This document shows, in pieces, positions 1-35,702 of a stretch of 35,702 nucleotides of DNA. The DNA is taken from positions 1 to 35,702 of the IMG/VR virus record IMGVR_UViG_3300037602_000023; one strand, 5' to 3'. This stretch comes from a virus. Taxonomy: Duplodnaviria; Caudoviricetes. The stretch's first letter is position 1. Each line of letters begins with the position of its first letter. Both the position numbers and the translations under genes were made by a program. The notes under the pieces were generated by a model, which did not search any database, had not been told where the DNA came from, and saw nothing but the letters and a program-made list of their open reading frames with translations.

Positions 1-127
1 CCTAGCATTGCCATACACCCTAGCATCACCATACACCCTAGCATCACCAGACACCCTAGCATCACCATACACCTCAGCATCACCAGACACCCTAGCATCA
101 CCAGACACCCTAGCATCACCATACACC
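1..127. repeat. 127-bp terminal direct repeat (identical to 35576-35702), most likely the circular-assembly overlap
   Basis: Base-by-base identity of 1-127 with 35576-35702; 127 is a common assembler k-mer; removing it restores the reading frame of the repeat gene. Confidence 0.9.
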
Positions 128-268
128 ACAGCATTGCCATACACCTCAGCATTGCCAGACACCTCAGCATCACCAGACACCCTAGCATCACCATACACCT
201 CAGCATCACCAGACACCCTAGCATCACCAGACACCCTAGCATCACCAAACACCCAAGCATCACCAGAC
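1..268. repeat. 18-bp coding tandem repeat (about 27 units in total with 35353-35575)
   Basis: Unit of the type ccctagcatcaccataca with variants; encodes GDARVY/GDAEVS/GNAVVY. Confidence 0.9.
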
Positions 269-402
269 AGATTGCTTTCTTTTTCTACCCATCCGCCTTT
301 AGTCCCTTTCTTGCCCCACTTACAATCTACTGTAAGTTCAATGCGAAAAAGAGTTTTACCGCACAATTCTTTAGTTTCGTTTGTTAGTTTAAAGTGTTTC
401 AT
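1..402 (-). CDS. N-terminal part of hexapeptide-repeat (left-handed beta-helix, YdcK-like) phage protein; continues across the join to 35144 (~277 aa)
   Basis: ATG at 402 with AGGAG at 410-414; MKHFKLTNETKELCGKTLFRIELTVDCKWGKKGTKGGWVEKESNLSGDAWVFGDARVS..., then G[DN]A[REVW]V[YSF] repeats; not in the ORF track because it runs off the edge. Confidence 0.85.
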   Translation of the reverse strand, partial: MKHFKLTNETKELCGKTLFRIELTVDCKWGKKGTKGGWVEKESNLSGDAWVFGDARVSGDARVSGDAEVYGDARVSGDAEVSGNAEVYGNAVVYGDARVSGDARVSGDAEVYGDARVSGDARVYGDARVYGNAR

Positions 403-442
403 TGTTATTCTCCTTTGTAAAAAGTGGCGCACTAGTTTTGTT

Positions 443-700
443 TTACACCCTAACCATTTCTCTGATTTGTTCTTTAACGCTTGTTATAGCCTCTATATAT
501 TCATTTACAGACGTTATATCTTTACCCGCCACACTCTTGCGACAATATGCGTTTAAAGCACCCTCAATGGTCGAATAATATCCAAGCGGAACTTCATAGT
601 CCGCACCAATGTTATCGCCTTTTTCTGTTTGCCTTGTTTCAATTAAAGTGAATTGAACACCATCGTCTTTAATTGCGTATTTATCATCAATTTTAATCAT
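443..700 (-). CDS. DUF5405-like small phage protein
   Basis: IKIDDKYAIKDDGVQFTL...LGYYSTIEGAL resembles DUF5405 proteins of P2-like phages; AAGGA RBS. Confidence 0.55.
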   Translation of the reverse strand: MIKIDDKYAIKDDGVQFTLIETRQTEKGDNIGADYEVPLGYYSTIEGALNAYCRKSVAGKDITSVNEYIEAITSVKEQIREMVRV

Positions 701-721
701 TGTTTTTCCTTTCTAATTAAA

Positions 722-804
722 ACGGCTCTTACTGCTACCAAAACCACCGCGCCAATGTGGAAGTGTTCTACTTAATGTAGTCAGCAGAGCCTAAACAGGG
801 GCGC
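722..804 (-). promoter_or_regulatory. structured intergenic leader with alternative folds
   Basis: Minus strand: GGCUCU-GCUG...CAGU-A-AGAGCC closing stem with hairpins CUAC/GUAG and CCAC/GUGG; alternative GCGCC/GGCGC pairing. Confidence 0.45.
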
Positions 805-1251
805 TTAGTCCTGTTTTGTTAGTTTGTATTTGATACCATCAATTTCAACCACACGACCATCACAAGATTTTTTATCTTCTTCTGGATCAAATCCAAAAAC
901 CTCAATAAACACATCTCGGTCATAGTTTGGGAGAGCGAAAGTCTTTTTCCTGACCTCACTGTCAGCAGTATCCCACGCCTCCTTGTAGGCATCTTGTAAA
1001 CTAGCAAAAGCCTTTAAGTAACCACCTGTTGTAGCATAAGATGGGAAAGCATCTTTTTCTTTATCGCTCATATCTTCCTCAGTCACCCATTTAGTCAAAG
1101 AAACAAACATCCAGTTTGGTTTTTCAGCTCTATGCCAATCTTCTCTCTTAGCTGGTTTGTTGAAAATTAAACAATCGTCTGGTGTTATACTGTTACAGTA
1201 ACCTGTGTTCCAGTCACCTGTGTTCCTGTCACCTGTGTTTTCTCTAACCAT
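805..1251 (-). CDS. phage pentapeptide-repeat (NTGDW-type) protein
   Basis: NTGDR-NTGDW-NTGYC-N repeats followed by the typical IFNKP...TTGGYLK...LPNYD C-terminal domain. Confidence 0.75.
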   Translation of the reverse strand: MVRENTGDRNTGDWNTGYCNSITPDDCLIFNKPAKREDWHRAEKPNWMFVSLTKWVTEEDMSDKEKDAFPSYATTGGYLKAFASLQDAYKEAWDTADSEVRKKTFALPNYDRDVFIEVFGFDPEEDKKSCDGRVVEIDGIKYKLTKQD

Positions 1252-1275
1252 AGTCTTTCCTTTCGTTTGTTATTC

Positions 1276-1401
1276 TGGTGGGGGCGGCTCTATTAAAACT
1301 AGCATCCTAGAGCTTTTTGGTGTCAGCTTATTAATAGCCTTATCACACCTGCGGTTATTTCAGCGCTATTGAGGGCTTTCAACCTCTGGCAACGCGCCCC
1401 C
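1276..1401 (-). ncRNA. 126-nt tRNA-like cloverleaf RNA with 7-bp acceptor stem and 3' ACCA (candidate c4/CI-like antisense RNA)
   Basis: 5' GGGGGCG (1401-1395) pairs with CGCCCCC (1286-1280) followed by A-CCA; three internal stems CGUUG/UAGCG, GGUGU/ACACC, GCUCUA/UAGAGC; no canonical TpsiC loop. Confidence 0.65.
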
Positions 1402-1406
1402 ATATG

Positions 1407-1568
1407 TTAATTATAAGTTCTTCCGTTATACAGCCTGTCTAATCTTTCTTTATCCCAGCCATCGTTATACTTTTTCCAAGGCCTGTCTGCCAGACCTGGA
1501 TCGTCTTTCCTTAAGTAATTTGGCTGACTCTCACCAATCCATTTTCTTACGTATTCTTTCTTAGGCAT
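1407..1568 (-). CDS. hypothetical protein (53 aa)
   Basis: Manual translation MPKKEYVRKWIGESQPNY...; GGAG RBS; overlaps upstream ORF. Confidence 0.6.
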   Translation of the reverse strand: MPKKEYVRKWIGESQPNYLRKDDPGLADRPWKKYNDGWDKERLDRLYNGRTYN

Positions 1569-1723
1569 TTATCTAACTCCTGTCTTAGTTTACTTATCTC
1601 TTGCTCTAACCACTTTCGTGTATCATTCTCATTTGGATGCACATAGCTTATATCACCATTCTCCAAGATGGTCAGATGTCTTTCCTTGGCCCTTAGTTTA
1701 GCCTTTAGTTGTTCTGCGTCCAT
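1547..1723 (-). CDS. hypothetical protein (58 aa)
   Basis: Manual translation MDAEQLKAKLRAKERHL...; GAGGAG RBS. Confidence 0.65.
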   Translation of the reverse strand: MDAEQLKAKLRAKERHLTILENGDISYVHPNENDTRKWLEQEISKLRQELDKCLRKNT

Positions 1724-1727
1724 TGTT

Positions 1728-2315
1728 CTACTCCTCTGTTTCAGGTGGGGTTGGTGAATTGCCTTTTAAATGTCTGACTTTCGCTCTTTTTTCTAAGACA
1801 ATTTCATTTTTAATTATATTTAAAGCCTGTATTGCAAAGCGCTGTTCGGCTTTGGTCTCTCTGCCACCATTTTCATTAAACAACTTATTCGTGTATAGGT
1901 TTATTGCATCCTGTATAACGTCCAAGCTATCTTGCTTTGTCCACCCCTGACAGTGAGACATGAGCGTTGTGCGGATTGTCTTCAAAGCGTCCCAAACTTC
2001 TTTTTGTTTATCAGGCGTAACATGCCAACTTGTAAAACCGTGATAATGGAATAGCTTATCCAAAGCCTCCTGCACATCTTTTAAATCACTGCACGATTTT
2101 TGGAGCTGTGGGGGTGTGGCTCTGGTGTTCCAGTATTCATCTGCCGTTTCTTGTGTGAGACCTCTTGCAGAGGGAAGAACAAGGCAACCAACATTATCGC
2201 ACCCAGTTTCATAAATCTTTGCGCCATTGTCATTTATAACATTGGTCTGTCTTGTAGCTTTACCCCAACAAAACGGACACTCTTTCAAAACCGCATCATC
2301 TATTTCTTTAGTCAT
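1728..2315 (-). CDS. Lar-family restriction-alleviation domain protein
   Basis: N-terminal LKECPFCWGKA...GCDNVGC...A..WN.R zinc-ribbon signature. Confidence 0.7.
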   Translation of the reverse strand: MTKEIDDAVLKECPFCWGKATRQTNVINDNGAKIYETGCDNVGCLVLPSARGLTQETADEYWNTRATPPQLQKSCSDLKDVQEALDKLFHYHGFTSWHVTPDKQKEVWDALKTIRTTLMSHCQGWTKQDSLDVIQDAINLYTNKLFNENGGRETKAEQRFAIQALNIIKNEIVLEKRAKVRHLKGNSPTPPETEE

Positions 2316-2731
2316 TACTTCAACTCCATAAACTGGTCGTTATCAATAAAAGCATACTCACCCAAATCATTAACATCGCCCCTGTCTGACCTGCCGCCTG
2401 TCTTTGTTACATACTTTCGACATTCAGATGCCCACAACACACCATTGCTAAACTCAACAAAGTACATATAATGGCCTTCGTACAATGCCCTGGCTATGTC
2501 TTTGCCTCTCTTCACTTTATCAGCAGAGATAATCTGGCTTGGATATAACTCAGGCTCATTGTTCCTGTGTTTATACTCAATCACGTAAAGCTTGTTCTTA
2601 TACCGTGCAATAAAATCAACTGGGGAAAATTTTGGAAGACTAACTATCTCAGTGAAACCAAGATCAGTCAATCTCCCAAAGAAGTTTTTCTCCCTCGTCT
2701 TATCTACGATTGTCTCGTATGTTTTACTCAC
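2315..2731 (-). CDS. PD-(D/E)XK-fold putative nuclease
   Basis: E...PVDF...VIEYK motif arrangement. Confidence 0.6.
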   Translation of the reverse strand: MSKTYETIVDKTREKNFFGRLTDLGFTEIVSLPKFSPVDFIARYKNKLYVIEYKHRNNEPELYPSQIISADKVKRGKDIARALYEGHYMYFVEFSNGVLWASECRKYVTKTGGRSDRGDVNDLGEYAFIDNDQFMELK

Positions 2732-2921
2732 TAATACTTACCTTTTTTAACTCTTTACTTTCCAAATACTTATCCAAATCAGCTTTATCATAGAAGACTT
2801 TGTGTCCCTCTTTATAAAAGGGAAGCTTAACTTTTTCGTAACGCCAGTTATCTAATGTTGATTTTGATAGTGATAGATACTCACACGCTTCATTAACACT
2901 TAATAAAACTTTATCCTTCAT
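2724..2921 (-). CDS. excisionase-like helix-turn-helix DNA-binding protein (HTH_17)
   Basis: LLSVNEACEYLSLSKSTLDNWR...KVFYDKADLDKYL; start set at ATG 2921 (GAGG RBS). Confidence 0.85.
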   Translation of the reverse strand: MKDKVLLSVNEACEYLSLSKSTLDNWRYEKVKLPFYKEGHKVFYDKADLDKYLESKELKKVSISE

Positions 2922-3081
2922 AGGCACCTCTTGGGTTATGAGCTTCAACAAACTCTTTTGCTTTACTCAAGACATATGAAGCGCTTTCGTTAATCTCAGG
3001 CTCTAACTCGATGCCAATACGAACGCTTTCGTAATTGCCAATGTTAAACACTTTCTCATACTTAATTACTTTTGCTTTCAT
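2911..3081 (-). CDS. hypothetical phage protein (56 aa)
   Basis: Manual translation MKAKVIKYEKVFNIGNYESVRIGIELE...; fills the gap between coupled genes. Confidence 0.65.
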   Translation of the reverse strand: MKAKVIKYEKVFNIGNYESVRIGIELEPEINESASYVLSKAKEFVEAHNPRGAYEG

Positions 3082-3280
3082 TTATTAACCTTAATAATTT
3101 ATTAACTTTTTCCTCATCAGGAACCTCTTGAAATAACTTATAGCAAGCTGAGCAAAGGCACGCAAGGGAAAAATTAGGAAGATAAGGGTATTTGAAGAAA
3201 AAAGATGCGTTTTTTTGACATCTGTGGCATTTATGCAACACAGGTTTTCGTTTTGTAAAATTAAAACCCTTTAAGTTCAT
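3062..3280 (-). CDS. small Cys-rich (zinc-finger-like) hypothetical protein
   Basis: CHRC...LCSAC; overlaps both neighbours. Confidence 0.55.
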   Translation of the reverse strand: MNLKGFNFTKRKPVLHKCHRCQKNASFFFKYPYLPNFSLACLCSACYKLFQEVPDEEKVNKLLRLINESKSN

Positions 3281-4091
3281 TTGGTATTAACCATCCTGGG
3301 GCTTTCAAATCTACAATCCTGTCATTATTAAAAGAAGGCCATACATCTCGGACCTTACACTCTTTGAAGTAGGCTATGTTCTTATCAACTTCGGATTGAG
3401 CTATGTTGTAATACATATCGTTTAGGTTATATACACCCACATTATATGGTCGTTCCTTTTCAACAGTAACAAATGTAAAATACTCTGGCCATTGACCATA
3501 GACTTCAAAGTAAGCATAAGAATATAAGTAGGCCTGAACGTGATACCGATAATTAGCCACTGATTTATTAAAGCCACTTTCCGAAGCAGACTTGGTTGTC
3601 TTTAAGTCTAAGATACCTTTATCAGTAATGCCATCCAACCTAGAGCGCATAGGAACGCCGTCATACTCAAAGAATATCGAAGATTCCACATGCTTTAACT
3701 TATCTAAAGAGTGTTTGGCGCAAGGATTGTTTAGCACAGACTCAGCCATACCTTTTACATTAACGAGGTCTGCCTCTGTTATGATAATCTTACCTTCGTT
3801 TTCTTGCTTAAACTCAGCCCACTCTTCTTTACCTGCTTTTGTTCTTTTGTTCACCTCTGGGCATACTGCCACCTCTAAGTCAAATAAGTGAGGCTCTAAC
3901 ACAGCTTTGTGTACAGCTGACCCAATGGCAAAATAATCCTTGTATTCTCTTTCAGGCTTATCAGGGTTAATGTAGTTATCCCAATAGTTTTTTGGGGCTA
4001 TAGCAAACTTATCTAAGGCTGACTTAGATAGCTCTTTAGACGAATGATATTCCTCTTCTGGCATGTCATGAATAATTCTAGCTTTAGTCAT
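3261..4091 (-). CDS. RecE/exonuclease VIII-like PD-(D/E)XK exonuclease (DUF3799)
   Basis: YH...SKS.L, GSAVHKAVLEP, RSRLDG, ILDLKTT, YHVQAYLY motifs. Confidence 0.9.
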   Translation of the reverse strand: MTKARIIHDMPEEEYHSSKELSKSALDKFAIAPKNYWDNYINPDKPEREYKDYFAIGSAVHKAVLEPHLFDLEVAVCPEVNKRTKAGKEEWAEFKQENEGKIIITEADLVNVKGMAESVLNNPCAKHSLDKLKHVESSIFFEYDGVPMRSRLDGITDKGILDLKTTKSASESGFNKSVANYRYHVQAYLYSYAYFEVYGQWPEYFTFVTVEKERPYNVGVYNLNDMYYNIAQSEVDKNIAYFKECKVRDVWPSFNNDRIVDLKAPGWLIPNELKGF

Positions 4092-4267
4092 AGTTTGTAC
4101 CTCGTGCCTATATATTGTTTAACTTCCTGTGGTATTGGCCAATTAAAGTGGATGGCCATCTGCCTAATCCTTAGAATGTACAGCATTGTGTTTACTTGTG
4201 CTTCTGTTGCCTTAGCAGCTTTGACACGCTTGTGTAACTCCGACCTTAGATCAATTACATTATCCAT
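4088..4267 (-). CDS. hypothetical protein (59 aa)
   Basis: Manual translation MDNVIDLRSELHKRVK...; ATGA overlap with the exonuclease start. Confidence 0.6.
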   Translation of the reverse strand: MDNVIDLRSELHKRVKAAKATEAQVNTMLYILRIRQMAIHFNWPIPQEVKQYIGTRYKL

Positions 4268-4699
4268 TTAATCAAACATATCCTGTTGAACATCGTTTAT
4301 TTTCTTCCACAAAGCCACTAACTCATTATGCCAGTCATAACATTGCTTGGCAATCGACCTAATCTCTTGCACGTAATACTCGTCCTCACCAAGCAAGTCT
4401 AAAGCAACCCATTCTAAGTCGTCACTTTCAAGAAACCTTCTGCCTCTCATTCTATCTGCATAACACCTGTCTGTGTATGGTTTACCTTCTAGAACAGCAG
4501 CCTTAAACTTTTTGTATTGATCCTCAAGTGGTGGGCGATTATCAAAGTCTACTGAGAACGGAAAGATGAAGTCTTGTAGGTGCAAGTATATTTTTGCATA
4601 CCACATTGTGGCTTCTGGACATTTCTTAGGGTCTGTTAAGTCATCAGTATCTCCGTAGAGCCCGACACTAAACTTATTTCTCTTATAGTTTGTTGTCAC
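4268..4699 (-). CDS. hypothetical phage protein with C-terminal QQDMF (possible beta-clamp-binding motif)
   Basis: ORF track; GTG start with AGGGGA RBS. Confidence 0.65.
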   Translation of the reverse strand: MTTNYKRNKFSVGLYGDTDDLTDPKKCPEATMWYAKIYLHLQDFIFPFSVDFDNRPPLEDQYKKFKAAVLEGKPYTDRCYADRMRGRRFLESDDLEWVALDLLGEDEYYVQEIRSIAKQCYDWHNELVALWKKINDVQQDMFD

Positions 4700-4747
4700 T
4701 GAATTAATCCCCTGTTTTTTATTTAATATCAGTGTAAACTAATAAAC

Positions 4748-5248
4748 ATGACAGACAATAGAAAAAACGTTTTATCCCTAGACATATCTTTTGAAACTGG
4801 TTTTGCCATTTACAATAACAAAGGACCAATGTCTCCCAAGACCGTCATTAAAACAGGTGTTATAAACTTACGTAAGTATAATTATGACTATGGTATATTG
4901 GCATATCATTTTTCTAACGCCATCTCCGACTTAATTACCGAGAACGACATTGGATGTATTGGCATAGAAAAGCCATTCATGAGGGGGAAGTCCACATATC
5001 CCTTATTTGGCTTGGCCTGGCAAGCACATATGTTGGGGGCTATACATGAGGTTCAAAGGTTTGAATTTACTGTAAGAGAAGTAAAGAAGTTTTGGAGTGG
5101 TAAGCATAACGCCACCAAAGAGGAAATGATTGACGCGGCTGTTTTACAAGGCTATACTGTTAAGACAGATCACGAGGCCGATGCTTTGGCTGTTCTTGGT
5201 CTGACAATAAATGAGTTACAGAAAGGTAAGACAGATGATGAACAATAA
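4748..5248 (+). CDS. RuvC-like Holliday junction resolvase
   Basis: VLSLDISFETGFA, IGIEKP, VKK..SGK.NATKEEM, DHEADALAVL motifs. Confidence 0.85.
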   Translation: MTDNRKNVLSLDISFETGFAIYNNKGPMSPKTVIKTGVINLRKYNYDYGILAYHFSNAISDLITENDIGCIGIEKPFMRGKSTYPLFGLAWQAHMLGAIHEVQRFEFTVREVKKFWSGKHNATKEEMIDAAVLQGYTVKTDHEADALAVLGLTINELQKGKTDDEQ

Positions 5249-5612
5249 CTCAAATCAATCTAACCAAAGCTTTGAAAAAAACCCTAATGGTGGCTATCTA
5301 AACCCATCAAACTATGGGCAAGACTCTTGGTATGGCGCCGTTACTATCACGCCAGAGCTACTACAGCAAATCCAAGCGACAGGGAAAGTGTTGATTGAAG
5401 TAAAAGACGAACAGACTTCAACTTATGGGCCTTGCAGACGTATTGTTGCTAAAACATATACACCTAAAGCGCCTTCTCAACCTAACCAACAAGGTCAAGC
5501 TAGACAGGGTAACGGTTTTGCTATGGCTCAACAAGCACAAGCACCAGTGAGACAACCTACTCAACAAGGTCAGGCTCCACAAAACTTTACGAATGACAGT
5601 ATTCCTTTTTAA
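5235..5612 (+). CDS. putative single-stranded DNA-binding protein
   Basis: Small beta-rich core, Q/P-rich linker and acidic-aromatic C-terminus NDSIPF like the SSB tail DDIPF; AAGG RBS before ATG 5235. Confidence 0.65.
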   Translation: MMNNNSNQSNQSFEKNPNGGYLNPSNYGQDSWYGAVTITPELLQQIQATGKVLIEVKDEQTSTYGPCRRIVAKTYTPKAPSQPNQQGQARQGNGFAMAQQAQAPVRQPTQQGQAPQNFTNDSIPF

Positions 5613-5638
5613 AAACATAAGGGGTTAGTGTTAGTGTT

Positions 5639-5672
5639 AAACCACCTAAGTTATTCTTAGGTGGTTTTTTTT
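5639..5672 (+). terminator. intrinsic terminator between convergent SSB and primase genes
   Basis: AAACCACCTAAG-ttatt-CTTAGGTGGTTT followed by a T-tract. Confidence 0.85.
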
Positions 5673-5674
5673 AT

Positions 5675-7546
5675 TTACATCCATATAACCCCCTTATACT
5701 CAAATATCTTTGACTTAGCCATAAGGCCCTGTTTGGTTCTGTTAAACTCAGCTTTAGTGTTATCTGATGTCAACACACCATTATCTTCACAGTACTTAAA
5801 GAAGTCTACATCTTTGATACACCAAACCTCATCAACACCAGACTTGGGGCTTGTCTTGAACGAATAACCAGACAACAGCCCTTCAACTAAAGCATCAAAC
5901 ATTAGCTTTTGCTTAGGGCTTAAGTGTATCTTTGCTTCTGCCACTTCATCAGCATCAGCCAATTCAACAACACAAGAGGTTATCTCATCCCCTTCCACGT
6001 CATGCCCCAACACAACTGGCTCCAACTTAAAGTTAATTGGCTTGCCTGGTTCCATATCCTTTTGCTTAGTAGCTGTCACAGTCCTAATTCCACCCTCACT
6101 CTCGATAGACAGTTCAGTATCAACCGCCCCTAACAAAGCATTAGACCCACGTGCGCCCCTAGACTTATCCTTACCACTGTGGTGAACCAAACACACATGT
6201 GAGCCTTTAAACACATCCTTAACCTTCTCTACGTTGTTTGCCAACATAGACATGTCTTCTGCGGCGTTCTCATTGCCTGGCGTCATAACACGCGCCAATG
6301 TATCAATGATAATCAAACCAGGTGCAACCTCAGCATCTTCTGCCACCTTCCTAATCAACTCAGACAAAGCCTCCACCCCAGCATCGTCAAACAATGTAAA
6401 TGATGATGAACATACATAGAATGGCACATTAGAATCAGCTAAACCATATCTCTCAGAAAAAGCTAACAACCGTTGCCTTACACCACGTGCGCCCTCTAAT
6501 GGACAATATATGACTGGCGCTTGCTTAACCTTACAAACACCGTGATAATCCCTCCCCAAAGCCACATGCATAGCCATATCTAACACAAAGAACGATTTAC
6601 CAGAACCCGGAGGACCAAACACAACAGAAACATTGTCTTGGTCAATCCATCCCTTCATTAAGTAAGAGGATGAAACATCTAACTCTAACTCATTAAACTT
6701 AACATAAGATAAAGACTTAGGCTTTTCATTTTCCTCAGTTAAACCACTTAAGACATCTTTTCTTTCACCCAAGACATACTTTACTTTGGCACGGATAAAC
6801 TCAAGACCACGCCCTGCTTTAGTCAACTCTTCCTTAGACATAGCCACAACTTCGGCATAGCGTGACCACACCTCATCAACAATCAACAACTCATGTTCTA
6901 ATGGCCAATGCCCTAATGCTCTCTCATGTTCCTTAATGACAGCTAACACCAAGTTACGCGCATACTCATCTTTACCATCAATAATCTTACCTTCACCATC
7001 ACGAACAACACCAGCACTGTCTAAACCATTGGACTCAACCTTAGATGACTTTAGCTTGTCTACACACCACCTAGGCAAACTAGGCAACTCCACATCGTCT
7101 AAAGAACGACCATCAGCAAAGTCATAAGCAATAACATAACCACCATCCCCACGCGTATCGATGTCTTGGCCCAACTCATTCTGACCAATACTTAAACCAA
7201 CATCATCATACTTAAAGTATAAATGATACCCCCCCGACTTTGTTACAGTCAGAGGGGTACGTGGGAACAAGTCTGGTCCACCATTAAGGTCAACCAACTT
7301 ACGGAAGCTCTCTTCACCAACCTTACCATCCTTTACATCTATGTCTATCACAAACAAATCATTGGCAGGTCCACAAACTAAACCAGCATAAGCAGGGTCC
7401 AATGTCTCTCCCCAAGAAACTAACTGAGACACATCATTCGTGGCCATACTCTTCCACTTAACCAATGGCCGCTTTAACTCATCACAAGGGAATATCTTAT
7501 ACCCTCTCTCACCAGCCAATAACTTTACTGCATCACTATATAACAT
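5675..7546 (-). CDS. bifunctional primase/polymerase (Prim-Pol) fused to AAA_25/RepA-like helicase
   Basis: IFPC...KRP, VIDIDVK, TKSGGYHLYF, IDTRGDGGYV; Walker A GPPGSGKS, Walker B IIIDT, VHHSGKD...RGSNAL. Confidence 0.92.
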   Translation of the reverse strand: MLYSDAVKLLAGERGYKIFPCDELKRPLVKWKSMATNDVSQLVSWGETLDPAYAGLVCGPANDLFVIDIDVKDGKVGEESFRKLVDLNGGPDLFPRTPLTVTKSGGYHLYFKYDDVGLSIGQNELGQDIDTRGDGGYVIAYDFADGRSLDDVELPSLPRWCVDKLKSSKVESNGLDSAGVVRDGEGKIIDGKDEYARNLVLAVIKEHERALGHWPLEHELLIVDEVWSRYAEVVAMSKEELTKAGRGLEFIRAKVKYVLGERKDVLSGLTEENEKPKSLSYVKFNELELDVSSSYLMKGWIDQDNVSVVFGPPGSGKSFFVLDMAMHVALGRDYHGVCKVKQAPVIYCPLEGARGVRQRLLAFSERYGLADSNVPFYVCSSSFTLFDDAGVEALSELIRKVAEDAEVAPGLIIIDTLARVMTPGNENAAEDMSMLANNVEKVKDVFKGSHVCLVHHSGKDKSRGARGSNALLGAVDTELSIESEGGIRTVTATKQKDMEPGKPINFKLEPVVLGHDVEGDEITSCVVELADADEVAEAKIHLSPKQKLMFDALVEGLLSGYSFKTSPKSGVDEVWCIKDVDFFKYCEDNGVLTSDNTKAEFNRTKQGLMAKSKIFEYKGVIWM

Positions 7547-7581
7547 TGATTAACTCCTGCTTGTTCCCATATTCCACTTTC

Positions 7582-7610
7582 ATACTCTTACATACAAAAA
7601 ACACAGTCAA
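7582..7610 (-). promoter_or_regulatory. candidate sigma70 promoter for the primase-helicase
   Basis: TTGACT-N17-GAGTAT upstream of the AGGAG RBS. Confidence 0.45.
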
Positions 7611-7639
7611 TAACATTTTCTAAAACAAATTAATTAAAG

Positions 7640-7648
7640 TTATCCACA
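7640..7648 (+). promoter_or_regulatory. consensus DnaA box
   Basis: TTATCCACA next to an AT-rich tract (7611-7640). Confidence 0.45.
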
Positions 7649-7700
7649 TAAAAGAATTCAGGTATTCCAATGGGTTAGGTGGGATTGGACATAAGTTGGG

Positions 7701-7729
7701 TTTACAAGTGTAAAAAAAAAATGTAAAAC
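7701..7729 (+). promoter_or_regulatory. candidate sigma70 promoter for the structured non-coding element
   Basis: TTTACA-N17-TAAAAC; predicted +1 near 7736. Confidence 0.5.
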
Positions 7730-7735
7730 GTATAT

Positions 7736-8074
7736 ACCCCCTTAAGTTAGACACAGGTCTTGGGCGCTTCTAACGGTGACCCTACAGAAGTCTAACGTAC
7801 ATCAAATGTCTACTGTAAAACAAAGGATAACTTTGAATGGGTTACGATTTCCCAAATCGTGTTCTGTTCAAAGTTAGACTTTCCTAAGTTTAACTTATCT
7901 ACTTAACACCGTCCTTAAGTATGTCATAAGAAGACGGACTTAAGATATTCTCATTTCACTAAAGTTTTTATTTTAAGGACATTCCTTTTTTTAGGAAAAA
8001 AACGATTCCTTAAAATATTTACTTATGTTAAAGAAATGAGAATATAAGGAAAAACAGGCATTTCCTAAGGGGGG
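7736..8074 (+). ncRNA. ~340-nt highly structured non-coding element (candidate ncRNA and/or replication origin)
   Basis: No substantial ORF; closing stem CCCCCUUA/UAAGGGGG; hairpins 7746-7796, 7828-7876, 7909-7937, 7945-8045 (13-bp and 11-bp perfect stems), 8047-8066. Confidence 0.6.
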
Positions 8075-8096
8075 CTTAAAGGGGAATAATAATGGC

Positions 8097-8402
8097 CTAT
8101 TCTTTAGGTAAGCGTGTTAGTCCATCGTATCGTTCGATCCACTCTTCCGTCCTTTTCTTAGCACCTAGCTTTGCCCCTTCTTTTGCTTTGGCTAGCCTGT
8201 ACCGATCCTCTTTGTCTTTTGGTATTTCATGCTCTATGCGAAACACAAACCATCTTTGCCAGTCACCTGGCTTTTCCTTCTTTAGCTTGTCTAATGTCTT
8301 GTATGCGGCCCTGTTTGGGTTTAGTGCCCGCATTTTGTATGTCGTTGTAAGGCTTTTGTTGTCAAAGTGCTTCACAGATACATAGTAATAGTTTGCTTTC
8401 AT
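8097..8402 (-). CDS. hypothetical basic protein
   Basis: ORF track 8097..8456; likely start ATG 8402 (MKANYYYV). Confidence 0.6.
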   Translation of the reverse strand: MKANYYYVSVKHFDNKSLTTTYKMRALNPNRAAYKTLDKLKKEKPGDWQRWFVFRIEHEIPKDKEDRYRLAKAKEGAKLGAKKRTEEWIERYDGLTRLPKE

Positions 8403-8406
8403 GTGT

Positions 8407-8667
8407 TTATGGCCTTTGTGGTTTTCTTGTGTAGATTCGTTGGTAATGGGTTGCACCGTTCATCCCAGTGACTAGGTTAGCGAGATGATCCTCTATTATG
8501 GCCTTCTCATCGACTATACAGGGCTTTTGATGGGTTAAAGTGTAGGTAAGTATAGAGCCAGTGATTAGGCCCACTAAAAAGGCCCTTATAAGGCCTTTTG
8601 AGTTTTTCTTTATTGAGGGCATTGAGATTATTTCAATGGGTAGTTTAGTTTTACGTATGATTGTCAT
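8407..8667 (-). CDS. hypothetical membrane protein
   Basis: One hydrophobic segment LIRAFLVGLITGSILTYTL; GAGG RBS before ATG 8667. Confidence 0.6.
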   Translation of the reverse strand: MTIIRKTKLPIEIISMPSIKKNSKGLIRAFLVGLITGSILTYTLTHQKPCIVDEKAIIEDHLANLVTGMNGATHYQRIYTRKPQRP

Positions 8668-8671
8668 AAGT

Positions 8672-8770
8672 TTAATTTTCCTCGTTAAGTTCATCTAACA
8701 TATCCTTGGCCCCAATATAACAAAGGGCCAAGAACAAGATTAATATTAGTATAGCTATAAGTTTAAACAT
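8672..8770 (-). CDS. small membrane peptide (32 aa)
   Basis: Manual translation MFKLIAILILILFLALCYIGAKDMLDELNEEN. Confidence 0.45.
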   Translation of the reverse strand: MFKLIAILILILFLALCYIGAKDMLDELNEEN

Positions 8771-8790
8771 AGTTTGTAGCTTTCCAGAAA

Positions 8791-8964
8791 CTATATCGCA
8801 GGGTTAGAAACATATATGTCATGCTTTACCTCGCTTATCACTACGTGTTTCTTGGCTAGTATGGCCGTACGGCGCATGTCATAAGCCCTGTCTTTGTCTA
8901 AGGTTATGTATGGCCTAGGCTGGCCTTGGATATGTACTTTGTAAAGTTTAGTTTTGTGTGTCAT
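8791..8964 (-). CDS. hypothetical protein (57 aa)
   Basis: Manual translation MTHKTKLYKVHIQGQPRPY...; AAGGA RBS. Confidence 0.6.
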   Translation of the reverse strand: MTHKTKLYKVHIQGQPRPYITLDKDRAYDMRRTAILAKKHVVISEVKHDIYVSNPAI

Positions 8965-9000
8965 TGTTGTTTTTCCTTTTGTTAGTGTTAAGTGATGATA

Positions 9001-9057
9001 CTAAGTGCATCCATAAAGGGCCATAAGCTAAGTTATAGCCCCTTAAAGTGTACTTAG
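9001..9057 (-). promoter_or_regulatory. long hairpin after the first early gene, RNase III-site-like
   Basis: CUAAGU..UAAGGGGCUAUAA-loop-UUAUGGCCCUUUA..ACUUAG; 13-bp upper stem, internal loop, no U-tract. Confidence 0.55.
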
Positions 9058-9794
9058 TGCCACGCGGGTTTTACGTCTGTTTCTGGCAAATCGTGCAACC
9101 ATTCTACCACGTCTTGGGGCACTTCGTGGAAGTACCAAGAACGCCCATATTTTTTGCCGTTTAGCTCCTTCCCTAGTAGCCCGTCGGGGTGCTCGCTATT
9201 GCGTACCCATCCTAATGTCTTTCTTTCAATCTTAGGCTTATTATCTCTTAGTATATCATTGCTAAGTTTCATAAATTCGGGCGCGTCTGGTTGCTCATAC
9301 CCATATAGGTCTTTATAGCTAGGACTTCCCAAAAGGCGTTTTTGTCTATCGTCTAAAGGTATAACTTCGCCTTTAATCTCCGCTTCAGCCTCTGCGGCCT
9401 TTAGAGCTCTAAGTTCTTCACGGGCTTCGCTTGTCATGCTAAAATCATATTTAAATATCTCTTTAGATGCTAGCTTGTCCCATCCTGCTTCTTTCATTTC
9501 AGGGGTATATGCGCACATATCGTTTAAGTGCCATTCGCGCCATATGTCTAAGAACTTTTGTAGTTTCTTTTTACTCCATCCTTGCGCATAGTGTTCTATG
9601 TCTAAGCTGTCATATACTTGGCCGCATGACCCTAAGCAATCCCCGTTGCTTCTCGGTCCTACTACGCCCGTTATACTTAGCTTGCCCTCTTTATACTTTA
9701 TAGTGCAAAATACAGAGGCTTGCACTTGTTGCGCTCCGTTTAGCGTCCACTCTTTTTGAGAGCCTATTTTTACTATTTTCTTAAAGTCTTTCAT
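9054..9794 (-). CDS. hypothetical early protein (first gene of the leftward operon)
   Basis: ORF track; AAGGA RBS; LSITG...GSCGQ and W.EWHLNDM motifs familiar from phage early proteins. Confidence 0.8.
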   Translation of the reverse strand: MKDFKKIVKIGSQKEWTLNGAQQVQASVFCTIKYKEGKLSITGVVGPRSNGDCLGSCGQVYDSLDIEHYAQGWSKKKLQKFLDIWREWHLNDMCAYTPEMKEAGWDKLASKEIFKYDFSMTSEAREELRALKAAEAEAEIKGEVIPLDDRQKRLLGSPSYKDLYGYEQPDAPEFMKLSNDILRDNKPKIERKTLGWVRNSEHPDGLLGKELNGKKYGRSWYFHEVPQDVVEWLHDLPETDVKPAWH

Positions 9795-9832
9795 AGTTAG
9801 TTTTCCTTTGTTTAAGTGTTAGTGTTAACTAT

Positions 9833-9862
9833 ACCTTAGTTTACCTTGTTATTCCTTGTCAA
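9833..9862 (-). promoter_or_regulatory. candidate early leftward sigma70 promoter
   Basis: TTGACA-N18-TAAGGT with AT-rich UP-like region. Confidence 0.55.
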
Positions 9863-9930
9863 TAATAAAATGAAAAAAAGTTTATCTTTTGTTACATACT
9901 ATGAAGAACATTGGCTTGTGGCAGGGTTTA

Positions 9931-9968
9931 ACAAGTTTACTTGTGGGAAATACAAGTTTACTTGTGGG
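9931..9968. repeat. two 17-bp direct repeats, each palindromic (ACAAG-TTTA-CTTGT-GGG); candidate operators
   Basis: Copies at 9931-9947 and 9952-9968, period 21 bp. Confidence 0.7.
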
Positions 9969-10140
9969 TGCTTAGGTATCACATGCCCCCTTGGCCCTGC
10001 ACACGCGTTATACATAAGCAAGAACACAAGCAGAACAACATAAGTATATCTTTACATAAGCGCGCCCTTTGTCATTAGTCTGGCCTTAAGTCATTGATAA
10101 ACAAGGTAAACAGGTGTGTGATAATATACAGTATGTAAAA

Positions 10141-10230
10141 TAACCTAGGGGGGAGGGGTCTTTTTCTAGGCGCACCCCCACCCCGCGAGTCGGCCCAAGA
10201 CCTTCTCAATTCCTATCACACATAAATTTT
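10141..10230. other. candidate packaging/terminus (pac-like) region
   Basis: GC-rich G-run/C-run island then AAATTTT, between divergent early and late arms just upstream of TerS; positional inference. Confidence 0.4.
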
Positions 10231-10310
10231 ACTAGGCTCCGCACGGCGCACCTAAGACTTGAGATTTTCCCATCTATGTCATACACTTGTGAATAACAGG
10301 GAGTATAACT

Positions 10311-10604
10311 ATGTCTCATTTACCACAGGTTATGGAGTTGTACGGACAGCTCGTGCCGCACTTTAAGAGGGTGGACCTTTACCACACATCGTTGGGCTAT
10401 CAGTATTCGCTTACGACTAAAGGCCTACCTCCATCGTCCTTGGAGTATGTTTTTTCTTCTGAGGAGGTGCTGGAACCTGATTTTATATCAAACGCTTTGA
10501 AGAGGATGTTACCGAATGGCAAAGAAGTTAGACCCTCAAGACGATCCAAACCCAAGAATAAGAACAAGTCAGGGGATGGAAGTGGAGAGAGTAAGTCCGT
10601 CTGA
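10311..10604 (+). CDS. hypothetical protein
   Basis: ORF track; GGGAG RBS; first late-strand ORF. Confidence 0.6.
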   Translation: MSHLPQVMELYGQLVPHFKRVDLYHTSLGYQYSLTTKGLPPSSLEYVFSSEEVLEPDFISNALKRMLPNGKEVRPSRRSKPKNKNKSGDGSGESKSV

Positions 10605-11091
10605 TGTGTATGAGGCGGGTAATGCTGTACCTGCTGACTTTGACGAGGCTAGGTTTTACAAGTTTAACGCAACTCAGTTCGCCTTTTTGGAGGAGTATGC
10701 CAAGGATTTGGACGAACGTAGGGCTGCTAAAGCTTTGGGATTAAGCCTTGCCACTGTTACAGGCTGGCTTGGCAACACTAAGTTTAGGGCAGAGATGGAT
10801 GTTATTCATGACATATGGATGACAAATGTTAGGGCCACAGCTGAGCATGCCCAGGCGCGTCACATAAAGCTTTTGAATAAGATGGAGAAGGACTATGACG
10901 CCTTTGAGGATGGCACTAAAGCTAAGATGGCTGGCTCACTAGCAAAGATGAGCGACACTTACTTGAAGGCCACTGGTGCTTTTACAAAAGATGGTGGTGG
11001 TCCAGAAGGTCAGGTGGTTATTAACATTGATTTGGGTGGCGATCCAAAGAACAACGACAAGGTGGTTATTAGTGGCGAAAAGAAAGACTAA
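10516..11091 (+). CDS. terS: terminase small subunit (putative)
   Basis: QFAFLEEYAKD...AAKALGLSLATVTGWL HTH, helical middle, C-terminal VVINIDLG; position upstream of TerL. Confidence 0.7.
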   Translation: MAKKLDPQDDPNPRIRTSQGMEVERVSPSDVYEAGNAVPADFDEARFYKFNATQFAFLEEYAKDLDERRAAKALGLSLATVTGWLGNTKFRAEMDVIHDIWMTNVRATAEHAQARHIKLLNKMEKDYDAFEDGTKAKMAGSLAKMSDTYLKATGAFTKDGGGPEGQVVINIDLGGDPKNNDKVVISGEKKD

Positions 11092-11659
11092 GGTTCTTGT
11101 TGGTCTGCCTAATGGTGGTTCTGTTCGTGTTGAGACACTGAACTCGCTTATGGGGTTTGACAAGTCTGGGTTAGAAGTTGGTTTATGTACACCGTCGTCG
11201 TGCTTAATAACGAAGAACCGCAACACCATCTGTGAAGTGGCTATAAAAGATAACTTTGATTATGTCATGTTCTGTGATGCTGACATGTCTTTTAGTCATT
11301 CTTGTGTGAAGGACTTAGTTGAATCAGGCAAAGACATCGTTGCGGCCAATTGTGCTTTCAGGAAATACCCAATTAAGTTTACTGCCGACAATGGCCAGAC
11401 ACCCACCACTGAGTTCAGCAAGGGCTTAGAAAAAGTTAAGAATGTTGGCACAGGTTTTATGTTAATTAAGGTGGATGTGTTGAGGTCTATCCCGCGTCCT
11501 TGGTTTATGGTTGGGTACAATCCTCAGACTAGGAAAGAGTTTGGCGAGGACTATTACTTTTGTAAGAAGGCTGTTGATCTTGGTTATGAGATATACATAG
11601 ATCATGATGTGTCGAAGATGGTAAAGCACATCGGCACGCATGAGTATGGGGTTGTGTAA
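11072..11659 (+). CDS. GT-A fold (family 2-like) glycosyltransferase
   Basis: KVLVGLP, RN.ICE.A, DYVMFCDADM (DxD), VGTGFMLIK, GEDYYFC, HIG; probable GTG start 11072 with GGTGG RBS. Confidence 0.85.
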   Translation: MAKRKTKVLVGLPNGGSVRVETLNSLMGFDKSGLEVGLCTPSSCLITKNRNTICEVAIKDNFDYVMFCDADMSFSHSCVKDLVESGKDIVAANCAFRKYPIKFTADNGQTPTTEFSKGLEKVKNVGTGFMLIKVDVLRSIPRPWFMVGYNPQTRKEFGEDYYFCKKAVDLGYEIYIDHDVSKMVKHIGTHEYGVV

Positions 11660-13146
11660 TGTCAATTATTGATTATAAGGCAAGCCCTACTGCAATTAAG
11701 TTTCATGAGTCAGATGCGTTTGTTAAGGGCATCCGGGGCCCTTTTGGCTCTGGCAAGTCGGTAGCTTGTTGCTTTGAGATATTCATGAGAGCCCAACGTC
11801 AGACGCCCTCTAAGGATGGCATTAGGCGTTCTAGGTGGATTGTTGCACGTAACACTCAGCCACAGTTGGAAACAACAACAATCAAGACTTGGCTGGACTG
11901 GTTCCCTGAGCATATCTTTGGCAAGATGTCACGCAAGCCTCCATTTACGCATCACATAAAGTTAAACGACATAGAACTTGAGGTTATCTTTTTGGCTTTG
12001 GATAAGCCAGAGGATGTAAAGAAGTTATTGTCATTTGAGGTGACGGGCATATGGTTTAACGAGGCCCGTGAGATGGAGTATGACATCATTGCTGGTGGTA
12101 CAGGCCGTGTTGGGCGTTATCCATCAAAGAAAGACAAGCCTGATGATGTGCCTGACGACAAATGGCCAGAGTGGCACGGTATTATTATGGACACGAACCC
12201 GCCAACAGATGATCATTGGTGGTATAAGATGGCTGAGGAAAACGCTTGGGCTGTAGATAAATTTGGTAACCCTATTGATCCCGAGAACGTGGCTAAACGA
12301 CAAAGGTGGGAGTTTTGGGCTCAACCATCTGGATTGGCTTCTAATGCTGAAAACATAGATAACCTTCCAGGTGGCTATGATTATTACAGGCAGCAGTTAG
12401 GTGGAAAGACTGAAGAGTGGATCAGAGTTTATGTTCACGGTGAGTATGGCTTCATCAAGTCAGGCCTACCTGTTTATGGTAATTGTTGGAACCCTGACAG
12501 TATGACAGCAGAAAAGCATTTGAAGAAAGTCCCATCTGGCATAATAACTGTTGGCGTAGATTCATCTGGTCGTCATCCTGCGGCTGTGTTTATCCAGCGC
12601 ACACCGCGTGGCCAGCTACAAGTTATACATGAGGTTTGTGTTACTGATGAAGAAGGTATGGGTGCTGTAAACTTTGCTCAGTTGTTAAAGCGTGAGATGA
12701 ACACAGTGTTTCCCAACCACGACTTTGATATTTATGGTGACCCTGCTGGTTCTTGGGGTTCTCAGAATGATGAGCGTACTTACTTTGATATTTTACATGC
12801 GCAAGGTATATTTATTAAACCTTCGCCTGGACTTCGTATATCTGAAAGGATAGAGACTGTTATGTCAACTATGAACCGCAATGTTGATGGCCACCCTGCT
12901 TTAGTTATTCATCCGTCGTGTAAAGTGTTATTGCGTGGTATGAATGGCGGGTATAGGTATAAGAAATTAAACACAAGTGGTTCTGTTCGTTATGAAGACA
13001 AGCCTGACAAGAATAGGTATTCTGATGTTCAAGATGCATTGCAGTATGCTTTATGTGGTTTAGGTGAGACAGGAAGGATGTACGGACGTAATGGTAAAAG
13101 GACGACCAAAACAAAGTTTGCTAAATCTAAGTTTAAAATCTTCTAA
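11659..13146 (+). CDS. terL: terminase large subunit
   Basis: Walker A GPFGSGKS, Walker B IWFNE, motif III DTNPP, nuclease GVD...GDPAG...SDVQDALQY. Confidence 0.92.
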   Translation: MSIIDYKASPTAIKFHESDAFVKGIRGPFGSGKSVACCFEIFMRAQRQTPSKDGIRRSRWIVARNTQPQLETTTIKTWLDWFPEHIFGKMSRKPPFTHHIKLNDIELEVIFLALDKPEDVKKLLSFEVTGIWFNEAREMEYDIIAGGTGRVGRYPSKKDKPDDVPDDKWPEWHGIIMDTNPPTDDHWWYKMAEENAWAVDKFGNPIDPENVAKRQRWEFWAQPSGLASNAENIDNLPGGYDYYRQQLGGKTEEWIRVYVHGEYGFIKSGLPVYGNCWNPDSMTAEKHLKKVPSGIITVGVDSSGRHPAAVFIQRTPRGQLQVIHEVCVTDEEGMGAVNFAQLLKREMNTVFPNHDFDIYGDPAGSWGSQNDERTYFDILHAQGIFIKPSPGLRISERIETVMSTMNRNVDGHPALVIHPSCKVLLRGMNGGYRYKKLNTSGSVRYEDKPDKNRYSDVQDALQYALCGLGETGRMYGRNGKRTTKTKFAKSKFKIF

Positions 13147-13148
13147 TG

Positions 13149-13558
13149 AGTTGTTAGTAGAGTGGTTCTATGTTTTCACCCCGATGGGATATAGACCTTC
13201 GTGGTGGATGTTGCCTTGGTTGTGGGGGAAGGATAAAAGCAAATCTCATGTGTTGGCATTTGCAAAGTCTGGCAATGGTGTTCAGGCAATAGAGCCAACG
13301 CGCAAGTCTATTCACTTAGTGTATTACGAGAACACAGACATAAACCATTACATTGAGTGGTGCATCGACAAAGGATATACAGTTGTCGGCTCTACTCATG
13401 AGGCAGACCTTTCTTCGTGGAAGGGCATAACAAACATCATTCCAACCTGTGTTTCTATAACAAAGATTTTAACAGGCTTTGCTTCTACGAGTATCACACC
13501 TCAGGGTTTGTATAAGGAATTGTTAGCTAGGGGTGGTGTTGAATTAAATTTATGTTAG
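13149..13558 (+). CDS. hypothetical protein, possible permuted papain-like (NlpC/P60) enzyme
   Basis: SHVLAF near N-terminus, TCVS and TPQGLY near C-terminus; start uncertain (ORF track 13064). Confidence 0.5.
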
Positions 13559-13575
13559 AGGTATTATTATACCAT
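13539..13575 (+). promoter_or_regulatory. late promoter 1 with 20-bp conserved box
   Basis: TTGAAT-N17-TATTAT; TAGAGGTATTATTATACCAT (13556-13575) is repeated exactly at 16351-16370. Confidence 0.75.
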
Positions 13576-13592
13576 CTTATAAGGAGTTTCAT

Positions 13593-13817
13593 ATGGGCGC
13601 ACCAAAACCTAAAGGACCATCAGCAGCCGAGCTAAACGCACAAGCAACTGAGGCGGCTAAACTAGAAAAAGAACGTATTACTGCTGAGCGTGCTGCTGAA
13701 CGTGAAAGACAGTCTCGTATCTCAAGTCTGCAAGCCTCACGCCGTGGCTCTACTGGTAGATCATCTTTAATCACAACGTCTGAATTAGGTGTTAAGTCTA
13801 ATCTAGGGAGTAACTAA
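13593..13817 (+). CDS. small basic virion-assembly protein (T7 gp7.3-like position)
   Basis: MGAPKPK...RRGSTGRSSLI; AAGGAG RBS; immediately before portal. Confidence 0.65.
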   Translation: MGAPKPKGPSAAELNAQATEAAKLEKERITAERAAERERQSRISSLQASRRGSTGRSSLITTSELGVKSNLGSN

Positions 13818-15373
13818 TGTCATCTCCATCTGAGATACTAAAAAGATTTAAGAAGGCCCATTCCAGAAAAACAAACTGGGAGACTTTGTATGAAGATGCA
13901 CAAGATTATGTGGCACCTCAACGTGAGACATTTGACTACGAAGAAATAGGCACACGTAAAGATGGCTCAGACACAAATGTGTATGACTCAACAGCGCAAA
14001 ACGCCTTGTTAAACTTTGCATCAAACTTGCAGTCTTCTTTAGTTCCTCCAATGAAGCGTTGGATTGAATTGAAGCCTGCCCCTAATTCTGGTCTACCAGA
14101 GCCTGATGCATCAAATGCTTTAGAGCGTATTACTGAAATTATGTTTCAGGCATTGTCAGTGTCTAACTTTGACACGCAAGTAGCAGAGTCTTTCTTGGAT
14201 TTAGGTTTTGGGACGGGGGCTTTCTTAGTTTTTGCAGGTGATGAAGACAGTCCGTTTGAGTTTGTAAATGTTCCGCTATCACAGATTTTCTTAGAGGAAG
14301 GCCCTCACGGTAGGATTGAGACGGCTTTCCGCAAGTTTAAGTTGCCAGCCCGCGTTGTTGAGAAACAGTGGCCTGATTTGAAAATAACGTCTGAATTATC
14401 AGAGTGTATGTCGGAAGACCCTGATAAGTTGTTAAACTTTGTTGAGGCCACCATACCTCAGAAAGTTTCTACATTTGATCCTCAAGCCAATGAATCACGC
14501 GAAGTTGATGGCTATGAGTATTCTGTTGTTTGGGAAGACCAGAAGCAAAAGATTGTCTCGCGTGAAATGAACTCTTCGCCTTGGATTATCTTTAGGTGGG
14601 CAAACTTACCTGGTGAGATTTATGGTAGAGGGCCAGTGTTGACAGCACTGCCTGATATTAAATCGTTAAACAAAGTTAAAGAGTTGTTACTACAGTCAGC
14701 TTCGATTGCGGCCTTTGGTATGTATACCGTTGCTGATGATGGTGTGATTAACACAGAGAACATCGAGTTTGGCCCAGGTGCGCTTATCCCTGTTTCGTCA
14801 AACCCAGGTTCTATGCAAGGGCCAACTTTGGCTCCATTGGCAGTTGCTGGTGATGTAAACTTAACGCAGTTTGTTATACAGGATTTACAAAACTCTATTA
14901 ACAAGATGATGTTTGGTGATCCTTTGGGGGATGTTACGCTTCCTGTGAAGACAGCAACAGAGATTTCTTTGCGCCAGCAAGATTTGGCCAAGCGCATCGG
15001 TTCTGCTTTTGGTAAGTTGCAGTTCGAGTTAATCACGCCATTAGTTAATCGCTTGCTTGATATTTTGGACGAGTTAGGTTTAATAGACTTAGGTGATTTC
15101 AGAGTTGATGGTAAGACATTGGCTATTGAACACATCTCACCATTGGCACAGGCTCAGGATGAGGAAGATATTATCAAGATGGTTAGATATGCTGAGACAA
15201 TGGTAAATCTTTTTGGTCCTCAAGTTTCTTCTTTGGCGATGAAGCCTGACATGTTTGGCCGCAAGCTGGCTGAAAAGTTAAACATATCAATGGATGTTTT
15301 ACCGACTGAGGAGGAAGTAGAACAGATTAAGGGAGCAGCAGCACAGGCGTTAGCAAATCAACAGGGAGTTTAG
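13817..15373 (+). CDS. portal (head-tail connector, T7 gp8-like)
   Basis: YDSTA, DLGFGTG, RW...GEIYGRGP...LPDIK.LN, TATEI, SPLAQAQ motifs. Confidence 0.93.
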   Translation: MSSPSEILKRFKKAHSRKTNWETLYEDAQDYVAPQRETFDYEEIGTRKDGSDTNVYDSTAQNALLNFASNLQSSLVPPMKRWIELKPAPNSGLPEPDASNALERITEIMFQALSVSNFDTQVAESFLDLGFGTGAFLVFAGDEDSPFEFVNVPLSQIFLEEGPHGRIETAFRKFKLPARVVEKQWPDLKITSELSECMSEDPDKLLNFVEATIPQKVSTFDPQANESREVDGYEYSVVWEDQKQKIVSREMNSSPWIIFRWANLPGEIYGRGPVLTALPDIKSLNKVKELLLQSASIAAFGMYTVADDGVINTENIEFGPGALIPVSSNPGSMQGPTLAPLAVAGDVNLTQFVIQDLQNSINKMMFGDPLGDVTLPVKTATEISLRQQDLAKRIGSAFGKLQFELITPLVNRLLDILDELGLIDLGDFRVDGKTLAIEHISPLAQAQDEEDIIKMVRYAETMVNLFGPQVSSLAMKPDMFGRKLAEKLNISMDVLPTEEEVEQIKGAAAQALANQQGV

Positions 15374-15598
15374 ATGTCAGAAAAATCAATAGATCGTATG
15401 TTCTTTGACTTGTTCACAAGCGAGCAAGGTCAGGAAGTGTTAGAGCATCTGGAAGATAAGTATATAAAGGCTTCGACTTGGCCACCGCAAGCGTCAGATG
15501 GTATGACGTTGGCATTGTGTCAGGCAAGGCGAGAAGGTCAGAATGATCTTGTTCGTTATATTAAACTAAAAGTAAAAACAGGGAGTAAGAAAGCATGA
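15374..15598 (+). CDS. Bbp19-like conserved phage protein
   Basis: LFTSEQGQEVLEHL...REGQNDLVRYI between portal and scaffold. Confidence 0.7.
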   Translation: MSEKSIDRMFFDLFTSEQGQEVLEHLEDKYIKASTWPPQASDGMTLALCQARREGQNDLVRYIKLKVKTGSKKA

Positions 15599-16350
15599 GT
15601 CTAATTACAGAAACAACAGAAGAAACAGAAGCAACAACAGAAGAAGAGACTGTTGTTACAGAAGAAACAGTAGCGGAAGAAACGCCTTCTGAGGAAGAAA
15701 CGGAATCAACTGAAGAGGAGAAGCTTTACGTTGGTAAGTATAAGTCTGTTGAAGATTTGGAAGCTGGGTATAAGGAGCTAACGAAGAAAATCAGGGAGAA
15801 GACCCCGGAAGCACCTGAGAAGTATGAGTTAGACTTCACAGATGACGAGGACTTGAAGGGGCTTGTGCCAGAGGGAACCAACTTAAACGAAGATGAAATG
15901 TTTATTGGTATGTCTGATGTGTTTAAGAAGCATAATCTAACACAAGAGGCGGTTAATGACATTGTAAAAGCTAAGTTGATGCATGATGCTTCGCTTAATC
16001 CTGACTTTGACACAGAGATGAAAAAGCTGGGTGATAATGCGAATGACCGCATTGTGGCTGTTTCTAAGTTTGTCCAGAAAAACTTTAGCGAATCTGAGCA
16101 AGCGCTTTTAGCAGATGTGGGATCAACAGCAGAAGGTGTAGCTTTGGTTGAAAAGCTAATGAAGATGAGCAAAGTTGAGGCGCGTATTCCTACAACAGAA
16201 ACGTCACAGTCTGTTGGCCTATCAAGTGCAGAGCTTAAGTCTAAGGCGGCTGAACTACGTAAAACGCCAGGCTTTGACCTAAACACAAAAATGCGTTCTC
16301 AGTATGAAGAGCTTATGGACCAAGCAGCAAAACTTGATATTAATAGTTAA
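15595..16350 (+). CDS. capsid scaffolding protein
   Basis: Acidic N-terminus, GKYKSVEDLEAGYKEL, APEKYEL; position before capsid. Confidence 0.85.
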   Translation: MSLITETTEETEATTEEETVVTEETVAEETPSEEETESTEEEKLYVGKYKSVEDLEAGYKELTKKIREKTPEAPEKYELDFTDDEDLKGLVPEGTNLNEDEMFIGMSDVFKKHNLTQEAVNDIVKAKLMHDASLNPDFDTEMKKLGDNANDRIVAVSKFVQKNFSESEQALLADVGSTAEGVALVEKLMKMSKVEARIPTTETSQSVGLSSAELKSKAAELRKTPGFDLNTKMRSQYEELMDQAAKLDINS

Positions 16351-16370
16351 TAGAGGTATTATTATACCAT
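16334..16370 (+). promoter_or_regulatory. late promoter 2 (capsid)
   Basis: TTGATA-N17-TATTAT with the same 20-bp box. Confidence 0.75.
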
Positions 16371-16375
16371 AATTC

Positions 16376-16488
16376 TTACGAATAAGGGCTCACTAAGGCT
16401 TTTCTATGTCTTACCCCCTTGTAGTAAAAGGTCTGGCAAGCCTTTAATTGCAAGTATCGGCCCCTTCACTTTGGAAGGCATTACCCGA
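16376..16488 (+). promoter_or_regulatory. structured 5' leader of the capsid gene
   Basis: Three hairpins; two share a GGCYC...UUACCC internal-loop motif, the middle one has a GGCA tetraloop. Confidence 0.5.
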
Positions 16489-16532
16489 AACGATTTGGTT
16501 TTTAATGTAACTTAAATAGTGGAGGACAATTA

Positions 16533-17390
16533 ATGTCTATTGAACTATCAGACGTTCTCGTAAAAAAGTTTGAGAACGAAGCTATTCAGGCCTTCCAAGA
16601 TGGTGGAACTGAATTGCGTAACTATGTTCGTCTACGTGATGCCAAGGGTGCCCAGAAAGTCCAATTCAATGTAATTGGTAAGGGTCTTGCATCTGAGCGA
16701 ACAGCTATCCAAACGCCAATTCCAGTGATGGATGTGGCACACACACCAAAGACTGCTACTGTGAAAAACTATGTGGCATCTGAACTAACTGACATCTTCT
16801 TAAACAACCAAGTTGGTTTTGATGAGCGTCAGGAACTTGCACAGACTATTGGTATGTCTCTAAACCGCCGCCTCGATCAGGTCATCGTTGATGAGCTTAA
16901 TCGTGCACTGGCTGCATCAGAGATTACTAAGACTGTTGCAAACAACGTTTCTGGCTCTGCTGACAACTTGAATGTTGCGATGTTGAATGACGCTGCTCGT
17001 CAGCTAGGTTCTGATGTTCCAGAAATGGACCGTGCACTGGTTTGTCATGACTCTGGTTTCTACCACCTTCTTCTTGAAGACAACGTGAAGGACTACGACA
17101 TCAACGCTCGCAAACCGCTAGTTGATGGTCAGCTTCCTAACTACCACGGTTTTGCTATCAAGAAAATGGGCGATCGTTCTGAGGGCGGCTTAACAGTCGA
17201 CGGCTCTAATGACCGCACAAACTTTGCGTGGCAGAAGCAGGCTATTGGTCTTGCAATGAATATGGAGCCAATGATCCGTATTGATTGGGAGCCTAGCTAT
17301 GGTGCGCACCGTATCACAGGCTATTTGTCTGCTGGTGCTGTGTTGATCCAGCCTGAAGGCGCGGTAGCAATTACATCACGTGAATCATAG
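16533..17390 (+). CDS. major capsid protein
   Basis: Size and position; F...AFQ..G..LR..VR, R..DQVI, GAV.I.PEG.V.I pattern of T7-like capsids; GGAGG RBS. Confidence 0.9.
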   Translation: MSIELSDVLVKKFENEAIQAFQDGGTELRNYVRLRDAKGAQKVQFNVIGKGLASERTAIQTPIPVMDVAHTPKTATVKNYVASELTDIFLNNQVGFDERQELAQTIGMSLNRRLDQVIVDELNRALAASEITKTVANNVSGSADNLNVAMLNDAARQLGSDVPEMDRALVCHDSGFYHLLLEDNVKDYDINARKPLVDGQLPNYHGFAIKKMGDRSEGGLTVDGSNDRTNFAWQKQAIGLAMNMEPMIRIDWEPSYGAHRITGYLSAGAVLIQPEGAVAITSRES

Positions 17391-17402
17391 GAGGACTAAG
17401 TA

Positions 17403-17681
17403 ATGGCTTTTGACCGTACAAACTTCGCAGTAAGCGAAAACCACAACAGCTCACTTCCACGTGTGTGTTCTTACACAACTGTGGACACGGCTGCTGCTGT
17501 TGACTCTGCTGGCTATTTCAATGATGTAGCTGACATTCTCAACGTAGGTGATGTTATTAAAGCTAATGTAGATACTGACGGAACACCAGGTTACGTTGAG
17601 TTTTACGTTTCAGCTAATGACGGCACAACAGTTGATGTTAATGACGGTGTAACAATCGTTACAACAACTGATACTGACTAA
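17403..17681 (+). CDS. probable capsid decoration/minor virion protein
   Basis: YTTVDTAAAVDSAGYFN...L.VGDVI; between capsid gene and terminator. Confidence 0.6.
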   Translation: MAFDRTNFAVSENHNSSLPRVCSYTTVDTAAAVDSAGYFNDVADILNVGDVIKANVDTDGTPGYVEFYVSANDGTTVDVNDGVTIVTTTDTD

Positions 17682-17692
17682 CCCCTGTCTGG

Positions 17693-17726
17693 CCCCTATC
17701 CTATTTTTAGGGTAGGGGTTAGCTTT
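17693..17726 (+). terminator. hairpin terminator after capsid genes (weak U-tract, probably leaky)
   Basis: CCCCTATCCTA-tttt-TAGGGTAGGGG-ttagcttt. Confidence 0.65.
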
Positions 17727-17745
17727 ACTTAATTAGAGGTATTTC

Positions 17746-18315
17746 ATGAGCGCCACCGACCTATCAATATGTAAGACTGCTTTACTGCTAGTTGGTGCTG
17801 ATGAAATAAACTCATTTGAAGATGGCTCAAGAGAAGCACGCATATGTGATGCTGTCTACACAACAACAAAAGAATCCTTGATCCAGTCTCATCCTTGGTC
17901 TTTCACTTTAGAACAAACGAGCTTGGCTCGCACAACACAAACGCCAGTTATTGGTGATTTTGAGTATATATACCAGCTTCCAGTGAATAGCCTTAAGGTT
18001 ATCCGCAAAGATGGCTTACAAAACGACTACCGTATATACCAAGATAAGCTATTTTCTTCTGACGATGTGGTGTCTATCATTCATCAAATAGACCCAGGCG
18101 AGCAAAACTTTCCGTCATATTTTACACGTGCATTAGAGTTTAAGATGGCTGAACTATTGGCCGCATCATTGGCTCAAGACGAAACGCTTACTCAAATCAT
18201 GCAAGATAAGTTTATCAGGGCTGTCCGTGAGGCTAAGTCGGCAGATTCTCAAACGCAACCTAACATATTGGTGAATAGCTCTGAGTTTAGCGTTGCTGCT
18301 GTACGGAGGTCTTAA
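17746..18315 (+). CDS. tail tubular protein A / adaptor (T7 gp11-like)
   Basis: ICKTALLLVGA..I.SF, HPWSF, YQLP...L motifs. Confidence 0.85.
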   Translation: MSATDLSICKTALLLVGADEINSFEDGSREARICDAVYTTTKESLIQSHPWSFTLEQTSLARTTQTPVIGDFEYIYQLPVNSLKVIRKDGLQNDYRIYQDKLFSSDDVVSIIHQIDPGEQNFPSYFTRALEFKMAELLAASLAQDETLTQIMQDKFIRAVREAKSADSQTQPNILVNSSEFSVAAVRRS

Positions 18316-20528
18316 TGGCCAATGTTAGGGTTTTACAAACATCTTTTGTTGCAGGTGAGTTCGACCCAACCTTAGAGGGCCGCACAGACATTGGCGATTA
18401 CCGTAATGGTGCGTCTAAGTTGCGCAATGTATACATTAGGCCGCAAGGTGGTGCTTTTAGAAGAGAAGGCTTGCAATACTTTGGGCAAACAAATGGTAAT
18501 GATGCTTCTCGTTTAATTCCGTTTCAGTTCAACGATGCACAAACATATTTACTTGTGTTAAAAGCAGGCCGTATTGATGTTTACAGAACCGATGTGCCTG
18601 ACACAATACAGGCATCACTAACATCATCTCCTATATCAAACATAACCTCAGCTATGGTCAGTGAGATTAACTGGACCCAAAGTGCTGACACACTTATTTT
18701 GGCTCACAAAGACTTAAAGCCTATTTCAGTTACAAGGTCTTCACATACATCCTGGTCTGCATCAGAGATTAGCTTTACTAATATTCCTCCCTATTCTTAT
18801 GATGGTTTATCAACAAGCAACCCAAGTGGTGCTATATTCAGCGATGTTACAACAGGCAAAGCAAAGATTGTCTCGGAAGGTACACCTTTTGATTCTTCTT
18901 ACGAAGGTCAGTTTATTAACACAGAAAAGGGTGGCCGTATTTTTGTAACAAATTATGTTTCTACTTCTGAGTTAGAGGGCACTGTCGTAATTGAGTTGGA
19001 AGACACAACAATTGTTGCAAAGACATCTAAGCTTTCAACAACAGGAACAACTGTCGGATCGTCTGAGACATTCACCACCAACACGGCTTCTTTTACTGAG
19101 GCTAGTGTGGGGCAGTTCATAGTAAATCCTGCTGGTGGAGTTGCGGTTATTACTGCCTATACATCAACAATCAACGTAACAGCAACTATTAGAGAAGAGT
19201 TTGCATCTGACTCTAACATAGAAGGTTGGTATTTGGACAGTGGCTATAACAATTGGGAGTTTGAGGAAGGTTATGAAGATGTCATGAGTTCAACTCGTGG
19301 CTGGCCTCGCTCGGTCACGTTCCACAAATCAAGGTTGGTCTTTGGAGGCTTGAGAGATAGACCTCAGACTTTGTTGTTTTCTAAGATAGGTGACTTCTTT
19401 AACTTTGACATTGGAGAGGGTTTGGATGATGAAGCCATTGATGTTACCATTGATGATGACCAAGTAAATATCATTAAGAATATATTTTCTGGCCGTGCTT
19501 TAAACATTTTTACAAGTGGTGGTGAGTTTAGTATTAGATCTTCGGTTGACAGTACCTTAACGCCAGCCAATATCTCAAGCCAAATAGCCAAAGAGACACG
19601 CCACGGCTCATCTAAAACACGCCCTGCTTCTGTTGATGGAGCTGTTGTGTTTGTAGAGCGTGACGATCCAACTGACGATGCATCAGGAAATGTTTTGCGC
19701 CAGTTCTTGTATAATGATACAGAGCAATCTTTTGTTGCTCCGAACATATCTGTGTTTAGTCAGCACTTGTTTTCTAACCCAGTATCTATGGATATACGCA
19801 GGGCAACGTCCTCTCAGCCATCTAACTACTTATATGTTGTCAACGACAATGGAACCTGCGCAGTTTTAAACTCTCTGAGAGAGCAAAACTTACTTGCCTG
19901 GAGTTTGTTTGAGACAGAGGGAGACTTTGAAGATGTAGCGGTAAGTGGTAACAAAGCGTTCTTCATTGTAAAAAGAACAATAAATTCGTCAACTGTTAGA
20001 TATATAGAAGTATTAAACGAAGAACATTTTATGGACTCAAGTATTCGCACGGACAACGGCAGTGCTACCACATCTTGGTCTGGACTAGATCACTTAGATG
20101 GCGAGACTGTAAAAGTGAGAGGTGATGACTTTATCTTAGATGATGCAGATGTATCGTCTGGTTCTATCACTTCATCAGAAAGCGTTACAATCTTAGAAGC
20201 AGGTCTAAACTTTAGTTCTAAAGTAACCAGCCTGCCGATAGATGTGGTTATTCAGGGTGAGTCTTTTGCAGGTCAGTACAAGACGCCTGTATTTGCAAAT
20301 GTTAGACTTTACGACTCTCGTAACTTTACAGTGAATTACAAGTCAGAAAGCTCATCTCCCGCCTTCCGACGCTTTGACCTAGATACTTTAGACTCGCCAA
20401 TCTCAACATTCACAGGGTGGAAAAAAGTTTACATTGGAGGGTATAATAGGGATGTCAGAGTTGAGGTTACTCAAGAAGAACCTTTAGAGTTTAACATCTT
20501 GGCAGTTCAATTTGGAGTAAAAGTATAA
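18315..20528 (+). CDS. tail tubular protein B / nozzle (T7 gp12-like)
   Basis: QTSFVAGE..P, PQGG..RR.G, TQSAD, GWPRSVTFH.SRL.FGG, GLDHLDGETV motifs. Confidence 0.9.
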   Translation: MANVRVLQTSFVAGEFDPTLEGRTDIGDYRNGASKLRNVYIRPQGGAFRREGLQYFGQTNGNDASRLIPFQFNDAQTYLLVLKAGRIDVYRTDVPDTIQASLTSSPISNITSAMVSEINWTQSADTLILAHKDLKPISVTRSSHTSWSASEISFTNIPPYSYDGLSTSNPSGAIFSDVTTGKAKIVSEGTPFDSSYEGQFINTEKGGRIFVTNYVSTSELEGTVVIELEDTTIVAKTSKLSTTGTTVGSSETFTTNTASFTEASVGQFIVNPAGGVAVITAYTSTINVTATIREEFASDSNIEGWYLDSGYNNWEFEEGYEDVMSSTRGWPRSVTFHKSRLVFGGLRDRPQTLLFSKIGDFFNFDIGEGLDDEAIDVTIDDDQVNIIKNIFSGRALNIFTSGGEFSIRSSVDSTLTPANISSQIAKETRHGSSKTRPASVDGAVVFVERDDPTDDASGNVLRQFLYNDTEQSFVAPNISVFSQHLFSNPVSMDIRRATSSQPSNYLYVVNDNGTCAVLNSLREQNLLAWSLFETEGDFEDVAVSGNKAFFIVKRTINSSTVRYIEVLNEEHFMDSSIRTDNGSATTSWSGLDHLDGETVKVRGDDFILDDADVSSGSITSSESVTILEAGLNFSSKVTSLPIDVVIQGESFAGQYKTPVFANVRLYDSRNFTVNYKSESSSPAFRRFDLDTLDSPISTFTGWKKVYIGGYNRDVRVEVTQEEPLEFNILAVQFGVKV

Positions 20529-21157
20529 TGGGTAGTGATGCAGGAACCTTGTTAATGATTGGCGGGACGGTAGCAGGAATAGCAGCCACAGGCGGAGTCG
20601 GAGCGGCTTTCTTGCCATTTGCCCTAGCAGGCCCAACACAAGGCATTGCAGGTGCCGTTACAGGCCAGATGCTACTAGCAGGTGCAGCTGGTGTTGCTAC
20701 TGCTGGTGCGGGATATGCGCAATACAAAGCGACATCAGCCGCAGCTAAGTCTGAAATGTTAGCTTCAGCGGCCAGAGCGAGAGAGCTTGAGTTGAACGCT
20801 GACAAGGAAAAGGCTCAGGCGGCCATTGACGAACAGGCAAGACAGCGCAAGGCTCGGCGTCAGGAGGCAGCTCAACGTGCTGCATTTGCTGGTGTGGTTG
20901 ACCCGACAACAGGCTCGGCCTTGCGTATCCAAGAAGCTACTGCATCAGAGATTAACCGTCAGTCTAGGTTGGCTTCTCTTACGTCTGACCTGACAGTATC
21001 TTCCATTAATAGACAAGCTAAGGAAGAGTTGCTTGCAGGATACAACACAGGAACGGCCTTAAAATCGAAAGCGAGAACAAGCTTAATTGAGACGGGAGTT
21101 TCAGCTGGACAGCAGTTTGTTACAGGTTCAGGTTTGTTAAAAGGAAGTGAAACATAA
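20528..21157 (+). CDS. internal virion (ejection) protein, gp14-like
   Basis: Gly/Ala-rich hydrophobic N-terminus and coiled coil; synteny. Confidence 0.65.
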   Translation: MGSDAGTLLMIGGTVAGIAATGGVGAAFLPFALAGPTQGIAGAVTGQMLLAGAAGVATAGAGYAQYKATSAAAKSEMLASAARARELELNADKEKAQAAIDEQARQRKARRQEAAQRAAFAGVVDPTTGSALRIQEATASEINRQSRLASLTSDLTVSSINRQAKEELLAGYNTGTALKSKARTSLIETGVSAGQQFVTGSGLLKGSET

Positions 21158-23304
21158 TGGTAGATACACCATCCATAGACCCACAGCAGTTTTCAAAGTC
21201 AGGCAATGCCGCATCAGTTCCAACATTGTCTGGGCAAGGTAACATACCTTCTTTGAGAGGTATTCGTTCTGTTACGCCGAGTGGTTTAGCAGCACAAGCC
21301 GATGCATATGCGTCTATGGCTGATGATGCTTCGCGCTTGCAGAATATGGCTAAGGATCAGTTCAATAGAGGTGTTGCAGAAATACAACACAGGCAAGCTC
21401 TTGAGGCAGAGAAAGCCTTTAGTACGGCTTTAATTAGTTCTGATGAGGCTGTTACTGTTACACGAAACACAAGTCCTTCTGATAAGATTGTCCAAAACTC
21501 GTTAGAGACTTTCGATAAGGTTATGGAAGATAGCCTTGGCGGTGTAGAGTTGAGCAGGTATCAAAGAGATTACATTAACAGTAAACTTCCATTTGCACGA
21601 TCGGCTGTTGGCAGACAGTCTGTTGCTTATCAATCGTCTATCAAAGCAGCGGATGCAAGAGATGATGCTTCTGATATTCTTAACCAAAAGCTGTTCTTGG
21701 CTTCCAAAAACCCAGGCTTGTTACCAGAGCTATTGGCTGAGGCCGACAACTTAGCTGAACTTCAAAATCCTAATCTAAGTTCTAATGAACGTAGAGACAT
21801 ATCCGACGTATACAAAGCACAGTTGGCGACAGTTTCATTGCTTTCCAAAGCAAAGGGTTCATCACAGAATGTAGACGATGTGATGGCTGAGATTGACAAT
21901 GGTATGTACGAAGATGTGCTGTCTTTTGAGCAAACTCAAAACATCAAGTCTGACTTGTCTCGCATGAAAGATAGCTTTGCCAAACAAGAAGAGGCAGAGC
22001 TAAAGCAAATGCGAGATATAGAAGATGCAAAGCTAGGCGTGTCTATTGCCACGTCTCCACTGCAAGATTTGCCAACACAAGTTGAATTGGATTCGCGGTT
22101 AGAAAGCGGCCAGCTATCACCTTCACAGTGGGCCAAACACTCTAAGGCTTTGGACAAACGATTTAAGGATGCCAATAAAGAAAACGAAGGTATCTTAGCA
22201 ATATCTGAAAAACTCCAAAGTGGTCAAGGGATTAACCCGCGTGACAGCGGCGAAAAGAAAAGCTTAGATCAACTATACAAAAGAATGTCAGACACATTTG
22301 CTGATGCTTCTCCTCAAGCCATCATAGCTGCAAAAGCTGAGCTAGTTACTCAAGCGAGGTATATACCTGACACAATGGTTGGCGAATTGATCAACGCAGG
22401 TCGGTCTGGTAATGCATCAGAGGTTCTACAAGCGGCTGAACTCATAGATGAGCTTAGTGAGAAAGCCCCTTACGCGACACAGGCTCAACTTTTGTCGGAC
22501 CCTTCTATAGGTCGTATTTATGCTATCAGGGATCAGCTTAACGCTGGCTTTAACATTGATAGGGCTATTCAAACAGTTGATGCTCGTGAAGCTAATGTAG
22601 CCACGACTGATATTGTAAATAAGCGGTTCAAAGAAAAGACAAAATCTTTGAATATGGAGAAGGAAGTTTCGTCTATCTTTGAGACTGGTACTTTTGGCTT
22701 TGATATACTTAACCTATCAAAGGCTCAGGCCATTGTTGGTTTCCAAGGCGAAGAGTTCAACCAAGCTGTCAGAGCTTACGAGATTGCACTAAGAACACAT
22801 TACAGTAACACTAACGACATTGGTGTAGCTAAAGAATTGGCTAAGAAACAGATCAAGTCACAGTTTTCCCAAACATCAGTAAATGGCCCAACAGTGACTA
22901 TGAGATATGCACCGGAGTTAGTTTATGGTGGTGGAGAGCGTGGAACTGACTGGCTTCGCGAACAGTTGATTAGTTCTTCTATGGAAAGAGCAAAGCAGGT
23001 TATTCCAGACTTCGATAGTTTAGATAAAGAGAAACTAAAAGATCGCATAAAACTTGTTCCACATCCGTTTATAACGCCAGAGACTTTTAACCAAGGAACG
23101 CCTGAGTATGATGTGATTATCGTTGATGAAAACGATGCACCAAAATACAGACTTACCGATGATAGAAACATGTTTTCTTTTGATGAAAGCAAAGTTATGG
23201 AATCTATTGTCAAAGGCCAAAAAGCAAGAGTTGGACGAGGTTTTGAAAACTTAACCGAGTTTGAGCAGACGCCAGAAAACATAACAGCACCACCGAGGTT
23301 ATAA
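21157..23304 (+). CDS. internal virion (ejection) protein, gp15-like
   Basis: 715-aa helical protein; synteny. Confidence 0.6.
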   Translation: MVDTPSIDPQQFSKSGNAASVPTLSGQGNIPSLRGIRSVTPSGLAAQADAYASMADDASRLQNMAKDQFNRGVAEIQHRQALEAEKAFSTALISSDEAVTVTRNTSPSDKIVQNSLETFDKVMEDSLGGVELSRYQRDYINSKLPFARSAVGRQSVAYQSSIKAADARDDASDILNQKLFLASKNPGLLPELLAEADNLAELQNPNLSSNERRDISDVYKAQLATVSLLSKAKGSSQNVDDVMAEIDNGMYEDVLSFEQTQNIKSDLSRMKDSFAKQEEAELKQMRDIEDAKLGVSIATSPLQDLPTQVELDSRLESGQLSPSQWAKHSKALDKRFKDANKENEGILAISEKLQSGQGINPRDSGEKKSLDQLYKRMSDTFADASPQAIIAAKAELVTQARYIPDTMVGELINAGRSGNASEVLQAAELIDELSEKAPYATQAQLLSDPSIGRIYAIRDQLNAGFNIDRAIQTVDAREANVATTDIVNKRFKEKTKSLNMEKEVSSIFETGTFGFDILNLSKAQAIVGFQGEEFNQAVRAYEIALRTHYSNTNDIGVAKELAKKQIKSQFSQTSVNGPTVTMRYAPELVYGGGERGTDWLREQLISSSMERAKQVIPDFDSLDKEKLKDRIKLVPHPFITPETFNQGTPEYDVIIVDENDAPKYRLTDDRNMFSFDESKVMESIVKGQKARVGRGFENLTEFEQTPENITAPPRL

Positions 23305-26300
23305 TGCCATTCAAACCAACACAAAGTATGACTGCTGCCTCTTCCTTTACACCTGTGGTAATGGAGGAAGACTTTGTTGCTGATGATACGCTTAAGACAA
23401 ACCGTGACACTTTAGATGTCGTTGGTGGGTTTTTGCAAAACGAAAGTGTCTTGTTAAACGGTGCTGAAGTTTTTGCAGATAGGTATATCAAGCCAGAAGA
23501 TGCTGACCCAAACTTTGATATATTTGACACAATGGTTGGCACTGAGTATGAAGATTACTTAACTGACGCAATCACACGCGGAATAAACACAGAAGATGAT
23601 TGGCTTAAGTACAGACAAAAGATTGTTCGCAGGCAAACCAACGACCAAACTTTCGCCGATGCAACACTTACGCAAAAAGCCTTAGCCATTGGTGCATACG
23701 CTGTGTCAGACCCATCCGCTATTCTTCCTGCGTTTAATGCTCTCCGTGTACTCAAGTCAGGCTCAACTGCGTTAAAGGCAGGCGTCACCACTGCCGCAGT
23801 AGGTGCAACTGCTGAAGGCGCTAGAGAGATGGTTATTCACTCCAACGATCCAACAAGAACAGCCACAGAGAGTATGTATAACATTGCCTTAAACTCTGCT
23901 ATCTCAGGATTACTGGGAGCAGCAGCGGCGGCTGTTTCTAATACAGAGCTTAAGAAAGCAACACAAGCATTAGACGCTGATATTAAGTCTACCCTTGATG
24001 TTGGAACAGGAGGCTCTGTTGGTGCTGCAACAGCTAGTGCAACTTTTGAAGACTTAGAGGTGGCAGGAATAACGGCGTTTAAGGAAGCCTCAAAGCGCTT
24101 ACCTAGTTTCTCGAATGGCCCTGTGTGGAACTCTGCTATCTCTCCAAATGTAGAAACCCGCCGTGCAATGGCAGAATTGGCCAATATTAGTGTGGCTCGC
24201 GTACAAAATTTAAAGGGTGAAGCAGATCAGAGTGTAGAGCTTCGCATACAAGATGCAAAAGACACGGCAGAAAGAAAAGTTACCTTAGCCTTAAATGATA
24301 GTTATAAAGCATATAAGAAGCGTTTAAAAGGCACGGGTGAAAAACCATTGTCTATTGATGACTTTGATGCCCAGGTTGACAGAGCCGCTCGCAGTGGCGA
24401 TGGTCCAATTAAAGAAGCTAATGATGCTGCAAAAGTTTTTGTAGAGCAGTTTAACGATTACCTAGAACAGCTAAAAGAAGTTGGCATTTTTGATGGTGAG
24501 ATTGACTTCACGCGCAGAACAGCAAAGAATTATGTACCTAGAAGATGGATGAGCGAAACCATTCGCAAAAACGAAACTGAGTTTAGGTCTTGGCTAAAGC
24601 CCAGATTACAGTCTAGAGGTGAACAGGCTATTCAAGAGATAGAAGAGTTAAAGCGCTTAGGTGAGGAAGCTTCTGGTAGACTCTTGCGTTTTGCAGAGAT
24701 AGCCCAAGACCCAGCAGAACTAGACCAAGCTGTGTCTGATTTAATTGGCAAGATGTTAAACAGAACAAACACGAGACTACCGTTGGACATAGACTTAAGC
24801 GCAGGTTCGGCCAAAAATCTTAAGTCACTAACATTAGACTTTATTAGTGACCAAGAAGCCGATCAGTGGATAAGCCATAACATTCGCGAAACTTTTGGGC
24901 GATATATGCATACAGTTGTTCCAGACATTGAACTAACGCGCCGCTTTGGTACAGCAGACTTACAAGGGTCTAAGCTGTTGAATAAGATAGACGAAGCCAA
25001 TGAAGCCTCGCGCACCAAGTTAATAAAAGAAATAGACAAGCTGAATAAAGATGGTTCCAAGGAAGCTTTAGCGGAAGCGAAGAAGAAGCAAAAAGAACTA
25101 AAGGATATTGACCGTTGGGCTAAGGCTGACAAGAAAAACATTGAAGGTGTATGGGATAGACTGAGAGGTACATACAAAGCTTATGATGATGTTGCTGGGC
25201 CTGTGGCTCAGTTAGAGCGTTTTGGACTAGGATATAACTTTGCTCGCTTGTTGGGCGGTGTTACCATATCGTCTATGCCAGATATAGCTAGGCCAGTCAC
25301 AGTACACGGGTTAAATCGTGTTTTTGGCGACTTAGTTGGCGGGTTCTTAACAAACCAGAAAGCCCTTAAACTATCACTGGAAGATCAAAAAGAACTTAAT
25401 GCTGCCGTAGACTTGGTTAATTCAAGAACAATCTTAAGCCGTATGGGGCTAGACCCTGACTTTAATACAGCAGGTACAGCATTAGATAAAGCCACGGATA
25501 AGATGACACAGGCTGGTGCTTTACTTTCGGGCATTAACCACTGGAACGCCGCTTTAAAAACATTAACAGGCGTCGTTTCACAAAACAGAATGATTAAATC
25601 TATGGAAGACTTAGAAGCTGGTAAAAAGATTGGCCAAAATGAAGAGTTATTCTTAAGAAAAGCTGGCATAGATAAGCAGATGCAAAAAAGAATATTGGCA
25701 CAGTTTAAGAAATACGGCGAGACTTTCAAAGGAACACGAGTGGCAAATGTAAAGTTGTGGGATGATGCGGAAGCGTTAGCAACTTATAGAAGGGCTCACA
25801 CAAAGGTCAGAGATGAGATTATTGTAAACCCTGGGCAGGAAGTGCCTCTTTTCTTTGACCGAGGCATGTGGAAAAGCATTATGCAATTTAAGCGCTTTGG
25901 TGTTGCTTCTGCTCAACGAGTAACATTGTCTGGCATACAACAAGGTGATGCTAATTATGTTTTAGGTACATTGTTACAAGTTATGCTTGGTGCTTGGGTT
26001 AATATAACAAAAATACAAATGTCTGGAAAAGAACCTTCGGATGATCCTCTGACATTGATAATACAGGGTTTTGACCGAGCAGGTGTGGTAGGGCAATTCT
26101 TTGACTACAACAATATCTTAGAAAAGATTAGTGGTGGTACATTAGGCGTGGCGCCAATGTTAGGCACAGAGCCATCATCAAGGTTAATGAACCAGAACGC
26201 TATGGGCGCTTTGCTTGGCCCTAACTTTGGTTTGGCCTCCTCTTTGTTGGGGCTTACTAGTAATGCTGCATCAGGAAACTTAACAGAGTCAGATGCACGT

Positions 26301-26396
26301 ACGATGAGATACATGATGCCATACAACAAAGTGCCTTATTTACAAGGTATCTTTGACCAAATTGAGGGGTCTATGGCTAGTGCAATAACTGAGTAA
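23304..26396 (+). CDS. large internal virion (ejection) protein, gp16-like
   Basis: 1030 aa; NYVPRRW, LGGVTISSMPDIAR, QFK motifs and hydrophobic C-terminus; synteny. Confidence 0.7.
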   Translation: MPFKPTQSMTAASSFTPVVMEEDFVADDTLKTNRDTLDVVGGFLQNESVLLNGAEVFADRYIKPEDADPNFDIFDTMVGTEYEDYLTDAITRGINTEDDWLKYRQKIVRRQTNDQTFADATLTQKALAIGAYAVSDPSAILPAFNALRVLKSGSTALKAGVTTAAVGATAEGAREMVIHSNDPTRTATESMYNIALNSAISGLLGAAAAAVSNTELKKATQALDADIKSTLDVGTGGSVGAATASATFEDLEVAGITAFKEASKRLPSFSNGPVWNSAISPNVETRRAMAELANISVARVQNLKGEADQSVELRIQDAKDTAERKVTLALNDSYKAYKKRLKGTGEKPLSIDDFDAQVDRAARSGDGPIKEANDAAKVFVEQFNDYLEQLKEVGIFDGEIDFTRRTAKNYVPRRWMSETIRKNETEFRSWLKPRLQSRGEQAIQEIEELKRLGEEASGRLLRFAEIAQDPAELDQAVSDLIGKMLNRTNTRLPLDIDLSAGSAKNLKSLTLDFISDQEADQWISHNIRETFGRYMHTVVPDIELTRRFGTADLQGSKLLNKIDEANEASRTKLIKEIDKLNKDGSKEALAEAKKKQKELKDIDRWAKADKKNIEGVWDRLRGTYKAYDDVAGPVAQLERFGLGYNFARLLGGVTISSMPDIARPVTVHGLNRVFGDLVGGFLTNQKALKLSLEDQKELNAAVDLVNSRTILSRMGLDPDFNTAGTALDKATDKMTQAGALLSGINHWNAALKTLTGVVSQNRMIKSMEDLEAGKKIGQNEELFLRKAGIDKQMQKRILAQFKKYGETFKGTRVANVKLWDDAEALATYRRAHTKVRDEIIVNPGQEVPLFFDRGMWKSIMQFKRFGVASAQRVTLSGIQQGDANYVLGTLLQVMLGAWVNITKIQMSGKEPSDDPLTLIIQGFDRAGVVGQFFDYNNILEKISGGTLGVAPMLGTEPSSRLMNQNAMGALLGPNFGLASSLLGLTSNAASGNLTESDARTMRYMMPYNKVPYLQGIFDQIEGSMASAITE

Positions 26397-26429
26397 TTAT
26401 GCTAAACTAAGGACAAAAAGGAACAACAA

Positions 26430-27632
26430 ATGGCTACTGCACCAATATCAGATACCGACACAAGAGCTGAGTATACAGCAACGGCTTCCCAAACAACATT
26501 CGCCTATACTTGGTGGATAAAGGAAGAGTCTGACTTAGATGTCTATGTCGATGGAACTTTAAAGACACTTACGACAGACTATACCATTTCTGCCGTTCAG
26601 TCTGTGTCTGGTGCTAATGTCGTGTTTAACTCAGGGTTAAGCGGCGGTGAGTCTGTTATCATTGAAACAACACCAGATATAGAAAGAGCAACTGAATTTT
26701 CAACATCAGGGTCATTCAAGGCGGCAGACCTAAACTTAGAGCTGACTTACCTAGTATTCCTTTTGCAATATTTAAGAACAGAGCTTGACCGTACAGCAAA
26801 GCTATCTGCAAGCGTGACGGGAGTAACATCAGTTGTTCTCCCTGCCCCAGCTGACGGCCAGTTTGTAGCGTGGGATGGCACTGGCGGTAGCATGAAAAAC
26901 ATAAGCGTTTCGTCTATTGGTTCGGCCGTTTTACCTTCGTCAATTACAGACAACGCTTTAATCAAAGCAGACGGCACTAGCGGAAATGTATACCAGTCTA
27001 CGGGGATAACTATTGATGATTCAAACAATATCAGCGGTGTTGGAACAGTTGATGGACGAGACGTAGCAGCAGATGGGTCAAAATTAGACGGTATTGAAGC
27101 GGGCGCAGATGTTACAGATTCAACCAATGTTTTGGCGTCATTAAGTGGACAGGCATTAGCTGTAGCCACGGTAGACACAGGGCAGGGCGCTAATGAGCTT
27201 TACGCTATGGATCAAGATGTGCAAACAACGGATGATGTGACGTTCGCTTCTGTAAACACAGGTAACGGCGCGGTTGAGCTTTATCCGTCTGGTACATATA
27301 CACCTACATTGACAGAGACATCTGGAATCACATCAAGTTCTGTTGGGACGTGTTACTATTATAGAGTTGGTAATATGGTTCATGTGTTTGGTTCTGTAAC
27401 AATTGAGCCAAGCGGTGTATCAGCAGACACAATCCTTGATGTTAGTTTGCCAATAGCATCTGACCTAACAGCTGGTGGGCAATTGTCTGGGGCGTTCAGA
27501 GTCGCAAACGCTGGTGATCAGCCAGTCGGGGTTATATTTGGAAACACGGGTGATGTGGCGAGGTTTAGAATTACGGCAGGGAATGTTGCATCTCGTGAAT
27601 TTAGCTTCCTTTTTTCATATGTTGTTTTATAA
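26430..27632 (+). CDS. tail fiber protein (T7 gp17-like N-terminal anchor)
   Basis: YTATASQTTFAY...DLDVYVDG...DYT anchor; C-terminal GTYTPTL...YYRVGNMV...SLP receptor-binding-type domain. Confidence 0.85.
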   Translation: MATAPISDTDTRAEYTATASQTTFAYTWWIKEESDLDVYVDGTLKTLTTDYTISAVQSVSGANVVFNSGLSGGESVIIETTPDIERATEFSTSGSFKAADLNLELTYLVFLLQYLRTELDRTAKLSASVTGVTSVVLPAPADGQFVAWDGTGGSMKNISVSSIGSAVLPSSITDNALIKADGTSGNVYQSTGITIDDSNNISGVGTVDGRDVAADGSKLDGIEAGADVTDSTNVLASLSGQALAVATVDTGQGANELYAMDQDVQTTDDVTFASVNTGNGAVELYPSGTYTPTLTETSGITSSSVGTCYYYRVGNMVHVFGSVTIEPSGVSADTILDVSLPIASDLTAGGQLSGAFRVANAGDQPVGVIFGNTGDVARFRITAGNVASREFSFLFSYVVL

Positions 27633-27641
27633 GGAGTGGTT

Positions 27642-27866
27642 ATGAAGATAGAGTACAAAGTAAATAGCGGGGGTCATATCCATTTTTATAAATGGGATGA
27701 AAATGAAAATTTGACAACAGCAACCGTTCAGGTTGGTAAAAAAGATATGTTGGTTGAGGTGGCTGGTCAGGAATTGGCTGATGAGCTTGAGGCGAAACAT
27801 TGGACACAAGAATTAATAGACGCATACGAAGAAGAAGAAAGGCGATTTTTTAATGATATTTCTTAA
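27642..27866 (+). CDS. small tail-fiber-associated protein (possible chaperone)
   Basis: AAGGAG RBS; WTQELIDAY C-terminus; between fiber and tailspike. Confidence 0.5.
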   Translation: MKIEYKVNSGGHIHFYKWDENENLTTATVQVGKKDMLVEVAGQELADELEAKHWTQELIDAYEEEERRFFNDIS

Positions 27867-29379
27867 TAAGGCAGAGGCAGAAAACACAAACTTAAGTGGC
27901 GAAAGCTGGGTTGAGTTACTTAACCTTGATACAGTTGGTGATTATGGTGGCGGTACTTATTACCCTGTTGCTTCTGAGCCATCCCACTTAGGTAAGTTCC
28001 AATCGGCAGATGGCACTTGGTGGGAGCTTGTGACATCAGAGCCTAATATTTCTCAGTTTGGCGCGCGTTCACATACGTCTGACATGTATGCTAATGATAA
28101 CACTTTAGCGCTCAAATCAGCGCTTCAATATTGCAAAGATAAAGAAGTGTATCAATTAAAAGCGTTTGGCGGTACATATGCTATTAATGACACGATTATT
28201 ATCCCAAGCGGCGTTACATTAAGGGGTCAAGGAAACACTGACGTAGAGGACAACAATTCCAGAGGGACAAAGTTTAGAACATATGCCGCTTCGCGCCCTG
28301 CTGGTGGATTATGGACTGATGTTGATGGTAATGATCCAACAGATTATGCACCATTTTTTGTGTTAGGTGGAAGTGAGGCACAGCTTGTTGACTTGACTAT
28401 TGAAAACAACACTGGCGGCACAGCTGCAAAATGGGACTGCGGTATCTTTTTGCCTTGCGTACAAAGATGCAGAATTATCAATGTTGATGTACGCGGTAAG
28501 TTTTTGGACGCTGGGATTAGGGTTGACGCCACTTGGTCAAGCTTAAATACAACATTAATGTCGGCTCAGCCAGATGTTACGCCAGCCATAGGGATGAATG
28601 ATCTACATGTTGAGGATTGCCGTATTATCGCTGGTAGGTGGGCAATTAAATATAAGGGTACTGACAGGGCTGGATCAACAGATCCGTTTGTATGGTCGCC
28701 TGGCGGTGTATCTGATCATATGTGGATCAATTGCCGCATATCCAACAATGCTCTTGATACACAGACCAGTCTTGTTGATTCTGGTTGTCTTCATATAGAT
28801 TTGCGCGGTGAGGGAAATTACATCGGGCAGGGCCAGTATTTCACGCGCTGTCACTTTAGATCACAAGGTATCTATATGGTTTATCTTGATAAAGCAAGAC
28901 GTGTTCAATTTACAGATTGTTATGGTGAAGCCACTTCTGGATGGTATAATTCTGTTGGACAAGTTAAGACAAAGATTTACTCAACGGCAAACACGTCTCA
29001 TGTTTACCATCAAGGGGATAGCATGTTCAATAATAGTGTTGAGAATGATTGGAATGGTGCTGGTAATCAGACAGTTATTGAGTATGACGGCACTGGTGTA
29101 TCTTCTATTGGTAATGTTATTAAAACAACGGCAACAATAGACTTCCCATCACTAGCGCCACATTCTCATTCTTGGGGGACTGGTGACATTACTATGATTG
29201 GCGCAGAAGTTGGAGATATTGTAGATGTCGAATTTAATGGCCTTGTCGGCAATAATTTACTTGATTTAAAGGCATATGTGAAGTCAGCAGATACCGTTAG
29301 AATTGTAATGATTAATAATTCTGACACACAAACATTAGACCCAGCAAGCCGTGATTTTAACTTAAGAATTATTAAATAA
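27853..29379 (+). CDS. tailspike with pectate-lyase-like right-handed beta-helix (putative depolymerase)
   Basis: GDYGGGTY...QSADGTWWEL, NISQFGA...DNT.AL..AL, GTYAI...IPSGVTLRGQG. Confidence 0.8.
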   Translation: MIFLNKAEAENTNLSGESWVELLNLDTVGDYGGGTYYPVASEPSHLGKFQSADGTWWELVTSEPNISQFGARSHTSDMYANDNTLALKSALQYCKDKEVYQLKAFGGTYAINDTIIIPSGVTLRGQGNTDVEDNNSRGTKFRTYAASRPAGGLWTDVDGNDPTDYAPFFVLGGSEAQLVDLTIENNTGGTAAKWDCGIFLPCVQRCRIINVDVRGKFLDAGIRVDATWSSLNTTLMSAQPDVTPAIGMNDLHVEDCRIIAGRWAIKYKGTDRAGSTDPFVWSPGGVSDHMWINCRISNNALDTQTSLVDSGCLHIDLRGEGNYIGQGQYFTRCHFRSQGIYMVYLDKARRVQFTDCYGEATSGWYNSVGQVKTKIYSTANTSHVYHQGDSMFNNSVENDWNGAGNQTVIEYDGTGVSSIGNVIKTTATIDFPSLAPHSHSWGTGDITMIGAEVGDIVDVEFNGLVGNNLLDLKAYVKSADTVRIVMINNSDTQTLDPASRDFNLRIIK

Positions 29380-29679
29380 ATGAATGATAGCAATAACATA
29401 GACAGAACATTGGGTAAGCTTGAAGCAACTTTAGAAACTTTAGTTGACCAAAACAAAATCCTAAACAAGAAGTTGGATGCAATATCTGACTCTCATGCTG
29501 GCTATGATATTCGCATTAGATTCACTCAGGAAAAACTAGAGGAAATTGAAGGCAAGGTTAATGACCACGAAAAGTTTAAAACACGGGTATTGACTGTCGT
29601 AATGGTCATTAGCGGTGGGATTGGTTTTGTTAGTCACGTTTTATCTAAGTGGTTATCTAAAATAGCTGGTGGTTTTTAA
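29380..29679 (+). CDS. coiled-coil protein with C-terminal transmembrane helix (lysis-cassette accessory, XhlA-like architecture)
   Basis: LGKLEA heptads; VLTVVMVISGGIGFVSHVL. Confidence 0.6.
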   Translation: MNDSNNIDRTLGKLEATLETLVDQNKILNKKLDAISDSHAGYDIRIRFTQEKLEEIEGKVNDHEKFKTRVLTVVMVISGGIGFVSHVLSKWLSKIAGGF

Positions 29680-29680
29680 A

Positions 29681-30034
29681 ATGAAAGTTGGTTATATAGA
29701 AGATAATGATGGCGATGTGTTTTTAGTAAAAGGGTATTTTGGAAACAAGGCAGAAGTTTATCCCTATACTAAGTTTGAGGATTATCTAACATCTGATGTA
29801 GAGCATGACCTTGTGCTGTCTGACTTAGGAATACCTGATTATACTTTTGAAGCATTAAACAAGGCAGTGGAAAAGGAAGAATGTAAGTTCATCATTCTTT
29901 CTGGCTTGGCTGGATTTGATAGACAAACAGTGGCATACTTAAAGAGCAAGGGTGTAACAGATGTTTTATCAAAGCACACCTTGACACCAACTAAAGCAAG
30001 GGAGTTAGCTAATGTTTGTAAAAGACTGGGGTAA
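29681..30034 (+). CDS. single-domain response regulator receiver (CheY-like REC) protein
   Basis: beta1 VGYIEDN (E7,D8), beta3 DLVLSDLGIPD (D48), beta4 FIILSG (S74), beta5 GVTDVLSK (K98); 117 aa, no output domain. Confidence 0.8.
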   Translation: MKVGYIEDNDGDVFLVKGYFGNKAEVYPYTKFEDYLTSDVEHDLVLSDLGIPDYTFEALNKAVEKEECKFIILSGLAGFDRQTVAYLKSKGVTDVLSKHTLTPTKARELANVCKRLG

Positions 30035-30404
30035 ATACAAAAACTTTAACGAAGCTGAGTTTAGATGTTCACACTCTAACCAAGCCTATATGACCATAGA
30101 ATTTATGGAAAAGTTACAGGCTATGCGGACTGAGCTAGGCAGGCCTATGAAGATTAACTCAGGCTATCGTTCACCAGAACACCCTATAGAAAAAGCTAAA
30201 GACAGGCGTGGTGAGCATACATATGGCTGTGCTGCTGACATACAATGTTCTCCTGGTGAGGCCATTGAAATAGTTGGTCTTGCTATTAAACACGGCTTTA
30301 CACGCATAGGCATAAACCAAAAGGGGCCGTATGCTGGACGGTTTATTCATGTGGGCTTAGGTTATGATGACCTATTCCCACGCAATGTTATGTGGAGTTA
30401 CTAA
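30012..30404 (+). CDS. endolysin, peptidase M15A family
   Basis: F...EF.C, INSGYRSPEH, H..G.AAD, GF.RIG...FIHV. Confidence 0.88.
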   Translation: MFVKDWGKYKNFNEAEFRCSHSNQAYMTIEFMEKLQAMRTELGRPMKINSGYRSPEHPIEKAKDRRGEHTYGCAADIQCSPGEAIEIVGLAIKHGFTRIGINQKGPYAGRFIHVGLGYDDLFPRNVMWSY

Positions 30405-30775
30405 TGGGCATACAAGCAATCCTACCGTTACTAGGCACATTGGCCGACAAGGTGTTTGACACTAAAGAAAAGGCTGATGAATTTAAGGCCGCTATGGACA
30501 GGGCGGCGGCGGATGTTATTATGACAGAAGCTAAGGGTGAATCTTGGTTGCAACGTAACTGGCGCCCAATTACAATGCTGTTCTTCTTAGTTCTTCTAGG
30601 CTCTTACTGGTTCGGCTATGCCCCAGAGTATTTGATAGAAAATCCATCCGTTGTTGAGCGTGTGTTCTTCTTGCTTCAAATTGGTATTGGCGGGTACATT
30701 GGCGGGCGCAGTGTTGAGAAGATTGCAAAAGAGATTGCCCCAGTTCTAAAAGAGAAACGAAAGTACAATGACTAA
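30404..30775 (+). CDS. holin of 3TM (GTA-type) family
   Basis: EAKGESWLQRNWRP...GIGGY..GRS.EK. Confidence 0.85.
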   Translation: MGIQAILPLLGTLADKVFDTKEKADEFKAAMDRAAADVIMTEAKGESWLQRNWRPITMLFFLVLLGSYWFGYAPEYLIENPSVVERVFFLLQIGIGGYIGGRSVEKIAKEIAPVLKEKRKYND

Positions 30776-31026
30776 AGGTTGTCGAAACTTTCATTAAAAT
30801 CCTCTTTAATAATGTCTCTCAAATCAGGAACGCTCTCTGCAATAGATGTTAGTATGTGTATTAGACTTAAGCTTAGAAGTTCTACATCGTCTACGTTCTG
30901 ACATGAGTTCTCAAATATATCAAAAGCTGTTTGTACAACATCTTCGTCAGTAAAGAAACTCATGTTAAAATCCACCTGTGTTACATCGTTGGCGGCTGGC
31001 TTAGGAAATTTGATTATGTTCGACAT
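30772..31026 (-). CDS. hypothetical acidic protein
   Basis: ORF track; MSNIIKFP start; stop codon overlaps holin stop. Confidence 0.7.
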   Translation of the reverse strand: MSNIIKFPKPAANDVTQVDFNMSFFTDEDVVQTAFDIFENSCQNVDDVELLSLSLIHILTSIAESVPDLRDIIKEDFNESFDNL

Positions 31027-31507
31027 ATTCTAACTCATCTATAGCTGTTTGTATTGGATAGTCTTTGATGGTCATCCACTTTCTGTTTCTATTATCACAT
31101 AAGTCTAAACTTAATGGAAGCTTAACTGAGGCATTGTTACACACATTAAGCCAAGGGATGTAGGCAATAGACATGCTATCCAAGGCCACACAGGCCAGTA
31201 TATCAAAGTCATTGTCTTTATACTTTGGTGCGCCGTTAGCTGTGGCTCTGGCTATTCTGAATGTGTAAGAAGGTGTGTCGTTCCGCGAAGGTGGTGATTG
31301 GCGGCACCTGGCTGTTGTTTTCACTTGTATTCTTAAGAGCCGCGACTTGTCTAATGTTTCAGCCAAGATGTCATACTTAGAGTTTTGGTTACACATGACA
31401 GGGTTGTGGCCGTTTAACAGTAAGTCAGCACAAACGATATGCTCGCCAGCTATACCAATGTTGAGTGAGTCTTTCTGCCTGGACAGCTTATCCCCTGTGT
31501 ATTTCAT
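31001..31507 (-). CDS. PD-(D/E)XK endonuclease (group I intron-associated / I-Ssp6803I-like family)
   Basis: GIAGEHIVCADL..G, YDIL, RIQVKT, Y...DFD..A motifs. Confidence 0.8.
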   Translation of the reverse strand: MKYTGDKLSRQKDSLNIGIAGEHIVCADLLLNGHNPVMCNQNSKYDILAETLDKSRLLRIQVKTTARCRQSPPSRNDTPSYTFRIARATANGAPKYKDNDFDILACVALDSMSIAYIPWLNVCNNASVKLPLSLDLCDNRNRKWMTIKDYPIQTAIDELEYVEHNQIS

Positions 31508-31544
31508 ATGCCTATGTTAAACCATAAACATATGTTTTTCTATG

Positions 31545-31573
31545 GGGTTAGGCCCCAGATCAAAGTTTGTCAA
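31545..31573 (-). promoter_or_regulatory. candidate promoter for the endonuclease, overlapped by a palindrome
   Basis: TTGACA-N17-TAACCC; TGGGG-N5-CCCCA over the -10; AAACATATGTTT downstream. Confidence 0.5.
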
Positions 31574-31578
31574 AAATT

Positions 31579-31613
31579 AAAAAGGCAAGTAGACATAAGC
31601 CTACCTGCCTTTT
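31579..31613 (-). terminator. intrinsic terminator
   Basis: AGGCAGGUAGGC-UUAU-GUCUACUUGCCU-UUUU; G-U pairs favour the minus strand. Confidence 0.85.
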
Positions 31614-31645
31614 GAAACTTTAAACAGGATAGCAACCGCTATCTA
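31579..31645 (-). ncRNA. candidate ~65-nt small RNA
   Basis: Promoter TTGACG(31679-31674)-N17-TTCAAT(31656-31651); 5' hairpin GAUAGC-GGUU-GCUAUC; ends at the terminator. Confidence 0.45.
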
Positions 31646-31712
31646 CTTATATTGAACCACAAAAAACTTCGCACGTCAATCGTTCCTTTTATTATTAGGC
31701 TTCACGATATTT

Positions 31713-32501
31713 TCATCTTTTCCCCATGTGTTTTAAAATGTGCGCTATAACATCAACAGTCCATCCGTTGCCAAGCATTTTATAGCGTTGGGTGTTGCTT
31801 ACCCCTTCGGTGTAGTTATCTGGTAAAGTTTGAAGCCATTCGCACTCGATAGGGGTAAGTTTTCTGTATTGCCCAAGCCTACAGTCCTCAAACACTAATT
31901 GTCTTCTTCTTTTCTCAAAATAACTTTTTTTATTTCCACCTTTCCAGTAATTTGCATCTATGCAATATGCCTTGTCCTTGTCCACAAATCCGTTTTCAAT
32001 ACTGTCTTTCAGCAAAATTCCCTTATCCTCTGGCTCTGTCGCATCCCAGTTAAACCAGTAATAGCGCTGTCTATTTTGCGCCGATACGAGAGCAGAGTTT
32101 ATAAACATAGGCTCAACGCCCATATAATTTGTGATAACGCCAAGATGTTCTTTCTTCATTTTCACGTTTTCAAGAAGCTTAAAGCGCGGTTTGTAATGCT
32201 CTATAATATCCATCATTGTGAAGAATAGCTTTGAGCGCGGGTCATCAAAAGCAAGCTGTTTCCCTGCAAAACTAAAACCCTGACACGGTGAGCCGCCAAT
32301 AATCAAATCTGGCTTTTCAATATCCCATTCGCGCCAATTCTCAACGTCACCAAGCTGTATAATATCAGGATGGTTTTTCATTGCGATCTGAATTGCGTAT
32401 TTATCAATTTCGCTCGCATAATATTTCGTCACAGGTATACCAGCACGTTTCAGTGCTTCATATCCGCATGACATGCCATCAAATAAACTAAGTACAATCA
32501 T
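31713..32501 (-). CDS. C5 cytosine DNA methyltransferase
   Basis: Motif I SLFDG, motif IV GGSPCQGFS, motif VI LENV, motif VIII QNRQR, motif X RYKMLGNGW. Confidence 0.93.
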   Translation of the reverse strand: MIVLSLFDGMSCGYEALKRAGIPVTKYYASEIDKYAIQIAMKNHPDIIQLGDVENWREWDIEKPDLIIGGSPCQGFSFAGKQLAFDDPRSKLFFTMMDIIEHYKPRFKLLENVKMKKEHLGVITNYMGVEPMFINSALVSAQNRQRYYWFNWDATEPEDKGILLKDSIENGFVDKDKAYCIDANYWKGGNKKSYFEKRRRQLVFEDCRLGQYRKLTPIECEWLQTLPDNYTEGVSNTQRYKMLGNGWTVDVIAHILKHMGKR

Positions 32502-32653
32502 CTCTTCAACTCCCTCATAACATAAACCCTCGCTGGCTTATCTCTCTTTGTCTTGTTTAGCACCCTCATTAAATGCACCATCCAGACCTTATCATTTGTT
32601 GTGTCTAGCTTTTTCGCGGCGTATTCAAATATAGGTATTATTTTAGCTGTCAC
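32498..32653 (-). CDS. hypothetical protein
   Basis: GTGA/ATGA overlaps at both ends; GGAGG RBS. Confidence 0.55.
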   Translation of the reverse strand: MTAKIIPIFEYAAKKLDTTNDKVWMVHLMRVLNKTKRDKPARVYVMRELKR

Positions 32654-33030
32654 AATACCTCCATAATCTTCTTTATCAGCGTGTCGTTGTCGGGAAGATA
32701 GCACCACGATGTAGGTATGAAATTAAGTAAGTGCTTACGTCCAAACCATTTGTATTTATCTTGTTTTCCAAACAAACCATACCCTCTTGTAAATTCCGCA
32801 AGAGAAAGACTAGAATCATCGCTAACAAGGATTACCGTATCCCTCGGCGCTTCATCCATATTCTCATTCCAGCACATAGCCTTTAAGTCGGCTTGCTCTA
32901 ATAGGGATAGGATTGTGAGGGCTTTGCGGATTGTTTCTGAATGTGGCATTACAACTTCACCGCCGTGTACCTTAAAATTCTGATATTCTAACCATTCTAA
33001 AGCCATTTCCGCATCTGTTTTATTTGTCAT
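32650..33030 (-). CDS. hypothetical protein with DUF551-like C-terminus
   Basis: W...DEAPRD..ILV...PTSW..LP. Confidence 0.6.
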   Translation of the reverse strand: MTNKTDAEMALEWLEYQNFKVHGGEVVMPHSETIRKALTILSLLEQADLKAMCWNENMDEAPRDTVILVSDDSSLSLAEFTRGYGLFGKQDKYKWFGRKHLLNFIPTSWCYLPDNDTLIKKIMEVL

Positions 33031-33407
33031 TGGCTTTCTCTTTCTTCTCTAACATATTCGCACTTTTTGACCTGCAATTTATCCAACGCCTGCAGCGCCA
33101 TTATTAAATCTGGCAAGTCTTGGTAATATAAATACCCATAGTTATTAGTTTCTTCCTTGCCGAAATACAGGTGACGAACACCATCAAAGTATGCAACACC
33201 CTCAAATAAAACAGTGTATTCTATAGGTGATGGTGGATATGTTATTGGTCTGGAATAATAACTTAAAGCAGAAAAATCAAATCCATCACAATCTGTTTGA
33301 GGACGATAAATATCTTTATAAAGAAGAATCAAATCATCATTTTTAAGATTGATAATTTTATAACCATCTAAACCAAGTTGTTCTATAGTTTTACCATCAT
33401 CCATCAT
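33027..33407 (-). CDS. hypothetical protein
   Basis: ORF track; coupled overlaps. Confidence 0.7.
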   Translation of the reverse strand: MMDDGKTIEQLGLDGYKIINLKNDDLILLYKDIYRPQTDCDGFDFSALSYYSRPITYPPSPIEYTVLFEGVAYFDGVRHLYFGKEETNNYGYLYYQDLPDLIMALQALDKLQVKKCEYVREERESQ

Positions 33408-33560
33408 TCACTCCTTCTTTGGTTGATTGTTTTTTATCCAAATTAACGCTTCTGATTTTGAGTTAAACTCTTTGTCAGCAACTGGGTTTATCCATCCGTT
33501 CTTAAAAATAGAAACAATGTGTTTTTTAGTGCTGTCTTGAAACCAATATTCAGCTTTCAT
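33408..33560 (-). CDS. hypothetical protein (50 aa)
   Basis: Manual translation MKAEYWFQDSTKKHIVS...; GGAGG RBS. Confidence 0.6.
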   Translation of the reverse strand: MKAEYWFQDSTKKHIVSIFKNGWINPVADKEFNSKSEALIWIKNNQPKKE

Positions 33561-33853
33561 CACCCCTCCCTAATCTTTTGTATGGTTGCTAGGGTTTTGT
33601 TCCCTTGAGTGGTTAAAGAATAATTAGGCAGACCAAACTTCATTTCATGCTCCATAAACTTGTTAATAACCCCCTCAGCCACCTCAAGAGCGTCAAGCAG
33701 GGCTTGTTCTCTGGTGTGTTCAGCTTCGAGTACAGTCTCAAACCAAGTGGCAAGGACATCTTTATTTGAAAAAAATTGGGGATTTTTTATAGCCATACAT
33801 TGGATAACATCCGCGCATTCTTTTGCTCTATTCTTCAACTCATCACTCTTCAT
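33560..33853 (-). CDS. hypothetical protein
   Basis: ORF track 33560..33925; likely start MKSDELK with GGAG RBS. Confidence 0.65.
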   Translation of the reverse strand: MKSDELKNRAKECADVIQCMAIKNPQFFSNKDVLATWFETVLEAEHTREQALLDALEVAEGVINKFMEHEMKFGLPNYSLTTQGNKTLATIQKIREG

Positions 33854-34319
33854 TTTGTTTCTCCGATAGTAGGGTTGCTGCTTCATACATAAGAGCTGTG
33901 TCTGACCCCCATTCAATCTTCTCACACATAGAGATTACATCCGCTTTCATCTTTAGTCTTTTGGCTAAATCTTCTGCACCGTCACGCTTCACCTGTATTG
34001 TGTCGGGGGTTTGTAGGTAGCCATTGGCTATAAAATCCCTAACGGCCCTCATTTCATTTTTGCAATTATTAAAGTCTGTTTCTATCGTTGCTTCACAATA
34101 GGTTCCATCTTGTGAAAGGTGTTCGTAGGCTTCTGTAATAATTTTGATACCTTTACGTAGGTTCTCAACATCCACCGCCTTGTTTCGGTTTTTAAGGGTG
34201 GTGTAATAATCAATTACTTCATTGACTGCTTGCCTTGAAACAATGCACATAATTCCGTCCTCATCACATTGTTGTTGGTGTTTTAAAGCCACAATCGCTT
34301 CATCTATCTCTTTACTCAT
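33843..34319 (-). CDS. hypothetical (Ead/Ea22-like mosaic) protein
   Basis: QCDEDG..C.VSRQA motif; likely start MSKEID. Confidence 0.6.
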   Translation of the reverse strand: MSKEIDEAIVALKHQQQCDEDGIMCIVSRQAVNEVIDYYTTLKNRNKAVDVENLRKGIKIITEAYEHLSQDGTYCEATIETDFNNCKNEMRAVRDFIANGYLQTPDTIQVKRDGAEDLAKRLKMKADVISMCEKIEWGSDTALMYEAATLLSEKQNEE

Positions 34320-34563
34320 TTTCTTTTCTCTCCCATTGTTCTGTTGAATATTCACCTTCAGTAGGATCATTCCATCTTTTTAACATCTCTGTGTTCAAGT
34401 GATATGTTTCAGAACCGCTTCGGCCTTCTGAGATAATTTCTCGTTTACAATTTGGACACTTAAGGTTTAAATAGCCAAAAATAATAGCAGCCTTTATTTT
34501 TCCATCATAACCACAAGGACATGTAGGTTTTCCTTTAGGGTTTTTCAGGCTGTATTGTTTCAT
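34312..34563 (-). CDS. zinc-ribbon hypothetical protein
   Basis: CPCG...CPNC...WN; AGGAG RBS before MKQYS. Confidence 0.6.
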   Translation of the reverse strand: MKQYSLKNPKGKPTCPCGYDGKIKAAIIFGYLNLKCPNCKREIISEGRSGSETYHLNTEMLKRWNDPTEGEYSTEQWERKENE

Positions 34564-34579
34564 TGGTTTTGCTCCTTTT

Positions 34580-34702
34580 TTAATCTTGCCATCTATTTGA
34601 TATTTCAATTGCTATATGATTAGGGACCCAATTAGGCCGCGGCAATTTATCCCCCGCATCAACCAACTCTCTAAGCTTTTTTAGTTCATCTTCTGTAATC
34701 AT
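34580..34702 (-). CDS. hypothetical protein (40 aa)
   Basis: Manual translation MITEDELKKLRELVDAG...; ATGA overlap with upstream stop. Confidence 0.45.
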   Translation of the reverse strand: MITEDELKKLRELVDAGDKLPRPNWVPNHIAIEISNRWQD

Positions 34703-35157
34703 AGCGCCCCCACTGAAATTAGAAAAGCATAGTCATCATATGTGCTTTTGGCTGTTTCCTCGTCTTTGAAGTAGTGTTTTACGCCTATTATTTGACTGGA
34801 ATATACGACATCACAGTAAAACTCCTGGCTAATACAACCATATTGAACACAAAATTTTCTTTGATTACTATTCCGCCAATCAGGCTCAAACGCCTTTGAT
34901 TCAATTCGCTTGCGAGCATCTATGACTTTTTGCGCTACACCAACACGGAATACGTTGTTATTGGATAGGCGGTAGTGGTCGAAGGTATCATTTTCCCATC
35001 TATCTTTACACACATCGCCAAGGCTGTTAATACACTCATAATAATCACCAATCTCAGGTACAAACCGACCTTCCTCTTGCTTCTCAACAGGCAGTGTCTC
35101 AATAGCCTCGTCAATGCTTTGCTTTAGTCCTTCGAGTATTTCTTTAGTTGTTTTCAT
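34699..35157 (-). CDS. hypothetical phage protein
   Basis: ORF track; P..GD.Y...G...W...D....N.F and PDW....K...YF motifs. Confidence 0.75.
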   Translation of the reverse strand: MKTTKEILEGLKQSIDEAIETLPVEKQEEGRFVPEIGDYYECINSLGDVCKDRWENDTFDHYRLSNNNVFRVGVAQKVIDARKRIESKAFEPDWRNSNQRKFCVQYGCISQEFYCDVVYSSQIIGVKHYFKDEETAKSTYDDYAFLISVGAL

Positions 35158-35701
35158 TTTGGTGTTCCTTTGCTATTAACAAGATTGTTTCCTTATACAT
35201 CTCCCACCACTGGGCAGAAGTTTTACCGTCCATTTCAATAATTCGTTTGTTAGAAAATTTTTCCCACTGCTTGGTGGTATGAAATTCGCATCCTATTCTA
35301 ATGTGTTTGTCTGTTATTGTGATAGGGTACTTCATACCAATGATATTAATAGGAGACACCTCAGCATCACCATACACCTCAGCATCACCAGACACCCTAG
35401 CATCACCATACACCCTAGCATTGCCATACACCCTAGCATCACCATACACCCTAGCATTGCCATACACCTCAGCATCACCATACACCCTAGCATCACCAGA
35501 CACCTCAGCATCACCATACACCTCAGCATTGCCAGACACCTCAGCATCACCATACACCACAGCATTGCCATACACCCTAGCATTGCCATACACCCTAGCA
35601 TCACCATACACCCTAGCATCACCAGACACCCTAGCATCACCATACACCTCAGCATCACCAGACACCCTAGCATCACCAGACACCCTAGCATCACCATACA
35701 C
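35144..35701 (-). CDS. C-terminal part of the hexapeptide-repeat protein (continues from 402 across the join)
   Basis: GDARVY repeats, then YPITIT...IRIGCEFH...W C-terminal domain; frame continuous after removing the 127-bp overlap. Confidence 0.85.
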   Translation of the reverse strand: MYGDARVSGDARVSGDAEVYGDARVSGDARVYGDARVYGNARVYGNAVVYGDAEVSGNAEVYGDAEVSGDARVYGDAEVYGNARVYGDARVYGNARVYGDARVSGDAEVYGDAEVSPINIIGMKYPITITDKHIRIGCEFHTTKQWEKFSNKRIIEMDGKTSAQWWEMYKETILLIAKEHQNENN

Positions 35702-35702
35702 C
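35576..35702. repeat. second copy of the 127-bp terminal overlap
   Basis: Identical to 1-127. Confidence 0.9.

What the first reader, a model, noticed from the sequence alone, without database searches (positions are those of the whole stretch)
29380..30775. CheY-like phospho-receiver protein embedded in the lysis cassette: possible signal-controlled lysis
Seen: ORF 29681-30034 has the receiver-domain active site in the expected spacing (E7-D8 acidic pocket, D48 in DLVLSDLGIPD, S74 in IILSG, K98) and no output domain. It starts 2 nt after a coiled-coil/TM gene and overlaps the M15A endolysin start by 23 nt, followed by a 3TM holin. No histidine kinase is visible in the genome. Established: single-domain receivers act by protein-protein contact or as phosphate sinks. 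Inference: the phage may read a host phosphorelay (or acetyl-phosphate) to time lysis through the holin or the adjacent membrane protein, or drain host signalling late in infection. I know of no characterised lysis cassette with this component.
Basis: partly seen in the sequence, partly recalled or inferred. Interest (0 to 1): 0.85.

Follow-up and report, generated by a model that had tools for sequence, protein, structure and literature searches.

The report
Phospho-receiver switch inside phage lysis cassette
A complete 36-kb uncultured phage carries a bacterial-type phosphorylation "receiver" protein, and no kinase of its own, between a small membrane-anchored coiled-coil protein and its cell-wall-cutting enzyme, a pairing that recurs in unrelated phages and likely lets host signalling adjust when the infected cell bursts, though no step has been tested at the bench.

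Summary
ORF 29681-30034 is a divergent single-domain receiver: Pfam misses it, but its model matches solved receivers (Z 15.8), and D8, D48 and K98 are invariant in 15 aligned sequences. All 4 clade members with known context, including this one, overlap an endolysin start (four families). Its steadiest partner, however, is the upstream one-helix membrane coiled-coil protein: adjacent or fused in 10 of 14 receiver loci against 1 of 56 controls. That protein weakly resembles the N4 pinholin gp63 family (E 0.002), and a co-fold gave weak support (0.38 against 0.00). Four cultured Alteromonas phages carry the same pair among lysis genes, with a separate receiver lineage; papers list it only as an auxiliary gene. 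Against: across all receiver loci endolysins are not enriched (2 of 14 against 6 of 66), and large-phage versions have no recognised lysis neighbours. Best reading (0.55): a host-phosphorylated lysis regulator acting on a holin-like partner. I found no paper describing this. The scan has noted similar cassettes on other DNA (8 notes).

The parts
29380..29679 (+). 99-aa coiled-coil protein with one C-terminal membrane helix (about residues 70-88); likely holin-like partner of the receiver, of the N4 gp63 / XhlA type
   Evidence: Hydropathy and heptad scan; the only ORF in the window that passes. phrog_937 E 4e-5, phrog_2990 E 2e-4, phrog_5211 (N4 gp63 family) E 0.002. More K/R on the coiled-coil side.
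29681..30034 (+). 117-aa stand-alone receiver (REC) domain with E7-D8, D48, S74, K98; short alpha2, no Pro after K98, Val at the usual aromatic switch position
30012..30404 (+). M15 peptidase endolysin, 130 aa, no hydrophobic anchor found
   Evidence: PF08291 E 5e-13; phrog_894 E 4e-28; no membrane helix
30404..30775 (+). holin-like membrane protein of the GTA_holin_3TM type, 123 aa
   Evidence: phrog_3427 holin E 4e-24; PF11351 E 7e-5, below cut-off
27853..29379 (+). tail-spike-like gene whose stop abuts the cassette; places it at the end of the late genes
   Evidence: phrog_2234 E 7e-6; coordinates

Best explanation
The gene encodes a stand-alone receiver domain with an intact phosphorylation site, placed between a one-helix membrane coiled-coil gene and the endolysin gene, and it likely acts as a lysis regulator that is phosphorylated by a host kinase (inferred) and is predicted to bind the cytoplasmic coiled coil of that neighbour, which probably works as a holin-like trigger. 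Shown: fold, conserved site, gene order, absence of a phage kinase, and recurrent adjacency to or fusion with a one-helix coiled-coil protein. Inferred: (1) all four genes are made together late, from the overlapping frames; (2) the coiled coil faces the cytoplasm; (3) the receiver binds it (weak co-fold; fusions in other phages); (4) the phospho-state changes its oligomer state, and so the moment at which it and the downstream holin open the membrane for the soluble M15 enzyme. The direction is a near coin-toss. I favour the phosphorylated form holding lysis back, so that lysis follows when host phospho-flux falls. The donor could also be a small molecule such as acetyl phosphate (established receiver chemistry, recalled).
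For: Phospho-site: D8, D48 and K98 invariant, and S/T at 74, in 15 of 15 aligned rows at 26-36% identity. Clade of 16 rows, support 98/94: the 4 with context (window, L010, G001, L047) all overlap an endolysin start, by 23, 4, 28 and 4 nt, with PF08291, PF00959, phrog_465 and PF13539 enzymes; 3 of the 4 have a one-helix coiled-coil gene directly upstream. Pairing: 10 of 14 receiver loci vs 1 of 56 control loci, Fisher p 3e-8, loci not independent. Fusions in both orders: membrane-coil-receiver (L030, L076) and receiver-coil-membrane (L019, L038, L068, L084, L092, L134). Cultured V22, A5, R9Y1 and R8W show membrane-coil then receiver among spanin, holin or endolysin genes, with a separate receiver lineage (96/96). 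The coiled-coil side is richer in K/R in 12 of 13 unfused partners. The partner hits the N4 gp63 family; gp63 is a C-anchored pinholin whose cytoplasmic part carries timing mutations (PMC12642591 passages), and L010 has N4's gene order with the receiver in gp62's slot. phiKZ gp143 is a cytoplasmic regulator acting through a holin's cytoplasmic domain (PMC12894885 section 7). Co-fold: weak support, 0.38 vs best control 0.00, contacts agree at least 77%, partner pLDDT at least 83; the mark was reached by 116 of 157 solved complexes and 2 of 215 mismatches, but at 0.60 or under by only 18 of 157 and by both mismatches. No HATPase_c in 5 of 5 small-phage records.
Against: Endolysins within the flank are not enriched over all receiver loci: 2 of 14 vs 6 of 66, p 0.62, and two of the 8 queries came from those 2 loci. 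Seven wider regions, mostly from large phages, showed no lysis gene among 74 of 108 listed ORFs scanned, apart from one M23 peptidase about 2.7 kb away. L025 and L065 have a receiver with no such partner, and L047 is ambiguous. 12 of 16 clade rows have no context. Likeness to gp63 is weak: BLAST E 0.031 and hhalign probability 7.6%, and coiled coils match each other easily. The receiver lacks the Pro after K98 and has Val at the switch position, so the output coupling may be altered. 0 of 9 loci of endolysin relatives carry a receiver, so it is dispensable for this type of cassette. The heptad and hydropathy filter is my own crude heuristic. No host, kinase, expression or phenotype data.
Confidence: 0.55

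Rival explanations
1. The receiver and the membrane coiled-coil form a signalling unit with a job other than lysis timing (for example superinfection sensing or exclusion, or control of a host envelope process). It sits among lysis genes in small phages only because it needs late expression.
For: The pair or fusion occurs in large phages beside a PAS histidine kinase and a second receiver, with no recognised lysis gene; there is no overall endolysin enrichment.
Against: Overlap with an endolysin start in 4 of 4 clade members with different enzymes; position between holin, spanin and endolysin genes in four cultured phages; the partner resembles known lysis membrane proteins.
Confidence: 0.2
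2. The receiver is a phosphate sink or decoy that drains a host two-component or phosphorelay pathway (such as an envelope-stress response) late in infection, and it does not touch the lysis proteins.
For: No output domain, no kinase in the genome, intact site; sinks are an established role of single-domain receivers (recalled). V22's gene is published as an auxiliary signalling gene (PMC7289586 passages). L025 and L065 lack the partner.
Against: Does not explain the tight adjacency and the fusions with the membrane coiled coil or the weak co-fold pass.
Confidence: 0.13
3. The receiver regulates lysis, but through the downstream holin or the endolysin rather than through the coiled-coil protein.
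For: Its gene overlaps the endolysin start in 4 of 4 clade members; L047 lacks a clear coiled-coil gene.
Against: Endolysin and holin families change from phage to phage, and L010 shows no holin of this type, while the coiled-coil partner persists. These pairs were not co-folded (one job only).
Confidence: 0.08
4. A host gene fragment that hitchhikes at a recombination-prone spot behind the tail fibre and has no function.
For: The coiled-coil and receiver genes are slightly lower in G+C (0.35-0.36 vs 0.43-0.44 downstream); the block travels with tail-fibre modules in Alteromonas phages (PMC10579305 passages).
Against: Invariant active site at about 30% identity; two separate receiver lineages in the same setting.
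Confidence: 0.04

Closest known systems
Single-domain response regulators (CheY, Spo0F, DivK, Thermotoga RR468; PF00072 fold)
   Same: (beta/alpha)5 fold, acidic pair, phospho-Asp, Ser/Thr, Lys, no output domain
   Different: Below Pfam detection, short alpha2, no Lys-Pro, phage-encoded with no kinase, coupled to lysis genes
Phage N4 lysis cassette: pinholin gp63, regulator gp62, SAR endolysin gp61 (PMC12642591; abstract and passages read)
   Same: A C-anchored one-helix protein with a helical cytoplasmic domain heads the cassette; the 99-aa protein hits its PHROG at E 0.002; L010 has the same order with the receiver in gp62's place
   Different: gp62 is a two-helix membrane protein. The authors' 'Receiver domain' is their name for a mutation cluster in gp63, not a REC fold, and 'phosphoryl' does not occur in the text. 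The endolysin here has no SAR anchor.
phiKZ gp143 with class III holin gp142 (PMC12894885; abstract and section 7 read)
   Same: A non-essential cytoplasmic protein in the cassette that shifts holin timing through the holin's cytoplasmic domain
   Different: No phosphorylation input appears in what I read; homology to gp143 not tested
Two-membrane-protein lysis systems: PBSX XhlA/XhlB (PMC5589764 passages) and mycobacteriophage LysF1b/LysF1a, LysA2b/LysA2a (10.64898/2026.08.27.747656 passages)
   Same: A one-helix protein cooperates with a second holin; the 99-aa protein hits phrog_937 'hemolysin'
   Different: Gram-positive hosts and no receiver; PF10779 XhlA E only 2.5
CheY-like genes of Alteromonas phages V22 gp30, A5 gp11 and R8W gp48 (PMC7289586, PMC10579305, PMC8228385; passages read)
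   Same: Same membrane-coil plus receiver pair among lysis genes; V22 gp30 is the top viral fold match
   Different: Separate receiver lineage, N-terminal anchor on the partner, extra C-terminal helix on the receiver; published as auxiliary metabolic genes, with neighbours of unknown function and no lysis link in the passages seen

Membership tests
Receiver (REC/CheY-like) domain | (beta/alpha)5 fold | tested here: met
   (Z 15.8, rmsd 1.9, 114 aligned; predicted model)
Receiver (REC/CheY-like) domain | Acidic pair, phospho-Asp, Ser/Thr and Lys at the strand ends | tested here: met
   E7-D8, D48, S74, K98; conserved in 15 of 15 rows
Receiver (REC/CheY-like) domain | PF00072 score above cut-off | tested here: not met
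   No hit at E<=10; 10 of 15 alignment rows hit at E<=0.1
Receiver (REC/CheY-like) domain | Lys-Pro after beta5 and aromatic switch residue | tested here: not met
   K98-H99 and V95; several homologues keep F/Y three residues before the Lys; the canonical motif is recalled
Receiver (REC/CheY-like) domain | Is phosphorylated on the Asp | not testable with these tools
   needs a bench assay
Two-component system | Cognate histidine kinase in the genome | tested here: not met
   0 PF02518 matches in G000
N4 gp63-type class III pinholin (99-aa gene) | One C-terminal membrane helix with a cytoplasmic helical N-domain | tested here: met
   (predicted)
N4 gp63-type class III pinholin (99-aa gene) | Sequence homology to gp63 | tested here: inconclusive
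   phrog_5211 E 0.002; BLAST E 0.031; hhalign 7.6%
N4 gp63-type class III pinholin (99-aa gene) | Paired with a SAR endolysin | tested here: not met
   No hydrophobic anchor in the M15 enzyme; L010's lysozyme has an Ala/Gly-rich N-terminus
XhlA (PF10779) | Pfam score above cut-off | tested here: not met
   8.8 bits vs 34.7
Lysis regulator / antiholin | Binds a holin-type protein | tested here: inconclusive
   co-fold weak support, 0.38 vs 0.00
Lysis regulator / antiholin | Shifts lysis timing | not testable with these tools
   needs lysis curves

The most novel reading that the evidence does not exclude
Phages have repeatedly captured bacterial receiver domains and wired them, split or fused, to a holin-like membrane coiled coil, creating a phosphorylation-gated lysis clock. 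Small phages read a host kinase, and large ones bring their own sensor kinase. This would be a widespread, undescribed class of lysis control in which the host's signalling state sets burst time.
Probability: 0.4. Interest if true: 0.9.

Novelty: new variant of a known kind. Interest (0 to 1): 0.72.

Why it matters
The lysis timers I know of or read about depend on holin accumulation, membrane potential, or antiholins that sense superinfection. A phospho-receiver would give phages a direct line from host two-component signalling to burst time and burst size, and would address how phages match lysis to host condition. It would also reassign genes now filed as 'auxiliary metabolic' CheY-like genes. 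It is testable now, because four cultured Alteromonas phages carry the pair and the cassette here is only 1.4 kb.

Tried and rejected
Word-index homologue searches found only the query for the receiver and for the 99-aa protein, and only already-known rows for alignment A2. tblastn of the receiver and of P0007 against GenBank phages found nothing; P0008 and two locus receivers gave only weak, mostly host-like records, not opened. Locus scans with no new locus. A1 and A2 were too divergent for the locus scan. The context of 12 clade members therefore stays unknown. A capsid scan of bacterial genomes found no prophage relative, so the host is unassigned. phmmer against PDB gave nothing significant (best CtrA, E 0.11). 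Promoter and terminator counts were at chance level. No RNA holder is listed; run X3 laid nothing, and the contigs showed no variants, so no selection test was possible. The Atlas structure search gave no hit for the 99-aa protein. Burkholderia vB_E427's receiver is an OmpR-type regulator beside a kinase and an efflux-pump-like gene, unrelated to lysis. The endolysins in control loci are not beside missed receivers. Literature searches with no paper on a receiver in a lysis cassette: (open-licence library only; listings seen; supplements not read; most subscription papers are missing). PMC3978041 and the Yersinia preprint 10.1101/2023.02.08.527387 were seen as listings only. Rows left out: P0016 from A1 (366 aa); 10 motif loci without an ORF from the control; L047 counted as a miss; L101 not extended. 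An earlier count said 26 receiver loci; the count is 22 of 120.

Full report
Setting. The window is a complete 35,702-base virus record with direct terminal repeats. It has T7-like virion genes, a primase-polymerase/helicase, and no recognised RNA polymerase or separate DNA polymerase among 39 ORFs scanned. The host is unknown: the capsid found no relative in bacterial genomes. Four genes follow the tail spike almost without gaps: a 99-aa protein (29380-29679), the 117-aa ORF (29681-30034), an M15 endolysin (30012-30404) and a holin-like gene (30404-30775). Contigs of two public runs agree with the window base for base where laid; one may be its source.

Is it a receiver? Pfam and PHROGs do not recognise it. 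A search of 1.84 billion representatives gave 15 relatives at E<=0.001. In the alignment of the query with 14 of them, D8, D43, D48, P52, G91 and K98 are invariant and position 74 is always Ser or Thr; 10 of 15 rows hit PF00072. The AF2 model (pLDDT 90.3) matches solved receivers (Z 15.8, rmsd 1.9, 114 aligned), and the Atlas agrees. So it is a divergent receiver whose phospho-site is kept under selection. It lacks the Pro after the Lys and has Val at the switch position. No histidine-kinase ATPase domain is present in this genome or in four other small receiver-bearing records.

Where do relatives sit? P0009 lies in a 35.9-kb phage (L010) in the order: coiled-coil with C-terminal helix, receiver, lysozyme with a weakly hydrophobic N-terminus, then spanin-like genes. 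A motif scan of viral contigs returned 120 loci, of which 22 encode a receiver by the A1 profile. A tree of 43 receivers puts the window's protein in a clade of 16 (98/94). Four members have context: the window, L010, G001 and L047. In all four the receiver overlaps the start of an endolysin (23, 4, 28 and 4 nt), and the enzymes fall in four families. Three have a one-helix coiled-coil gene directly upstream; L047 has a multi-helix gene whose end resembles such an anchor. Nine loci with relatives of the window's endolysin have no receiver, so it is an add-on.

Which neighbour is the partner? Among 80 motif loci with full flanks, a one-helix coiled-coil protein is adjacent or fused in 10 of 14 receiver loci (11 with L047) and in 1 of 56 non-receiver loci; 10 loci had no ORF. 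The filter is crude and the loci are related: L030 and L076 are one protein, and four belong to one large-phage clade. That leaves about six lineages for and one (L025/L065) against. Four short loci that I extended (L120, L127, L131, L102) also show the partner. Fusions occur in both orders. Whichever end carries the anchor, the coiled-coil side is richer in Lys/Arg in 12 of 13 unfused partners, which suggests it faces the cytoplasm; the fusions were mostly ties, and short tails bias this count. A co-fold of the receiver with two copies of residues 1-69 gave weak support: 0.38 against 0.00 for the best of three controls, at least 77% contact agreement, partner pLDDT at least 83. The mark was reached by 116 of 157 solved complexes and 2 of 215 mismatches, but at 0.60 or under by only 18 of the 157 and by both mismatches.

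The link to lysis is weaker outside this clade. Endolysins within the flanks are not enriched over all receiver loci (2 of 14 vs 6 of 66, p 0.62). Large phages carry receiver-coil-membrane genes beside a PAS kinase and a second receiver. In seven wider regions PHROGs named no lysis gene among the 74 of 108 ORFs that I scanned, except one M23 peptidase. The receiver plus membrane coil is thus the constant unit, and lysis genes are its setting in small phages.

Cultured phages. An earlier scan note pointed to Alteromonas phage V22, which was also the top viral fold match. In V22, A5, R9Y1 and R8W, an N-anchored coiled-coil gene is followed within a few bases by a receiver, among spanin, holin or endolysin genes behind the tail fibre. 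Their receivers form a separate clade (96/96); I did not run a one-clade test, so separate capture is likely but not shown. Of 128 records matching V22's receiver, 60 were listed, many look like host contigs, and I opened three besides V22; one was a host-type operon. The papers call these genes auxiliary metabolic genes and give the neighbours as unknown (passages: PMC7289586, PMC8228385, PMC10579305).

What the partner may be. It hits phrog_937, phrog_2990 and, at E 0.002, phrog_5211, the family of N4 gp63, which itself hits phrog_2990. Direct comparisons are weak. gp63 is a C-anchored pinholin whose timing mutations cluster in its cytoplasmic part. phiKZ gp143 shifts timing through the cytoplasmic domain of a one-helix holin, and one-helix proteins cooperate with second holins in PBSX and in mycobacteriophages. 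Because the enzyme here has no anchor, it likely needs large holes, presumably from the 123-aa holin, with the 99-aa protein as trigger or co-holin (inference).

Verdict. The most likely mechanism (0.55) is a receiver, phosphorylated by the host, that binds the cytoplasmic coiled coil of a holin-like protein and shifts lysis time. The rivals are a membrane signalling unit with another job (0.20), a phosphate sink (0.13), action on the holin or endolysin (0.08) and hitchhiking (0.04). It works like a lysis regulator, but membership is unproven, and it is a receiver by fold and site though not by Pfam score. Seven literature searches found no description of a receiver in a lysis cassette, within an open-licence library and without supplements. 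The scan has noted similar cassettes in other genomes (8 notes) and none for this sequence or genome; I treat these as leads, not support.

Noticed in passing
window 29380-30775: No spanin was recognised in or near the cassette, although L010, G001, L047, V22 and A5 carry spanin-like genes; how the outer membrane is broken is open.
   Followed up: partly
L038:2483-4864, L084, L019, L068, L092, L073, L134, L146: Large phages carry a three-gene relay: receiver-coiled-coil-membrane gene (fused or split), PAS histidine kinase, and a second single-domain receiver; no lysis gene recognised nearby.
   Followed up: partly
L076:949-2872 and L144:6225-8145: A membrane-coil-receiver fusion lies two genes behind an HTH regulator of LuxR-like appearance, among Ig-like secreted-type genes.
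   Followed up: no
L047:1948-2406: A 152-aa multi-helix gene before the receiver looks like the front of a membrane protein joined to a coiled-coil-type anchor; it may be a deletion or a misassembly.
   Followed up: partly
L025:2258-2686, L065:2258-2758: Stand-alone receivers followed by a 222-aa gene of hydrolase-like appearance (no Pfam hit), with no membrane coiled-coil partner.
   Followed up: no
window 10976-11659: A glycosyltransferase-like gene (PF03452, weak PF00535) abuts the terminase large subunit.
   Followed up: no
window 35144-35701 (-): A protein of tandem six-residue repeats at the window's end, with open frames on both strands.
   Followed up: no
window 31001-32501 (-): A PD-(D/E)XK endonuclease and a C5 cytosine methyltransferase lie close together, converging on the lysis cassette.
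   Followed up: no
window 18315-20528: The tail protein (phrog_376) has a weak Peptidase_S7 hit (E 1.6e-4), probably spurious.
   Followed up: no
L140:7920-8897 (R8W): R8W gp46 and N4 gp62 hit the same PHROG (phrog_1356), so R8W has a gp62-like gene, a membrane coiled coil and a receiver in a row; gp48, annotated as PhoB, is only 153 aa.
   Followed up: partly
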